NCBI GenBank assembly: GCA_963708135.1
Contig: OY970192.1
Coordinates: 864,001-928,000, forward strand
Reading direction: 5' to 3'
DNA: 64,000 bases
From: an uncultured Gemmatimonadales bacterium
GTDB taxonomy: Bacteria > Gemmatimonadota > Gemmatimonadetes > Longimicrobiales > RSA9
Both the position numbers and the translations under genes were made by a program. The notes under the pieces were generated by a model. It saw only the letters and a list, made by a program, of their open reading frames with translations, had not been told where the DNA came from and ran no database searches. This document shows, piece after piece, positions 1 to 64,000 of the stretch (position 1 is the stretch's first letter; every line of letters begins with the position of its first letter).

Positions 1-2
1 AC

Positions 3-239
3 TCCACGTCCGGCGCCTCCGCCAACCTGCTCGAGGCCGCCCGCGCCGCGCGCCGGCAGCACGTCCGCACCGTGGCGCTGCTCGCCCGCGGCGGCGGCTC
101 GCTGAAGGACGTGGTCGACCACGCCCTGGTCCTGCCCACGGACGATGGCGCCCATGCCCAGGAGCTCCACCTCGCCATCGGCCACGCCATCTGCGCCGCC
201 GTCGAGGCCCGGGCCCACAACGCGCTCGGCGAAATCTGA
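3..239 (+). CDS. gmhA: Phosphoheptose isomerase (SIS domain), 5'-truncated by the window edge
   Basis: Frame 3 reads STSGASANLLEAA...HAQELHLAIGHAIC, matching the GmhA STSG and QExH motifs; TGA at 237-239. Confidence 0.85.
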   Translation, partial: STSGASANLLEAARAARRQHVRTVALLARGGGSLKDVVDHALVLPTDDGAHAQELHLAIGHAICAAVEARAHNALGEI

Positions 240-323
240 GCTCGTGATACGCGAGGGCCGATCCCGCCGCCTGAAACCCGGATCCTGAATCCGACGCCCT
301 GATCCCTCATCCCTGGTCCCCAG

Positions 324-1085
324 ATGCTTCCAATCGACCTCTCCGGCAAATCCGCCGTCGTGACCGGCGGCTCGCGCGGCGTCGGCCGCGCCATCGCGCT
401 GCTGCTCGGGCGCGCCGGCGCCGACGTCGCCCTCTCGTACCAGAGCCGCGAGGAGGCGGCTCTCGCCGTTGTCGCCGACCTCGAGCGCAGCGGCGTCCGC
501 GCGCTGGCCGTGGGCGGCGACCTGGCGGACCCCGCCACGTCCAACCGCCTCTTCCAGCGTGCCGAGGAGACGTTCGGCGGCGTGGACATCTTCGTGGCGA
601 ACGCCGGCATCTGGCCGGTGGAGGACGTCGCCATCGCGGACATGTCCGGCGAGCGCTGGCGCCGCACGCTTGCGGTCAACCTGGATGCGGTCTTCTACTC
701 GACCCGCCTGGCCGCCCGGGTGCTGCGCGAGCACGGGCGCATCGTGTTGATCGGCTCGACGGCGGGGCAGCGAGGCGAGGCCTACCACGCGGACTACGCG
801 GTCACGAAGGGCGCCATCATCTCGCTGGTGAAGGGTGTGTGCGTCGAGCTCGCCGCGCGCGACATCACCGTCAACTGCGTGGCTCCCGGCTGGATCGACA
901 CGGAGATGTGCGACATCCCGTACGCCGCCGGCGGCCGCGAGCGCATCGCCGCCTCGATCCCGCTCGGCCGCGTCGCCTCGCCCGAGGACATCGCGGGGCC
1001 GGTGCTCTTCCTCTGCTCGCCGCTGGCCCGCCACGTCACGGGCGAGGTGCTGAACGTGAACGGCGGCGCGGTTCTCTGTGGCTGA
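324..1085 (+). CDS. SDR family oxidoreductase (FabG-like)
   Basis: TGGSRGVG Rossmann motif, NAG, YAVTK catalytic motif, NCVAPG. Confidence 0.9.
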   Translation: MLPIDLSGKSAVVTGGSRGVGRAIALLLGRAGADVALSYQSREEAALAVVADLERSGVRALAVGGDLADPATSNRLFQRAEETFGGVDIFVANAGIWPVEDVAIADMSGERWRRTLAVNLDAVFYSTRLAARVLREHGRIVLIGSTAGQRGEAYHADYAVTKGAIISLVKGVCVELAARDITVNCVAPGWIDTEMCDIPYAAGGRERIAASIPLGRVASPEDIAGPVLFLCSPLARHVTGEVLNVNGGAVLCG

Positions 1086-1899
1086 GGCGACGCGCGAGGC
1101 CGGCCCGCTTCGCGCCTGGCTGGTGGACTGGCTGCGACGCACGGGCGAGGAGGCCGGCAGCCGCGGGTTCGTCTTCGGCCTGTCGGGCGGCATCGACTCG
1201 GCCGTGGTCTGCGCGCTGGCGGCCGAGGCGGCCGGGCCGGAGGCGTGCCTTGGGCTCGTCATGCCCATCGAGTCCTCGCCCGAGGACGCGCGCGACGCCT
1301 GCGCCACCGCCGAGCGCTTCGGCGTGCACGCGCTCACGCTGGACCTCACGGAGCCCTTCGAGATGATGCTCGGGCGGCTGGGAGACTTCCGCGAGCGCGC
1401 CGAGCGGCTGAGCGGCGTTCCGCCCGCCGGCCCGGCGACCGCGGGCTCGCCCGCGGGAATCACCTCAGCCGATGCGCTCGCGCGCGCCAACCTCAAGCCG
1501 CGCATGCGGATGTCCGCCCTCTACTACTACGCGAACCTGCTCGGCTACATGGTGCTCGGCACCGGCAACCGGGACGAGTTCACCGTCGGCTACTACACCA
1601 AGTTCGGCGACGGCGCCGCCGACGCCTTCCCGCTCGGCGACCTCGTGAAGGCGGAGATCCGCGCGCTCGGCCGCCTGCTCGGCGTGCCGGCGGCGGTCCT
1701 CGAGCGGCCGCCGTCGGCGGGGCTCTGGGCCGGACAGACGGATGAGGAGGAGCTCGGCTTCTCCTACGACCAGCTCGACCGCTTCCTCCTGGCCGGCAGC
1801 GCCGGCGACGCGGAGCTCGACGCCGCCATCGAGAGCCGTCGCGCGGCCGCCGCGCACAAGGCCGCGCGGCCGCCCGTCGCCCGCCCGCCCCGCCCCTGA
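1078..1899 (+). CDS. nadE: NH3-dependent NAD+ synthetase
   Basis: GLSGGIDS, NLKPRMRM, GYYTKFGDG, PPSAGLWAGQTDE; no glutaminase domain. Confidence 0.93.
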   Translation: MAEATREAGPLRAWLVDWLRRTGEEAGSRGFVFGLSGGIDSAVVCALAAEAAGPEACLGLVMPIESSPEDARDACATAERFGVHALTLDLTEPFEMMLGRLGDFRERAERLSGVPPAGPATAGSPAGITSADALARANLKPRMRMSALYYYANLLGYMVLGTGNRDEFTVGYYTKFGDGAADAFPLGDLVKAEIRALGRLLGVPAAVLERPPSAGLWAGQTDEEELGFSYDQLDRFLLAGSAGDAELDAAIESRRAAAAHKAARPPVARPPRP

Positions 1900-1907
1900 C
1901 CGGCGCC

Positions 1908-3325
1908 ATGGACCTGCACCCCCCGCCGGCGGTGCTCGAGATCGCGGCCCGCCTCGAGCAGGCCGGCTTCGACACCTGGGCCGTCGGCGGCGCCGTCCGC
2001 GACGCCGTGCTCGGCCTGCCCGCCGTGGACTGGGACCTCGCCACGGCCGCCCGCCCGAAGCAGGTGCGCCGCCTCTTCCGCCGCACCGTCCCCGTCGGCA
2101 TAGAGCACGGCACCGTCGGCGTCCTCGGCGAGGACGACGTGCTCTACGAGGTCACCACCTTCCGCCGCGACGTGGAGACCTCCGGCCGCCACGCCGTGGT
2201 CGAGTTCGCGGACACGCTCGAGGAGGACCTCGCCCGCCGCGACTTCACCTTCAACGCCCTGGCCTGGAAGCCCGCCACCCGGGAGCTGCGCGATCCGTAC
2301 GCCGGCCTGGCCGATCTGGACGCCGGCCGGCTGCGCACGGTCGGGGCGGCGGCCGACCGCTTCGCGGAGGACTACCTGCGGATCCTGCGCGCGCTCCGCT
2401 TCGCCGGGCAGTTCCGGCTGGAGATCGAGCCCGCCGTCTGGAGCGCGCTCACCGCGGCCGCGCCGCACCTGGCCGAGCTTTCCGCCGAGCGCGTCCACGA
2501 GGAGCTGCGAAAGATCCTGACCAAGACCCGCCGGGCCTCCGTCTCCCTCGACCTCTACCGCCGCGCCGGCGTGCTGGACGTCGTCTTCCCGGAGCTCGCG
2601 GCCGTCGCCGCGCTGGGGGGGATGGGGCACCGGTTGCCGGCGCGGAAGCGGGCGCCGCCGCCGGGAGGGCCGCGGAAGGGGCCGTGGGGTCCGAGGGCGC
2701 CGCCGTTGCGACGGGGCCCTGGGCCATCTCCATCCACGCCGTCGACCACCTGCCCGTCACCCGCCCCCGGGTCCGCCTCGCCGCGCTGCTTCACGCCATC
2801 GGGATGCCCTCGGTCCGGATGCGCGACCTGCGCGGCGGCTGGCGCTACACCGGGCACGAGGCGGTCGGCGCGCGCAAGGCGGAGGAGCTGCTGCGTCGCC
2901 TGCGGGCGTCGAACGCGGAGATCGAGCGCGTGCGCCGGCTCGTCGCCCACCAGGCGGACCTGTTCCCGCCCGACGCCAGGGGGCCCGCCGTGCGCCGCTG
3001 GCTGCGGCGCGTGGGGCCCGACCTGTTCGCGGACTTCTGGCGCCTGCGCTTCGCGCTCTGGCGTGCCGATCCCACCTTCGGCGACGCCTCGCCCGACGAC
3101 CTGCTGGAGCGCGTCCGCACCGCCCGCTTCATCCTTCACCAGCACCCGCCCATCGAGGTGGCGGACCTCGCGATCGGCGGCGCCGAGCTGCGCGCCCTCG
3201 GCCTGCCGCCCGGCCCCGAGTACGGGCGCATCCTGCGGGCGCTGCTCGAGCGCGTGCTGGACGATCCAGAGGCGAATACGAGAGAGACGCTGCTGGAGCT
3301 GGCCCGGGAGCTGGCGCCCGCGTGA
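1908..3325 (+). CDS. cca: CCA tRNA nucleotidyltransferase, split by a frameshift at a G7 tract (2615-2621); real lesion or sequencing error
   Basis: N-half in the 1908 frame has GGAVRD, DWDLAT, RRDFTFNA, EDYLRILRALRF. C-half (LAALLHAIG, HEAVGA, LAIGGAEL..GPEYGRIL) is in the 1742..3325 frame. One extra G joins them. Confidence 0.85.
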
Positions 3326-3370
3326 GCCGTGGTACGGCATTGCCCGCCAGTGCCGCTCCCCACCACCGCA

Positions 3371-3864
3371 TGCATATCGCGGTCAACTCCCCACCTGTGG
3401 CCGCCGACCCAGAACGCGTGGGGAGTTGACGGTGCATATCGCGGTCAACTCCCCACCCGTGGCCGCGGACCAGGACGCATGGGGAGTTGACGGTGCATAT
3501 CGCGGTCAACCCCCCACCCGTGGCCGCCGTGAAGGACGCGTGGGGAGTTGACGGTGCATAGCGCGGTCAAGGCCCCACCCGTGGCCGCGGACCAGGACGC
3601 GTGGGGAGTTGACGGTGCATATCGCGGTCAACCCCCCACCCGTGGCCGCCGACCAGGACGCGTGGGGAGTTGACGGTGCATAGCGCGGTCAAGGCCCCAC
3701 CGGTGGCCGCCGACCAGGACGCGTGGGGAGTTGACGGTGCATAGCGCGGTCAAGGCGCCACCCGTGGCCGCCGACCAGGACGCGTGGGGAGTTGACGGTG
3801 CATAGCGCGGTCAAGGCCCCACCCGTGGCCCCCGCGCAGGACGCGTGGGGAGTTCACGGTGCAT
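3371..3864. repeat. Tandem array of 8 x 61-bp units plus a partial ninth, each with inverted 13-bp arms GTCAACTCCCCAC / GTGGGGAGTTGAC (REP/BIME-like)
   Basis: TGCAT unit starts at 3371, 3433, 3494, 3555, 3616, 3677, 3738, 3799, 3860. Confidence 0.95.
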
Positions 3865-3942
3865 GGCGCTGGCGGTCGAGCCGAGGGTCGGCGCTGGAGG
3901 TGCGCAGGGCGGGCGCCGGGCCGCGCCGGCACGCCGGTGGAC

Positions 3943-4092
3943 GAGGAACCCCCGCGCGCGTAGGGGCACGCGCGCCGTCGGCCTGCACGCCCACGGCGCG
4001 CTGGAGGAACCCCCGCGCGCGTAGGGGCACGGCGGTCGCCAAGGCGGTCGAGAGCGTGCTGCTGGCGGAACCGCCGCGCGCGCAGGGTCACG
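3943..4092 (-). CRISPR. Putative degenerate orphan CRISPR mini-array (type I-E-like): 3 x 28-bp repeats, 2 unique 33-bp spacers
   Basis: GAGGAACCCCCGCGCGCGTAGGGGCACG is identical at 3943 and 4004, with a 4-mismatch copy at 4065; period 61. The reverse complement aligns in register with I-E repeats (CCC..CGC..GCGGGG.T). No cas genes in the window. Confidence 0.45.
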
Positions 4093-4167
4093 GGACCCGG
4101 CACCCGCCGCCGGCGAGCGCGGAACCGCCGCGTGCCCGCCCCGGCAAGGCACCCGCTGGCGCCGGCG

Positions 4168-4245
4168 GTGAACGCGGACCCCGCCGGTGAACGCGGACCC
4201 CGCCGTGAACGCGGAACCCGCCGGCGAACGCGGAACCGCCGCGCG
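4168..4245. repeat. 4 x 18-19-bp tandem repeat GTGAACGCGGA(C/A)CCCGCC(G)
   Basis: Units start at 4168, 4187, 4205, 4224. Confidence 0.85.
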
Positions 4246-4290
4246 CCCAGCCAGGCCAGGCCCGCGCGGCCCCGGGAATCGGCGCCCGGT

Positions 4291-4316
4291 CTCCCACTCT
4301 CCCACTCTCCCACTCT
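4291..4316. repeat. (CTCCCACT)3 short tandem repeat
   Basis: Directly visible; followed by 12-bp CCGCCGCCAGCC duplications at about 4323-4360. Confidence 0.8.
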
Positions 4317-4386
4317 GTGGCGCCGCCGCCAGCCCCGCCGCCAGCCCCGCCGCCCCCCCGCCGCACTCCACGCCGCCACGCGGGTA

Positions 4387-4734
4387 CTACGAGCGCGAGA
4401 TGTCCACCGGCGTCGTCTCGCCGGTGCGCAGCAGGACGTCCTTCCGGATCTGGGCCGACTCGCCCTGCGGCTGGGCGATCACGGAGATCTGCGTGCCGGC
4501 GGCGTCCACGACCACGAACTCCTGGGTCTCCCCCGGGGCGACGGTGCCCAGCGCGCGCACGATGCCGTTCGCCGTCATGTACGAGAGGTCGACCTGGGTC
4601 GACAGCGTGTTGTGGACGGAGATCCGGTAGGCGGACGGCGAGGCGGACTCCACGGCCACGCCGCGGGCGCACGCGGGCGCCAGGATGAGCAGCAGGAAGA
4701 GGGGCAGCAGTCGGGCCGGTCGCGTGTCGCGCAT
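4387..4734 (-). CDS. Small putative lipoprotein, beta-rich
   Basis: MRDTRPARLLPLFLLLILAPAC signal peptide with lipobox-like Cys; upstream AAGGAG SD. Confidence 0.75.
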   Translation of the reverse strand: MRDTRPARLLPLFLLLILAPACARGVAVESASPSAYRISVHNTLSTQVDLSYMTANGIVRALGTVAPGETQEFVVVDAAGTQISVIAQPQGESAQIRKDVLLRTGETTPVDISRS

Positions 4735-4750
4735 GACGGCTCCTTCGTGA

Positions 4751-6160
4751 ATGGAAAGGGACGTGGCCAGGAAATCCAGCGTACGAACGGACGAGCCCTC
4801 GCTCTTCGCCGCCGGCCGGCGCACGCAGCCGCTGGCGGCGCGTATGCGCCCTTCCACGCTCGGCGACTTCGTCGGCCAGCGCCACCTGCTGGGCGAGGGC
4901 AAGGCGCTGCGCACGGCCATCGAGGGCGGCGAGATCGGCTCCATGATCCTGTGGGGACCGCCCGGCACGGGCAAGACCACGCTCGGCCACGTCATTGCCC
5001 GCTCGACCGACCGCGCCTTCGTCCCCTTCAGCGCCGTCAGCGAGGGCGTACCGCGCATCCGCGAGATCGCCGCGCAGGCGCAGAACCGGCTGGACGCCGG
5101 CGGCGCACGCACCATCCTCTTCATCGACGAGATCCACCGCCTGAACAAGGCGCAGCAGGACAGCCTGCTGCCGTACGTCGAGCAGGGCACCTTCACGCTC
5201 ATCGGGGCCACCACCGAGGCGCCCAGCTTCGAGATCAACGGCGCGCTGCTCTCCCGCTCGCGCGTGTTCGTGCTCGAGCCTCTCGCGGCGGCCGACATCC
5301 GGCAGATCCTGGACCGGGCGCTGGCCGACGGCGAGGAGGGGCTCGGCGGCATGGAGCTGGACGTGGAGGAGGACGCCCTCGAGGCGCTCGCGGAGCTGGC
5401 CGATGGCGATGCGCGCCGCGCGCTGACCACGCTCGAGGCGGCCGCCGCCTTCGTCGGCGCGGGCGGGCGCGTCACCATGAACACCATCCGCGAGGCCATG
5501 CAGAAGCGCGTTGCCCGCTACGACAAGGCGGGCGAGGAGCACTACAACATCCTGTCCGCGTACCACAAGTCGCTGCGCGGCAGCGACGTCCAGGCCGCGC
5601 TCTACTGGATGGCCCGGATGATCGACGCCGGCGAGGACCCGATGACGCTGTTCCGCCGGGCCATCGCAATGGCCGCGGAGGACATCGGGCTGGCCGATCC
5701 GAACGCCCTCCAGCTGGCCGTGGCCGCCCGCGACGCGTTCCATATGCTGGGCGAGCCCGAGGGCTACCTGCCGCTGGCCGAGATGACCATCTACCTGGCG
5801 ACGGCGCCCAAGTCCAACGCCTCCGCGCGCGGCCTCTGGTCCTCGCTCGCCGCCGCGAAGGAGAGCCCGACCGCGCCCGTGCCGCTGGGCGTGCGCAACG
5901 CCCCCACGAAGCTGCACAGGGAGCTCGGGTATCACGAGGGGTACCGCTACGCCCACGACGCGCCCGAGGCGTACACCCCGCAGGAGTACCTGCCGGAGGC
6001 GCTGCGGGACGCCACGTTCTACGAGCCCGGCCCGTTCGGCTTCGAGCGCGAGGTCGCCAAACGGATCGAGTGGTGGAACAAGCTGAAGCGCGCGGCCGGT
6101 ACTGAGCACGGAACTGGCAACGATCGACCGGACGCGACTGCCCAGGAGGCCGAACCATGA
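4751..6160 (+). CDS. rarA: Replication-associated recombination protein A (AAA+); start may be GTG 4763
   Basis: PLAARMRP, GPPGTGKTT, FIDEIHR, KSLRGSD, EDIGLADP, GYRYAHD. Confidence 0.95.
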   Translation: MERDVARKSSVRTDEPSLFAAGRRTQPLAARMRPSTLGDFVGQRHLLGEGKALRTAIEGGEIGSMILWGPPGTGKTTLGHVIARSTDRAFVPFSAVSEGVPRIREIAAQAQNRLDAGGARTILFIDEIHRLNKAQQDSLLPYVEQGTFTLIGATTEAPSFEINGALLSRSRVFVLEPLAAADIRQILDRALADGEEGLGGMELDVEEDALEALAELADGDARRALTTLEAAAAFVGAGGRVTMNTIREAMQKRVARYDKAGEEHYNILSAYHKSLRGSDVQAALYWMARMIDAGEDPMTLFRRAIAMAAEDIGLADPNALQLAVAARDAFHMLGEPEGYLPLAEMTIYLATAPKSNASARGLWSSLAAAKESPTAPVPLGVRNAPTKLHRELGYHEGYRYAHDAPEAYTPQEYLPEALRDATFYEPGPFGFEREVAKRIEWWNKLKRAAGTEHGTGNDRPDATAQEAEP

Positions 6161-6645
6161 TGACCCGAAAGCGATTCCTCAGGGCCGGCGCCGCCGCCGC
6201 GCTCGTCCTGGCCGCGGCCGCGGCCTGCTCCCACGCCTTCCGCCAGCCTACGGTGGAGCTGACGGGCGTGAAGCTGGGCGGCATCGGCATCCAGGGCGGG
6301 CTGCTCTACGCCGACCTGAGGGTGGACAACCCGAACGGCTACGACCTGAAGGCCAACGGCCTGAGCTACGACCTCCAGCTGCGCGACCCCGACGACCCGC
6401 AGGGCTGGGTGCCGGTGTCCAGGGGTACCTACGACGAGGAGGTCAAGGTGCCCGCGCGCGGCCAGGCGCTGGTCGAGATCCCGGTCGAGTTCAGCTACGC
6501 CGGCGCCAACGCGGCCGTGCGCTCCGTGCTCAGCCGCGGTACGTTCACCTACAAGGTCAGCGGCACGGTGGGCGTGAAGGAGCCGATCGAGACCACGGTG
6601 CCGTATCACCACCAGGGCGTAATCACCATGCAGGGCGCCCAGTAG
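6157..6645 (+). CDS. LEA type 2 (WHy) domain lipoprotein
   Basis: LAAAAAC lipobox; LRVDNPNGYDL motif. Confidence 0.85.
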   Translation: MMTRKRFLRAGAAAALVLAAAAACSHAFRQPTVELTGVKLGGIGIQGGLLYADLRVDNPNGYDLKANGLSYDLQLRDPDDPQGWVPVSRGTYDEEVKVPARGQALVEIPVEFSYAGANAAVRSVLSRGTFTYKVSGTVGVKEPIETTVPYHHQGVITMQGAQ

Positions 6646-6666
6646 ACCCGTTTCCGGGAGCCGGCC

Positions 6667-7965
6667 ATCACACGATCCATTTCGACGGAGCAGGCGCGCG
6701 AGCGCGCGGTCCTCGTGGGCGCGCCCACGCGATCGGTGAGCCCGCTGGCCGCCGAGGAGCACCTCCAGGAGCTCGAGCGCCTGGCCGACACGGCCGGCGC
6801 CGAGGTGGCGGGCGTGGTCCGCCAGCGCCTCGAGACGCCGCACCCGAAGTACTACATCGGCGAGGGCAAGGCCACGGAGCTGCGCGAGGTGGCCCGCCAG
6901 ACCGGCGCGGACCTGGTCATCTTCGACGAGGATCTCTCGCCCGCGCAGGGCAAGAACCTCGAGGACCTGCTCGACGTCCGCGTCATGGATCGGACCGAGC
7001 TGATCCTCGACATCTTCGTCACGCGCGCGCGCACCAGCGAGGCGCAGATGCAGGTCGAGCGCGCCCAGCTCGAGTACATGCTGCCGCGGCTCAAGCGCAT
7101 GTGGACCCACCTCGAGCGCACCCAGGGCGGCATCGGCATGCGCGGCCCCGGCGAGACCCAGCTCGAGACGGACCGCCGCCTCATCAGCCGCCGCATCCGC
7201 GACCTGCGCGAGAAGCTCGAGACCGTCGCCCGCCGGCGCGCCACCCAGCGCAAGGGGCGCTCGGGCGAGTTCCGCGCCGCCCTCGTCGGCTACACCAACG
7301 CCGGCAAGTCCTCGATCCTGCGCGGCCTCTCCGGCGCCGACCTGTTCGTGGAGGACCGCCTCTTCGCCACCCTCGATCCGGCTACCCGCTCGGTGGACGT
7401 GGGCGGCGGCGCGAAGGTGCTGGTGACGGACACGGTCGGCTTCATCCGGAAGCTGCCGCACGACCTCGTCGCCTCGTTCCGCGCCACGCTGGAGGAGGCG
7501 GGCGAGGCGGACCTGCTGCTGCACGCCATCGACGCGTCCTACCCGACCTGGCTCGAGCAGAAGGAGGTCGTGGAGGACGTGCTGCGCGATCTGGGCCTCG
7601 GCGACCGCCCCGTGCTCCTGGTCTTCAACAAGGTCGACCGCCTGACCCACGGCGAGGAGGGTTCGCTCCGCGACGAGGTGCGGGCCATCCTGCCGCAGCC
7701 GAGCGTCTTCGTCTCCGCCGTCGAGCCGGGCGGCCTGGAGCCGCTGCGCGAGGCGCTGCTCGAGGAGCTCAGGGCGCTGCGCCCCGAGGTCCACCTCCGC
7801 CTCCCGTCCACCGACGGCGAGGCGCTCGCGGCCGTCTACCGCGAGGGCGAGGTGCTCAGCCGCGAGGAGCGCGGCGAGACGATCGACCTGCTCGTCCGCC
7901 TGCCGCTGCCCACGCTCGGCCGGCTGCGCCGCCGCGAGGGCATCGACGTCTCTCAGCCGGCATGA
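6667..7965 (+). CDS. hflX: Ribosome rescue GTPase HflX; probable non-canonical ATC start at 6667 (first canonical start is GTG 6715)
   Basis: GYTNAGKSS, FATLD, DTVG, NKVD, RGPGETQLETDRR; the conserved ERAVLVG begins upstream of 6715. Confidence 0.93.
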   Translation: MTRSISTEQARERAVLVGAPTRSVSPLAAEEHLQELERLADTAGAEVAGVVRQRLETPHPKYYIGEGKATELREVARQTGADLVIFDEDLSPAQGKNLEDLLDVRVMDRTELILDIFVTRARTSEAQMQVERAQLEYMLPRLKRMWTHLERTQGGIGMRGPGETQLETDRRLISRRIRDLREKLETVARRRATQRKGRSGEFRAALVGYTNAGKSSILRGLSGADLFVEDRLFATLDPATRSVDVGGGAKVLVTDTVGFIRKLPHDLVASFRATLEEAGEADLLLHAIDASYPTWLEQKEVVEDVLRDLGLGDRPVLLVFNKVDRLTHGEEGSLRDEVRAILPQPSVFVSAVEPGGLEPLREALLEELRALRPEVHLRLPSTDGEALAAVYREGEVLSREERGETIDLLVRLPLPTLGRLRRREGIDVSQPA

Positions 7966-8834
7966 GCGAGTCGGTCGTCATCATCGGGCCCGGGCGCATG
8001 GGGCTGGCGCTCGGCGCCGCGCTCCGCCACGCCCGCGCCGTGGACCGGCTCCTCTTCTTCGGCCGCGCGCTCGAGCCGCCGCCGCACCCGCTCTTCGATG
8101 CCGGTCCCGAGGGTGCCGAGTACCGCCTCGGACCGCAGCCGCTCCCGCCCGAGACGACCGCCGTGATCCTGGCGGTGCCGGATGCCGCGCTCGGCGACGT
8201 CGCCTACGACCTCTCCCGGGCGGGCGCCGCGCCCCCGGGCTGCGCCGCGCTCCATCTCTCCGGCGCTCTCTCGACCGATGCGCTCGCACCGCTCCACGCC
8301 GTCGGCTACGCCATCGGCTCCATGCACCCGCTCCAGGCCGTGGCCGACCCGTGGTCCGCGGGCGACCGGCTGATCGGCAGCGCGTTCGCGCTCGCCGGCG
8401 AGCCCGCCGCCATCGCCGCCGGGCGCCGGCTCGTCAACGAGCTCGAGGGCCATGCGCTGCTGATCCCCGTCGCGCTCCGGCCGCTCTACCACGCGGCCGC
8501 CGTGTTCGCCTCCAACTACCTGGTCGTGCTCCTGGCGGTGGCCGTCCGGCTGCTCCAGTCGGCGGGCATCCCGCCCGACGAGGCGCTCCCCTCCATCCTG
8601 CCGCTCATGCGCGGCACCCTCGACAACCTGGAGCACCTCGGCATCCCGGCCGCCCTGACCGGCCCCGTCCCGCGCGGAGACGCCGACACCGTCCGCCTCC
8701 ACCTCGCGCGGTTGTCGGATGAGGATCGCGCGTTATATTCCGCGCTCGGCCGCGAGCTCCTGAAGCTCGCGAGGGCGGCGGGCCTCGACGAAGCCAGGGC
8801 CGCCGACCTCGCTCTCCTCCTCTCGCGCGACTGA
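7962..8834 (+). CDS. Rossmann-like + DUF2520 protein (PanG-like ketopantoate reductase)
   Basis: GPGRMG, HLSGA, MHPLQ, YHAAAVFASNY, ALTGPVPRGD; ATGA overlap with hflX. Confidence 0.88.
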   Translation: MSESVVIIGPGRMGLALGAALRHARAVDRLLFFGRALEPPPHPLFDAGPEGAEYRLGPQPLPPETTAVILAVPDAALGDVAYDLSRAGAAPPGCAALHLSGALSTDALAPLHAVGYAIGSMHPLQAVADPWSAGDRLIGSAFALAGEPAAIAAGRRLVNELEGHALLIPVALRPLYHAAAVFASNYLVVLLAVAVRLLQSAGIPPDEALPSILPLMRGTLDNLEHLGIPAALTGPVPRGDADTVRLHLARLSDEDRALYSALGRELLKLARAAGLDEARAADLALLLSRD

Positions 8835-9596
8835 ATGCGTCTCCACGTCAACATCGACCACGTCGCGACGGTGCGGCAGGCCCGGCGCACCGATGAGCCC
8901 GATCCGGTGCGCGCCGCGGTGCTCGTCGAGCTCGCCGGCGCGGACGGGATCACCGTCCACCTGCGCGAGGACCGCCGCCACATCCAGGAGCGCGATGTCC
9001 GCCTCCTGCTCCGGACCGTCCGCACGGCCGTGAACCTCGAGCTGGCCGCCGCGAGCAATGTGCTCGACATCGCCGTCGAGCTGCGCCCCGCCGAAGCCAC
9101 GCTCGTCCCCGAGAAGCGCGAGGAGGTCACCACGGAGGGCGGGCTCGCGCTCGGGGACGACGAAGGGCGACGTCGCATTGCCGCCGCCGTCTCCCGCCTG
9201 CGCGACGCCGGCATCCGCACGTCCCTCTTCATCGACCCCGACGAGGCGCACATCCGCACCTCCGTGGAGCTCGGCGCCGACGCCATCGAGCTGCACACCG
9301 GCGAGTACGCCGAGCGCTTCAAGGAGCGCGGCAGCGCGGCGGGCGCGGAGAAGATCGAGGCGGAGCTCGAGCGGCTCCGGCGCGCCGCCTCGCTCGGCGC
9401 CTCGCTCGGCCTCGACGTCCACGCCGGCCACGGGCTGACCTACGAGAACGTGGCGCCCGTGGCCGCCATCTCCGAGATCGAGGAGCTGAACATCGGCCAC
9501 AGCATCGTGAGCCGCGCCGTGCTGGTCGGGATGGAACGCGCCGTGCGCGAGATGGCGGTGCTGATTCGCGCCGCGAGACCCCCCATGGAGGGTTGA
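8835..9596 (+). CDS. pdxJ: Pyridoxine 5'-phosphate synthase
   Basis: [35 protein letters not shown]. Confidence 0.97.
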
Positions 9597-9597
9597 C

Positions 9598-10698
9598 ATG
9601 CCGACCATCCGCGAGTTCTTCGAGTGGGAGGCGGCGGACACGCTGGACCGGCTTCGCGCCACGGCCAATGGGCTCGATGCGTCCGCCGCGGAGCCCGCCG
9701 AGCTGCACCGCCTCGCCCGCCGCCTCCGCGGCAGCGCGCAGATGGCCCGCGATGAGCGCGTGACCCGCGTGGCCGCGGGCCTCGAGGCCGCCGGCCGCGC
9801 GCTGGCCGAGGGCCGCATGGCCTGGAGCGGCGAGGCCGCAGGCGCCGTCCGCGCCGCGCTGGAGGCCGCCGGAACGCTCGTACGTGCGGAGGATCCCGCC
9901 GCCGGCGACGCCCTCACCGACAGCGCGCTCGCCCGGCTCGAGGGCCTCGGCGTGGACCTGGGCGAGGGGCGCGCGGCGGCGCGGGAGAGCGCCTCCGGCG
10001 CCGCCGAGTTCCTGGCCTTCGCCGCCCGAGAGGTGGACGGCATCCTCGGCGAGATCGACCGGGTCCTGCTCGCCGCGGATCCCCGCGACCACGGCCCACT
10101 CACCGCCGTCCTGCGGCGCCAGCGCCCGCTCATGGGCGCCGCCCGCCTCGACTCCACGCCGATCCTCGGCGAGACGCTCACGGCCATGGACGAGATCAGC
10201 CGCATGATCGTGCGCCTCGGCGCACCCGTGAAGTCCGAGTGGCTCGACGTCTACCGCGCCGCCCACGACGTGCTCGAGGCCGCCGCCGAGCGCCTGCACC
10301 GCGGCGAGGAGCCCGCGCGCGTGCCCGCGCTGAGCCGGCTGCGCACGCTGCGCGAGGAGCTGGCGGACCGCTACGGCGCGGCCGAGGAGCCGCAGGCGCC
10401 GCCGATCTTCGCCCCCGGCGAAGAGGGGGCGCACGAGCCGGAGGCTGCGGCAACGTCGCCGGAGGCGCCGGACGCCTCGCCGGACGCCGCGGGCGTGCCG
10501 GCGGAAGGCGCGAGCGCGCCGGCCCCGCCTCCCGCCACCGAGCCGGTGCCCGTCGAGGCCTTCTTCTATGCCGGCGCGCGCGCGCTCAGGCGCGCCCTCG
10601 AGCTGCGCGGGACCCTCGAGGGTGCCACGACGGCCGATCCCGCGGCCCGCGAGGCCGTGCAGGAGCTCTTCGACCTGATCCGGATGGCGCTGGCGTGA
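9598..10698 (+). CDS. Hypothetical helical protein with two degenerate Hpt-like domains
   Basis: ELHRLARRLRGSAQMA resembles Hpt AHxLKGSA without the phospho-His; SD GGAGG; coding-like codon usage. Confidence 0.7.
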   Translation: MPTIREFFEWEAADTLDRLRATANGLDASAAEPAELHRLARRLRGSAQMARDERVTRVAAGLEAAGRALAEGRMAWSGEAAGAVRAALEAAGTLVRAEDPAAGDALTDSALARLEGLGVDLGEGRAAARESASGAAEFLAFAAREVDGILGEIDRVLLAADPRDHGPLTAVLRRQRPLMGAARLDSTPILGETLTAMDEISRMIVRLGAPVKSEWLDVYRAAHDVLEAAAERLHRGEEPARVPALSRLRTLREELADRYGAAEEPQAPPIFAPGEEGAHEPEAAATSPEAPDASPDAAGVPAEGASAPAPPPATEPVPVEAFFYAGARALRRALELRGTLEGATTADPAAREAVQELFDLIRMALA

Positions 10699-11777
10699 GC
10701 GGCCGCCGCCGCCGGGGACCCGACTGGCGGGCGATCGTCGGGATCCTCCTCAGCATCGGCTTCCTGTGGTACGCGCTCCGGGGGGTGGACCTCCACGCGG
10801 TGCTGCGCCAGATCCGGCAGGCCGACCCGTGGCTCTTCCTGCTCGCCGTCGCCGCCGCCACCTTCCCCTTCTGGATCCGCGCCTGGCGCTGGCGCTCGCT
10901 GCTCCGCCCCGTGTACCCGGCGACCAGCTTCCGCGCCCGCTTCGCCGCCGTGAACATCGGCTTCATGGCCAACAACCTGCTTCCCGCGCGTGTCGGCGAG
11001 ATCCTGCGCGCCTACGTCGTCTCCAGGCTCGAGCCGATCCCCGTGGTGTCGTCGCTCGGCTCGCTGGTCGTCGAGCGCATCTTCGACGGTACGACGCTCG
11101 TCGCTTTTACCTTCCTCGCGCTCGCCTTCCCGGGCTTCCCCGAGACGGGCGCGACCGGCCGGGAGCTGCACGCCATCGCGACGACCCTCGCGACCGTCTT
11201 CGCCATCGCGGGTGTGGTCTTCCTCGCCATGGTGCTCTTTCCCCGCCAGGTCGTGCGCGGCATCGAGCGACTGGTCGAGCGCGTGCTCCCCCTGTCCTTT
11301 CGCCGCCCCATCGTCGATGGCCTCGAGGCGCTGCTCTCCGGCCTCGCCGCCATCCGCCGGCCGCTGCTGCTGGCCCGCATCATCTTCTGGTCCGTCGTGC
11401 TCTGGGGCTTCGGCGCGCTCTCCTACTGGCTCGCCATGCGCGCGTTCCACATCGACGTTCCCTTCATGGGCGCCGTGTTCCTGCAGTCCGTCATCTCCTT
11501 CTCCGTGGCGCTCCCATCCTCGCCCGGTTTCTTCGGCATCTACGAGGCCGCCGTCCGGGTCGGGCTCGTCAACGTCTGGCACGTCGATCCGAACCGCGCC
11601 CTCGGCCTCGCCATCGGATTCCACCTCGGCGGCTTCGTCCCCGTCACCGTCATGGGCCTCGTCTACGCCGCCCGCCTCGGCTTCTCGTGGCGCGAGGTCC
11701 GCAGCGGCGAGAGCATCGTCGAGACCGCCGTCGAGTACGAGACCGGCCACGACCCCGCGCACCCGGATCGGCCATGA
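10695..11777 (+). CDS. Lysylphosphatidylglycerol synthase TM / flippase-like membrane protein (UPF0104)
   Basis: RAWRW, NNLLPARVGEILR, VERIFD, PSSPGFFGIYE; GTGA overlap. Confidence 0.9.
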   Translation: MSGRRRRGPDWRAIVGILLSIGFLWYALRGVDLHAVLRQIRQADPWLFLLAVAAATFPFWIRAWRWRSLLRPVYPATSFRARFAAVNIGFMANNLLPARVGEILRAYVVSRLEPIPVVSSLGSLVVERIFDGTTLVAFTFLALAFPGFPETGATGRELHAIATTLATVFAIAGVVFLAMVLFPRQVVRGIERLVERVLPLSFRRPIVDGLEALLSGLAAIRRPLLLARIIFWSVVLWGFGALSYWLAMRAFHIDVPFMGAVFLQSVISFSVALPSSPGFFGIYEAAVRVGLVNVWHVDPNRALGLAIGFHLGGFVPVTVMGLVYAARLGFSWREVRSGESIVETAVEYETGHDPAHPDRP

Positions 11778-12664
11778 GGACCACGGCCCGCGCCAAGGTC
11801 AATCTCCGGCTGCGCGTGCTCGGTCGCGAAAGCTCCGGCTACCACCATCTCGAGACGATCTTCTGCGCCCTCGAGCTGGCCGATGACCTCGACATTGCCG
11901 CGGGCCCGGCCGGGATCCGCCTCGAGGTGGACGGGCCCGACACCGGTCCCGTCCACCAGAACCTCGTCGTGCGCGCCGCCGAAGCCTTCTTTGCCGAGGC
12001 CGGCATCGCCCCCGCCGTTGAGATCCGCCTGGGGAAGCGCATCCCCGCCCGCGCCGGCCTGGGCGGCGGCTCGAGCGACGCCGCCGCCACGCTCCTCGCC
12101 CTCAATCAGCTGCACGGCACGCCGCTCCTGCACGAGCGCCTCGCCACCCTCGCCGCCGCGCTCGGAAGCGACGTCCCCTTCTTCCTCTCCGGCGCCCCGC
12201 TCGCGCTCGCGTGGGGCAGGGGAGAGCGGCTCCTCACCCTGCCCGCGCTGCCGCCCGCCCCGGCGCTCCTCGCCGTGCCCGACTTCGGCGTCTCCACCTC
12301 CGAGGCCTACGCCGCGCTCGACCGCGCCCGCGCGGGGAGGAGCGCCGCCCTCCCCGCGCCCGAGCCGGCCGTCGTCGCCCTGGACCGCCTCGAGACCTGG
12401 TCCGCCGTCGCCGGCCTCGCCGCCAACGACTTCGAGCCGATCGTCTTCGCGCGCCACCCCGAGTTGCGCCAGGTGAAGACCCGGCTCGTGGACGCCGGCG
12501 CCGGTCCCGCCCTCCTCGCCGGCTCCGGCGCCGCCGTGTTCGGCATCTTCGAGGACGCCGCCCGCCGGGATGCCGCGGCCGAGGCGCTGGCCGACGCCTT
12601 CGGACAATTCCGCATCATCCGCACGGCGACGGTCTCGCCCGGCCGTCCGGATCTGCTGGGGTAG
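11774..12664 (+). CDS. ispE: 4-diphosphocytidyl-2-C-methyl-D-erythritol kinase
   Basis: AKVNLRL, KRIPARAGLGGGSSDAA, LGSDVPFF, LAGSG. Confidence 0.95.
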   Translation: MRTTARAKVNLRLRVLGRESSGYHHLETIFCALELADDLDIAAGPAGIRLEVDGPDTGPVHQNLVVRAAEAFFAEAGIAPAVEIRLGKRIPARAGLGGGSSDAAATLLALNQLHGTPLLHERLATLAAALGSDVPFFLSGAPLALAWGRGERLLTLPALPPAPALLAVPDFGVSTSEAYAALDRARAGRSAALPAPEPAVVALDRLETWSAVAGLAANDFEPIVFARHPELRQVKTRLVDAGAGPALLAGSGAAVFGIFEDAARRDAAAEALADAFGQFRIIRTATVSPGRPDLLG

Positions 12665-12694
12665 GGCTTCGCCAGGCGGGAGACGGGCGGCGCA

Positions 12695-12723
12695 TTGATG
12701 GCCCCCACGCGCCCCGTTACCTT
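12695..12723 (+). promoter_or_regulatory. Sigma70 promoter of tRNA-Gln
   Basis: TTGATG-17 bp-TACCTT, 11 nt before the tRNA. Confidence 0.7.
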
Positions 12724-12734
12724 TGGCCGGCAAC

Positions 12735-12805
12735 TCCCGGGTCGTCTAAGGGCAGGACAGAGGACTTTGGATCCTCCAATGGTGGTTCGAGTCCACCCCC
12801 GGGAA
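12735..12805 (+). tRNA. tRNA-Gln(TTG), no encoded CCA
   Basis: Acceptor TCCCGGG/CCCGGGA, anticodon arm GAGGA-CTTTGGA-TCCTC, T arm GGTGG-TTCGAGT-CCACC; usual ispE-tRNA-Gln-prs synteny. Confidence 0.95.
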
Positions 12806-12823
12806 CTACGGGAGCGCCCGCCA

Positions 12824-14149
12824 ATGCGAATCGTCTGGTCGGTCACCCTGCTCGCCGCCGCGCTCGCCGCGTGCGCACCCTCCTCCCGCGCCGGAGCCCC
12901 CACGCCGCGGCGGCTGCCCGCGGCCGAAACATTGGTGACGGCGCCGCCCGCCTCCGTGGGGATGGCTCCGGACCTGCGCGCGCGTCTCGACTCGGTCCTG
13001 GCCAACGGGATCGCGTACGGGGCGGCGCCGGGGGCCGAGCTGGCGGTGGGCCGCTACGGCCGCATCGTCTACATGGGCGGCGCCGGCCATCTCGACCTCG
13101 CGCCCGGCTCGCCGGTGCCCGACGACTCGACGCTCTGGGATCTGGCGTCGCTGACCAAGGTGATCGGCACCACGACGGCGGCCATGATCCTGGAGGAGGA
13201 AGGCAAGCTCGACCTGGACAGGCCGGTCCGGTACTACCTGCCGGAGCTGAGCGCCCCCGACAAGGCGGGGATCACCGTGCGCATGCTCCTCGAGCACCGG
13301 AGCGGGTTCCGGCCGGACATCCTCTTCTGGAAGCCGACGCCCGGGGACTCGACGCCCATGGCGCGCATCAACGCGGACCGCCTCCTCTACACGCCGAACG
13401 ACAGCACGATCTACAGCGACCTGAACTTCATCCTCGCCGCGATGATCGTGCGGCGGCTGACCGGCACCACGCTCGACCGCTTCCTTCTGGACCGCGTATG
13501 GCGGCCGCTGGGGATGCGCGACACCGGCTTCAACCCGCTGCTGCCGCCGGGCGAGGAGATCCCAGCGGACACCGACTGCACGGCCGCGCTCGCCCGGGCG
13601 ACGCCGCGGCGCCTCGCCCGCATCGCGCCCACCGAGATCGACACCGTCTACCGGCATATGCACGTCCACGGCATCGTCCACGACGAGAACTCGTGTGCCC
13701 TCGGCGGCGTCGCGGGCCACGCGGGACTCTTCTCCTCCGCCCGGGACCTCGCGGTCTTCGCCCAGATGTTGCTCAACGGCGGAGAGTACGGGGGAGTCCG
13801 CATCCTGCACCCGAACACCATCGCCCGGTGGACCGCCCGCCGCCGCGAGGACTCGAGTCGCGCGACCGGCTGGGACACGCCATCCGACCACTCGAGCGCC
13901 GGCCGCTACTTCAGCCCCCGCTCGTTCGGGCACACGGGGTTCACCGGCACCTCCATCTGGATGGACCCCGCGCGCGGACTCTTCGTCGTTCTGCTCACGA
14001 ACCGCGTGAACCCCACTCGCGCAAACACGAAGGTGTTCCGGCTCCGGCGCGAGATCGCCGATGCGGCGCAGGCGGCGATCCTGGATGCGCCGCTGATCGA
14101 TTGGGAGGCGCGGCGGCACGCCGGAACCGAAGGCGCAAGGAGCCATTAG
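12824..14149 (+). CDS. Serine hydrolase, beta-lactamase-family lipoprotein
   Basis: LAAC lipobox, SLTK (SxxK), YSD, GHAGLFS, FGHTGFTG. Confidence 0.9.
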   Translation: MRIVWSVTLLAAALAACAPSSRAGAPTPRRLPAAETLVTAPPASVGMAPDLRARLDSVLANGIAYGAAPGAELAVGRYGRIVYMGGAGHLDLAPGSPVPDDSTLWDLASLTKVIGTTTAAMILEEEGKLDLDRPVRYYLPELSAPDKAGITVRMLLEHRSGFRPDILFWKPTPGDSTPMARINADRLLYTPNDSTIYSDLNFILAAMIVRRLTGTTLDRFLLDRVWRPLGMRDTGFNPLLPPGEEIPADTDCTAALARATPRRLARIAPTEIDTVYRHMHVHGIVHDENSCALGGVAGHAGLFSSARDLAVFAQMLLNGGEYGGVRILHPNTIARWTARRREDSSRATGWDTPSDHSSAGRYFSPRSFGHTGFTGTSIWMDPARGLFVVLLTNRVNPTRANTKVFRLRREIADAAQAAILDAPLIDWEARRHAGTEGARSH

Positions 14150-14197
14150 CTCCCCCCAGCCCTCGCTTGCCCGTTCGCGGACCCCCGCGTACCGTCC

Positions 14198-14833
14198 GTG
14201 ATGCTCCGGAAGCTGCTTCGGCGCACCGCCATCGCGCTCGCCGCCCTCATCCTCCTCGCCTGCGGCCTCTACGCCTTCCATGTCCCGCTGCTCACCGCGG
14301 CCGGGCGGCTGGTCACCGTGCGGGACGCCCCCGCCCGCGCCGACATCCTCTTCCTCCTCGGCGGCGAGGACTTCTCGCGGCCGTTCAGGGCCGCGGATCT
14401 CTGGAAGGCCGGCATAGCCCCGCGCATCGTCACCGTCCGCAGCGAGGACGGCCCGGCCATGAAGCTGGGGGTGCTCCGCAACGAGACCAATGCCGCCGTT
14501 CGGATCATGGAGCGCCTGGGCGTCCCCGATTCCGCGATCACCGTGATCCGCCAGGGCCGGGGCGCCACGAGCACCGACGACGAGGCCAACCTGCTCCGCT
14601 GGTACGTCGCCCGCCACCCGGTACGCCGCATCGACGTCGTGACCACCGCCTTCCACACCCGCCGCGCCCGCTGGCTCATCCGGCGCGCCCTGCGCGGCAC
14701 CACCGTCCAGGTCGCCATGACCGCCTCCGACGACCCCGGCTTCGACGAGACCGACTGGTGGCGCTCCGAGCGCGGCATGGTCGCCTACGTCACCGAGTAC
14801 ATCAAGTTCGCCCACAGCTTCTTCTTCCAGTAG
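14198..14833 (+). CDS. YdcF/ElyC (DUF218) family protein
   Basis: N-terminal TM, ADILFLLGG, STDDEA, VTTAFHTRRA, EYIK. Confidence 0.88.
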   Translation: MMLRKLLRRTAIALAALILLACGLYAFHVPLLTAAGRLVTVRDAPARADILFLLGGEDFSRPFRAADLWKAGIAPRIVTVRSEDGPAMKLGVLRNETNAAVRIMERLGVPDSAITVIRQGRGATSTDDEANLLRWYVARHPVRRIDVVTTAFHTRRARWLIRRALRGTTVQVAMTASDDPGFDETDWWRSERGMVAYVTEYIKFAHSFFFQ

Positions 14834-14951
14834 CGTCCCCGCGCGCCTGCCCCCTCGTGAACGCCTGCGTCCCCGTATGCGTCTGCGAGCTCGTCCTTGC
14901 ATCCTCGCGCACCCCCGCATAACGTCCCCGACCGACCACACGGAGATGCCC

Positions 14952-15590
14952 ATGGCCGCGAGCACCCGCCGACTCCCCGAAACCATCAAGCGACGCCTCG
15001 AGGTGGCCACCGCCATGGCCTGGGAGGCGCTCGTGGACGCGCACACCACCCATGCGCTCCAGTTCCTCGCCCTCATGGCCGGCCGCCTCGAGTTCGAGGA
15101 CGGGCTGCAGCGCTACCTCCGCGAGATGGGCATCGTCGAGCCGATGACCACGGCCCTCCGTACGCGCATCCTCGTGGCCCTGGAGGACATCGACCGCGAG
15201 CCCGACGTCTTCCCGCGTGCCCTCCGCCTCCAGGGTGGGCCCCCGCCCGAGGACGAGTCAGGCGACGAGGGCTGGCGACGATTCCGCCCCGAGGCCCTCG
15301 TTCGCGGCGTCAAGCAGCGCCAGCGCCGCAACGACGAGACGGAGCGCTGGAGCCTCCTCGCCATCGCCCGCGCCGAGGAGGAGATCATCGCCACCCACGT
15401 GGACAACGCCATCACCTTCGCCGCGCTGCTCGACCCCCACCTCGGCCTCGACAGGGCCGTCGAGGAATACATCCGCAGCGTCTCACTATACGGCTCCCGC
15501 GCCCAGGCCGTCATGCAGCGCACCATGGCCCGCCTCGCCGAGTCGTACCTGCCCGAGCCCGTGGCCATCCGGCCCGGCCCGGCCGAGTAG
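14952..15590 (+). CDS. Hypothetical protein with two internal helical repeats
   Basis: SD GGAG at 14942; strong GC3 bias; two similar ~55-aa segments. Confidence 0.75.
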   Translation: MAASTRRLPETIKRRLEVATAMAWEALVDAHTTHALQFLALMAGRLEFEDGLQRYLREMGIVEPMTTALRTRILVALEDIDREPDVFPRALRLQGGPPPEDESGDEGWRRFRPEALVRGVKQRQRRNDETERWSLLAIARAEEEIIATHVDNAITFAALLDPHLGLDRAVEEYIRSVSLYGSRAQAVMQRTMARLAESYLPEPVAIRPGPAE

Positions 15591-15648
15591 ACCCGGCGCG
15601 CTCCCGCTCCCCACCCGGCCACTCCTCGCTCCTGGCACCCTCATGCAG

Positions 15649-15677
15649 TTGACGCCCTACGCCTTCCCGGATAGCTT
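15649..15677 (+). promoter_or_regulatory. Sigma70 promoter of prs-rplY-pth
   Basis: TTGACG-17 bp-TAGCTT. Confidence 0.75.
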
Positions 15678-15717
15678 AACAGGCTGTCTCGCGACACGAA
15701 CCAGCAACCGCCCGGGC

Positions 15718-16668
15718 ATGACGGAATACCAGTACAACGCCCCGCTGCTGCTCATGGCGGGCACGGCCAATCGGCCGCTGGCGGAAGAGATCGCCGCCTG
15801 CATGGATATGCCCCTCGCCGAGATGACCGTGAAGCGGTTCGCGGACGGAGAGATCTTCGTCCGCATGAACCAGAACGTGCGCGGCGGGGACGCGTTCCTG
15901 ATCCAGCCGACGCCGCCGCCGGCCGACAGCATCATGGAGCTGCTGCTCATGGTGGATGCGGCCAAGCGGGCGTCGGCGGCGCGGATCACGGTGGTGATGC
16001 CGTACTACGGCTACGCGCGCCAGGATCGGAAGGACCAGCCGCGGGTGGCGATCGGGGCCAAGCTGGTGGCCAACCTGATCGAGGCGGCGGGCGCGGACCG
16101 GGTGCTGGGGGTGGACTTCCACACGCACCAGATCCAGGGCTTCTTCGATGTGCCGGTGGACCACCTCTACGCGGCGCCGGTGCTGACCGGCTATTTCCGG
16201 GACAAGGAGGTGCCGGACCCGGTGGTGGTCGCGCCGGACGTGGGCGCGGCCAAGATGGCGCGGGGCTTCGCCCGGCGGATCGACGCGTCGTTCGCGATCA
16301 TCGACAAGCGGCGCCCGACGGCGAACGTGGCCGAGGTGCTCTCGGTGGTCGGCGAGGTGGACGGCAAGACGTGCATCATCGTGGACGACATGATCGACAC
16401 GGCCGGCACGCTGGAGAGCGTCGTGTACGCGTTGAAGGAGCGGGGCGCCGCGGCCGTCTACGCGGCGGCCACGCACGCGCTCCTGTCGGGTCCGGCCGTG
16501 GAGCGCCTCGAGCGCGCGCCGCTTGAGGAGGTCGTGGTGACGAACACGCTGCACGTGCCGGATGAGAAGCGCTTCCCTAAGCTGACCATCCTGTCCGTTG
16601 CGGAACTGCTGGCGCGGGCCATTCTCTACACGCACTCGAACGAGTCCGTGAGCCAGCTCTTCGACTGA
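15718..16668 (+). CDS. prs: Ribose-phosphate pyrophosphokinase
   Basis: FADGEI, PYYGYARQDRK, VDDMIDTAGT. Confidence 0.97.
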   Translation: MTEYQYNAPLLLMAGTANRPLAEEIAACMDMPLAEMTVKRFADGEIFVRMNQNVRGGDAFLIQPTPPPADSIMELLLMVDAAKRASAARITVVMPYYGYARQDRKDQPRVAIGAKLVANLIEAAGADRVLGVDFHTHQIQGFFDVPVDHLYAAPVLTGYFRDKEVPDPVVVAPDVGAAKMARGFARRIDASFAIIDKRRPTANVAEVLSVVGEVDGKTCIIVDDMIDTAGTLESVVYALKERGAAAVYAAATHALLSGPAVERLERAPLEEVVVTNTLHVPDEKRFPKLTILSVAELLARAILYTHSNESVSQLFD

Positions 16669-16682
16669 AGGAGAACCGAACC

Positions 16683-17369
16683 ATGGCGGCAAACGCAACC
16701 CTCAGCGCGGCCCCCCGCGAAGGCAACGGCAAGTCGGCGGCGCACAAGCTGCGCGCGGGCGGCCGCGTCCCGGCGGTCGTGTACGGCCACGGCGAGGAGA
16801 CCCGCTCCGTGTCCGTGGACGCGCACGAGGTCGAGCAGCTCTTCAAGCGGATCTCGGTGGAGAACACGCTGATCACGCTGACCATCGAGGAGGGCGGGCG
16901 CACGAAGGGCGGCGAGCTGAGGGCGCTCGTGCGCGAGGTGCAGACGCACCCGGCGCGCGCCACCATCCTGCACGTCGATTTCTACCAGATCCACGCCGGC
17001 GAGCGCGTCTTCCTGGATGTCCCGATCCACATGATCGGCACCGCCGCGGGCGTGAAGGCCGGCGGCCTGCTGCAGCACGGGCTCAGCGAGCTGTCGGTGC
17101 GCTGCCTCGCCGACCAGATCCCGGAGGCCTTCGAGGTGGACGTCTCCGGCCTCGAGATCGGCGACTCCGTGCACGTCCGCGACCTGGTCATCCCCGACGG
17201 CGTCGAGGTCGACACCGATGGGGACATCACCGTCTGCTCGGTGATCCCGCCCGTGGTGGCCGCCGTCGAGGAGCCCGCGGAAGAGGAGATCGTGGGCGTC
17301 GGCGGCGAGGTGCAGCCCGAGCTGATCCGGCGGCACGCCGAGGAGGCCGCGGAGCAGGAAGAGGAGTGA
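16683..17369 (+). CDS. rplY: 50S ribosomal protein L25/Ctc
   Basis: GRVPAVVYG, HVDFY, GVKAGG, IGDSVHVRDL. Confidence 0.95.
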   Translation: MAANATLSAAPREGNGKSAAHKLRAGGRVPAVVYGHGEETRSVSVDAHEVEQLFKRISVENTLITLTIEEGGRTKGGELRALVREVQTHPARATILHVDFYQIHAGERVFLDVPIHMIGTAAGVKAGGLLQHGLSELSVRCLADQIPEAFEVDVSGLEIGDSVHVRDLVIPDGVEVDTDGDITVCSVIPPVVAAVEEPAEEEIVGVGGEVQPELIRRHAEEAAEQEEE

Positions 17370-17397
17370 GCCCGCGGGCCCACTCCTCCCCCCGGCG

Positions 17398-17961
17398 GTG
17401 AAGATCGTCTGCGGTCTCGGCAACCCCGGCGTCGAGTACCAGGACACCCGCCACAACGTCGGCTGGTGGCTCCTCGAGCACGCCCGCCGCGCGTGGGACT
17501 TTCCCGGATTCCGCCGCGAGGGCCCCGCCCGCGTGACGAGCGGCCGCCTCGGCGCCGAGCCGGTCCGGCTGCTCGAGCCACTGACCTACATGAACCGCAG
17601 CGGGCGCGCGCTCGCGCCGCTTCGTGCGCGGCCGGACTTCGACATCGCCCGGGACCTGCTGGTCGTGGTGGACGATGTCGCGCTGGAGGTCGGCCGCGCG
17701 CGGCTGCGTGTCGGCGGCAGCGCGGGCGGCCACAACGGGCTCAAGTCCGTGGAGGCCGCGCTCGCCACGCGCGAGTATCCGCGGCTGCGGATCGGCGTGG
17801 GCGCCTGCCCTCCCGGGGCGGACCTGGCCGAGTGGGTCCTCTCGCCCGTTCCCGCCGAAGACCGGGAGCTGATCCTCTCCCGCCTGTCCGAGCTGGTGGA
17901 CGGCGTGCGCCTGTGGATCGAGGAGGGCGCCGGTCCCGCCATGCGCCTCGTGAACCCCTGA
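17398..17961 (+). CDS. pth: Peptidyl-tRNA hydrolase
   Basis: [28 protein letters not shown]. Confidence 0.97.
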
Positions 17962-17998
17962 TGAATTCGACTCGCTTCTCTCCGCGGAGGCTGTACCC

Positions 17999-20131
<2,133 letters not shown>

Positions 20132-20138
20132 GACCACC

Positions 20139-21330
20139 GTGAGCACGCGAGACCTCTCGTTCCAGCGCGCCATTGCCTTCGCGAGCGACCTGATCCGCAT
20201 CCCCGGCCCGCCCGGCGGGGAGGGCGACGTGGCCGAGCGCGTGCGCCGCGAGCTCGAGGCGCTCGGCTTCGACGAGGTCCTCGTGGACTCCCTCGGCAAC
20301 GTCATCGGCCGCGTGCGCGGCACCGGCGGGGCGCCCGCCGTCATGGTCAACAGCCACCTCGACGTGGTCGATGTCGGCGACCCCTCGAGCTGGGAGTTCC
20401 CGCCCTTCGGCGGCGTCGTGGACGGCGGCTTTCTGCACGGCCGCGGCGCCATGGACATCAAGGGGCCGCTCGCGCTCCAGACCTACGCGGCCGCCCGCTT
20501 CCTCGACGACCGCGCGGAAGGCGACGTCATCGTCGCCCACACCGTCTACGAGGAGCGCGGCGGTTGGGGGATGGAGCACCTGCTCGAGGCCGGCCTCGTC
20601 TCGCCCGGAGCCGTCATCATCGGCGAGGCCACCGGCGGCGACATCTGCATCGGCCACCGCGGCCGCGCCGAGCTCGTCCTCGAGGTGCACGGCCTGGCCG
20701 GCCATGCCTCCGCCCCCGAGCGCGCCCGCAACCCCCTGGCCGTGCTCCCGTCGCTGATCCCGGCCCTCGCCGCCTTCGCCGCCGCGCTCGGCAGCGACCC
20801 CGTGCTCGGCCGTGCCACGCTCGCGCCCACCATGGTCGAGACGCTGCCGCGCAGCCGCAACGTGATCCCCGACCGACTCCGCGTGTTCGTCAACTGGCGC
20901 GTGCTGCCCGATACCACGCCAGATAGCGCCGTCGCCACGCTCGAAGCCTTCCTGAAGGAGCACGTCGAGCTCCCCGAGGGCTGCTCCCTCGAGGTCCGCT
21001 TCGCCACCGAGCGCCAGGCCAGCTTCACCGGCCGCGAGGCGGACCGCGGCCTCTTCTCGCCCGGCTTCCTCCTCGATGCCGCGCACCCCGTCGCGCGCGC
21101 CGCCGCGGAAGCCGTCACCGAGGCGACGGGGCGCGCGCCGGGCGTCCGGCCCTGGACCTTCGCCACCGACGGCGGCCACTCCTGCGGCGAGCACGGCATC
21201 CCCACCATCGGCTACGCCCCGGGCGAGGAGCGCCACGCCCACACCAATCGCGAGCGCCTCGACCTGGACGACGCCCGCGTCGCCTACGAGGCGTATCCCG
21301 CGCTGATTCGTGCCGTGATGGGGGCGCTGC

Positions 21331-21338
<8 letters not shown>
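20139..21338 (+). CDS. M20/M25/M40 family metallohydrolase (YgeY/ArgE-like)
   Basis: [32 protein letters not shown]. Confidence 0.9.
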
Positions 21339-22440
<1,102 letters not shown>

Positions 22441-22462
22441 CGGGGCGGAACGGGTTCAGCCG

Positions 22463-25400
22463 TTACGGCAACACATCCCAGAACGAGGGGTCGGCATCGG
22501 CCTTCGCCTGCTTGCCGTCCGCCGAGACTCCCGCCGTGAACGTCTTGTTGTCCCCGCTGGTGTTGAACGCCTCCATGGCGTTCGCGGCCTCCTGGATCGC
22601 GGTCACGTCCGTGCCGCAATAGGCCGCCTTCGCCTGAGCGATGCTCGTCCCCCCGCTCGGAGAGGATCCGAAGGCCGCGTTGTTCAGGATCGCTGCCAGC
22701 AGCTGCTGCAGCAGCGTCATCCTGGCCTGGTCCAGCGCCGAGCGCGCGCCGCCGGTGCTGGTCCCGGAGATGCTCGACCAGAATCCTCCCAGCACGCCGC
22801 CGATCGTGGAGACCTCCCGGGTGCACACCGTGCGACTGCCGAGGCCGGTGAACGTGTGTCCGCCCACCGAGCCGCCGAACCACACCGCGTTGGTCACGCT
22901 CTCGTGCGTGGCCCAGAAGCCCTGCGTCCTCGTCGTGCCGGTGTTCTGCTGGTTGATGAAGGTGCAGGTGACGGTTTCGCCGTTCACGAGCGTCGTGGAG
23001 ACCGTCGAGGTGGCGGCCGGGTCCACCGACGCCTCGCCCTGGGCCGAGCAGCCGAGGTCGGTGAGGATGTAGCCGGCCGTCGGGGACTCGGTGATCGTCT
23101 TCACACCGGCCGGGAGGTTCTCGAAGACGACCGTGTCGGCAAGGTCGACCCCCGGCGGGGTCAGGGTGAAGCTGGGGGCGATGCCGACGCCCGTCGCCGT
23201 GAAGGCGAAGGTCGCGGCCGCGCCCTTCACCTGCTTTACGATCCTCAGCACAGCCGGCTGGTCGTTGTTGGTGATGGTGCAGGTGACGGTGTCGCCGGCG
23301 GCGATGGTGACCGAGCCGGACTGCGCGTCGCCACTGACCAGCCCCTTGGTGCAGCTCCAGGTGCCGTCCGTGTAGCCGCTCACCGCGTTCTCGTGCAGGC
23401 TGTAGGTGCCCGCGGCCACGCCCAGGCGAGCGCTCGTGTAGCGCAGCGTGGCCGTGCCGTCCGCCACGCCCGCCCCGAAGCTCAGCGTGCCGGCGCTGGT
23501 CGTGAGGCCGAAGTCGCCCACGGCCTTCGTGCCGCCGTCGTCGTTCACGACGCGCTTCACCACGCTCAGCGCGCCGCCGCTCCCGCCACTGCCGCCGCCC
23601 CCGCTGCCGCCGCCGGGATTGTCGTTGTTGGTGATGGTGCAGGTCACGGTGTCGCCGGCGGCGATGGTGACCGAGCCGGTCTGCGCGTCGCCACTGACCA
23701 GCCCCCTGGTGCAGCTCCAGGTGCCGTCCGTGTAGCCGCTCACCGCGTTCTCGTGCAGGCTGTAGGTGCCCGCGGCCACGCCCAGGCGAGCGCTCGTGTA
23801 GCGCAGCGTGGCCGTGCCGTCCGCCACGCCCGCCCCGAAGCTCAGCGTGCCGGCGCTGGTCGTGAGGCCGAAGTCGCCCACGGCCTTCGTGCCGCCGTCG
23901 TCGTTCACGACGCGCTTCACCACGCTCAGCGCGCCGCCGCTCCCGCCACTGCCGCCGCCCCCACTGCCGCCGCCGGGATTGTCGTTGTTGGTGATGGTGC
24001 AGGTGACGGTGTCGCCGGCGGCGATGGTGACCGAGCCGGACTGCGCGTCGCCACTGACCAGCCCCCTGGTGCAGCTCCAGGTGCCGTCCGTGTAGCCGCT
24101 CACCGCGTTCTCGTGCAGGCTGTAGGTGCCCGCGGCCACGCCCAGGCGAGCGCTCGTGTAGCGCAGCGTGGCCGTGCCGTCCGCCACGCCCGCCCCGAAG
24201 CTCAGCGTGCCGGCGCTGGTCGTGAGGCCGAAGTCGCCCACGGCCTTCGTGCCGCCGTCGTCGTTCACGACGCGCTTCACCACGCTCAGCGCGCCGCCGC
24301 TCCCGCCACTGCCGCCGCCCCCGCTGCCGCCGCCGGGATTGTCGTTGTTGGTGATGGTGCAGGTCACGGTGTCGCCGGCGGCGATGGTGACCGAGCCGGT
24401 CTGCGCGTCGCCACTGACCAGCCCCCTGGTGCAGCTCCAGGTGCCGTCCGTGTAGCCGCTCACCGCGTTCTCGTGCAGGCTGTAGGTGCCCGCGGCCACG
24501 CCCAGGCGAGCGCTCGTGTAGCGCAGCGTGGCCGTGCCGTCCGCCACGCCCGCCCCGAAGCTCAGCGTGCCGGCGCTGGTCGTGAGGCCGAAGTCGCCCA
24601 CGGCCTTCGTGCCGCCGTCGTCGTTCACGACGCGCTTCACCACGCTCAGCGCGCCGCCGCTCCCGCCACTGCCGCCACCACTCCCGCCCCCGCCACCCTT
24701 ACTGGCCGGAACGACCGTGACCACCGCGGTGTCGGACGCCCCTCCCGAGGTCGCTACCACGAGCCCGGTGCCCAGCGCGAGGCCTGTCAGCACGCCGGTC
24801 GGCGAGACGCCGACGATCGTCGGACTGAGGGATACCCACGTCACGGTGTACGGCAGCGGGTTCCCGCCGGCATCGCGCGGCGTCGCGACGAGCGTCTGTT
24901 GCCCGCCCAGTGGGACGGTGGGGTTCGGAATGGAGAGCGTGATTACGTCCACCGGTGCCCCGACCGTGACCGCGACGTCCACCGTGAGCGGGGCCACCCT
25001 GGGCGCGCTGGAGGTCACGGTTACGATGGCATGGTAGACCCCCGCGCCGAGCTGGCTGAGGTCGGCCCGCAGCGTCAGCATCGCCGGGGCGGCGGTCGGG
25101 GTCACGGTCGCGCTGAGCCATCCGGTCGGCTCCCCTGCGGCGTAGCTCACGCTCACGGACAGACCGTCGAGGACTCCGGTGCCGACGTTGGTGATCTCCA
25201 CCTGAGTGGCGATGCTGCCGGAGCTGACCGCGCCGCCGAGGCCCACCTGGCTCGTGCTCGCGGCCAGCACCGGGCGACCGACCCGGATAGACGCCGTACC
25301 GAACTGGCCCTCATACGTAGCCGTGATGATCGCGCTGCCGTTTCCCACGGCCGTGACGAGGCCACCCGCGTCCACTCTCGCCACCCCGGGATCGCTCGTG

Positions 25401-26452
25401 GACCAGGCGACGGTCCGGCCCGAGAGCGCATGACCCGCGCCGTCCACGGGCTTCGCATCGAGTCGCGTCGTCTCCCCGATCGAGAGAGCGGCGAGGTCGG
25501 GGCTCACCAGGACCGCCACCGCGGTGGCGGGCCACACGACGACGACCACGCTCGCGCTCTGTCCGTCCACGGAAGCGGTAATTACGGCGGTCCCGGGTGC
25601 CACCGCGCGGATGGTCCCGGCGTTGTCAACCGTCACCGTGCCGGGATTCAGGCTCGTCCACGTGAACGACCGCTGGAGCGCGTTCCCGTTGCGGTCCCGG
25701 GCCGTGGCGGTGAGCGACGCGGTCGAGTCGAGCGAGACGGCGAGACTGTCTATCCGGAGCGCTACGCGTTCGACGGTCGCGTGGACCCCGACGCGGGTCT
25801 GCGCGGTGAACCCCTGGTACGACGCCGTCAAGTGGGCATCGCCCTCCGTCACGGCCGTGACGAGCCCGGTGGGAGTGACCCGCACCACACCGCCACCGTC
25901 GGCCGTCCAGCTCGGCTGGATGCCGGTCACGGTGTCGCCGTTCGCGAACACGACGGCGGCCGTCGCCTGCACCGTGTCGCCCAGCGCGGTGAGCGTGCGG
26001 GACGAGTCGGCGGCGACCATGCCGGCTACCACCGGTGTCACGGTGACCACCACCGTGTCCCGCATCCCGCGGCGCAGTACCCCCGACCCGGTGCCGTGGA
26101 ACATCGCGCGCCCCTGGCTGGTGAGGTCCACGCTGATCTGGAAGGTGCCGATCGGGTTCCGTATGCGCAGCTCGATCGGGAGCTTGGCGTCGCTCGTTCC
26201 GGAGCTCGTCACGACCGTGTCGAGCACCGTCGTCGCATTGGCGACCAGCTGCAGGTGCGCGGCGTCGGTGTGGGCGAACGCCTCCGCCGTGCCCGCCGCA
26301 TTCGCCGAGGCCGTCACCGAGAGCGACAGTGTCAGCGGCGGCTCCGCGGCCGCGGGCGCCAGCAGGCGGTCGGTGCAGCTCCCGCTCAGGGCGGCAGAGG
26401 CAACCATGGCGAGTTGGAGCGCCAAACGAGTGCGGCGAGACACGTGGATCAT
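22463..26452 (-). CDS. 1329-aa surface lipoprotein / adhesin-like: Big_2 Ig-like domains, BACON-like domain, 4+1 CnaB/SpaA-like domains, C-terminal TQGFWATH domain
   Basis: ALSGSC lipobox-like signal; WSTSDPGVARVDAGGLVTAVGNGSAIITA-type Ig repeats; 120-aa repeats with Gly/Ser linkers; ATGA overlap with the upstream gene. Confidence 0.85.
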   Translation of the reverse strand: MIHVSRRTRLALQLAMVASAALSGSCTDRLLAPAAAEPPLTLSLSVTASANAAGTAEAFAHTDAAHLQLVANATTVLDTVVTSSGTSDAKLPIELRIRNPIGTFQISVDLTSQGRAMFHGTGSGVLRRGMRDTVVVTVTPVVAGMVAADSSRTLTALGDTVQATAAVVFANGDTVTGIQPSWTADGGGVVRVTPTGLVTAVTEGDAHLTASYQGFTAQTRVGVHATVERVALRIDSLAVSLDSTASLTATARDRNGNALQRSFTWTSLNPGTVTVDNAGTIRAVAPGTAVITASVDGQSASVVVVVWPATAVAVLVSPDLAALSIGETTRLDAKPVDGAGHALSGRTVAWSTSDPGVARVDAGGLVTAVGNGSAIITATYEGQFGTASIRVGRPVLAASTSQVGLGGAVSSGSIATQVEITNVGTGVLDGLSVSVSYAAGEPTGWLSATVTPTAAPAMLTLRADLSQLGAGVYHAIVTVTSSAPRVAPLTVDVAVTVGAPVDVITLSIPNPTVPLGGQQTLVATPRDAGGNPLPYTVTWVSLSPTIVGVSPTGVLTGLALGTGLVVATSGGASDTAVVTVVPASKGGGGGSGGGSGGSGGALSVVKRVVNDDGGTKAVGDFGLTTSAGTLSFGAGVADGTATLRYTSARLGVAAGTYSLHENAVSGYTDGTWSCTRGLVSGDAQTGSVTIAAGDTVTCTITNNDNPGGGSGGGGSGGSGGALSVVKRVVNDDGGTKAVGDFGLTTSAGTLSFGAGVADGTATLRYTSARLGVAAGTYSLHENAVSGYTDGTWSCTRGLVSGDAQSGSVTIAAGDTVTCTITNNDNPGGGSGGGGSGGSGGALSVVKRVVNDDGGTKAVGDFGLTTSAGTLSFGAGVADGTATLRYTSARLGVAAGTYSLHENAVSGYTDGTWSCTRGLVSGDAQTGSVTIAAGDTVTCTITNNDNPGGGSGGGGSGGSGGALSVVKRVVNDDGGTKAVGDFGLTTSAGTLSFGAGVADGTATLRYTSARLGVAAGTYSLHENAVSGYTDGTWSCTKGLVSGDAQSGSVTIAAGDTVTCTITNNDQPAVLRIVKQVKGAAATFAFTATGVGIAPSFTLTPPGVDLADTVVFENLPAGVKTITESPTAGYILTDLGCSAQGEASVDPAATSTVSTTLVNGETVTCTFINQQNTGTTRTQGFWATHESVTNAVWFGGSVGGHTFTGLGSRTVCTREVSTIGGVLGGFWSSISGTSTGGARSALDQARMTLLQQLLAAILNNAAFGSSPSGGTSIAQAKAAYCGTDVTAIQEAANAMEAFNTSGDNKTFTAGVSADGKQAKADADPSFWDVLP
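23261..24676. repeat. 4 x 360-bp near-identical intragenic tandem repeat with an A-B-A-B variant pattern
   Basis: Units start at 23261, 23621, 23981, 24341 and differ at only a few positions. Confidence 0.97.
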
Positions 26453-27576
26453 CGCTCTGCTCCTCCGAAGCGCACACCCATCCCGAGGTCGAATCCCGTG
26501 AAACCCGTACTGCTCCCCTGGGCCACCAGCACCCGGCCGAAGCGCGCCCGTGCCTGTGGCAGGACGAGCGCCCGGCGGCCGATCGGAATCTGCGCGGAGG
26601 CGCCGACCCCGACGATCGTCCCCTGGTCGAGGCCGTCCGCCCGGCGAACCACGCGCACGTCGGTGGCCGGAAGCAGGACCCAGCCGCCCAGGGGCAGCCG
26701 TAGCCCGCCACCGACGAGATAGAGATCCTGCGCCTCCGGCTGCGTTGGCCCCGCGCTCAGGTACGTGCTGCGTGCGCGACGCAGCAGCCCGGCGTAGACG
26801 AGCCCGCTGGCCCGGGCCCCGGCCGCGAATGCGTAGGAGCTCATGACCTGGACCCGATCCCCGGAGCGATAGAGGTTGGCGCCGTCCACCTGGTCGGTGC
26901 TGCTGTGGAGATAGGTGAGCTGGAGCGACGCCTTCCCCGAAGATCCCGTATTGAGGTCAAGGGCGAGGCGTCCCCGGAGCTGGTTTCCCGGCCGGTAGCC
27001 GAACTCTGGCTCGCTCAGCAGATCGTAGCGGCGGCCGACGAGGTAGGAAGCGCTCACGCCCAGGCCGAAGCGACCCGTCGAATGCGCCGCCGCGACCGCC
27101 AGCCCCCCGGCGCCGCCCGCGCCCCAGTTGGAGATCCGGAACGGCAGCAGCTCCGAGGCGATCACCCCGGCCAGCATGGCCTCATCCAGGGTCTGGCGCT
27201 CCATGCCAGTCGGCAGGATCGCCACGGCGGTCACCGACGCCATCTCGCCGTGCACGGGGAGCACGAGGCTCAGCTGGGTGTCCGTGAAGCCGCTCAGCGT
27301 CACCTTGGAGCCGTCCTCGAGCTTGAGGGTGCCGCGCGCGTAGGCGCCGTCCAGGCTCAACGAGGAGCCGAGGAAGAACGGGACCCGCACTGCCACCGGA
27401 ACCGTCAGCAGCGAGACGGCATCGATCCCGGTCTGCGTCGGGTCCCTGAAGTGGTAACCCTCGTAGCTCGCGGCCAACCCGGCCGAAGGCGCCTGCGCCA
27501 GCGCGCCCGCAGGGGCGAGGGCGGTGGCCAGCGCCAGCGCGGGCACCAGCCGGTGAACCCGACGGGAGTGGGTCAT
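26449..27576 (-). CDS. Putative outer-membrane beta-barrel protein
   Basis: Sec signal ending ALA-Q, many amphipathic strands, C-terminal FDLGMGVRF beta-signal-like strand; SD GAGGTG. Confidence 0.75.
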   Translation of the reverse strand: MTHSRRVHRLVPALALATALAPAGALAQAPSAGLAASYEGYHFRDPTQTGIDAVSLLTVPVAVRVPFFLGSSLSLDGAYARGTLKLEDGSKVTLSGFTDTQLSLVLPVHGEMASVTAVAILPTGMERQTLDEAMLAGVIASELLPFRISNWGAGGAGGLAVAAAHSTGRFGLGVSASYLVGRRYDLLSEPEFGYRPGNQLRGRLALDLNTGSSGKASLQLTYLHSSTDQVDGANLYRSGDRVQVMSSYAFAAGARASGLVYAGLLRRARSTYLSAGPTQPEAQDLYLVGGGLRLPLGGWVLLPATDVRVVRRADGLDQGTIVGVGASAQIPIGRRALVLPQARARFGRVLVAQGSSTGFTGFDLGMGVRFGGAER

Positions 27577-27586
27577 GCGGTGCACC

Positions 27587-28882
27587 TCACGGCCGGCTGA
27601 TGATGACGACTGGCATGGCCGGAATGGAGAGCCCATCCATCCCGAGGATCTCAGAGCCCGGATTGCGCGCGATCGGGTCCGGCAGCAGCACCATCACCGG
27701 GTCGAGCCCCACGACCGAGACCGGTCCGGTCCGGATCTGACGATCCACGAGGGAGGGCGACGGTGGACCGCTTCCGCTCTCGGCGGCGGCTTCCGCCAGC
27801 CGCTCCGGCGTCTGCGTCTCGCCCGAGCTCAGCGCCTCCGCCTCCCGCTCCCGCGTCGCCGCTTCCCGGAACGACGGGTCGAGCGCGGCGGCCTTCCGGA
27901 AATGCCCGGCGGCCTCGCTGAACCGACCCGCGTCCAGCGCCTCGAGGCCCGAGCCGAACGCGAGGAGCGCCTGCAGGTTCCCGGTAGCCCGGTGCTCCAC
28001 ACGCTCCCGTTCCGCCGGCGTGAGCTGGATCCCCATCGCATCGTACAGCCCCAGCGCGATCTGCTTCTCCATGTCGAAGAGGCGGGTCACTCGGGCCTGC
28101 GCCTGCACCGGCGCCAGGCTGCCGAGGTCCGTGCCGACGCCGACCACTGCCGCACTGATCCGCAGCTCGTCGGCGCCCCCGCCGATCCGACCCTCCACCA
28201 CCCGCCCGGCGTGCAGCAGCTGGCCGCTCCGGACGGCAGTGGCGGGATCGACCAGGCCGGAGTCGGAGAGACCGATCTCGTCAATCAGTAGCTGGACCTG
28301 CGTGCGCTCCAGCACGCGGAGCCGCCGCGTCTGGGAGAGGTCGGTCGTCAGCAAGGAGGAGAGCGCCCGGCTCAGCGGCGCGTACTGCGGATCGCTGCCC
28401 GCGTACAGGAAGGGGAAGATGGCCAGATTGCGCGGCTCCGGCGGGGACTGCGAGAGCTGCGCCTCCCGCGCCAGCGCCCCGCGAACCGCCGCCACGAGCT
28501 CTTGCCGTCGAAGGTGCGCCAGCCGACTCCGGATGGCGCCCTTCAGGCGCTCCGATCCACCCAGCGCGAGGAAGCGCCGGTAAAGGTCGGCGGCCGCAGA
28601 ATCCTGGCCCAGGTCGTCTTCCGTCAGTGCCAGGTTCAGCACGCCCGGCGCGCTCCGGGGATTCGCGGCTACCACGCGCCCGAGCACCGCGCGTGCCGAA
28701 TCGCGCTGCCCGGCCGCGCGCAGGGCGGCGCCCAGCGCCACCTGCGCATCCTCGCCACCCCCATCGCCGGCCTGCTGCCGCAGGCGCGCGAGCTCCGACG
28801 GCGTGGGAGCTCGATTGACGGATACCTGCCCCGCACACCCGCCGACGAGCACGGCGAGCATCAAACAAAGACGCCGATCCAT
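27587..28882 (-). CDS. TPR + CsgG/HfaB(TolB-N)-like lipoprotein
   Basis: LVGGC lipobox; TPR helices; LAIFPF...TDLSQ..LRVLERTQVQLLIDE...VDPATAVRSGQLL CsgG-like segment; second TPR. Confidence 0.8.
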   Translation of the reverse strand: MDRRLCLMLAVLVGGCAGQVSVNRAPTPSELARLRQQAGDGGGEDAQVALGAALRAAGQRDSARAVLGRVVAANPRSAPGVLNLALTEDDLGQDSAAADLYRRFLALGGSERLKGAIRSRLAHLRRQELVAAVRGALAREAQLSQSPPEPRNLAIFPFLYAGSDPQYAPLSRALSSLLTTDLSQTRRLRVLERTQVQLLIDEIGLSDSGLVDPATAVRSGQLLHAGRVVEGRIGGGADELRISAAVVGVGTDLGSLAPVQAQARVTRLFDMEKQIALGLYDAMGIQLTPAERERVEHRATGNLQALLAFGSGLEALDAGRFSEAAGHFRKAAALDPSFREAATREREAEALSSGETQTPERLAEAAAESGSGPPSPSLVDRQIRTGPVSVVGLDPVMVLLPDPIARNPGSEILGMDGLSIPAMPVVIISRP

Positions 28883-28916
28883 GGCCATACCTTGCTGCCA
28901 GTCGATGTAGAGGGAC

Positions 28917-28947
28917 AAAAAAACGCGAGGTGGTGGTCACCTCGCGT
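28917..28947 (-). terminator. Intrinsic terminator / attenuator just upstream of the lipoprotein operon
   Basis: Perfect 10-bp stem ACGCGAGGTG/CACCTCGCGT, 5-nt loop, U7 tract (A7 at 28917-28923 on +). Confidence 0.8.
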
Positions 28948-29006
28948 CGGTGCACGCCCCAGGTTGTCGAAGCTATGGTGTGGAGCCGCCGGACCACGCG
29001 CGCGGG

Positions 29007-29066
29007 CTATGCGCCGCACGCACGGCGCCGCCGCTCCTCCGGGAGGCGCTCGAAGCCGAATTGCAT
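29007..29066 (-). CDS. Possible 19-aa leader peptide MQFGFERLPEERRRRACGA
   Basis: ATG..TAG lying between the promoter and the terminator; no strong SD. Confidence 0.3.
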   Translation of the reverse strand: MQFGFERLPEERRRRACGA

Positions 29067-29096
29067 TTCTGACGGTGATAGGTTCGCCAGCTTGGA

Positions 29097-29125
29097 AGGC
29101 TATCAGCCGCCCCGCCTTTCCGCAA
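29097..29125 (-). promoter_or_regulatory. Sigma70 promoter for the leader of the lipoprotein operon
   Basis: TTGCGG-17 bp-TAGCCT with extended -10 TGn. Confidence 0.6.
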
Positions 29126-29196
29126 CGGGGTAGCCGCCGCCAGGCCGCCGGGCGACAGCCGTCCCGCACCCGCCGCCGCTACACCCGCGCTCGCCG

Positions 29197-29222
29197 GCGG
29201 CCGACCGACTCCCGTCGGCCGC
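29197..29222 (-). terminator. Stem-loop downstream of the thioesterase gene
   Basis: GCGGCCGAC/GTCGGCCGC 9-bp stem, no U tract. Confidence 0.45.
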
Positions 29223-29234
29223 TCACGCCGCCGG

Positions 29235-29657
29235 CTAGCGCCTCAGCGCCTCGAGCCGCGCGCGTACCTCGGCCGGCAGCCGCGCCTTTGCCCCCGCCCC
29301 GTAGTCGTATGCGACGACGACACCCTCGCCCTCAGCCGCGACCGCGGCCTGCGCGGTGCTGACGAGACGGTACTCCATCGTGAAGCGGTCCTCCCCGATC
29401 TCGGTGGCCCGCGTGCCGACGCGGACCGTGTCCGGGAAGGCGAGCGGGCGGCGAAAGCGGCAGCTCGTGGAGGCCAGGATCGGGCCCACGCCGCCGTTCA
29501 TCGCACCCTCGCGGAAAGCGATGCGGATCAGCAGCTCGATCCGCGCGATCTCGAAGTAGCGAAAGAACACCGTGTTGTTCACGTGCCCGAACGCGTCCAT
29601 GTCCCCCCAGCGCAAAGGAACATCGACGACGATCGGGAAGCCGGCGAGGAGGTCCAT
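29235..29657 (-). CDS. Acyl-CoA thioesterase (4HBT/YbgC family)
   Basis: WGDMDAFGHVNN, YFEIAR, FRRPLAFPD. Confidence 0.92.
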   Translation of the reverse strand: MDLLAGFPIVVDVPLRWGDMDAFGHVNNTVFFRYFEIARIELLIRIAFREGAMNGGVGPILASTSCRFRRPLAFPDTVRVGTRATEIGEDRFTMEYRLVSTAQAAVAAEGEGVVVAYDYGAGAKARLPAEVRARLEALRR

Positions 29658-29723
29658 GGGCGACCAAAGTAGAAATCCACGCTCCGCGCGTCGAGGCCGC
29701 CCCGCGCATATGCCGGATCCGCG

Positions 29724-29900
29724 TTAGCGCCGGCTGAGGCCGGCGAAGTACCCGGCAAAGCAGAGCAGGATGGCGACCAGGACCAGTGGGATCACCAGCA
29801 CCCCCGGCCTGTTCGGGTGGCTGGCCGCGATCGGCGCCGTGGTCGCTGCGACCAGCGCAGCAAGCACCGCCGTGAGAACCGCCTTCTGTTTGTAATCCAT
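29724..29900 (-). CDS. Small 58-aa two-TM membrane protein
   Basis: AAGGAG SD, two hydrophobic segments. Confidence 0.55.
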   Translation of the reverse strand: MDYKQKAVLTAVLAALVAATTAPIAASHPNRPGVLVIPLVLVAILLCFAGYFAGLSRR

Positions 29901-30115
29901 CTGTCGCCCGACTCCTTGCAATGATCGGCCATGGACGCGCACGGCCCTTGCTTCCTCCCCCCGGCCCCTGACATCCGCCGGGGCGGAACCCTCGTCAGGA
30001 CTTCCTTGTCCTCTATCTAGCGGTTGCCGACAGGAGCGAGCAACCCCGCCCCATCCGCCTTCCACAGTTCCGCTGATCTCCCGCCCCCGGCCCCTGCCCG
30101 TGGGGCAGTCTCCCC

Positions 30116-30144
30116 TCGACACGCCCGTCCGCCTCGGCTATACT
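30116..30144 (+). promoter_or_regulatory. Sigma70 promoter of the rpsF operon
   Basis: TCGACA-17 bp-TATACT. Confidence 0.75.
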
Positions 30145-30155
30145 ACCATGCTAAA

Positions 30156-30200
30156 CCTGCTCCGCCCCCTCCAGGCGGGGCCTCGGACCATGGGAGGAGG
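30156..30200 (+). promoter_or_regulatory. Probable S6:S18-binding leader RNA
   Basis: GCTCC-hairpin-CC-..GACC..GGAGG layout overlapping the rpsF SD, as in known rpsF leaders. Confidence 0.5.
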
Positions 30201-30206
30201 AACGCG

Positions 30207-30572
30207 GTGAGAGACTACGAGGTCGTCTACATCTTCGACTCGGCGCTGGCCGAGGAGCAGATCAACGAGAAGCTGGACCGGTTCCACGCGCTGCTGACGG
30301 GCGATCACGGTGGCGAGATCACGGCCGTGGACCACTGGGGCCGGCGGCAGCTCGCCTATCCCATCCGCAAGAAGCCGAACGGGTACTACGTCGTCGTGCA
30401 GTTTCGCGCGGAGACGGAGTCGTTGCCGGAGTTCGAGCGGGTGCTGAAGCTGGACGACGAGCTGCTGCGGTATCTGGTGGTGCTGCACGAGGGTGAGCCG
30501 ACTGCGCCGATGTCGCTCGCGACCCGCGAGCCGCGCGGCGAGGATGACGAAGACCAGGACGAGGAGGACTGA
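30207..30572 (+). CDS. rpsF: 30S ribosomal protein S6
   Basis: [18 protein letters not shown], acidic tail; GTG start with GGAGG SD. Confidence 0.96.
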
Positions 30573-30573
30573 C

Positions 30574-30795
30574 ATGCCTCGCTCCAACAAGACCTGTCCG
30601 CTCTGCGAGAACGGGATCCGCTACATCAACTACAAGGACGAGCGCTCGCTCTCGCGCTTCATCACCGAGCAGGGGAAGATCCTCGCGCGGCGGATGACGG
30701 GGATGTGCGCGCGTCACCAGCGGCAGGTCGGGACCGCGGTGAAGCGGGCTCGCTACCTGGCCCTGGTGCCGTACGTCAAGCAGTTCCAGGACTGA
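30574..30795 (+). CDS. rpsR: 30S ribosomal protein S18 (Zn-binding form)
   Basis: [38 protein letters not shown]. Confidence 0.96.
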
Positions 30796-30799
30796 GGTG

Positions 30800-31738
30800 A
30801 TGGCGCCCCGCGCCGGGCGGGGCTGGCCCGCGCTGGTCGCGCTCACGCTGGCGACACTGGCGCTGGCCGTGGTGGATCCGCTGCTGCTGGTGACGGCGCC
30901 GCTGATCGTGATGCTCCTGGCGCTGCCGCCGCGCCGGCCGGGCCTGCTGCTGCTGGCCGCTCTGCTCGCGCTGCTGCAGTTCACGGGCGCGCACGGTGCC
31001 GGGCCGCTCTGGTTCGCCGAGCGGGGCTGGGCGCTCATGCTGGGCGCGTGGTTCGTCGTGCTGGTGGTCGCGCGGCCGCGCGCGCCGTTCTTCTCGCGCG
31101 CGCTGGGCGCGGTGGCGGCGACGGCGGCCACGGCCGCGCTGCTCTTCCTGGCCCGCCACGGCGGCTGGGCGCGGCTGGACTGGACGATGGGGCAGCGCCT
31201 GCGCGGCGGCGCCTCGGACGTGATCGCGCTGTGGACCTCGAGCGGGGGACAGTCGGTAGCCGACCCGTTCGCGTCGGCCGTCTACGCGGCGACGGACTTC
31301 CAGGTTCTGGTCTTCCCGGCGCTCGTCGGGCTGGCCTCGCTCGGCGCGATGGCGCTGGCGTGGTGGGCGTTCCGGCGGGTGGCGGCCTCGGAGACGCGGC
31401 CGCTCGGGCCGCTGCGGGAGTTCCGCTTCCGCGACGAGCTGGTCTGGGTGCTGATCGTGGGGATCGTGCTGGTCGTGGTCCCGTGGTCAGGGCACCACGC
31501 GGCGCTCCGCGCCGGCTCGAACCTGCTGACGTTCATGGGCGCGCTCTACGCGTTGCGCGGGGTGGCGGTGCTTCTCGCCCTCGCGGGCGTGCCCGGGCCG
31601 GCCGGCGTGCTGTTCGCCGCCCTGGCCACGCTGTTCCTGTACCCGCTGGTCATGACCGCGACGGTGCTCGTCGGCCTGACCGACACGTGGCTGGACCTGC
31701 GCGCGCGCCGGAAGGCGCCCTCGGGTCCGGAGTCCTGA
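30800..31738 (+). CDS. YybS/DUF2232-like membrane protein
   Basis: Multi-TM, FRFRDELVW, GLTDTWLDLR; sits between rpsR and rplI. Confidence 0.85.
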   Translation: MAPRAGRGWPALVALTLATLALAVVDPLLLVTAPLIVMLLALPPRRPGLLLLAALLALLQFTGAHGAGPLWFAERGWALMLGAWFVVLVVARPRAPFFSRALGAVAATAATAALLFLARHGGWARLDWTMGQRLRGGASDVIALWTSSGGQSVADPFASAVYAATDFQVLVFPALVGLASLGAMALAWWAFRRVAASETRPLGPLREFRFRDELVWVLIVGIVLVVVPWSGHHAALRAGSNLLTFMGALYALRGVAVLLALAGVPGPAGVLFAALATLFLYPLVMTATVLVGLTDTWLDLRARRKAPSGPES

Positions 31739-31750
31739 GGGAGTGATCCG

Positions 31751-32212
31751 ATGAAGAACGTGAAAGTCATTCTCCGCCAGAACGTGGAGAGCCTGGGCGA
31801 GGAGGGCCAGATCGTGACGGTCCGCCCCGGCTACGCGCGCAACTACCTGCTCCCGCGCGGCGTCGCCTACGAGGCGACGGCAGCCAACGTGCGGCAGCTC
31901 GAGGGCGAGCAGCGGCTGGCGGAGCAGCGCGCCAAGCGCGACTACCTGGAGGCCCGCCGGCGGGCGTCGCAGCTCGAGGACGTCTCGCTCACCTTCCACG
32001 CCCGGGCGGGCGAGGAGTCGAAGCTGTTCGGCTCGATCACGTCCGCCGACATTGCAGACCGGCTGAAGGAGCAGGAGCTGGACTTCGAGGTCGACCGCCG
32101 CCAGATCGAGCTGGACGATCCGATCAAGACCCTCGGCGTCTACTCCGTCCCGGTCAAGCTGCACGCGGACGTGAGGCCCGAGATCAAGGTGTGGGTGATC
32201 AAGGCGGACTGA
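31751..32212 (+). CDS. rplI: 50S ribosomal protein L9
   Basis: VRPGYARNYLLP, KLFGSIT, IKTLG. Confidence 0.97.
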   Translation: MKNVKVILRQNVESLGEEGQIVTVRPGYARNYLLPRGVAYEATAANVRQLEGEQRLAEQRAKRDYLEARRRASQLEDVSLTFHARAGEESKLFGSITSADIADRLKEQELDFEVDRRQIELDDPIKTLGVYSVPVKLHADVRPEIKVWVIKAD

Positions 32213-32300
32213 CCGCTCCCCGCCTCACCCCGACGGCCGGGCGGTGGCGACATGCAGGGCACGGGCGCGCGACGCTCACCGTTCCGTGTCCGCCGCCCCC

Positions 32301-32490
32301 CGTCGTGCCGCCGTCCGTAGTGCCGCCGTTAGTCGTGCCGCCGTCCGTCGTTGCCGCCGTCCGCAGTGCCGCCGTCTGTCGTGCCGCCGTTAGTCGTGCC
32401 GCCGTTAGTCGTGCCGCCGTCTGTCGTTGCCGCCGTCAGTCGTGCCGCCGTCCGTCGTTGCCGCCGTCCGTCGTTGCCGCCGTCCGTCGT
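32301..32490. repeat. 12 x 15-16-bp tandem repeat with invariant core TGCCGCCGT
   Basis: Cores at 32306, 32321, 32336, 32352, 32367, 32382, 32397, 32412, 32428, 32443, 32459, 32475. Confidence 0.92.
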
Positions 32491-32569
32491 CCCCCCTGTC
32501 GTCATCTCCCCCCCTCACACGTTATATTATCCCGTCCAACCCTCCTGCTGACCCTGACCCCGGATCTGC

Positions 32570-32962
32570 ATGGCCCGACCCGACAACACGGCTCCCGAGG
32601 CCGCCGCGCTGGCGGATCTGGAGCTCTCGCCCGAGCTCGCGCTCGTCCTGGAGGCCGCCGTCGAGCGCAAGGCGCGGGACGTGCTGCTGCTCGATCTGCG
32701 GCCGGTCTCGAACGCCACCGACTATTTCGTGATCGTGACGGGGACCTCCGACATCCACGTCCGCTCGATCGCCGAGCACATCGTGGAGGAGCTGAAGAAG
32801 GAGGGCTACCGGCCCGACCACGCGGAGGGACTGCGCGGCGGGCACTGGGTGCTGCTCGACTTCATCGACTTCGTGGTCCACGTTTTCCACCCTGCCGCGC
32901 GCGAGTTCTACCAGCTCGAGCGGCTGTGGGGCGACGCACCCGCGTACCCGATCGAGGGCTGA
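32570..32962 (+). CDS. rsfS: Ribosome silencing factor
   Basis: KARDV, TDYFVI, WVLLDF.D.VVHVF...REFYQLERLW. Confidence 0.95.
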   Translation: MARPDNTAPEAAALADLELSPELALVLEAAVERKARDVLLLDLRPVSNATDYFVIVTGTSDIHVRSIAEHIVEELKKEGYRPDHAEGLRGGHWVLLDFIDFVVHVFHPAAREFYQLERLWGDAPAYPIEG

Positions 32963-32970
32963 GCTCCGCC

Positions 32971-35900
32971 GTGCGCCCGCGCCGCTTCCTCGTCGCCTTC
33001 CTCGGGCTCCTGCTGCCGCTCCTCGCGGTGGGGCAGGCGCGCGCGCAGCAGTACTTCGGCCGCAACAAGGTCCAGTACCGCTCCTTCGACTTCAAGGTCA
33101 TCCGGACCGAGCACTTCGACGTCTACTTCTACCCGCAGGAGCGGGAGGCGGCGCTCGACGCGGCGCGCATGGCGGAGCGCTCCTATGCCCGGCTGTCGCG
33201 CGTCCTGCAGCACGAGTTCAGGGAGCGGAAGCCGATCATCCTCTACGCCTCGCACGCGGAGTTCCAGCAGACCAACGCCATTCCGAGCTTCATCGACGAG
33301 AGCACGGGCGGGGTCACGGAGCCGCTGAAGAACCGGGTGATCGTACCGTTCACGGGCGACTATGCGGACTTCGAGCACGTGCTCACGCACGAGCTGGTGC
33401 ACGCCTTCCAGTTCGATATCCTGATGCGCCGCGGCATGCCCGACACCAGCCCGATGGTCGGCCGGCTGCCGCTCTGGTACATGGAGGGAATGGCGGAGTA
33501 CCTCTCGATCGGCCGCATCGACCCGCAGACCGTCTCCTGGCTGCGCGACGCCGTGCTGTCCGGCTACATCCGCGACATCGCCCAGATGAACCGGGCCGAC
33601 GACTACCTCTCCTACCGCTTCGGGCAGTCGCTCTGGGAGTACATCGGCAGGAAATGGGGCGACGAGGTCATCGGCATCATCCTGCAGAAGACGCCGCGCA
33701 TCGGCATCGAGAGAGCGTTCCGCACCACGCTCGGCCTCTCGCTCGGCGATCTCAGCGCGGAGTGGATGACGAGCCTGCGCAAGACCTACCTGCCGCAGGT
33801 CGCCGACTACCAGCGGCCGGACGTCTTCGCGGAGAAGCTGACGCACCACGACCGGCTGGAGGACCCGTGGTACGTGGCGCCCGCGCTCGCGCCCGACGGC
33901 CGCACGATGGTCTACGTCTCGCAGCGGGGCGGCTTCTCCTTCGACCTCTGGCTTGCGGACCCGCACACGGGCGAGCCGCTCCACCGCCTCGTCACCGCGG
34001 AGCGGAACGGCGGCCTCGAGTCGCTCCGCTTCATGAGCTCGTCTGCCGCCTTCTCGCCCGACAGCCGCTTCGTGGCCTTCGCCGCGCAGACCGGCGGGCG
34101 GGACGCGCTCTACATCTACGACATCGCCCACGACCGCATCATCCGCAAGCTGCGCTTCCGGCTGAACGGCATCGCGCACCCGAGCTGGTCGCCGCGCGGC
34201 GACCGCATCGTCTTCAGCGGCAACGACGGCGGCATCACGGACCTGTTCATCACCGACCTGGACGGCCGGCTGAAGCGGCTCACGGATGACCGCTATGCGG
34301 ACCTCACCCCCTCCTGGGCGCCGGACGGCAGCGCCATCGCCTTCAGCACCGACCGCGGGCCGGGCGCCGACTTCGACCGCCTGCGCTACGGCAACCTGCG
34401 GGTCGCGCTCTACTATCCGGCTACCGGCGAGATCGAGGTGCTGCCACACCAGGAGCGGGGCAAGAACCTGAACCCTGTCTGGGCCCCGGACTCGCGCTCC
34501 CTCGCCTGGGTGGGCGACCGCACCGGCAATGACAACCTCTACCTGTTCGACCTGGCGAGCGCCGCCCTCTCGCGCGTGAGCAACGTGCTCTCCGGCGTCA
34601 TCGCCGTCACGCCCCTCTCCCCCGTGCTCTCCTGGGGCGCGGGCGGCCGCCTGCTGTTCGTCTACTTCGAGCGGGCCGGCTACAACATCTACGCGGTGGA
34701 CGACCCCCGCGCGCTGCCGCGCTTCCCCGTGGACTCGACCGGCCCGGCGCTGCTCGCCGCCGGGCCTGGCCACGCCGCAGGCGACGGCGGCGCAGCCGGC
34801 TCGCCGGCCACGGCCGCAGCCGCCTCGCCCGCCGCGGGCTCCGCCTCGGCGGTCCCACTCGACCCCGGCGCCGTGCGCGCGGCGCCGGGCGAGGTGCCGA
34901 TGCACCTGGTGCTGCCGTTCGACAGCACGGCGCTGGACGGCATGGCGCCGGCCACCCCGATCGACCGGCTGAGCGCCTCCTGGTACCACGGCAAGGACGG
35001 CTTCCGGCCGAGCTCGGAGACGCCGCCTTCACTGGCCGCCGCCGGCGGGGCGGGGGAGCGGCCCGTTTCCGTCCTCGCGCTCATGGACAGCGTGAGCACC
35101 ACGCTGCCGGACACGACCACGTTCCGCATCCGGCCCTATAAGGTGAAGTTCACGGCCGACATGATCGGGCGTCCCACGGTCGGCGCGCAGGTGGGCGGCT
35201 ACTACGGCAACGGCCTTTACGGCGGCAGCTACATCGCGCTCTCCGACATCCTCGGCAACCAGAACATCCTGGTGGCCGGCAACGTGAACGGCTCCTTCTC
35301 GGACGCGCAGTTCTTCGCCGGCTACGCGTTCCTGAAGAAGCGCGCGAACCTGACCGCCACGCTCGAGCAGATTCCGCTCTACCGCTACTATGGCGGCGGC
35401 TACCTGACGGTGGACAACGCCGGGCAGCCGCGCGACGCCGTGGCCAATGTGTTCCTGCGGGACGTGATCCGGGCTGCGGCCCTGAACGTGAGCTATCCGT
35501 TCAGCGCGTTCCGGCGGCTGGAGCTCGGCCTCACCGGCATGTACTACAAGAGCGACATCCTCTACCGCGGCTATTATCCCGACAACGGCGAGATCCTGAA
35601 CCGGACCGACCGGCTCGACCAGATGAGCTTCGCGCAGCCGATGGCGGCGCTCGTCTTCGACAACACGCTGTTCGGCTGGACGGGTCCGATCTACGGCCAC
35701 CGCTACCGGCTGCAGCTCTCGCGCACCTTCGGCGACTTCGCCTATACGGAGGCGCTGGCGGACGTGCGCAACTACTTCAACATCAAGCGCTCCGTCGTCT
35801 TCGCCTCCCAGCTCTTCACGCTCTCGCGCTTCGGCTCCGACGCCGACCGCTTCCTCCTCTTCTGGGGCGGGCCCTACTTCATCCGCGGCTACGACGGCGG

Positions 35901-36375
35901 CTCCTTCGACCCCACCTCGAAGGAGTGCGCGGACAGCCAGAGCTTCGGCGATGTGGGCTCCGCCTCGCCCTGCCCCGTGCGCGACCAGCTCATCGGCTCC
36001 AGCGCGGCGCTCATGAACCTCGAGCTCCGTTTCCCGATCATCAAGGAGCTCGACATCGGCCCGATCGGCTCCTTCCCGCCCGTCGACCTCGTGACCTTCT
36101 TCGACGGCGGCGTGGCCTGGAGCGACCGGGTCTGCCTCCAGGTCGACTACACGCTCGGCAGCCAGTGCGTCTCCGGACAGGACCACCCCGTGCACATCGT
36201 CTGGGACCGCAAATCCGGCCAGGACCCGCTCTACTGGCGCGAGCCGCTCTTCAGCTGGGGCCTCGGGCTGCGCTTCAACATCTTCTACACTGTGCTGCGC
36301 CTCGATTACGCCTTCCCCCTCGACCGACCCGACCGCCACGGCATCTTCTCGCTCTCCTTCGGTCCCTCCTTCTGA
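32971..36375 (+). CDS. Omp85/BamA-TamA superfamily protein with N-terminal zinc-metallopeptidase-like and PD40 beta-propeller domains
   Basis: Signal peptide, FGRNKVQY, HELVH..WYMEG.AEY, SWSP/WAPD repeats, IRGY, C-terminal LRLDYA...FSLSFGPSF. Confidence 0.85.
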   Translation: MRPRRFLVAFLGLLLPLLAVGQARAQQYFGRNKVQYRSFDFKVIRTEHFDVYFYPQEREAALDAARMAERSYARLSRVLQHEFRERKPIILYASHAEFQQTNAIPSFIDESTGGVTEPLKNRVIVPFTGDYADFEHVLTHELVHAFQFDILMRRGMPDTSPMVGRLPLWYMEGMAEYLSIGRIDPQTVSWLRDAVLSGYIRDIAQMNRADDYLSYRFGQSLWEYIGRKWGDEVIGIILQKTPRIGIERAFRTTLGLSLGDLSAEWMTSLRKTYLPQVADYQRPDVFAEKLTHHDRLEDPWYVAPALAPDGRTMVYVSQRGGFSFDLWLADPHTGEPLHRLVTAERNGGLESLRFMSSSAAFSPDSRFVAFAAQTGGRDALYIYDIAHDRIIRKLRFRLNGIAHPSWSPRGDRIVFSGNDGGITDLFITDLDGRLKRLTDDRYADLTPSWAPDGSAIAFSTDRGPGADFDRLRYGNLRVALYYPATGEIEVLPHQERGKNLNPVWAPDSRSLAWVGDRTGNDNLYLFDLASAALSRVSNVLSGVIAVTPLSPVLSWGAGGRLLFVYFERAGYNIYAVDDPRALPRFPVDSTGPALLAAGPGHAAGDGGAAGSPATAAAASPAAGSASAVPLDPGAVRAAPGEVPMHLVLPFDSTALDGMAPATPIDRLSASWYHGKDGFRPSSETPPSLAAAGGAGERPVSVLALMDSVSTTLPDTTTFRIRPYKVKFTADMIGRPTVGAQVGGYYGNGLYGGSYIALSDILGNQNILVAGNVNGSFSDAQFFAGYAFLKKRANLTATLEQIPLYRYYGGGYLTVDNAGQPRDAVANVFLRDVIRAAALNVSYPFSAFRRLELGLTGMYYKSDILYRGYYPDNGEILNRTDRLDQMSFAQPMAALVFDNTLFGWTGPIYGHRYRLQLSRTFGDFAYTEALADVRNYFNIKRSVVFASQLFTLSRFGSDADRFLLFWGGPYFIRGYDGGSFDPTSKECADSQSFGDVGSASPCPVRDQLIGSSAALMNLELRFPIIKELDIGPIGSFPPVDLVTFFDGGVAWSDRVCLQVDYTLGSQCVSGQDHPVHIVWDRKSGQDPLYWREPLFSWGLGLRFNIFYTVLRLDYAFPLDRPDRHGIFSLSFGPSF

Positions 36376-36404
36376 GGGCCGGGCCCTTTCGATGGTCCGC
36401 CCTC
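36374..36404 (+). terminator. Stem-loop after the Omp85-family gene
   Basis: GAGGGC..GGGCC/GGTCC..GCCCTC imperfect stem. Confidence 0.4.
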
Positions 36405-36496
36405 CGGCTTATCATTGACACCTTGCGAACAGCCGCCATCCCTCCCCGACGAGCCAGGGGTCTGCCGGCCGGAATGACCATCGCCGCCTCGCACCG

Positions 36497-38092
36497 ATGA
36501 GCCTCACCCCGTGGCGCCTCGCGGTGCCGTTCGATCCCGCATCCGGCGCCCTGCCCGCCGAGCTCCGCGAGCTCATCGAGCCGGCGGCCGCCACCGCGCC
36601 CGTGGTGCTTCTCGTGGCCGGCCCCGAGGCCCGCCGCTCGGGCTGGGCCCCGGGCGCCGCGCTCGCGCTCGCGCGCGCCTGGGACGGCGTGGCTCCCGGC
36701 GTCGTGCTGGCCGATCTCGCCGTCGGCGCCGCGCACCTCCACGAGCTCGCCGGCGTGCCCAACGACGAGGGGCTCGCCGATGTCTTCCTCTTCGGCGCCT
36801 CCATCCGCCACGTCCGCCACCGCGTGCCGGGCGAGCCGTTCGCGCTGATCCCCGCCGGCGTCGCGCCCGCGGAGATCGAGACCGTGCTCCGCCACCCACG
36901 CTGGCAGAGCGTCGTGGCCGAGTTCTTCCGGACGGAGGAGGCGCTCCTCGTCTACGTCCCCGCCGAGGCCCCCGGCCTGGACGAGCTCGCGCGCCGGATC
37001 GGCTGCGGCCTCGCGCTGGTCGCCCCCGGCGACGACTGGACCCTCGCGGCCGTGTTCCCCGAGGAGTTCGTCGTGCTCCATACGCTCGGGGCGCCGGAGG
37101 AGCAGCGTGCCGGCGCGGCCGGGGCGGCGGAGCCTTCGGAAAGGGAGGCGCCGGTCGCGGCCGAAATCTCGGCGGAGTCGGCGGAACAGCCGGGGCCGGG
37201 GGCGGAGGTGGAGACAGAGGCCGAAGCCGGCGCGGCGCGGCCCGATTCGCACGGGGCGCTGGTGGACGCGCTCTGGGCACGGCGGGCGGGTGGCGCGGAG
37301 GCGGCACGCGAGGCGGCGGCCGTGAAGCCGGACGTGGTGGCGGGGCGCGCGGTGACGGAGGAAGAGCTGCTCGACGAGCCGCCGCCCGCGGAGCGGGAGC
37401 CGGTGGGCCGGCGGCGGGGCGTGAGCCTGCTTCTCTGGCTCGCCCTCGGCGCGGCCGTGGCGCTCGGGATCGTCTTCGGCGCGCAGGAGTACTTCGGCTA
37501 CGACGTGCTGGGGCGGCTGTCCGGCGGCGGGGATGCCCCGGCTGAGAGCATGGCGCCGCTGGTCCGGGCGGCGCCGCCGCCGCACGCGCTGGCGCGGCCG
37601 CTTCCCTATTCGGTGGCGATCGAGGCGCGCCGCTCCTACGCCTCGGCGCTGGCGCGGCTCGGGGAGCTAGAGAAGGTGGAGCCCGGGATGCAGTTCTTCG
37701 TCTCGCCGATCCTGGCGGGCAACGCGCTCTACTACCGCATCATGGCGGGGCCGGTGGCGGACAGCACGGCGGCCGCGGTGCTCATGCAGCGCCTGCTCGA
37801 TGCCGGCGTGAAGACGGGCGCCAGCCAGTGGGACATCCGGCCCACGCCCTGGTCGTTCCTGCTCGGCGAGTTCGCTTCGCGCGACGCGGCCGCCGCGCAC
37901 GCCGACTCGCTCGGGACCCGGAACATCCCCAGCTACGTCGTGCAGGTCCCCTACTCCGCGGGCCCGCCGCGCTGGCGCCTCTACGGCGGCGCGTTCGAGG
38001 GGCCGGCCCAGGCGGAGGCGTTGCGCCCGCTCCTGCGCGGCGCCGGCGTCCCCGATACCCTGGTCGAGCGAACGGGTCGTAGCGAATCATGA
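36497..38092 (+). CDS. Degenerate MinD/Wzc-like domain + acidic linker + TM + SPOR-like domains
   Basis: VVLADL..LHELAGVPNDEGLADV..LIPAG; single TM; YYRIMAGP and WRLYGGAF SPOR-like strands. Confidence 0.7.
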   Translation: MSLTPWRLAVPFDPASGALPAELRELIEPAAATAPVVLLVAGPEARRSGWAPGAALALARAWDGVAPGVVLADLAVGAAHLHELAGVPNDEGLADVFLFGASIRHVRHRVPGEPFALIPAGVAPAEIETVLRHPRWQSVVAEFFRTEEALLVYVPAEAPGLDELARRIGCGLALVAPGDDWTLAAVFPEEFVVLHTLGAPEEQRAGAAGAAEPSEREAPVAAEISAESAEQPGPGAEVETEAEAGAARPDSHGALVDALWARRAGGAEAAREAAAVKPDVVAGRAVTEEELLDEPPPAEREPVGRRRGVSLLLWLALGAAVALGIVFGAQEYFGYDVLGRLSGGGDAPAESMAPLVRAAPPPHALARPLPYSVAIEARRSYASALARLGELEKVEPGMQFFVSPILAGNALYYRIMAGPVADSTAAAVLMQRLLDAGVKTGASQWDIRPTPWSFLLGEFASRDAAAAHADSLGTRNIPSYVVQVPYSAGPPRWRLYGGAFEGPAQAEALRPLLRGAGVPDTLVERTGRSES

Positions 38093-41000
38093 AGCTCCGC
38101 CGCCTCAGCCTCCACGGCTTCAAGTCCTTTGCCGACCACACCCACCTCGACTTCCACGAGGGCATCACGGCCATCGTGGGGCCGAACGGGTGCGGCAAGT
38201 CGAACATCAGCGACGCCATCCGCTGGGTGCTCGGTGAGCAGCGCGCCTCGGCGATCCGCGGCTCCAAGATGGAGGAGGCGATCTTTCAGGGCACGACGGA
38301 GCGGCGTGCGGTGAACCGCGCCGAGGTCTCGCTCCTCTTCTCCAACCTCGAGAAGCGCCTTGCCCTGCCGCACGACGAGGTGGAGATCCGCCGTACCGTC
38401 TTCCGCGAGGGCGGCAGCGACTACGCCCTGAACCGGACCGCCTGCCGGCTGCGCGACATCTACGACCTGTTCCGCGACACCGGGCTCGGCACCAACGCCT
38501 ACGCCGTCATCGAGCAGGGGATGGTGGACTCCATCCTGTCCGAGCGCGCCGACGAGCGCCGCCACATGTTCGAGGAGGCCGCCGGCATCGGCCGCTACAA
38601 GGACCGCCGCAAGGCTGCGCAGCGCCGCCTGGACGCCGCCGAGGCCGACCTGAACCGGCTGGAGGACCTGCTCACGGAGGTCGAGTCGAAGGTCCGCTCG
38701 CTCAAGCGGCAGAAGAACCGCGCCGAGAAGTATCAGGAGCTGCGCACCCGCCGGCTTTCGCTCGAGGTGCGCGTGGCCTCGGACCAGCTCGAGGATGCGC
38801 GCCGCCGCCTGGCCGAGACCACGGCGCGCCTGGAGCGCCTCGCGCAGGACGAGCCGTCCGCGCGCGCCGCGCTCGCCACCGCCGAGACCGAGCTCGAGCG
38901 GCTCCGCCTCGAGGCCGGCGAGCTCGCCCGCGAGCGCGGCGTGGTGGCGCAGAAGGTCGAGGAGGCCACGCGCGCTATCGCCGGACGGGAGCGCGAGCTG
39001 GCGGTGGCGGACGAGCGGCGCGCGGGCGCCGAGCGCCGGCTCCAGCAGATCGCCATCGAGCGGGCCGAGCTCGCCGCGCGCGCCACGGACCTCGATGCCG
39101 CGCTGGAGACGCTCGAGGCCGAGGTGGCCGATGAGCGCTCCACGCTCGCCGCGCGCGCCGCCGCGGTGGAGCGCGCGCACGCCCGGCAGACGGACCTGCG
39201 GGCCGAGCTCGCGCGCGTTCGGCGCGCCGAGGAGGAGGCCCGCACGCGGGAGACGGAGCTGACGCGTCGCCTGGCGCGCCTCGAGGCGGACGCCTCCGCC
39301 GCCGACGTGCGCGCGCTGGAGGCGGAGTCCCGGCTGGAGCAGCTCGGCGGGGAGGCGGAGGAGCTGGCGGGCGAGGTGGCGCGGCTCGACGACCAGGGGG
39401 ACCTCTTCGCCTCGCGCACGCATGAGCTGACGGCCGCCAAGGCGCGCCTGGAGAAGGAGGTTGCCGGGCAGCAGGCCTCGCTCGAGCGGCTGCGCGCGGA
39501 CGAGATGGCCGAGCGGCGCGCGCTCTCGGAGGCGGAGGACCGGGTGGGCCGGCTGAACGCGCGCCTGGCGGCGCTCGACGCCCTCGAGCGGGACCACCAC
39601 GGCTTCGCGCCCGCCGTGGCCGCCGCCCTCGATGCGCGCGCCGAGCTCGAGGGGCTAAAGGGGCCGCTGGCGGAGTACCTCGACCTGCCGCCCGAGCGCG
39701 CCGCCGCCGTGGAGGGGACGCTCGGGTCGCTGCTCCAGGCGCTGGTCGTGGACGACGATGCGGCCGCCGACCGCATCCGCCTCTGGCTCACCGGCGCGCA
39801 CGCGCAGAAGGGCGCGCTGGCGCTGATCCAGGAGGCCGGCCTGCCGCGCGTGGCCGCGCTCCTCGAGGTCATCGAGTTCGTCGGCCGGCCGCCCGAGGAG
39901 CCCGTGCTCATCGGCCGCCGCGAGCGCCTCATCCGACTCCGCAGCGAGGCAGCCCACGGTGCCGGCGAGCGCGACGCGCGCGCCGAGGCCCGCGCGGCCG
40001 CGGCGGAGCGCATCGCGGAGGCCGAGGTCGAGCTGCGCGCCGCCGCCGTCCGTCTCCAGGAGGCGGACCTGGAGCTCCGCCGCGCCGAGTCCGACGAGGC
40101 CGCCCGCCGCGGCGAGTGGACTCGTGCCAGCCGAGCCCGGGACGAGCTCTCCCACAGGCGCGAGCAGCTGCGCGGGACGATCCAGGCGGCCCGCGACGCG
40201 GCCATCGCCGCCCGTGAGGAGCACGCGCGCGTTCTGGCCGAGCTCGAGGCGGGCGAGGACCGGCCGACGGATCACGCCGGCGTGGCCAGTGAGCTAGAGG
40301 CGGCGTGGCAGGCCGCGAGTGATGCCGAGGCGGAGGTCCGTATCGGCCACGCGCGCACCGAGGCGGCCGTGGCCGCGCTCGAGCGGCGGATCGCCGGGGC
40401 GCGCGAGTCGATCCAGCAGGCGGAGCGGCGGACGGCCGCGCTGGCCGCGGAGGACGCCGGCATGCGCGCCGAGCTGGAGCACCTCTCCGAGCTGCGCTCC
40501 GGCGCCGGCGAGGACCTGGAGGCGCTGTTCGGCCACCGCGATGCCGGCGCCGCCGAGCTGCGGGCGCTGGACGAGCGTCACGCCGCCGCCGCCGGGCGGC
40601 TGGAGGCGCTCGAGTCCGAGGCGCGCGCGCTCCGGCGCAGCACGGAGGAGAAGGCGGAGGACCGGCACCGCCTCGAGCTGGAGAAGGCGGAGGCGGGCGC
40701 CGCGGAGCGGAGCGTGCGGGAGCGGCTGGAGGCGGAGTGGGGGCGCCCCTACGCCCAGCTCGTCGCCCGGGCGGAGCCCGTCGAGGGCGACCCCGAGGTG
40801 CTCAGGGCCGAGCTCCACGCGCTGGCCGCTGACATCGAGCGCCTGGGCCCGATCAACATGCTGGCCGTCGAGGAGTTCGGCGAGGAGAGCGCGCGGCTCG
40901 AGTTTCTGACGGCGCAGCGGCAGGATTTGGTCAAGGCGCGCGACGACCTCCAGACCGCGATCCGCCAGATCAACCGCACCGCGCGGCAGCTCTTCGCCGA

Positions 41001-41469
41001 CACCTTCGACCAGATCCGGCAGAACTTCCAGCGCACGTTCCTCACGCTGTTCGAGGGCGGCGAGTGCGACATCCGGCTCGCCGACCCCGACGATCCGCTG
41101 GAGTCCGAGATCGACATCGCGGCCTCTCCCCGCGGCAAGAAGACGCACCGCATCCATCTGCTCTCCGGCGGCGAGCGGGCGCTCACCGCCCTCGCGCTGC
41201 TCTTCGCCATCTACCTCGTCAAGCCGAGCCCGTTCTGCGTGCTCGACGAGGTCGACGCCCCGCTCGACGAGGCCAACATCGGTCGCTTCCTGGCCATGCT
41301 CGCCGAGTTCAAGAGCTCGACCCAGTTCATCGTCATCACCCACAACCCGCGCACCATGGAGGCGGCCGACTGGATCTACGGCGTCACCATGGAGGAGCCC
41401 GGGATCAGCTCCATCGTGGGCGTCCGTCTCGACGAGGTCCTGACGGATGTCGGTGTCGCGGCGGGGTAG
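38089..41469 (+). CDS. smc: Chromosome segregation protein SMC
   Basis: GFKSF, GPNGCGKSN, coiled coils, LGPIN, LSGGE, VLDEVDAPLD. Confidence 0.96.
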   Translation: MKLRRLSLHGFKSFADHTHLDFHEGITAIVGPNGCGKSNISDAIRWVLGEQRASAIRGSKMEEAIFQGTTERRAVNRAEVSLLFSNLEKRLALPHDEVEIRRTVFREGGSDYALNRTACRLRDIYDLFRDTGLGTNAYAVIEQGMVDSILSERADERRHMFEEAAGIGRYKDRRKAAQRRLDAAEADLNRLEDLLTEVESKVRSLKRQKNRAEKYQELRTRRLSLEVRVASDQLEDARRRLAETTARLERLAQDEPSARAALATAETELERLRLEAGELARERGVVAQKVEEATRAIAGRERELAVADERRAGAERRLQQIAIERAELAARATDLDAALETLEAEVADERSTLAARAAAVERAHARQTDLRAELARVRRAEEEARTRETELTRRLARLEADASAADVRALEAESRLEQLGGEAEELAGEVARLDDQGDLFASRTHELTAAKARLEKEVAGQQASLERLRADEMAERRALSEAEDRVGRLNARLAALDALERDHHGFAPAVAAALDARAELEGLKGPLAEYLDLPPERAAAVEGTLGSLLQALVVDDDAAADRIRLWLTGAHAQKGALALIQEAGLPRVAALLEVIEFVGRPPEEPVLIGRRERLIRLRSEAAHGAGERDARAEARAAAAERIAEAEVELRAAAVRLQEADLELRRAESDEAARRGEWTRASRARDELSHRREQLRGTIQAARDAAIAAREEHARVLAELEAGEDRPTDHAGVASELEAAWQAASDAEAEVRIGHARTEAAVAALERRIAGARESIQQAERRTAALAAEDAGMRAELEHLSELRSGAGEDLEALFGHRDAGAAELRALDERHAAAAGRLEALESEARALRRSTEEKAEDRHRLELEKAEAGAAERSVRERLEAEWGRPYAQLVARAEPVEGDPEVLRAELHALAADIERLGPINMLAVEEFGEESARLEFLTAQRQDLVKARDDLQTAIRQINRTARQLFADTFDQIRQNFQRTFLTLFEGGECDIRLADPDDPLESEIDIAASPRGKKTHRIHLLSGGERALTALALLFAIYLVKPSPFCVLDEVDAPLDEANIGRFLAMLAEFKSSTQFIVITHNPRTMEAADWIYGVTMEEPGISSIVGVRLDEVLTDVGVAAG

Positions 41470-41476
41470 GGAACGC

Positions 41477-44119
41477 GTGCCAACGAGGCTCGCCCGCGCC
41501 GCGGCTCTTGCCGCCGCGCTCGCGCTCGCCGCGAGGGCGGGCCCTCTTTCCGCGCAGACGCCTGGATCCGGCCTGGCCGCCGGCTCCGCGCCGGCCGCCC
41601 CGCCGCCCGCCCCGGCTCACGCGCCGCGCGCGGCCCCCGGGGCGAGGCATCCGCCCGCCGCCCGGGCTGCCGCCAGGGCCCTCTGGCTCTTCCTCGACCC
41701 CTATGCCGTCAGCAATCGGCTGCCGCCCCTGGCCAGCCGCGCCGTCCTGGCGGAGCGGCGCCACCTCGGCATCCCCGTCCGCCCCGGCGATCGGCCGATC
41801 CCGGAGCGCTTCCTGGCCGCCATCCGCGCGCGCGACGCGACGCTCCGGACCGTCAGCTCCTGGCTGCGCGCCGTGAGTGTGGACGCGGATCCGGACGCCG
41901 AGCGCCGGCTGCGCGCGTTGCCCTGGGTCCTCCGGGTCGAGCCCGTGGCCGCGCTGGTTCCCGCTGGTGCCGACCCGCGGAGCGTGCTCGCGGCTCTCGC
42001 CCCGCGCCGGCCGACTGTGGGAAGGGATGGGTCGGTCGCTCCGCTGCCCGTTGCCGGCCGAGCACCCGCACACGTGCCCGCGGCCCGCAGCCCGTCCCTG
42101 TCCGAGCTGGCCGCCGCCCCCGCCTGCAACCCCGCGCCGCCCAGCCCGCGCTCGCTCCCCGATTCGGCCTACGGCCCCGGGCTGGCCGCGCTGCGCGACC
42201 TGGGCGTTCCGGCGGCCCACGTCTACGGCTTCACGGGCAAGGGCGTCTGCGTCGGCATGCTCGACACCGGCTACGACCCCGCGCACCAGGCGGTGCGCAC
42301 CCGGACGGTCGTGGCCGAGCGCGACTTCATCCAGCACGACACGGTGGTCGCCAACCAGCCGGGCGACGATGTCGAGCAGGATGACCATGGCACGGCGACC
42401 TGGGCGCTTCTCGGCGGCTACGACCCCGGCCACCTCATCGGCCCCGCCTTCGATGCCGTGTTCGCGCTGGCCAAGACGGAGGACGTGGCGCCCGACACGA
42501 TCGACGGGCACCCGGACGAGGACCGCTGGGTGCAGGGGCTGCAGTGGCTCGCGGACAGCGTCGGCGTGCGCGTGGTGAGCTCGTCACTCGCCTACCGCAT
42601 CTTCCCCGGCCAGGTCTTCTATCCGATCAGCGAGCTGGACGGCAAGACGACGCCCACGTCCATCGCCGCGGAGGCGGCGGGGCAGCGCGGCGTCGTCGTC
42701 GTGCAGGCCATGGGCAACGTGGACAAGTGCGGCGAGACCACATCCTGCGACCGCGGCGTGACCGATGACCGGCTGTGGGCGCCGGCGGATGCGGAGCACA
42801 TCCTGTCCGTTGGCGCGGCGGACGTGAACGGCACCGTCGCCTCCTTCTCACTGCGCGGGCCTACGGGCGATGGCCGGGTGAAGCCGGACCTCGCCGCACC
42901 CGGCGTGGGCGTCAACGTCCCGGTGGCGGGCACGTCCGGTGGATATACGACCGGGAGCGGCACCAGCTACGCCACGCCGCGCGTGGCGGCCGCCGCCGCG
43001 CTCTTCATCCAGGCCTGGCCCGACCTGAGCGGCTCGGCCGTCCGGCAGGCGCTCCGGCTGTCGGCGCCGCGCACGGTGCCGAACAACGACGTCGGCTACG
43101 GGATCCCGGACGTCTCCTCCGCGATCCTGTTCCCGCAGGGTCTCCAGGCGGACGGCGTCTCCTCCGCCGATCTCCAGGGGCGGCTCACCACGCTCGCGCC
43201 CACGTTCACCTGGAAGGCGCCGCTCGTGAGCCCCTATATCCACCCCGTGCACTACACGCTCGAGCTCGCCACGGACAGCACCTTCACGACTGTCCTCTAC
43301 AGCGACACCGCCTCGGATGCCTCCTCGCTGACCGTGAAGCAGCCGCTGCGGCCGGTGGCCGGGATCCGCTGGCGCGTCCGCGCCGAGGCGTTCCCCGGAA
43401 TCATGCGTACCACGGCCACGGCCGGCCCGCTCACCATGCCGGAGTGGGTCACGCTCCTCACGCTGAACGACACCCGCGGAAGCTTCACTACCAGCCCCCG
43501 CCCGGAGCTCTCCTGGCAGCCTCTCGCCGCCCCGCCGCCGGTCGGCCCGCTCAGCTACGACGTGCAGGTGCTGGATGCCGCCACCAAGCAGCCGGTCCAG
43601 CGCATGCAGAACGTCTCCGGGTCCAGGGTCACGCCGCCGCAGCCGCTCCAGTACAACGTGCCGTTCCTCTGGCGCGTGATCGCCCGGACACCGTCCGGCG
43701 TGGCCGACACGGTGACGAGCGTCGCGCCGTTCGTCGTCACCAGCAACAGCAAGCCGCCGGCGACCCTGCTCTACCAGAACTTCCCGAACCCGTTCCCGCG
43801 CGCCGACCTGGGGACGAGCACGACGAAGATCTGGTTCGACCTCGCCGAGCCCAGCGACGTCCGCCTCGCCGTCTACGATCTGCACGGCCGCCTCGTCAAG
43901 CAGCTCATCCCCAGCCAGCCGGGCTGCGGCACGGTCCATCTCGATGCCGGCCTCTTCGGACGCACCGGCGGCTCGATCAGCGACCCGTGCGCCAGCACCG
44001 AGTGGGACGGCACCGACGCCGACGGGCGCACCGTGCCGCGCGGCGTCTACCTGCTCCGCCTCCAGACCGACCAGGGCAGCTTCGTCCGCCGGATCCTGTT
44101 CCTCCCGCCCGATCAGTAG
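41477..44119 (+). CDS. Secreted S8 serine peptidase with FN3-like and C-terminal FlgD-Ig/T9SS-CTD-like domains
   Basis: Triad motifs MLDTG, HGT, GTSYATP; C-terminal LYQNFPNPF...VYDLHGRLV...WDG...GVYLLRL. Confidence 0.88.
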   Translation: MPTRLARAAALAAALALAARAGPLSAQTPGSGLAAGSAPAAPPPAPAHAPRAAPGARHPPAARAAARALWLFLDPYAVSNRLPPLASRAVLAERRHLGIPVRPGDRPIPERFLAAIRARDATLRTVSSWLRAVSVDADPDAERRLRALPWVLRVEPVAALVPAGADPRSVLAALAPRRPTVGRDGSVAPLPVAGRAPAHVPAARSPSLSELAAAPACNPAPPSPRSLPDSAYGPGLAALRDLGVPAAHVYGFTGKGVCVGMLDTGYDPAHQAVRTRTVVAERDFIQHDTVVANQPGDDVEQDDHGTATWALLGGYDPGHLIGPAFDAVFALAKTEDVAPDTIDGHPDEDRWVQGLQWLADSVGVRVVSSSLAYRIFPGQVFYPISELDGKTTPTSIAAEAAGQRGVVVVQAMGNVDKCGETTSCDRGVTDDRLWAPADAEHILSVGAADVNGTVASFSLRGPTGDGRVKPDLAAPGVGVNVPVAGTSGGYTTGSGTSYATPRVAAAAALFIQAWPDLSGSAVRQALRLSAPRTVPNNDVGYGIPDVSSAILFPQGLQADGVSSADLQGRLTTLAPTFTWKAPLVSPYIHPVHYTLELATDSTFTTVLYSDTASDASSLTVKQPLRPVAGIRWRVRAEAFPGIMRTTATAGPLTMPEWVTLLTLNDTRGSFTTSPRPELSWQPLAAPPPVGPLSYDVQVLDAATKQPVQRMQNVSGSRVTPPQPLQYNVPFLWRVIARTPSGVADTVTSVAPFVVTSNSKPPATLLYQNFPNPFPRADLGTSTTKIWFDLAEPSDVRLAVYDLHGRLVKQLIPSQPGCGTVHLDAGLFGRTGGSISDPCASTEWDGTDADGRTVPRGVYLLRLQTDQGSFVRRILFLPPDQ

Positions 44120-44125
44120 GCGACG

Positions 44126-44899
44126 ATGCTTCTCACCGTGGTGGGCAGCGGCACCGCGGCCCCGGACGCCGAGCGCACCGGCGCGTGCTTCCTCGTCGAG
44201 ACGGGCGAGCTCCGCCTGCTGCTGGACTGTGGTCCCGGCGCCAGCCACCACATGGCCCGCTACGAGGTGCCCTGGCCGCGCATCACCCACATCGCGATCA
44301 GCCACTTCCACGCAGATCACCTCGCCGGGCTCCCCGCGCTGCTCTTCGCCCTGAAGTATGCCCTCGCGCCCGCGCGGACGGAGCCGCTCACCATCCTGGG
44401 GCCGCCCGGCACCCAGGCCCGCATGCGCGCGCTTTCGGAGGCCTTCGGCAGCTTCGTGCTGGATCCCGGTTTCCGGACGCAGGTGCGCGAGCTCGGCCCC
44501 GGCTCCGAGGTCGATCTCCCGGGACAGGCCCGGCTGCGCGTGGCGAAGACGGCGCACACGGACGCGTCGCTGGCCTACCGCCTGGATGCCCCCGGTTCCG
44601 CCCTCGGCTACACCGGCGACACGGGCCCCGACGACGCGCTCGGCCCGTTCTTCCAGGGCGTGGACGCGCTCCTGGCCGAGTGCTCGCTCCCCGACGGGGA
44701 CGCCGTTGACGCGCATCTCACCCCCGGCCGCGTGGCCCGCCTCGCGGCCGCCGCCAACCCGGGCCGCCTGCTCCTCACGCATGTTTACCCGCGGCTCGAT
44801 CGCGCCGCGATCCCCGGCCTGGTCCGGAGCGCCGGCTGGGAGGGGGAGGTGGTGGTGGTGAAGGACGGCGACCGGCTGGAGGTCGGGGCCGGGCACTGA
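44126..44899 (+). CDS. MBL-fold hydrolase, RNase Z/BN-like
   Basis: LLDCGPG, SHFHADH, YTGDT, LTHVYP. Confidence 0.85.
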   Translation: MLLTVVGSGTAAPDAERTGACFLVETGELRLLLDCGPGASHHMARYEVPWPRITHIAISHFHADHLAGLPALLFALKYALAPARTEPLTILGPPGTQARMRALSEAFGSFVLDPGFRTQVRELGPGSEVDLPGQARLRVAKTAHTDASLAYRLDAPGSALGYTGDTGPDDALGPFFQGVDALLAECSLPDGDAVDAHLTPGRVARLAAAANPGRLLLTHVYPRLDRAAIPGLVRSAGWEGEVVVVKDGDRLEVGAGH

Positions 44900-44928
44900 A
44901 TCGGGCCCCCCGGCGCCTGCCGCCGGCC

Positions 44929-45864
44929 CTACGCCTGCGCGGCGAAATGCTCCACGGTCTTCCTGAAGCCCTCCTCGACATCCACCTCCGGTCGGTAGCC
45001 GAGCACGGCCTCGGCGCGCTCGAGCGAGGCGAGCGAGTCCCGCACGTCGCCGGGACGCGCCTCCACGTGCACGGACTCCACGCTCGCGCCGCCCAGGGTC
45101 CGGATCCGCTCCCACAGCTCGTTCACGCTGGTGCGCTGGCCGGCGCCGATGTTGAACACCTGTCCGCTGGCCTCCGGCGGCGCCTCGCACGCGAGCAGGT
45201 TGGCGCGCACGACGTTGGAGACGTAGGTGAAATCACGCGTCTGCTCTCCGTCGCCGTAGATCACGGGCGGCTGGCCGGTGAGCGCGGCCGTGGCGAAGCG
45301 CGGGACGACGGCCGCGTACTGCGAGTCGGGGTCCTGGCGCGGGCCGAAGACGTTGAAGTAGCGGAGCGCGACCGTCTCGAGCCCGTAGCTGGCCGCGAAC
45401 GCGCGGCAGTACTCCTCGCCGGCGAGCTTGGCCGCGGCGTATGGGGAGAGCGGCCGCGGCACCATCCCCTCGTGCTTCGGCAGCTCGGCCGTGTTGCCGT
45501 ACGCGGAGGAGGACGCGGCATAGACCACCCGGCGCACGCCGGCGCCCTGCGCCGCGACGAGGACGTTCAGCGTCCCCGTCGCATTCACACGGTGCGTGCC
45601 CACGGGATCCTCGACCGAGCGGGGCACCGACCCGAGCGCGGCTTCGTGCAGGACGTAATCGACGCCGTGCGCCGCGCGCGCGCACGCGGCCGGATCCTCG
45701 ATGCTCGCCTCCACGACTTCGATCGAGTCGAGGAACGGGGCGAGATTCTCGCGCTTGCCGGTCGAGAAATCGTCCAGCACGACGACCTCCCGGCCCGCGC
45801 CCACGAGGTGCTCCACGAGATGCGAGCCGATGAAGCCGGCGCCGCCGGTGACGAGAAAGCGCAT
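44929..45864 (-). CDS. NAD-dependent UDP-hexose(NAc) 4-epimerase (WbpP-like SDR)
   Basis: [34 protein letters not shown]. Confidence 0.92.
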
Positions 45865-45943
45865 GAGTCTCCTGTCTCGGGTACGCCTGGCCGGGCGGCA
45901 AGTTAGGGGGCGGGCCGGGCCCCGGCCAGCGCACAAGTCCGGC

Positions 45944-46390
45944 TCACCGGGCGCGCAGGCTCCGGTGCTCGACCATCGTGCAGCGGTCCTGCACCACGTC
46001 GATGCCCCGGTCGGCGAGGGCCTCGGCGGCCGCGTCGTTCCGGATGCCGAGCTGGAACCAGACGGCCCCGGGTGCCTTCGCGGCAATGTCCTCGACGTGC
46101 GGCGGGATGTCGTGGGAGCGGCGGAAGACGACGACCAGGTCCACCGGCCCCGGGATCTCCGCCACGCTGCGGTAGACCCGCTCACCCAGGATCTCCCGCG
46201 CGTCCGGAAAGTAGACCGGCACCGGCACGATCTCGTAGCCGTGGTCCTGGAGGTACTTCGGGACGTAGAAGGCCGGCCGCCCCTGCTGCGCCTCCGTCTT
46301 GATCCCGAGCACCGCGATGCGGTGCGCGTCCCGCAGGATTTCGCGGGCCGTCGCCTGGTCCTCCACGATCCTTCCGCCGTCCTCCGCCAT
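45944..46390 (-). CDS. CoA-binding protein (YccU-like)
   Basis: [27 protein letters not shown]. Confidence 0.9.
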
Positions 46391-46463
46391 CGCTCGCCTC
46401 CCATCCGGTTCGCCGCGACCCGCCCCCGGCCGTGCAACTCCCGTTCTCGCCCGCCGCCCGATC

Positions 46464-46492
46464 TGGACGCCCCCCTGGCGGGGGCTTACATT
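46464..46492 (+). promoter_or_regulatory. Sigma70 promoter of aroF
   Basis: TGGACG-17 bp-TACATT. Confidence 0.55.
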
Positions 46493-46540
46493 CCGGAACA
46501 CTGCTGGGCCAGGCGCTTCCCGCGGATCTGGACGACTCAG

Positions 46541-47608
46541 ATGCTGGTGGTCATGAGCCACGGCGCCACGGACGAAGATGTCCGGCGCGTCGTCAACACG
46601 ATAGAGGGAATGGGCTACCGCGCCATGCCAATGCCCGGCGCGCAGCGCACCGCCGTGGGACTGGTCGGCAACGACGGCAAGGTCGATGGCGGCGTGCTGG
46701 AGGCGCTGCCCGGCGTGCTCGAGGTCATCCACGTCAGCCAGCCCTACAAGCAGGTCTCGCGCGAGTGGCGCCCGGAAACCACCCTCATCACGCTCGAGAA
46801 CGGCACGCGCATCGGCGGGTCCGAGATCGTGATGATGGCCGGCCCGTGCTCCGTCGAGTCGGAAGCCCAGATCGTCGGCATCGCCCGCCGCCTCCGCGAT
46901 GCGGGCGTGACCGTGCTGCGCGGCGGCGCCTTCAAGCCGCGCACCTCGCCCTACGCCTTCCAGGGGCTCGGTCTCGAGGGGCTTGAGCTGCTCGCCCGCG
47001 CGCGCGCCGAGACCGGTATGGCGATCGTGACCGAGGCGCTCGAGCCGGACACGGTCAACCTCGTGGCGGAGTACGCCGACATCGTCCAGATCGGTGCCCG
47101 CAACATGCAGAACTATCCGCTGCTGCGGCGCGCCGGCCGCGCGGGCAAGCCCGTGCTGCTCAAGCGCGGGTTCGCGGCCACCATCAAGGAGCTGCTCCTC
47201 TCCGCGGAGTACATCCTGGCCGAGGGCAACGGGGACGTCATCCTGTGCGAGCGCGGCATCCGCGGCTTCGATGACCACACCCGCAACGTGCTCGACCTCA
47301 CCGCGATCCCGTCCGTGCACCACCTCTCGCACCTGCCGATCATCGCCGACCCGTCCCACGGCACCGGGCTCCGCGCCAAGGTCACGCCGATGGCGCGGGC
47401 CGCCGTGGCCGCCGGCGCGGACGGCCTCATCATCGAGGTCCACCCGGACCCCGACCACGCGCTCTCGGACGGCGGGCAGTCGCTCTACCCCGAGCAGTTC
47501 GAGGAGCTGCTGCTCCAGGTCGATGGTATCGCCGCCGCGATCGGCCGCTCCCTCGTGCCCGGCCTCGGCGCGCGCCAGCCCCGCGTGCGGGCCATCTCCG
47601 GGGACTGA
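46541..47608 (+). CDS. aroF: DAHP synthase type I-beta with N-terminal regulatory domain
   Basis: [34 protein letters not shown]. Confidence 0.95.
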
Positions 47609-47707
47609 CGGAGTCCCGCCGCGCCCGACAGCGAAGGCTCGCGACGCTTCCGTTCCTTCCACTGACCTTCTCCTGCCACAGATAGACGCTCCCACGGCGG
47701 AGCGCGC

Positions 47708-47722
47708 CGGCATGATCGTTGC
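47708..47722 (+). promoter_or_regulatory. Possible sigma54 (-24/-12) element upstream of the glycan cluster
   Basis: CGGCATGATCGTTGC fits GG-N10-GC; it also matches on the opposite strand. Confidence 0.3.
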
Positions 47723-47979
47723 CAATGCCGTTCCCGCCGTGCCGCGAGGGTAGAGCCGCACCAGCCGACACGACTTGGCCTCCGGCCTCGCACCCGCTGA
47801 TGCCGGCACGGCAGATCCATACGACAGCGCTCGCTCCACCCGGGTTTGGTCAGGCGCACCTGTAACTGACGGGGCCGGAGTGCGCGCGCGTCCCTCCCGC
47901 CGTTCCGCGGGACCCCCTCAAGGAAACCGCTCCGTGCCGCCCCAGGCGCGGGCATCCCACGCTCGGGCTCGTGGAGACC

Positions 47980-49938
47980 ATGAAGATGCGCAACCTTGCC
48001 GGAGCGCTCCAGCTCCGGATCCATCGAACGAACCGGCGGGTGATCGCCCTCACGACCTACGCGGCCATCCCCGCGGCCGCCTACGCCGCGGCGTTCCTGC
48101 TGCGGTTCGAGTTCCGCTGGCCGCGGGCCTACGTCGCCGTCTTCTTCGCCACGCTGCCCGTTCTGCTCGCGATCCGGCTCGGGTGCACGCGTCTCTTCCG
48201 TCTGAGCATGGGGCGGTGGCGCTTCATAGGCACCTCGGACGTGCTGCGGCTCGGTGGCTCGGTCGCGGCGGGCAGCGTCGCGTTCTTCGCCACCGTGGCG
48301 CTGCTGCCGCTGGCTCCGCCGGTGCCGCGCTCGGTGATCCTGATCGAAACGCTGCTGACGTCGTACCTGATCGCGGCGGCCTGGATCGCGTACCGCACGG
48401 GATTCGAGCGGCTGCGGCACCTGCGGGCGAGCTCGGGCGGAGAACCGCGTCGTGTGCTCCTGATCGGCGCCGGCGAGGCGGGCTGCATGCTCGCGCGGGA
48501 GATGCAGCGCTTCCCGACGGGCTATCGGCCGATCGGCTTCGTGGACGACGATCCCGTGAAGCAGGGCGCCACGCTGTACGGCGTGCCGGTGCTCGGCTCG
48601 ACAGCGGAGCTGAGTAGAACCGCGGACGTGTACCGGGCGCAGGAGCTGATCATCGCGATGCCGTCCGCACAGCCCGCGGAGCTGCGCCGGGTCGTGGACC
48701 TGTGCGAGCCGGTCCCGCTGCCGTTCCGGGTGCTGCCCGGGATCGCGGAGGTGCTGGCGGGTGATGTACGTCTGGGGCAGGTGCGGGAGGTCCGGCTCGA
48801 GGACCTGCTGGGCCGGGAGCCGATCGAGCTGGAGCTGCCGGAGCTCACCGACGACCTGCGGGGCCGGACCGTCCTGATCACGGGGGCCGCGGGCTCGATT
48901 GGCTCGGAGCTCGCCCGCCAGGTCGCGCTCCATGGTCCGGCCGCGCTCGTCCTGCTCGACCAGGCGGAGACGGACCTCTTCTACCTCGAGCTGGAGCTGC
49001 GTGAGCGGCACCCGGAGGTACGGCTCTTGCCGGTCGTCGGCGACATCCTCCACGTCTCCACGGTCCAGCGCGTCTTCCGCCACCACCAGCCGGACCGCGT
49101 CTTCCACGCGGCCGCCTACAAGCACGTCCCGCTCATGGAGAGCAACGCCGTGGAGGCGGTCCACAACAACGTCCTGGGTACCTGGATCCTGGCGGAGGCG
49201 GCGGGCCACGCCGGCTGCGGGAAGTTCATCCTGATCAGCACCGACAAGGCCGTGAACCCATCCAGCGTGATGGGAGCCACCAAGCGGCTTGCCGAGCTGG
49301 TCATCCTGGACCGTCAGAAGTGCTATCCGGAGACCGCCTTCGCCGCGGTCCGCTTCGGCAACGTGCTGGGCAGCAACGGGAGCGTCATTCCGGTGTTCCG
49401 CCGCCAGCTCGCGGCCGGCAAGCCGCTCACGCTGACGCACCCTGACGCGACGCGCTTCTTCATGACGATCCCGGAAGCCGTCCAGCTCATCCTGCAGGCG
49501 GCGGTGCTGCCGGAGGTGCGTGGCCGGATCGCCATGCTCGACATGGGCGAGCCGATCCGGATCCTGGACCTGGCCAGGAACCTGATCCGCTTCGCCGGCT
49601 ACCCTCGCGCCGCCCAGCCGCCGATCGTGGTGACCGGCCTGCGTCCTGGCGAGAAGCTGCACGAGGAGCTCGTGGCGCCCGACGAGGAGAGCGCGCCGAC
49701 TGCGATCCCCAAGCTGCGCATCGTGCGCACCCCGCCCAGCGAGGACTTGCAGGTCGAGCACGTGCTCGGCCTCTGGGAGGGCGTCCCCGCGGAGGGCCAC
49801 GAGGCACTCGTGCTCGAGCGCATGCGCGAGCTGTTTCCGGGCGTCGACTTCGGCAGCCCCGTCACGCGCGGCACCTCGCCGCCCCCGGTGCGCGGCCGCT
49901 CGCAGCCCGCAGCCGTCGGCCGGCTCCGCGCCCTCTGA
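47980..49938 (+). CDS. Membrane-bound UDP-GlcNAc 4,6-dehydratase (CapD/PglF/WbpM family)
   Basis: 4 TMs, GAGEAG, TGAAGSIGSE, HAAAYKHVP, STDKAV, RFGNVLGS, RPGEKLHEEL. Confidence 0.95.
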   Translation: MKMRNLAGALQLRIHRTNRRVIALTTYAAIPAAAYAAAFLLRFEFRWPRAYVAVFFATLPVLLAIRLGCTRLFRLSMGRWRFIGTSDVLRLGGSVAAGSVAFFATVALLPLAPPVPRSVILIETLLTSYLIAAAWIAYRTGFERLRHLRASSGGEPRRVLLIGAGEAGCMLAREMQRFPTGYRPIGFVDDDPVKQGATLYGVPVLGSTAELSRTADVYRAQELIIAMPSAQPAELRRVVDLCEPVPLPFRVLPGIAEVLAGDVRLGQVREVRLEDLLGREPIELELPELTDDLRGRTVLITGAAGSIGSELARQVALHGPAALVLLDQAETDLFYLELELRERHPEVRLLPVVGDILHVSTVQRVFRHHQPDRVFHAAAYKHVPLMESNAVEAVHNNVLGTWILAEAAGHAGCGKFILISTDKAVNPSSVMGATKRLAELVILDRQKCYPETAFAAVRFGNVLGSNGSVIPVFRRQLAAGKPLTLTHPDATRFFMTIPEAVQLILQAAVLPEVRGRIAMLDMGEPIRILDLARNLIRFAGYPRAAQPPIVVTGLRPGEKLHEELVAPDEESAPTAIPKLRIVRTPPSEDLQVEHVLGLWEGVPAEGHEALVLERMRELFPGVDFGSPVTRGTSPPPVRGRSQPAAVGRLRAL

Positions 49939-49992
49939 GCGCCCGCCGCACCGCGCGCGCTCCGGACTCCAACCCGATCCAGCCCCGAGGCC

Positions 49993-51117
49993 ATGGCCGT
50001 TCCTCTGCTCGACCTTTCACGACAGTACAGAGACATCCGCACCCAGGTGGACGAGCGCATGGGCGCCGTCATCGAGCGCCAGACGTTCATCCTCGGCGAT
50101 GCCGTCCGCGACTTCGAGCAGGCGCTGGCCGACTACCTGCACGTCCGGAACGCGATCGGCGTGGCCTCCGGCACGGACGCGCTGCTCCTCGCCCTGAGGG
50201 CGCTGGATCTCCGCCCCGGCGACGAGGTCCTCGTGCCCGCCTTTACCTTCTTCGCGACCGCCGGCGCCGTGCACAATGCGGGCGGCACGCCCGTCTTCGT
50301 GGATGTCGAGCCCGACACCTTCAACACCTCCGTCGAAGCCGCCGCCGCCGCGGTCACGAAGCGGACGCGGGCCATCGTCGCCGTGCATCTGTTCGGCCAG
50401 ATGGCCGACATGGTGGCGCTGCGCGCCCTGGCCGACCATGCCGGTGTCTTCCTGCTGGAGGATGCCGCGCAGGCGATCGGCGCCGCGCAGCGGATCGACG
50501 GCAGCTGGCGGAACCCGGGCGAGCTGGGGGACGCGGCCGCGTTCTCCTTCTTCCCCTCGAAGAACCTCGGCGGCTTCGGCGATGGCGGGATGCTCGCGAT
50601 CGGCGACGACGCGCTGGCGGAGCGGCTGCGCCGGCTGCGCGTGCACGGCGGGCTGAAGATGTACCACCACGAGGAGGTCGGCACGAACTCGCGGCTGGAC
50701 GCGCTCCAGGCGGCTGTGCTGCACGCCAAGCTGCCTCACCTGGACGACTGGTGCGCGCGCCGCGTGGCCAACGCGCGCTGGTACGACCGCCGCCTGCTCC
50801 CGCTCCAGGAGCGGGGGCTCCTCTCGCTGCCGGCCGTGCGCGCGGACATGCGCCCGGTCTACAACCAGTACACGCTGCGGGCGCGGCGCCGGGACGGGCT
50901 GCGCGAGGCGCTCCGGAGCCGCGGCATCGGCTGCGCGGTCTACTACCCCGTGCCGCTCCACCTCCAGCCCTGCTTCGCCCCGCTCGGTTATGCCGCCGGC
51001 TCGCTCCCCGTCAGCGAGGCACTGGCGGGCGAGGTGATCTCGATCCCCGTCTTCCCCGAGCTGACCGACGCGGAGCGCGACGAGGTCGCCTCCGCCATCG
51101 AGGAGTACTACCCATGA
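49993..51117 (+). CDS. DegT/DnrJ aminotransferase (WbpE-like)
   Basis: SGTDAL, EDAAQAIG, SFFPSKNLGGFGDGG, NSRLD. Confidence 0.92.
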   Translation: MAVPLLDLSRQYRDIRTQVDERMGAVIERQTFILGDAVRDFEQALADYLHVRNAIGVASGTDALLLALRALDLRPGDEVLVPAFTFFATAGAVHNAGGTPVFVDVEPDTFNTSVEAAAAAVTKRTRAIVAVHLFGQMADMVALRALADHAGVFLLEDAAQAIGAAQRIDGSWRNPGELGDAAAFSFFPSKNLGGFGDGGMLAIGDDALAERLRRLRVHGGLKMYHHEEVGTNSRLDALQAAVLHAKLPHLDDWCARRVANARWYDRRLLPLQERGLLSLPAVRADMRPVYNQYTLRARRRDGLREALRSRGIGCAVYYPVPLHLQPCFAPLGYAAGSLPVSEALAGEVISIPVFPELTDAERDEVASAIEEYYP

Positions 51118-52157
51118 GGCAGAAGAGCCCGGTCCGCACGGCCGTGGTCGGCTGTGGCTACTGGGGCAAGAACCTGGTCCGCACCTTCTCCGCGCTCTCG
51201 GAGCTGCGGGCGTGCGTGGACAGCGATCCGGCGGTCCGCGCGCGCATCGCGGCCCAGTATCCGACCGCGCGCGTCGCACCGCAGATCGAGGCCGTTCTGG
51301 CCGACCCCTCGATCGACGCCGTCGTGCTGGCTACGCCGGCACCGACACATGCCGATCTGGCGGTCGCGGCGCTCGCGGCGGGGAAGCACGTATTCGTCGA
51401 GAAGCCGCTGGCGCTGCGCGAGATCGACGCCGCGCGGGTCGTCAACGCGGCGGGCGCCGCCGGCCGCATCCTCATGGTGGGGCACCTGCTCGAGTACCAC
51501 CCGGCGGTCAACTACCTCCGCGACCTGATCCGGAGCGGCGACCTCGGGAAGGTCTATTACATGTACAGCCAGCGGGTGAACCTCGGGAAGGTGAGGGCGG
51601 AGGAGAACGCCCTCTGGAGCCTCGCCCCGCACGACATCTCCGTCGCCCTGTATCTCATGGAGGAGGAGCCCGAGGAAGTGCAGGCAACCGGCCAGGCCTT
51701 CCTCCAGGGGGGCGTCGAGGACGTGGCGTTCCTGACCCTCAAGTTCGGCTCCGGTCGCGTCGCCCAGATCCACGTCAGCTGGCTCGATCCCCACAAGGAG
51801 CGCAGGCTGACCATCGTCGGCTCTCGCAAGATGGCGACCTTCGACGACACCAGCGCGCAGGAGAAGATCCGCATCTACGACAAGGGCGTGGACCGCCGCA
51901 TGAACGAGGCGGCCGATTACGCCGGGCTCGCCGACCTGCTGGCCCTGCGGGAAGGCGACATCGTCATCCCGCGGATCCCGCCGCAGGAGCCGCTCGCGCT
52001 CGAGTGCGGCGAGTTCCTGCGCGCCGTCGAGAGCGGCATCCCGCCCCGCAGCGACGGTCACGACGGGCTGGCGGTGGTGCGCGTGCTGGAGGCAGCCGAG
52101 CGCGCTCTGCGCGCGAACCAGATCGTCTTCGACGAGGCGCGCGCGTGGGCGAGATGA
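51114..52157 (+). CDS. Gfo/Idh/MocA oxidoreductase (WbpB/WlbA-like sugar 3-dehydrogenase)
   Basis: GCGYWG, VEKPL, HDIS. Confidence 0.9.
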   Translation: MRQKSPVRTAVVGCGYWGKNLVRTFSALSELRACVDSDPAVRARIAAQYPTARVAPQIEAVLADPSIDAVVLATPAPTHADLAVAALAAGKHVFVEKPLALREIDAARVVNAAGAAGRILMVGHLLEYHPAVNYLRDLIRSGDLGKVYYMYSQRVNLGKVRAEENALWSLAPHDISVALYLMEEEPEEVQATGQAFLQGGVEDVAFLTLKFGSGRVAQIHVSWLDPHKERRLTIVGSRKMATFDDTSAQEKIRIYDKGVDRRMNEAADYAGLADLLALREGDIVIPRIPPQEPLALECGEFLRAVESGIPPRSDGHDGLAVVRVLEAAERALRANQIVFDEARAWAR

Positions 52158-52786
52158 GGACCATGCCGGGCGGCTGGCAGGCCCACGAGTCGAGCTACGT
52201 GGACGAAGGCGCCCGCATCGGCACCGGCGCCAGGATCTGGCACTTCTGCCACGTCATGGCCGGGGCCGACATCGGCGAGGGCTGCTCGCTCGGCCAGAAC
52301 GTGGTGGTCATGCCGCGCGTCCGTCTCGGCCGCAACGTGAAGGTCCAGAACAACGTCAGCATCTACGAGGGCGTGGTCTGCGAGGACGATGTCTTCCTCG
52401 GGCCCTCCATGGTGTTCACCAACGTCCTGAACCCCCGCAGCCATGTCCCGCGGAAGCACGAGTACCGCCCGACTCACGTTGGACGCGGCGCCTCCATCGG
52501 CGCCAACGCCACCATCGTCTGCGGCCACGACCTGGGCGAGTACAGCTTCATCGGCGCCGGCGCCGTGGTCACGAGCCACGTGCCGGCCTACGCCCTCATG
52601 GTCGGCGTGCCCGCGCGCCGCGCGGGGTGGATGTGCCGGTGCGGCGCGCCGCTGGGCGACACCGCCCCGGGCGGAGCGCTCCACTGCCCGGCGTGCGGCG
52701 CGGCCTACCGCCGCCTCTCCGAGAGCGAGCTCGCGCCGGCCGACTCCGTTTCCGCGGGGCCGACGCTGCCCGCCACCCTGGCCTAG
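52154..52786 (+). CDS. Hexapeptide-repeat N-acetyltransferase (WbpD/WlbB-like)
   Basis: IWHFCHV, KVQNNVSIYEGV, GPSMVFTNVLNPRS, C-terminal Cys motif. Confidence 0.92.
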   Translation: MRTMPGGWQAHESSYVDEGARIGTGARIWHFCHVMAGADIGEGCSLGQNVVVMPRVRLGRNVKVQNNVSIYEGVVCEDDVFLGPSMVFTNVLNPRSHVPRKHEYRPTHVGRGASIGANATIVCGHDLGEYSFIGAGAVVTSHVPAYALMVGVPARRAGWMCRCGAPLGDTAPGGALHCPACGAAYRRLSESELAPADSVSAGPTLPATLA

Positions 52787-52843
52787 CGGCTTGCCGCTCC
52801 GGTTCGGGGTCGGCGGATCCACGGGCCTCCGCGGAAGCGTCCG

Positions 52844-53821
52844 ATGGAGCTGACGGGCAAGCGGATCCTGGTCATCGGCGGCGCCGGCTTCATCGGCAGC
52901 CACGTGGTGGCCGAGCTGCTGGGGACGGATGTGGGCGAGGTCGTCATCTTCGACAACTTCGCGCGCGGCCGGATGAGCAACATCGAGCCCTACCTGGAGG
53001 ATGCGCGCTGTTCCGTGTTCCCCGACGGCGGCGACATCCGCGATACCGACGTGCTCGACGCCGCAATGCGGGGCGCCCACGGGGTGGTGCATCTCGCCGC
53101 CATGTGGCTGCTGCACTGCAAGGACTACCCGCGCACAGCCTTCCACGTGAACGTTGAGGGCACCTTCAACGTGCTCGAGGCGTGCGTCCGTCACGACGTC
53201 GAGCGCCTCGTCTACTCGTCCTCCGCCTCGGTCTACGGCGACGCCGTCGAGGTCCCGATGACGGAGGCGCACCCCTTCAACAATCGCAACTTCTACGGCG
53301 CCACGAAGATCGCGGGCGAGGCCATGTGCCGGGCGTTCCACGACCGGTACGGCCTGAGCTACGTCGGCCTGCGCTACATGAACGTCTACGGCCCCCACCA
53401 GGACCAGACCGCCGTCTACACCGGCGTCATCCCGATCGTGCTGAACAGGATCGACACCGGCGAAGCGCCGGTCGTGAACGGCGACGGCACGCAGGCCTAC
53501 GACTTCATCACCGCACGCGACGTCGCGCGCTGCAACGTAGTCGCCCTCCGCTCGGACGTCGCCGACGAGTTCTACAACGTGGGGACAGGTGTCCAGACGA
53601 GCATCCGTGAGCTGTGCGAGCTGATCCTCGAGCTCGCGGATTCGCCGCTCGAGGTCACCTACCGCCCCTACGGCGCGGACGACGCGCGGCGCCTCGTGCA
53701 GAACCGCATCGGCTCGCCGGTGAAGGCGCGCGAGGAGCTCGGCTTCGACTACCGTGACTCGCTCCGCGATGGGCTGCGCGAGCTCATCGCCTGGCGCGCG
53801 GCGCACGAGGGACAGTGGTGA
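52844..53821 (+). CDS. NAD-dependent nucleotide-sugar epimerase/dehydratase
   Basis: [26 protein letters not shown]. Confidence 0.92.
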   Translation: MELTGKRILVIGGAGFIGSHVVAELLGTDVGEVVIFDNFARGRMSNIEPYLEDARCSVFPDGGDIRDTDVLDAAMRGAHGVVHLAAMWLLHCKDYPRTAFHVNVEGTFNVLEACVRHDVERLVYSSSASVYGDAVEVPMTEAHPFNNRNFYGATKIAGEAMCRAFHDRYGLSYVGLRYMNVYGPHQDQTAVYTGVIPIVLNRIDTGEAPVVNGDGTQAYDFITARDVARCNVVALRSDVADEFYNVGTGVQTSIRELCELILELADSPLEVTYRPYGADDARRLVQNRIGSPVKAREELGFDYRDSLRDGLRELIAWRAAHEGQW

Positions 53822-54969
53822 AGACCCTCCGCCGGATCGCGATCTCGCAGCCGTCCACGGGCGAGGAGGAGTGGCTCGCGCTGCGCGAGCCGCTCGAGAG
53901 CGGCTGGCTCACTCAGGGACCCCGCGTCGCCGCGTTCGAGAAGGCCTTCGCCGAGCGCCACCGGGTCAACCACGCACTGGCGGTGACCAGCTGCACGGCG
54001 GGACTGCACCTCCTGCTCGCCGCCGCCGGGATCGGCCCCGGCGACGAGGTCATCGTGCCCGCGTTCACCTGGGTGGCCACCGCCAACGCCGTGCTCTACA
54101 CGGGAGCGACGCCCGTCTTCGCCGACGTGAGCCCGCTCACGAACAACCTGGACGTTGCCGATCTCTCCCGGCGGATCACCCCGCGCACCCGCGCCGTCCT
54201 CGCTGTCCACCTGTTCGGCCTGTGCGCCGACGTGGACGCGATCCGCGCCGTCCTGCCCGACGGCGTCCTGCTGTTCGAGGATGCCGCCTGCGCCGCAGGC
54301 GCGAGCTACCGCGGCCGGGCCGCCGGCGGGCTCGGCGATGCGGCGGCCTTTTCGTTCCATCCGCGCAAGTCGATCACCACGGGCGAGGGCGGGATGCTGA
54401 CCACGAACGACGCGGCGCTCGCCGAGGCGGCGAACCGGCTGCGGAACCACGGCGCCAGCGTCTCGGAGGAGCAGCGCCACCTGGGCCGGCGGCCGTTCCT
54501 GCTGCCCGAGTTCGAGGTCCTCGGCTTCAACTACCGCATGACGGACCTGCAGGGCGCGATCGGGCTCGTCCAGCTCGGCAAGCTGGACCGCTTCATCGCC
54601 GAGCGGCAGCGCGCGGCGGAGTTCTACCGCGACGCCCTGGCGGAGCTCTCCTGGCTCCGCATGCCCCTCTTCCCGGAGGGCGGTGGCCATGCCTGGCAGG
54701 CGTTCGTCACGTACGTGGACCCCTCGGCGGCGCCGATGCCGCGGAACGAGCTCATGGAGGCGCTCGAGGAGCGCGGCGTCGCCACGCGGCCCGGCACCCA
54801 CGCGGTCCATATGCTCGGCTACTACCGCGACCGCTTCGGCCTTCGGCCGGAGGATTACCCGGGCGCCCGGGCCTGTAACGACCACACGATGGCCATTCCC
54901 CTGCACAACCGCATGGACGAGGAGGACTACGCGTACGTGGCGGAGTGCCTGAGGGAGGTCGGCGGCTGA
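53815..54969 (+). CDS. DegT/DnrJ aminotransferase
   Basis: SCTAGLH, EDAAC, SFHPRKSITTGEGG, GFNYRMTD. Confidence 0.92.
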   Translation: MVKTLRRIAISQPSTGEEEWLALREPLESGWLTQGPRVAAFEKAFAERHRVNHALAVTSCTAGLHLLLAAAGIGPGDEVIVPAFTWVATANAVLYTGATPVFADVSPLTNNLDVADLSRRITPRTRAVLAVHLFGLCADVDAIRAVLPDGVLLFEDAACAAGASYRGRAAGGLGDAAAFSFHPRKSITTGEGGMLTTNDAALAEAANRLRNHGASVSEEQRHLGRRPFLLPEFEVLGFNYRMTDLQGAIGLVQLGKLDRFIAERQRAAEFYRDALAELSWLRMPLFPEGGGHAWQAFVTYVDPSAAPMPRNELMEALEERGVATRPGTHAVHMLGYYRDRFGLRPEDYPGARACNDHTMAIPLHNRMDEEDYAYVAECLREVGG

Positions 54970-54994
54970 CGCAGCCGGAGCGGACGGACTCGAC

Positions 54995-56872
54995 ATGTGT
55001 GGCATCACCGGCGTCCTGAGCCTGCGCGGCGAGGCGGCTTCCCCGGGCGTCCTGCAGCGGATGGCCCGGGCGATCGCGCACCGGGGCCCCGATGGCGAGG
55101 GCGTCCACACCGACGGCCCGCTCGGTTTCGCGCACCGCCGGCTGGCCATCATCGACCTCTCGCCCGCCGGCCGGCAGCCGATGGTCACCGACGACGGCGC
55201 CGTCGCCCTCACCTACAACGGCGAGGTCTACAACTTCCGCGAGCTCCGGAGGGAGCTCGAGGGGCTCGGTCACGCGTTCCGCTCGCGCACGGACTCCGAG
55301 GTGGTGCTCCGCTCCTGGGTCGAGTGGGGCGCCGACTGCGTCACCCGCTTCAACGGCATGTTCGCCTTCGCCGTCTGGGACCGGCGCGAAAACGCGCTGT
55401 TCCTGGTGCGCGACCGCTACGGCGTGAAGCCGCTCTATCACGCTTGCTTCGACGGCACGTTCCTCTTCGGCTCCGAGCAGAAGGCGATCCTGCAGCACCC
55501 CGCCGCCCGTCGCGAGCTCGACCGGCGCGCGCTCCTCGAGTACTTCACCTTCCAGAACATCTTTACGGATCGGACGCTCCTGGAGGGCATCCGGCTGCTG
55601 CCTCCCGCGAGCGTCGCCCGCGTGGATGCCTGCGGCGACGGGACGATCTCCATCGCGCGCTACTGGGACTACTGCTTCCGGGAACCGGACCGCCCCGTGG
55701 ACGTGCGGGAGTACAGGGAGGAGCTCGGCCGGCTGCTCGAGCAGGCCGTACGGAGACAGCTCGTCACCGACGTGGAGCTCGGGTCCTACCTCTCCGGTGG
55801 CATGGACTCCGGCACCCTGACGGCGCTCGCCGCCCGCGAGCTGCCCTACATCAAGACGTTCACCTGCGGCTTCGACCTGAGCTCCGCCTCCGGGTTGGAG
55901 CTCGCCTACGACGAGCGCACGCGCGCCGAGGCGATGTCCGCCCGCTTCCGGACCGAGCACTACGAGATGGTCCTCAAGGCGGGCGACATGGAGCGCTGCA
56001 TGCCCCGCCTCGCCTGGCACATCGAGGAGCCGAGGGTCGGGCAGAGCTACCCGAACTTCTACGCCGCCCAGCTGGCCGGGAAGTTCGTCTCCGTCGTCCT
56101 GAGCGGCGCCGGCGGCGACGAGCTCTTCGCCGGCTACCCGTGGCGCTACTACCGCGCCGTCGGCGCCAACGGCTTCGAGGAGTACATCGACCGCTATTAC
56201 CTCTACTGGCAGCGGCTGGTGGACAACCGCGACCTGAAGCGGCTGTTCCGCCCCGTCTGGTGCGATGTCGAGGATGTGTGGACGCGCGACATCTTCCGCG
56301 ATGTCTTCCTCACCCACGCGAGCGGGCTCGAGCGGCCCGAGGACTACATCAACCACTCGCTCTACTTCGAGGCCAAGACGTTCCTGCACGGCCTGTTCGT
56401 GGTCGAGGACAAGCTCAGCATGGCACACGGGCTCGAGACGCGAGTCCCGTTCATGGACAACGACCTGGTGGACTTCGCCATGCGCTGCCCCGTCGCGCTC
56501 AAGCTCAACAACCTGACCGAGGTCGTACGCATCGACGAGAACCTGTCCGGCGACAAGCAGGGCCAGTTCTTCCAGAAGACCAGGGACGGCAAGCAGATCC
56601 TGCGCGATGTCATGGAGCGCTACGTCACTGCCGATATCTCGGGCGCGGTCAAGCAGGGCTTCTCCGCGCCCGACGCCAGCTGGTTCAAGGGCGAGAGCAT
56701 CGAGTTCGTCAGGCGGAAGCTCTTCGATCCGAACGCCCGGATCTACGACGTGCTGGATCGCGCCACGGTTCAGGAGCTCGTGTGTCAGCACCTGTCCGGC
56801 GCCGAGAACCGCCGCCTCCTCATCTGGTCGCTGCTGAGCATCGAGGAGGCGCTCGCCAGGGGGTTCGCATGA
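54995..56872 (+). CDS. AsnB-like glutamine amidotransferase (probably sugar amidation)
   Basis: MCGI, HRGPD, YNGEVYN, LSGGMDS, ETRVPF. Confidence 0.93.
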   Translation: MCGITGVLSLRGEAASPGVLQRMARAIAHRGPDGEGVHTDGPLGFAHRRLAIIDLSPAGRQPMVTDDGAVALTYNGEVYNFRELRRELEGLGHAFRSRTDSEVVLRSWVEWGADCVTRFNGMFAFAVWDRRENALFLVRDRYGVKPLYHACFDGTFLFGSEQKAILQHPAARRELDRRALLEYFTFQNIFTDRTLLEGIRLLPPASVARVDACGDGTISIARYWDYCFREPDRPVDVREYREELGRLLEQAVRRQLVTDVELGSYLSGGMDSGTLTALAARELPYIKTFTCGFDLSSASGLELAYDERTRAEAMSARFRTEHYEMVLKAGDMERCMPRLAWHIEEPRVGQSYPNFYAAQLAGKFVSVVLSGAGGDELFAGYPWRYYRAVGANGFEEYIDRYYLYWQRLVDNRDLKRLFRPVWCDVEDVWTRDIFRDVFLTHASGLERPEDYINHSLYFEAKTFLHGLFVVEDKLSMAHGLETRVPFMDNDLVDFAMRCPVALKLNNLTEVVRIDENLSGDKQGQFFQKTRDGKQILRDVMERYVTADISGAVKQGFSAPDASWFKGESIEFVRRKLFDPNARIYDVLDRATVQELVCQHLSGAENRRLLIWSLLSIEEALARGFA

Positions 56873-57984
56873 CGCCTGCGCCCGCCCGTCTCGCGCGCTC
56901 GGGAGCGCGCGCACCGGGCACCGCCGGCGGCGGGTCTTTCGCCGGGCCGTTCATCCCGCACTCGGCGCCCTGGATCGTGGAGGAGGACCGGGAAGCCGTC
57001 GCCCGCACGCTCGAGGGCGGGCAGATCGCCGCCGGCGCGCTCGCCGCGGATCTCGAGCGCGAGGTCGCCGCCAGGCACGGGGCGCTCGGCGCCGTCGCCG
57101 CCGGGAGCGGGACGGCGGCGCTCGCCCTCGCGCTGCGCGGTCTCGGCGTCGGCCCGGGCGACGAGGTGGTGCTGCCCACCTACGTCTGCCGCGCCGTGCT
57201 CGACGCTGTCGCCGCGTCGGGTGCCGCTCCGGTCCTGTGCGACGTATCCGAAGGCTGGCTCATGACCCCAGCGACCGTCGCGTCTCGCGTCGGTCCGCGG
57301 ACCCGTGCAGTGATCGTGGTGCATCTGTTCGGGATCGCCGCCGACACCGCCGGCATCCTCGAGCTCGGCATTCCGGTGGTGGAGGACTGCTGCCAGGCGT
57401 TCGGGGCGCCGGCCCCGGGTGGTGTGGTCGGCCGGGCCGGCGCGTGCGCTGTCTTCTCGTTCCACGCCACCAAGTGCCTGACGGCGGGGGAGGGGGGTGC
57501 GGTGGCCTCGGGGGACGCAGCCCTCCTGGCCCGGATCCGAGCGGCGCGAGCGGCGCGCGCCGTGCCCGCGCCGCTCAGCGACCTGCAGTCCGCACTCGGC
57601 CTTAGCCAGCTGCGCAGGTACGCCGCGTTCCTGGAGGCACGCGCGGCCCAGGCGCAGGAGTACTTCGGGGCGCTGCCGGACTCGCTCACGGCGCCCCTGC
57701 GCGCGCTCGCGGCCCGTTCCATGTTCTTCCGCTTCCCGCTGCGGCTGCCGGCGCCGGACGCATCCGCGTTCGAGCGTGCGCGCCGCTTCTTCGAGGCGCG
57801 TGGGATCGCGGTGAGACGGGGCGTCGATGCGCTGCTGCACCGCGAGCTCGGATTTCCCGACGCCTCGTTCCCCGGCGCGGTCCGCTGCTTCGATGCGACG
57901 CTCTCTATTCCGCTGCGTCCGGGCCTCGGCCCGGAGGCGCGGGTCAGGATCATCGATGGAGTCCGTGAGTACCTGGGAGCGTGA
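56869..57984 (+). CDS. Divergent DegT/DnrJ aminotransferase
   Basis: SGTAAL, VHLFG, EDCCQ, SFHATKCLTAGEGG; ATGA overlap. Confidence 0.85.
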   Translation: MTPAPARLARSGARAPGTAGGGSFAGPFIPHSAPWIVEEDREAVARTLEGGQIAAGALAADLEREVAARHGALGAVAAGSGTAALALALRGLGVGPGDEVVLPTYVCRAVLDAVAASGAAPVLCDVSEGWLMTPATVASRVGPRTRAVIVVHLFGIAADTAGILELGIPVVEDCCQAFGAPAPGGVVGRAGACAVFSFHATKCLTAGEGGAVASGDAALLARIRAARAARAVPAPLSDLQSALGLSQLRRYAAFLEARAAQAQEYFGALPDSLTAPLRALAARSMFFRFPLRLPAPDASAFERARRFFEARGIAVRRGVDALLHRELGFPDASFPGAVRCFDATLSIPLRPGLGPEARVRIIDGVREYLGA

Positions 57985-58597
57985 GAAGCGCCGGATCGTC
58001 GAGCGCTACGACGCGCGGCTGGCCACGCACGGGCCCGAGTTCGCGGCGCTCAACTCCGGCACGGAGGAGCGGCGGGAGCTTCGTTTCCGGATCCTCGCCG
58101 AGGTCGGGATCCAGCCGGGGGACAGCGTGCTCGACCTGGGCTGCGGCCTCGGCGACTTCTCCGCCCACCTCGCCTCGCGCGGCCTGGAGGTGGACTATAC
58201 GGGCTACGACATCAACCCGGCGCTGGTCGAGGCCGCCCGCTCCCGCCATCCGGGGCGGCGCTTCGAGGTGCGGGACATCCTGGAGGAGCCCTTTCCCGAG
58301 TTCGACTACATCGTCTCCACCTCGTGCTTCAACCTCAGGCTCGCGGAGGCCGACAACTACTCGCTGGCCGCCGAAATGCTGGGGCGTTGCTACGAGCACG
58401 CGCGCCGCGGCGTCAGCATCGACTTCCTGACGTCCTACGTGGATTTCCCCTCCGCCGAGGGGTTCCACTACGAGCCCGAGCGGATCTTCGCCATCGCGAA
58501 GACGCTCACCAAGCGCGTCTGCCTGCGCCACGACTACCCCCTCTTCGAGTTCAATGTGTACCTCTACCGCGACTTCCAGGGCTGGGAAAAACCGTGA
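57956..58597 (+). CDS. Class I SAM-dependent methyltransferase
   Basis: VLDLGCGLG, YTGYDI, FDYIVS, LRHDY. Confidence 0.9.
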   Translation: MESVSTWEREKRRIVERYDARLATHGPEFAALNSGTEERRELRFRILAEVGIQPGDSVLDLGCGLGDFSAHLASRGLEVDYTGYDINPALVEAARSRHPGRRFEVRDILEEPFPEFDYIVSTSCFNLRLAEADNYSLAAEMLGRCYEHARRGVSIDFLTSYVDFPSAEGFHYEPERIFAIAKTLTKRVCLRHDYPLFEFNVYLYRDFQGWEKP

Positions 58598-59463
58598 TCG
58601 TCCTCACCATGGACGTGGACTTCACCGACCATCGCTCCGGCGCGCCGGTGGATGAGATGGAGCTCCTGTTCGCGCCGCTGCGCCGGGTGTGCGCGGAGCT
58701 GCCAGAGGCGCGCTTCACGTGGTTCGTGCGCATCGACGCGGGCATGGCGGAGATCCATGGCCGCCCCGACTGGGCTTTCGAGCGCCACGCGGGAGCGCTC
58801 GACTGGCTGCGGGCCGCCGGGCACGAGATCGCGTGGCATCACCACGCCTACCGTCGCGGGCGCGCGCGTCGCTGGCTGCCGGAGGTGCGCCCGGACCGCG
58901 TCGTCGAGCAGCTGCGCGCCGCGAGCGACGTGGCCCACGCCAATGGACTGCGCTCCACCCGGATGGGATGGGGGTTCCAGGCGAACGAGACCGTCGCCGT
59001 GCTGCCGGCGCTCGGCTGGCCGGTCGACAGCAGCGCCATCCCGCGCCCACGCTATTCCTGGAGCGTCGGCGCCGACTGGGTGCCCACGCCGCAGCACCCC
59101 TACCGGCCCTCGCGTGCCGACTACCGCGTGCCCGGCACGCCGAGCCACGACCTGCTCGAGATCCCGATCACGACCGTGCCGCTGGGGGTGCCAACCGACA
59201 CTGTGCCCGACGTGCGCCGCTACGTGGATCCTGCGTACCACGCGAAGGTATTCGACTGCGCGCTCGCGCGGCTCGGTGACACGGATCCGGTGGTGCTCGT
59301 CTGCCACCCCTACGAGACGGCCGCGGCGAGCGAGCCGCATCCGCTGCTGGCTTTCGACCCGGACGTCTTCCGGCGTAACCTCGAGGTGCTGCTCGCCCGC
59401 TTCGGGCCGACCGCAACGGTTGCCGAGGCGGCCGCGTGCTACGAGACGTGGTTGCCCGCATGA
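58594..59463 (+). CDS. Polysaccharide deacetylase-like (NodB-fold) protein
   Basis: VLTMDVD, TWFV, HEIAWHHH, LLEIPIT, CHPYE. Confidence 0.75.
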   Translation: MIVLTMDVDFTDHRSGAPVDEMELLFAPLRRVCAELPEARFTWFVRIDAGMAEIHGRPDWAFERHAGALDWLRAAGHEIAWHHHAYRRGRARRWLPEVRPDRVVEQLRAASDVAHANGLRSTRMGWGFQANETVAVLPALGWPVDSSAIPRPRYSWSVGADWVPTPQHPYRPSRADYRVPGTPSHDLLEIPITTVPLGVPTDTVPDVRRYVDPAYHAKVFDCALARLGDTDPVVLVCHPYETAAASEPHPLLAFDPDVFRRNLEVLLARFGPTATVAEAAACYETWLPA

Positions 59464-61481
59464 GGGGAGCCTCGGAGGTGCAGCTCCTTGACACCACGCT
59501 CCGCGACGGCAGCTACGTCGTCGGGTTCCAGCTCACGGCTCAGGACACGGCGGTCATCGCGGCCACGCTCGACGCCAACGGCGTCCCTTTCATCGAGGTC
59601 GGCCACGGGCTGGGGATGAACGCCGGCGCCAACCCGCGCATGCGCGCCGCCTGCTCCGACGAGGATTACCTGCGCGCCGCCGCCGGGGTCGTGCAACGGG
59701 GGCGGTGGGGGATGTTCTTCATTCCGGGCATCGGCCGCATGCGCGATCTCGACCTGGCCGCCTCCTGGGGTATGGGCTTCGTCCGGATCGGGACCAATGT
59801 CACGGAGGTCGAAACGGCCGCCCCCTTCATCGCGCACGCCCGGCGCCTGGGGATGTTCGTCTCGGCGAATTTCATGAAGACCTACGCCGAGCCTCCGGCG
59901 CGCGTCGGCGCGCTCGCCCGGCAGGCCGCCGACTACGGCGCCGACATCGTCTGCATCGTGGATTCTGCGGGCGGCATGTTCCCGGAGGACGTGGCGGCGT
60001 ACTTCGAGGCCGCGCGCGCCGAGACCGAGGTGCCGCTCGGCTTCCACGGGCACAACAACCTCGGCCTCGCCATTGCCAACACCCTGCGCGCGGTCGAACT
60101 GGGTGCCGCGGTCGTGGACACCTCCATCCGCGGAATGGGACGCAGCGCCGGCAACGCGAGCACGGAGATCCTGCTGTTGGCGCTGCGGCGCCGCGGCATT
60201 GAGCTCGGCATCGATCCGCTCCGGATCATGACCATCGCCGAGCGCTGGATCGATCCGATGGTCCGCAGCAGCCCGCAGGTGGACTCGATCGGCATCGTCT
60301 CCGGCTACGCGCAGTTCCACTCCTCCTTCCTGGGCACGGTGCTCGAGCATGCGGGCCGCTTCGGCGTGGACCCACGCGAGCTGATCCTGCGGGTTGCCCG
60401 GGAGGACAAGGTGAACGCGCCGCCGGAGCTCGTCGAGCGGCTGGCGCGCGAGCTCGCGGACCGCCCGGAGGTGCCCCGTCACCTGTCGGTCCGCCCCCCG
60501 GCGGTCGAGCGAGGTGAGGCGGAGACGCCGGCGGCGAGCGCCGCGCGCGTCGCCGCGGACGCGCGCACCGTGGCGCGCAAGCTGGGGAAGACGGCCGTCT
60601 TCAACCTGGTCCAGGCCTCCCGCCCCGGCGCCGGGACCTGCATTTCCGCCACCATCGTCGACGGGCCGTCCTTCGTCACCGCCAGTGCGGAAATCGCGTC
60701 CGCGGTGGACGCGGAGGCCGTCGCGAAGGCCGTGGATGGCATCGTTGCCGCGATCCTGCTCGACTGCGACGCGAAGTCCTCCCTCAGCCGCGCCATCGTG
60801 GAGGCGGTCCGGCGGGCGGCCGCGGGCACGCGCATCCTCCCTTACGGCGACACGGACGCATGGGCACGGAGCGTCGTCGGCCTCGCGCTCGAGCTCGGCG
60901 GCGGCGTTCCCGGATCCGTCGCGCTCGTCGGCGCTACGCCGCTCGCGGAGGAGTGCGCCCGGCGGTTCCGACAGCTCGGCGCCGCCTGCCGGCTCCTCCC
61001 CCCGGACAAGTGGGCTCCAGACGCCGTGGCCCGGGCGGACGTCATTGTCGTTTGCGAGCCGCTCCGCGCGGAGAGTCCCGTGCTCGAGCGGGTTTTCGGC
61101 TCGGCGGGCAACATCGTGATCGACGCGTTGATCGGCGCCCTGCCGGAGGACGCGCTCGGACGCTCCTTCGGTGCCGGACGACCGGTCTTCAGGCCGGACA
61201 TGCGCGCCGTCATCCATGGCGAGATCAGCGCCGCCCTCGGCACCGCGGCCCTGGTCGAGGGCTCGCTGGGGACGGCGGAGATTGCCGGCGTGCGGGTGGC
61301 GGCGGGCGGCCGCGTCGCCCCGCGGGGCACGGTCATCGTGGACTCCGCCCGTGCGCCGACGCGCGTGCTCGGGATCGCCGACGGCCGCGGGTTCCTCCTG
61401 CCCGCCGGCGACCTGGGCGAGGAGATGCGCGCCCGCCTCGACGCCGTGCAGGCGGAGCTCTTCACGGTGGTCGCCGGGTGA
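59460..61481 (+). CDS. DRE-TIM 4-hydroxy-2-oxovalerate aldolase-like domain fused to a ~330-aa C-terminal region of unknown function
   Basis: DTTLRDG, IEVGHG, VDSAG, GFHGHNNLG, GRSAGN, HSSF. Confidence 0.85.
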   Translation: MRGASEVQLLDTTLRDGSYVVGFQLTAQDTAVIAATLDANGVPFIEVGHGLGMNAGANPRMRAACSDEDYLRAAAGVVQRGRWGMFFIPGIGRMRDLDLAASWGMGFVRIGTNVTEVETAAPFIAHARRLGMFVSANFMKTYAEPPARVGALARQAADYGADIVCIVDSAGGMFPEDVAAYFEAARAETEVPLGFHGHNNLGLAIANTLRAVELGAAVVDTSIRGMGRSAGNASTEILLLALRRRGIELGIDPLRIMTIAERWIDPMVRSSPQVDSIGIVSGYAQFHSSFLGTVLEHAGRFGVDPRELILRVAREDKVNAPPELVERLARELADRPEVPRHLSVRPPAVERGEAETPAASAARVAADARTVARKLGKTAVFNLVQASRPGAGTCISATIVDGPSFVTASAEIASAVDAEAVAKAVDGIVAAILLDCDAKSSLSRAIVEAVRRAAAGTRILPYGDTDAWARSVVGLALELGGGVPGSVALVGATPLAEECARRFRQLGAACRLLPPDKWAPDAVARADVIVVCEPLRAESPVLERVFGSAGNIVIDALIGALPEDALGRSFGAGRPVFRPDMRAVIHGEISAALGTAALVEGSLGTAEIAGVRVAAGGRVAPRGTVIVDSARAPTRVLGIADGRGFLLPAGDLGEEMRARLDAVQAELFTVVAG

Positions 61482-62683
61482 TCGCGCGGAAGAAGCGGGT
61501 CGTGCTGCTGGGTGCCTCCCGCTACTACACGTCCAGCATCGGCGTCGCGCGCGCGGCGGGCTACCACGTCATCGCGCTCGACCGGAACGCGGACGCGCCC
61601 GGGCTGGCGGCGGCGGACGAGGGCGTCGTCTGCGACATCGTGGACGGGCGCGCCGTGCTCGAGGTCGCTCGCGGTGTCGGCGCGGAGGGCATCGTGCCGC
61701 TCAACGACTACGGCGTGCCCACGGCGGCGCACGTTGCCGCGCGGCTCGGGCTCCCCGGCATCGGCGAGGAGGCCGCCTTCCTCGCCACGGACAAGTGGGC
61801 GATGCGGCGGCGCTGGATGGAGGCGGGGGTGCCCTGCCCGCCGATGGCGCTGGCACGCACCCCCGAGGAGTTCGACGCGGCCGCGGAGACCGTGGGGCTT
61901 CCCTGCATCCTGAAGCCGGCGCACGGAATCGGCGGCGGCAGCCGCGGCGTGATCGTGGTCCGGTCCGCCGGCGAGCTGCCCGCGGCCATTGCCTTCTCGC
62001 AGAGCTTCTACGACGACCCCGAGACGCTGGTCGAGGCGTTCGTGGACGCCGAGGTCGAGCATTCGGCCGAGGTGCTGATCGTCGATGGCTCGCCGCACGT
62101 CATTGCCATCGCGGACAAGGTGAAGACGCCGTTGCCGTACCGCGTCAACAAGACCGTGCTCTATCCAAGCCGGCTCCCCCCGGAGCGCCGCGAGCTGCTG
62201 CGCCGCACCATCGCGGATGCCGTACGGTCCCTCGGCCTCACTACTGGCGCCGCCCACGTCGAGCTCGCGTCCACCGCCGACGGCCCGCTCCTCTTCGAGC
62301 TGGGCGCCCGCTGCGGCGGCGGCGGCACCCCCGAACCCGTCGTCCGCTACGCCACCGGCGTGGACGAGGTGGTGGAGGTGGTGCGGATCCTCGTCGGCGA
62401 TACCCCCGCCAATCTCCGGCCGACGCTGGAGCGCGGCTGCGCCTACCACTTCCTGACTCCCGCGCCGGGGGTGGTCCGCGCCGTGCATGGGCTGGCGGAG
62501 GCGCGCAGCCGACGGGGGGTGCTCGACGCCGAGGTGTTCATCGGGCCGGGGGGCACCATCCCCGAGGTCCGCACGGGGCCGAACCGCGCCGGCTTCGTGA
62601 TCGCGGGTGCGGCCACCCGGGAAGGCGCGCTCCGCGTCGCCGCGGAGGCCGAGTCGCTCATCCGCTTCGAATACGTGAACTGA
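61478..62683 (+). CDS. ATP-grasp ligase
   Basis: TDKWAMR, ILKP...GGSRGV, VEAFV, EHSAE, FELGARCGG. Confidence 0.9.
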   Translation: MIARKKRVVLLGASRYYTSSIGVARAAGYHVIALDRNADAPGLAAADEGVVCDIVDGRAVLEVARGVGAEGIVPLNDYGVPTAAHVAARLGLPGIGEEAAFLATDKWAMRRRWMEAGVPCPPMALARTPEEFDAAAETVGLPCILKPAHGIGGGSRGVIVVRSAGELPAAIAFSQSFYDDPETLVEAFVDAEVEHSAEVLIVDGSPHVIAIADKVKTPLPYRVNKTVLYPSRLPPERRELLRRTIADAVRSLGLTTGAAHVELASTADGPLLFELGARCGGGGTPEPVVRYATGVDEVVEVVRILVGDTPANLRPTLERGCAYHFLTPAPGVVRAVHGLAEARSRRGVLDAEVFIGPGGTIPEVRTGPNRAGFVIAGAATREGALRVAAEAESLIRFEYVN

Positions 62684-62729
62684 GCCTTCCGCCTTCGCGC
62701 GGCGGCTTCCGGCCAGGGACATCGATCGC

Positions 62730-63962
62730 ATGCCGCACCAGCAGACCATCGGAGCACCGCAGCGCCGCGCGCGCCCCGTCCAGGCACCGTCCCCCGGGGA
62801 GCACCGGGTGTGCGCACGCTGCATCTACGACACGCGCATCCAGGGCATACATTTCGATGACGACGGCGTGTGCCAGTACTGCCGGCAGACGGAGGAGCTG
62901 AAGGCCCGGTACGGCACCGGCACCGCCGAGGGGCGGCGCCGGCTCGATGCCAGCCTCTCCGAGATCCGCGCCGCGGGGCGCGGCCGCCGCTACGACTGCG
63001 TGGTCGGCGTGAGCGGCGGGACCGACTCCTCCTTTCTGGTCGCGAAGGCCGTGGAATGGGGGCTCCGGCCGCTCGCCGTGCATTACGACAACACCTGGAA
63101 CTCCGCCATCGCGACGGAGAACATCCGCAAGGTGCTCGGCGCGCTGGACGTCAACCTCTACACGTACGTCATTGACAACCGCGAGGCGGACGACCTGTTC
63201 CGCTCCTTCTTTCTGGCGGGCGTGCTCGACCTCGACGCCTCCACGGACCTGGCGCTGGCGGAGATCATGTACCGCGCGGCCAGCGAGAACGGTGTCGGCT
63301 ACGTGCTGGAGGGCCACTCCTTCGTTGCCGAGGGAGTAGCGCCGCTCTCCTACGGCTATTTCGACGGCAGACTGATCGAGAGCATCCACCGCCGCTTCGG
63401 CCGGCTGCCGATGAGGACCTACCCGAACATGAAGTTCTGGACCTTCATGAAGTGGGTGCTCCTCAAGCGCATCCGGAAGGTGCGCCCCTTGTGGTACCTG
63501 GACTACTCGAAGCAGGAGGCGCGGGAGTTCCTGGAGCGGGAGTTCGGCTGGGAGTACTACGGCGGCCACCACCTGGAGAACCGGCTGAGCGAGTTCAGCC
63601 ACAAGTACTACCTGCCCCGGAAGTTCGGCATCGACCAGCGCAACAACAGCCTCTCGGCCGCTGTGCGCGCCGGCCGCATGGCGCGCGAGGATGCGCTGCG
63701 CGAGTACGCCACTCCGCCCACCCTCGCCCCCGAGATGCTCGCCTACACGCGCAAGCGCTTCGGCATGACCGAGGGCGAGTTCGAGGACGTCATGCGCCAG
63801 CCGCCCCACCGCTCGAGCGAGTACCCGACCTATAAGCCGACCTTCGAGCGGCTACGCCCGCTCTTCCGCGTGCTGGCCGAGCGCGACCTCGTGCCGATGA
63901 GCTTCTACCTGAAGTACTGTACGCCGGCCGAGCGCGCGCAGCCCGCGGCCGCCGCCCGATGA
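62730..63962 (+). CDS. N-acetyl sugar amidotransferase (WbuX/WbpG/PseA family)
   Basis: CARC..CQYC, YDCVVGVSGGTDSS, HYDNTWNS, YYGGHHLE, KFGIDQR. Confidence 0.92.
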   Translation: MPHQQTIGAPQRRARPVQAPSPGEHRVCARCIYDTRIQGIHFDDDGVCQYCRQTEELKARYGTGTAEGRRRLDASLSEIRAAGRGRRYDCVVGVSGGTDSSFLVAKAVEWGLRPLAVHYDNTWNSAIATENIRKVLGALDVNLYTYVIDNREADDLFRSFFLAGVLDLDASTDLALAEIMYRAASENGVGYVLEGHSFVAEGVAPLSYGYFDGRLIESIHRRFGRLPMRTYPNMKFWTFMKWVLLKRIRKVRPLWYLDYSKQEAREFLEREFGWEYYGGHHLENRLSEFSHKYYLPRKFGIDQRNNSLSAAVRAGRMAREDALREYATPPTLAPEMLAYTRKRFGMTEGEFEDVMRQPPHRSSEYPTYKPTFERLRPLFRVLAERDLVPMSFYLKYCTPAERAQPAAAAR

Positions 63963-64000
63963 TCGTCATCGTCGATTACGGCATGGGCAACCTCGGCTCG
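63959..64000 (+). CDS. HisH-like glutamine amidotransferase (glycan-cluster paralog), 3'-truncated by the window edge
   Basis: MIVIVDYGMGNLGS; ATGA overlap with the amidotransferase. Confidence 0.85.
   Translation, partial: MIVIVDYGMGNLGS

Follow-up and report, generated by a model that had tools for sequence, protein, structure and literature searches.

To our knowledge, the crossing of the outer membrane by lipoproteins is known for few cases, namely Slam and, in Bacteroidota, the Lpt translocon. The accessible part of a preprint describes this LPS translocon as bringing lipoproteins to the surface in Bacteroidota (bioRxiv 10.64898/2026.10.03.756453), and the accessible part of a study of Slam reports that 52% of Slam genes adjoin lipoproteins that share one domain (PMC5449769). 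We analyzed a window of 64,000 nucleotides from an uncultured Gemmatimonadales bacterium, in which adjacent genes encode a lipoprotein with TPR and alpha/beta domains (hereafter, the partner), a predicted barrel, and a giant lipoprotein (Table 1). We lean, if only slightly, toward the interpretation that this three-part set is a Slam-like but non-homologous machine for the export or display of surface lipoproteins. It builds on four observations: the partner and barrel genes are linked, the structural model is of the barrel type, the partner ends in a conserved free strand, and the barrel co-occurs with a domain of the cargo.

The likeness to Slam, or type XI secretion, consists in the combination of an outer-membrane barrel with TPRs, in the frequent proximity of cargo lipoproteins (55 of 161 loci here, compared with the 52% given for Slam in the accessible part of PMC5449769), and in what appears to be one recognition domain common to cargo proteins that vary elsewhere, as in TbpB-like cargo. 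In contrast to Slam, the barrel is predicted to have 16 rather than 14 strands, and the TPRs belong to a lipoprotein of their own, which additionally carries an alpha/beta domain and ends in a free strand; the domain common to the cargo proteins is N-terminal and apparently a sandwich, whereas that of TbpB-like cargo is a C-terminal 8-strand barrel. The Slam domain DUF560 (PF04575) was matched neither by the barrel protein (P0002) nor by 117 barrel homologs, and TbpB_B_D was matched neither by the giant lipoprotein (P0003) nor by 32 cargo proteins. Because no homology to Slam was found, the split Slam-like translocon proposed in the earlier note on this DNA holds only as an analogy.

The description of three tightly linked minus-strand genes in that note was borne out by the DNA, with a 10-bp gap between the partner and barrel genes (27586-27577) and an ATGA overlap between those of the barrel and the giant lipoprotein (26452-26449). 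The placement of the cluster between ychF and rpsF required correction, given that a thioesterase gene separates it from rpsF.

Table 1. Coordinates of the three-gene cluster, its protein features and the neighboring thioesterase gene within the window
Feature	Position	Strand	Description
Thioesterase gene	29235-29657		4HBT_2 E 5e-29; between three-gene cluster and rpsF
Partner lipoprotein gene	28882-27587	(-)	431 aa, lipobox LVGG-C16
Partner, domain order	27587..28882	(-)	Cys16, TPR helices, alpha/beta domain, TPR-like helices, disordered linker, conserved C-terminal strand
N-terminal TPR helices of partner	28469..28801	(-)	residues 28-138
Alpha/beta domain of partner, TolB-N/LpoB/CsgG-type	28037..28438	(-)	residues 149-282
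C-terminal TPR-like helices of partner	27776..28018	(-)	residues 289-369
Conserved hydrophobic C-terminal strand of partner	27590..27622	(-)	family pattern G-T-I-x-I-I-I-x-R-P
Barrel gene	27576-26449	(-)	375 aa, Sec signal 1-27 ending ALA-Q28
Long loop with helix after strand 5 of barrel	27112..27213	(-)	residues 122-155, conserved PTG at its start
Giant lipoprotein gene, candidate cargo	26452-22463	(-)	1329 aa, lipobox LSGS-C26
Shared N-terminal domain of cargo family	26033..26377	(-)	residues 26-140, begins at lipidated Cys; no Pfam family
BACON-like Ig domain	24947..25279	(-)	BACON_2 weak, E 0.008, below cut-off
SpaA/prealbumin-like repeats	23261..24676	(-)	four near-identical, Gly/Ser linkers; 360-bp period, 3.9 copies, 99% matches
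C-terminal tip domain of cargo	22466..22948	(-)	about 160 aa, no credible Pfam match

The partner gene lies directly upstream of the barrel gene in 157 of the 161 loci, including 53/53 among the loci fetched last, so that barrel and partner form a near-invariant gene pair, with TPRs and barrel in separate genes at these 157 loci, unlike the single chain of Slam. A second, paralogous triad is present in the same genome; together with the coupling of the first two genes, this indicates that the three-gene linkage is not due to chance. The view of the first two genes as a unit is thus upheld, but the further claim that they are dedicated to the adjacent adhesin is not: the cargo domain was found within 1.2 kb downstream of the pair at only 55 of the 161 loci (20 of the 53 loci left out of profile building), and one barrel often accompanies several unlinked cargo genes. 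An apparent 792-aa fusion of partner and barrel (P0029), in which an internal signal peptide is kept, is likely the product of a frameshift.

The middle gene encodes a predicted 16-strand outer-membrane beta-barrel of an unclassified family, with a confidently modeled fold (pLDDT 93.7, pTM 0.87, 16 long strands), in agreement with the earlier reading of a Sec-exported membrane barrel. The protein combines a Sec signal with predicted amphipathic antiparallel strands that close a barrel, and the first strand starts at residue 31, directly after the signal peptide, with no POTRA domains of the two-partner secretion/Omp85 kind before it. The long loop after strand 5 is a candidate lumenal plug. 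As a small correction to the beta-signal-like end reported earlier, the chain terminates in …GVRFGGAER with a non-aromatic last residue, and an aromatic one occurs in only 31 of 157 homologs. In structural comparison, no single 16-strand outer-membrane barrel stood out as the best match, with CdiB, PgaA, PelB and porins level at Z 17-19. The barrel protein had no Pfam or NCBIfam match, its profile had no match among PDB sequences at E 1, and a pattern search of the genome contigs with it returned none; PF13505 was matched by 4 of the 117 homologs. A distant lead is PF13557 (COG4313/Phenol_MetA_deg), represented in 11% of one Atlas cluster, by one homolog with a precomputed match and by 4RL8 at Z 12.9, but this 12-strand channel family was matched by none of the 117 homologs and 16 strands are predicted here. 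Outside the phylum, the lead is one Atlas cluster, commonest in Zixiibacteriota.

For the partner, the earlier note had described a CsgG/HfaB-like domain flanked by TPRs. The TPRs were confirmed, and the CsgG profile (PF03783) gave a match above the cut-off, although a partial one (E 5e-8, profile positions 36-98 of 210 only). The pore analogy fared worse. The CsgG pore requires membrane-spanning hairpins, and the model of the alpha/beta domain has short turns between strands and no long membrane hairpins; it superposes on TolB-N with an rmsd of 3-4 A over ~138 residues, compared with an rmsd of 14.9 for CsgG. The domain is therefore modeled as a soluble TolB-N/LpoB-type fold, not a CsgG pore, and the reading of the partner as such a pore was lowered. 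CsgG and HfaB belong to the same alpha/beta superfamily (TolB-N, LpoB, GNA1162), but no curli genes are linked here.

Two features that the earlier note does not mention are the most telling: the partner ends in a conserved strand, and the cargo proteins share a domain at their N terminus. The strict strand pattern is found in 147 of 157 partners and in 9 of 1,387 background genes, and the strand is unstructured in the monomer model and is therefore predicted to bind in trans. At the one clear exception to the gene pair (L095/L140), a 149-aa secreted protein whose gene overlaps the barrel start ends in the same pattern; because the profile of the partners' last 42 residues, a weak one that scores its own tails at only E 0.0003 and 0.006, did not detect it, this match is one of pattern and position only. 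Covariation between barrel and tail over 152 pairs (effective number 133) recovered only some neighboring-strand contacts within the barrel, and clade structure can account for the strongest pair between the two proteins (barrel 172, tail -3).

The cargo-like lipoproteins share a ~115-residue unannotated domain right after the lipid-anchor cysteine. It opens with a strand close to the lipid, behind which comes a variable loop, and is a candidate address domain. The proteins range from about 440 to 2,000 aa, with variable tails (Ig, Fn3, RCC1, Kelch, cohesin, cupredoxin, DUF285 and InlB-type), and 11 of the 32 scanned lack any Pfam match at 1e-5. In the giant lipoprotein of this locus, the Ig and CnaB-like content noted previously was recovered as four Big_2 and five SpaA_2 (prealbumin/CnaB-like) domains, whereas BACON had only a weak match, below the cut-off. 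When the genome's own sequences were left out of the profile, the shared domain was detected behind the two pairs of this single-contig genome (E 1e-21 and 2e-14) and nowhere else, the next best match scoring 0.04. No such domain is present in at least five further large Big_2 proteins of this genome that have lipoprotein-type signals, so another surface route probably exists.

Homologs of the barrel do co-occur with cargo-like lipoproteins, as the earlier proposal implied. Among 401 sampled Gemmatimonadota genomes, 169 (about 40%) carry the barrel: 140 have barrel and domain, 29 the barrel only, 5 the domain only and 227 neither, although related genomes are not independent and the profile therefore overstates significance. 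Accordingly, 140 of the 145 domain-positive genomes have the barrel, and for barrels at E<1e-40 the count is 138/142. In mixed genera, the same genomes were positive in both searches (4/6 in g16, 1/3 in g13 and 1/2 in g25), and in two genomes (G249 and G391) the cargo domains track their own barrel rather than the genome, with 41% and 55% within a barrel type versus 19-25% across. Of the 29 domain-negative barrel genomes, 25 carry a divergent barrel clade, in which look-alikes of the cargo domain were recognized by eye at three loci (L129, L131, L135) and by the profile at L129 only. In three genomes (G027, G042, G085), the domain was detected, but searches for the barrel and for a full-length partner gave nothing. 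A barrel homolog (P0245) is recorded for the cultured Gemmatimonas phototrophica.

All of these co-occurrence data are equally compatible with a dock, the main rival reading, and with an exporter. The cargo could come to the surface by a general route, such as the Lpt translocon, and barrel and partner would then only bind the N-terminal domain of the cargo, thereby positioning or stiffening the stalk, in parallel to the PorP/SprF barrels that hold type B T9SS cargo with PorE beneath. We consider this rather unlikely, while giving it real weight: Ig lipoproteins without the shared domain occur in the same genome, and the PorE-PorP-PG1035 complex, as presented in the accessible part of PMC9143113, has the same three-part layout, in that a periplasmic TPR lipoprotein, a barrel and a large surface protein are combined, as also for SprF-SprB. 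However, the cargo here consists of lipoproteins, which already carry their own anchor, and one barrel match alongside 4-6 domain matches in each of four genomes (G090, G129, G025, G122; matches, not strict copy numbers) suits a shared catalyst. Nor is the T9SS required: no SprA match was found in 34 of the 140 barrel-plus-domain genomes, and SprA was found in 167 of 232 barrel-negative genomes. Given these counts, with no match to PorP/SprF (PF11751) in P0002 or the 117 homologs and no Pfam match to a type A or B C-terminal domain in 32 cargo proteins, the reading as a T9SS accessory was lowered. A channel for small molecules or polymers, SusCD- or PelBC-like, with a lipoprotein lid or capture arm and large lipoproteins that gather substrate, appears improbable. 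Cargo tips are too varied for a single substrate, and no polysaccharide synthase operon and no recurring synthase, glycosyltransferase or TonB gene was seen among the nearest neighbors read by eye, even if protein translocators are no closer to the barrel than are PelB, PgaA, BcsC and porins. PelBC, like BcsC and PgaA, does share the 16-strand barrel (Z 17.8), a TPR scaffold and a periplasmic lipoprotein, and the accessible part of PMC12141448 describes it as a 16-strand barrel with TPRs and a lipoprotein ring; here, in contrast, the TPRs are on the lipoprotein, not the barrel, and the co-occurrence is with a protein domain.

We know of no dedicated barrel that is part of type V pilus loci, and it is comparably improbable that the partner tail passes through the barrel and takes the place of the first strand in the cargo's N-terminal domain, in the manner of the donor strands of type V pili; the cargo would then be tethered to the periplasm and might be cleaved off its lipid. 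The tail resembles the edge strand of a sandwich; in the cargo domain, the first strand is next to the lipid and precedes a variable loop, and the profile of this domain weakly matches FimG (E 0.008) and 4H40 (E 0.07). Type V pili, according to the accessible part of PMC13655056, use such a layout; they too combine lipoproteins of this kind with a membrane-held protein whose C-terminal strand is free. Yet the cargo has no donor strand pattern of its own, 29 cargo domains yielded no match to type V pilin Pfam families at E 0.05, partner and cargo domain lack profile similarity (probability 0.5%), no conserved cleavage residue was seen in the cargo-domain loop, and the tail gene is always linked to the barrel, not the cargo. 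Slighter still, if anything, seems the chance that the set works like TagQR-PpkA, sensing across the envelope and signaling to a Ser/Thr kinase or type VI secretion pathway. A kinase is present in 11 of 161 loci, including the second copy in this genome, and L031 and L033 have neighboring genes that look type VI-like by eye, but most loci lie amid housekeeping genes, and kinases are less dense near the pair (11 loci in 1.87 Mb) than in this genome on average (47 in 5.45 Mb), for which reason the general kinase-sensor reading was lowered.

Under the favored interpretation of a machine for lipoprotein export or display, barrel and partner likely form one outer-membrane complex that likely recognizes lipoproteins by the shared N-terminal domain. 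Sec would take all three proteins across the inner membrane, and Lol would deliver the lipoproteins to the outer membrane. The partner would be periplasmic and would dock on the barrel through its C-terminal strand on the flexible linker, as a plug or an added strand, while its TPR and alpha/beta domains would receive unfolded cargo. The membrane-proximal cargo domain would serve as the address, with the variable Ig stalk and tip domains folding outside; the complex would move lipoproteins to the cell surface and hold them there, and a single machine could serve several unlinked cargo genes, with no linked energy-coupling gene, as for Slam. Only tentatively, and as something short of an even prospect, do we suggest a new type of secretion system, that is, an energy-independent three-part translocon with a 16-strand barrel gated or completed by the partner's C-terminal strand, exporting giant lipoproteins with an N-terminal address domain that might be transferred to other proteins so as to display them on the surface.

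In the literature search, which covered openly accessible papers apart from their supplements, none of the papers listed dealt with this module, judging by title or the start of the abstract. By analogy, the working logic would parallel Slam and PorE/PorP, and the newness would lie in the parts and their arrangement; if the module were only a dock, it would be a variant of an already known kind. The module is a non-homologous candidate for lipoprotein surface display in about 40% of the sampled Gemmatimonadota genomes, and, with a candidate address domain and a candidate docking strand both defined, it would be testable with three genes in E. coli.

The three genes of the cluster have the positions, strand and spacing that the earlier note gave, with 10 bp between the genes for the TPR/CsgG-like lipoprotein (the partner) and the middle protein (the barrel), and an ATGA overlap joining the barrel gene to that of the Ig lipoprotein (the candidate cargo). 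The proposed insertion between ychF and rpsF holds on the ychF side, where the arrangement is tail-to-tail, but a thioesterase gene, for which no recurrence as a neighbour was seen at other loci, intervenes before rpsF. The GC content of the cluster (~70-73%) is the same as that of its surroundings. By their names, the homologs point to the Gemmatimonadota. The cargo gene contains four 360-bp repeats (99% matches) that, judging from the sequence, reflect recent expansion, so that stalk length may differ among strains. Some 4 kb from the cluster, a secreted protein, read by eye, combines a peptidase-like domain, a PD40/TolB-type propeller and a BamA/TamA-type barrel. The source genome carries a second triad (identities to the first of 45%, 48% and 34%), in which the 511-aa cargo is followed by a stand-alone CsgG-like/TPR gene with a close homolog in 11 other loci, often divergently upstream.

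Features of the cluster, its surroundings and related loci (G000:C1, contig of the source genome; L139 and L140, barrel loci)
Feature	Position	Strand	Product	Remark
Partner gene	window 28882-27587	minus	431 aa	
Barrel gene	window 27576-26449	minus	375 aa	
Cargo gene	window 26452-22463	minus	1329 aa	
Repeats in cargo gene	window 23261-24676			
Thioesterase gene (4HBT_2)	window 29235-29657	minus		between cluster and rpsF, 350 bp upstream of cluster
Secreted multidomain protein	window 32971-36375		1134 aa	
Second triad	G000:C1:5437537-5441554			
Second triad with fourth gene (L139)	G000:C1:5437537-5442335			
SprA homolog	G000:C1:3238058-3242659			above cut-off
Barrel with secreted protein ahead of it	L140:9335-10989		149 aa (secreted protein)	

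We surveyed 161 barrel loci, taken from the barrel matches listed plus the two of the source genome and including few of 78 further matches. The partner lies directly upstream of the barrel at 157 of them. Contig ends cut off the upstream side at L077 and L100, and at L083 the partner had no match in the 505 nt present upstream. At L095/L140 the upstream gene encodes a different secreted protein of 149 aa, which at L140 lacks a TPR or CsgG-like domain and ends in the partner's C-terminal strand pattern, making it, on its sequence, a candidate natural minimal partner. The downstream gene is often housekeeping; those that overlap the barrel on the same strand almost all encode lipoproteins, which have in common a domain of ~115 residues whose first residue is the lipidated cysteine. 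This cargo domain occurs within 1.2 kb downstream at 55/161 loci (53/148 where 900 nt or more were available; 20/53 among those left out of profile building). It lies upstream at three more loci. No Pfam family matched the domain in 29 members; C-terminal to it follow Ig domains and then highly diverse tips. Within one family (L042-L046, L059, L060, L068, L088, L103), the next gene after the barrel often encodes a small protein whose C-terminal tail is lysine/alanine-rich and histone-like; this gene sometimes sits between the barrel and cargo genes.

Of 401 Gemmatimonadota genomes, 193 had a match to the barrel profile; 24 weak matches (E >1e-8), none with the cargo domain, were left out and 169 kept. 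The cargo domain was found in 145 genomes. Both occur in 140, the barrel only in 29, the domain only in 5 and neither in 227, kin among the genomes not being independent; without the unpublished, barrel-only G157 (28 barrel-only of 400) the conclusions are the same. In three mixed genera, barrel-positive and domain-positive genomes coincide. Among domain-only genomes, the partner gene is cut by a contig end in G182 and partial in G335, probably through a break; in G027, G042 and G085 neither the barrel nor a full-length partner was found. A divergent barrel clade is present in 25/29 barrel-only genomes, and cargo look-alikes were seen there by eye; at L129, L131 and L135 this clade is paired with a divergent cargo domain bearing a cysteine-pair insertion. 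Barrel identity correlates with that of the adjacent cargo domain (Spearman 0.54, 53 loci) and of the partner (0.74), which shows co-inheritance, not contact. SprA, used for comparison, had matches in 294/401 genomes, a distribution that does not follow that of the barrel. The source genome has a homolog of this T9SS translocon; PorP/SprF gave no match there, but control searches were silent too.

That the middle gene encodes a beta-barrel is borne out by prediction: AlphaFold2, given 117 homolog sequences, returned 16 long strands (pLDDT 93.7) and a helix-bearing loop (residues 122-155). The protein itself has no Pfam or NCBIfam match and no room for POTRA domains; 4/117 homologs match the generic PF13505 and nothing else. 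Foldseek returned generic outer-membrane barrels only (query TM-score ~0.5 or less), and in a wider structure search CdiB, CymA, OprB, PgaA, PelB, FhaC and porins tied at Z 17-19, so that no one family stands out. In one 530-aa homolog (P0143, on a single short contig), an N-terminal transmembrane segment and Pro-rich linker precede the barrel, an arrangement that could stem from misassembly or represent a trans-envelope variant.

In the partner model, TPR helices occupy residues 28-138, the alpha/beta domain 149-282 and further helices 289-369, and the end is disordered. The pore analogy drawn earlier from CsgG is not supported: because the alpha/beta domain matches TolB-N, LpoB and GNA1162 more closely than CsgG, and the module recurs many times in the source genome, the label denotes a common soluble fold, not a pore. 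Specific to the partner is its C-terminus, a variable linker followed by a hydrophobic strand and proline (the tail), found in 147/157 partners versus 9/1,387 background genes with a strict pattern and 152/157 versus 68/1,387 with a loose one. By eye, ~6/39 partners have an ordinary Sec signal in place of the lipobox; partner lipidation is therefore not essential.

In Slam, a single chain carries a TPR domain at its N-terminus and a DUF560 barrel predicted to have 14 strands, and the cargo have an 8-strand barrel in common (PMC5449769, PMC8406197); the Slam1 translocon has been reconstituted (PMC9090332). The Slam-like idea stands as an inferred likeness of working, but every sequence test of it fails. 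PorE-PorP-PG1035 has the same three-part layout but depends on the T9SS and C-terminal signals (PMC9143113). We found no description of the module in the literature, most subscription journals and supplements lying outside the scope of the search.

A two-protein outer-membrane complex handling one defined lipoprotein class would be the simplest account. The tail likely binds the barrel, since its gene is tied to the barrel gene and it is unfolded alone; the cargo domain likely contacts the machine, being next to the lipid anchor and, in the source genome, found only behind the two pairs. A polymer channel on the pattern of PelBC, which resembles the module in its 16-strand barrel, TPRs and lipoprotein but exports a polysaccharide (PMC12141448), is improbable, and so is a strand-exchange anchor like that of type V pili (PMC13655056). 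The main alternative, which we consider less likely than export, is that the pair is a dock, with the cargo exported by a route such as the Lpt route of Bacteroidota (10.64898/2026.10.03.756453). Export is preferred to docking since the cargo has an anchor of its own and, in several genomes, many cargo genes go with a single barrel. Against export count at least five large Ig lipoproteins in the source genome without the cargo domain. Because a stalk reaching 2,000 residues would fit poorly in the periplasm, we infer that the cargo is located at the cell surface. The three genes represent a real, widespread and apparently undescribed three-part envelope module, and we lean towards its being a machine that exports lipoproteins with a common N-terminal domain and displays them.
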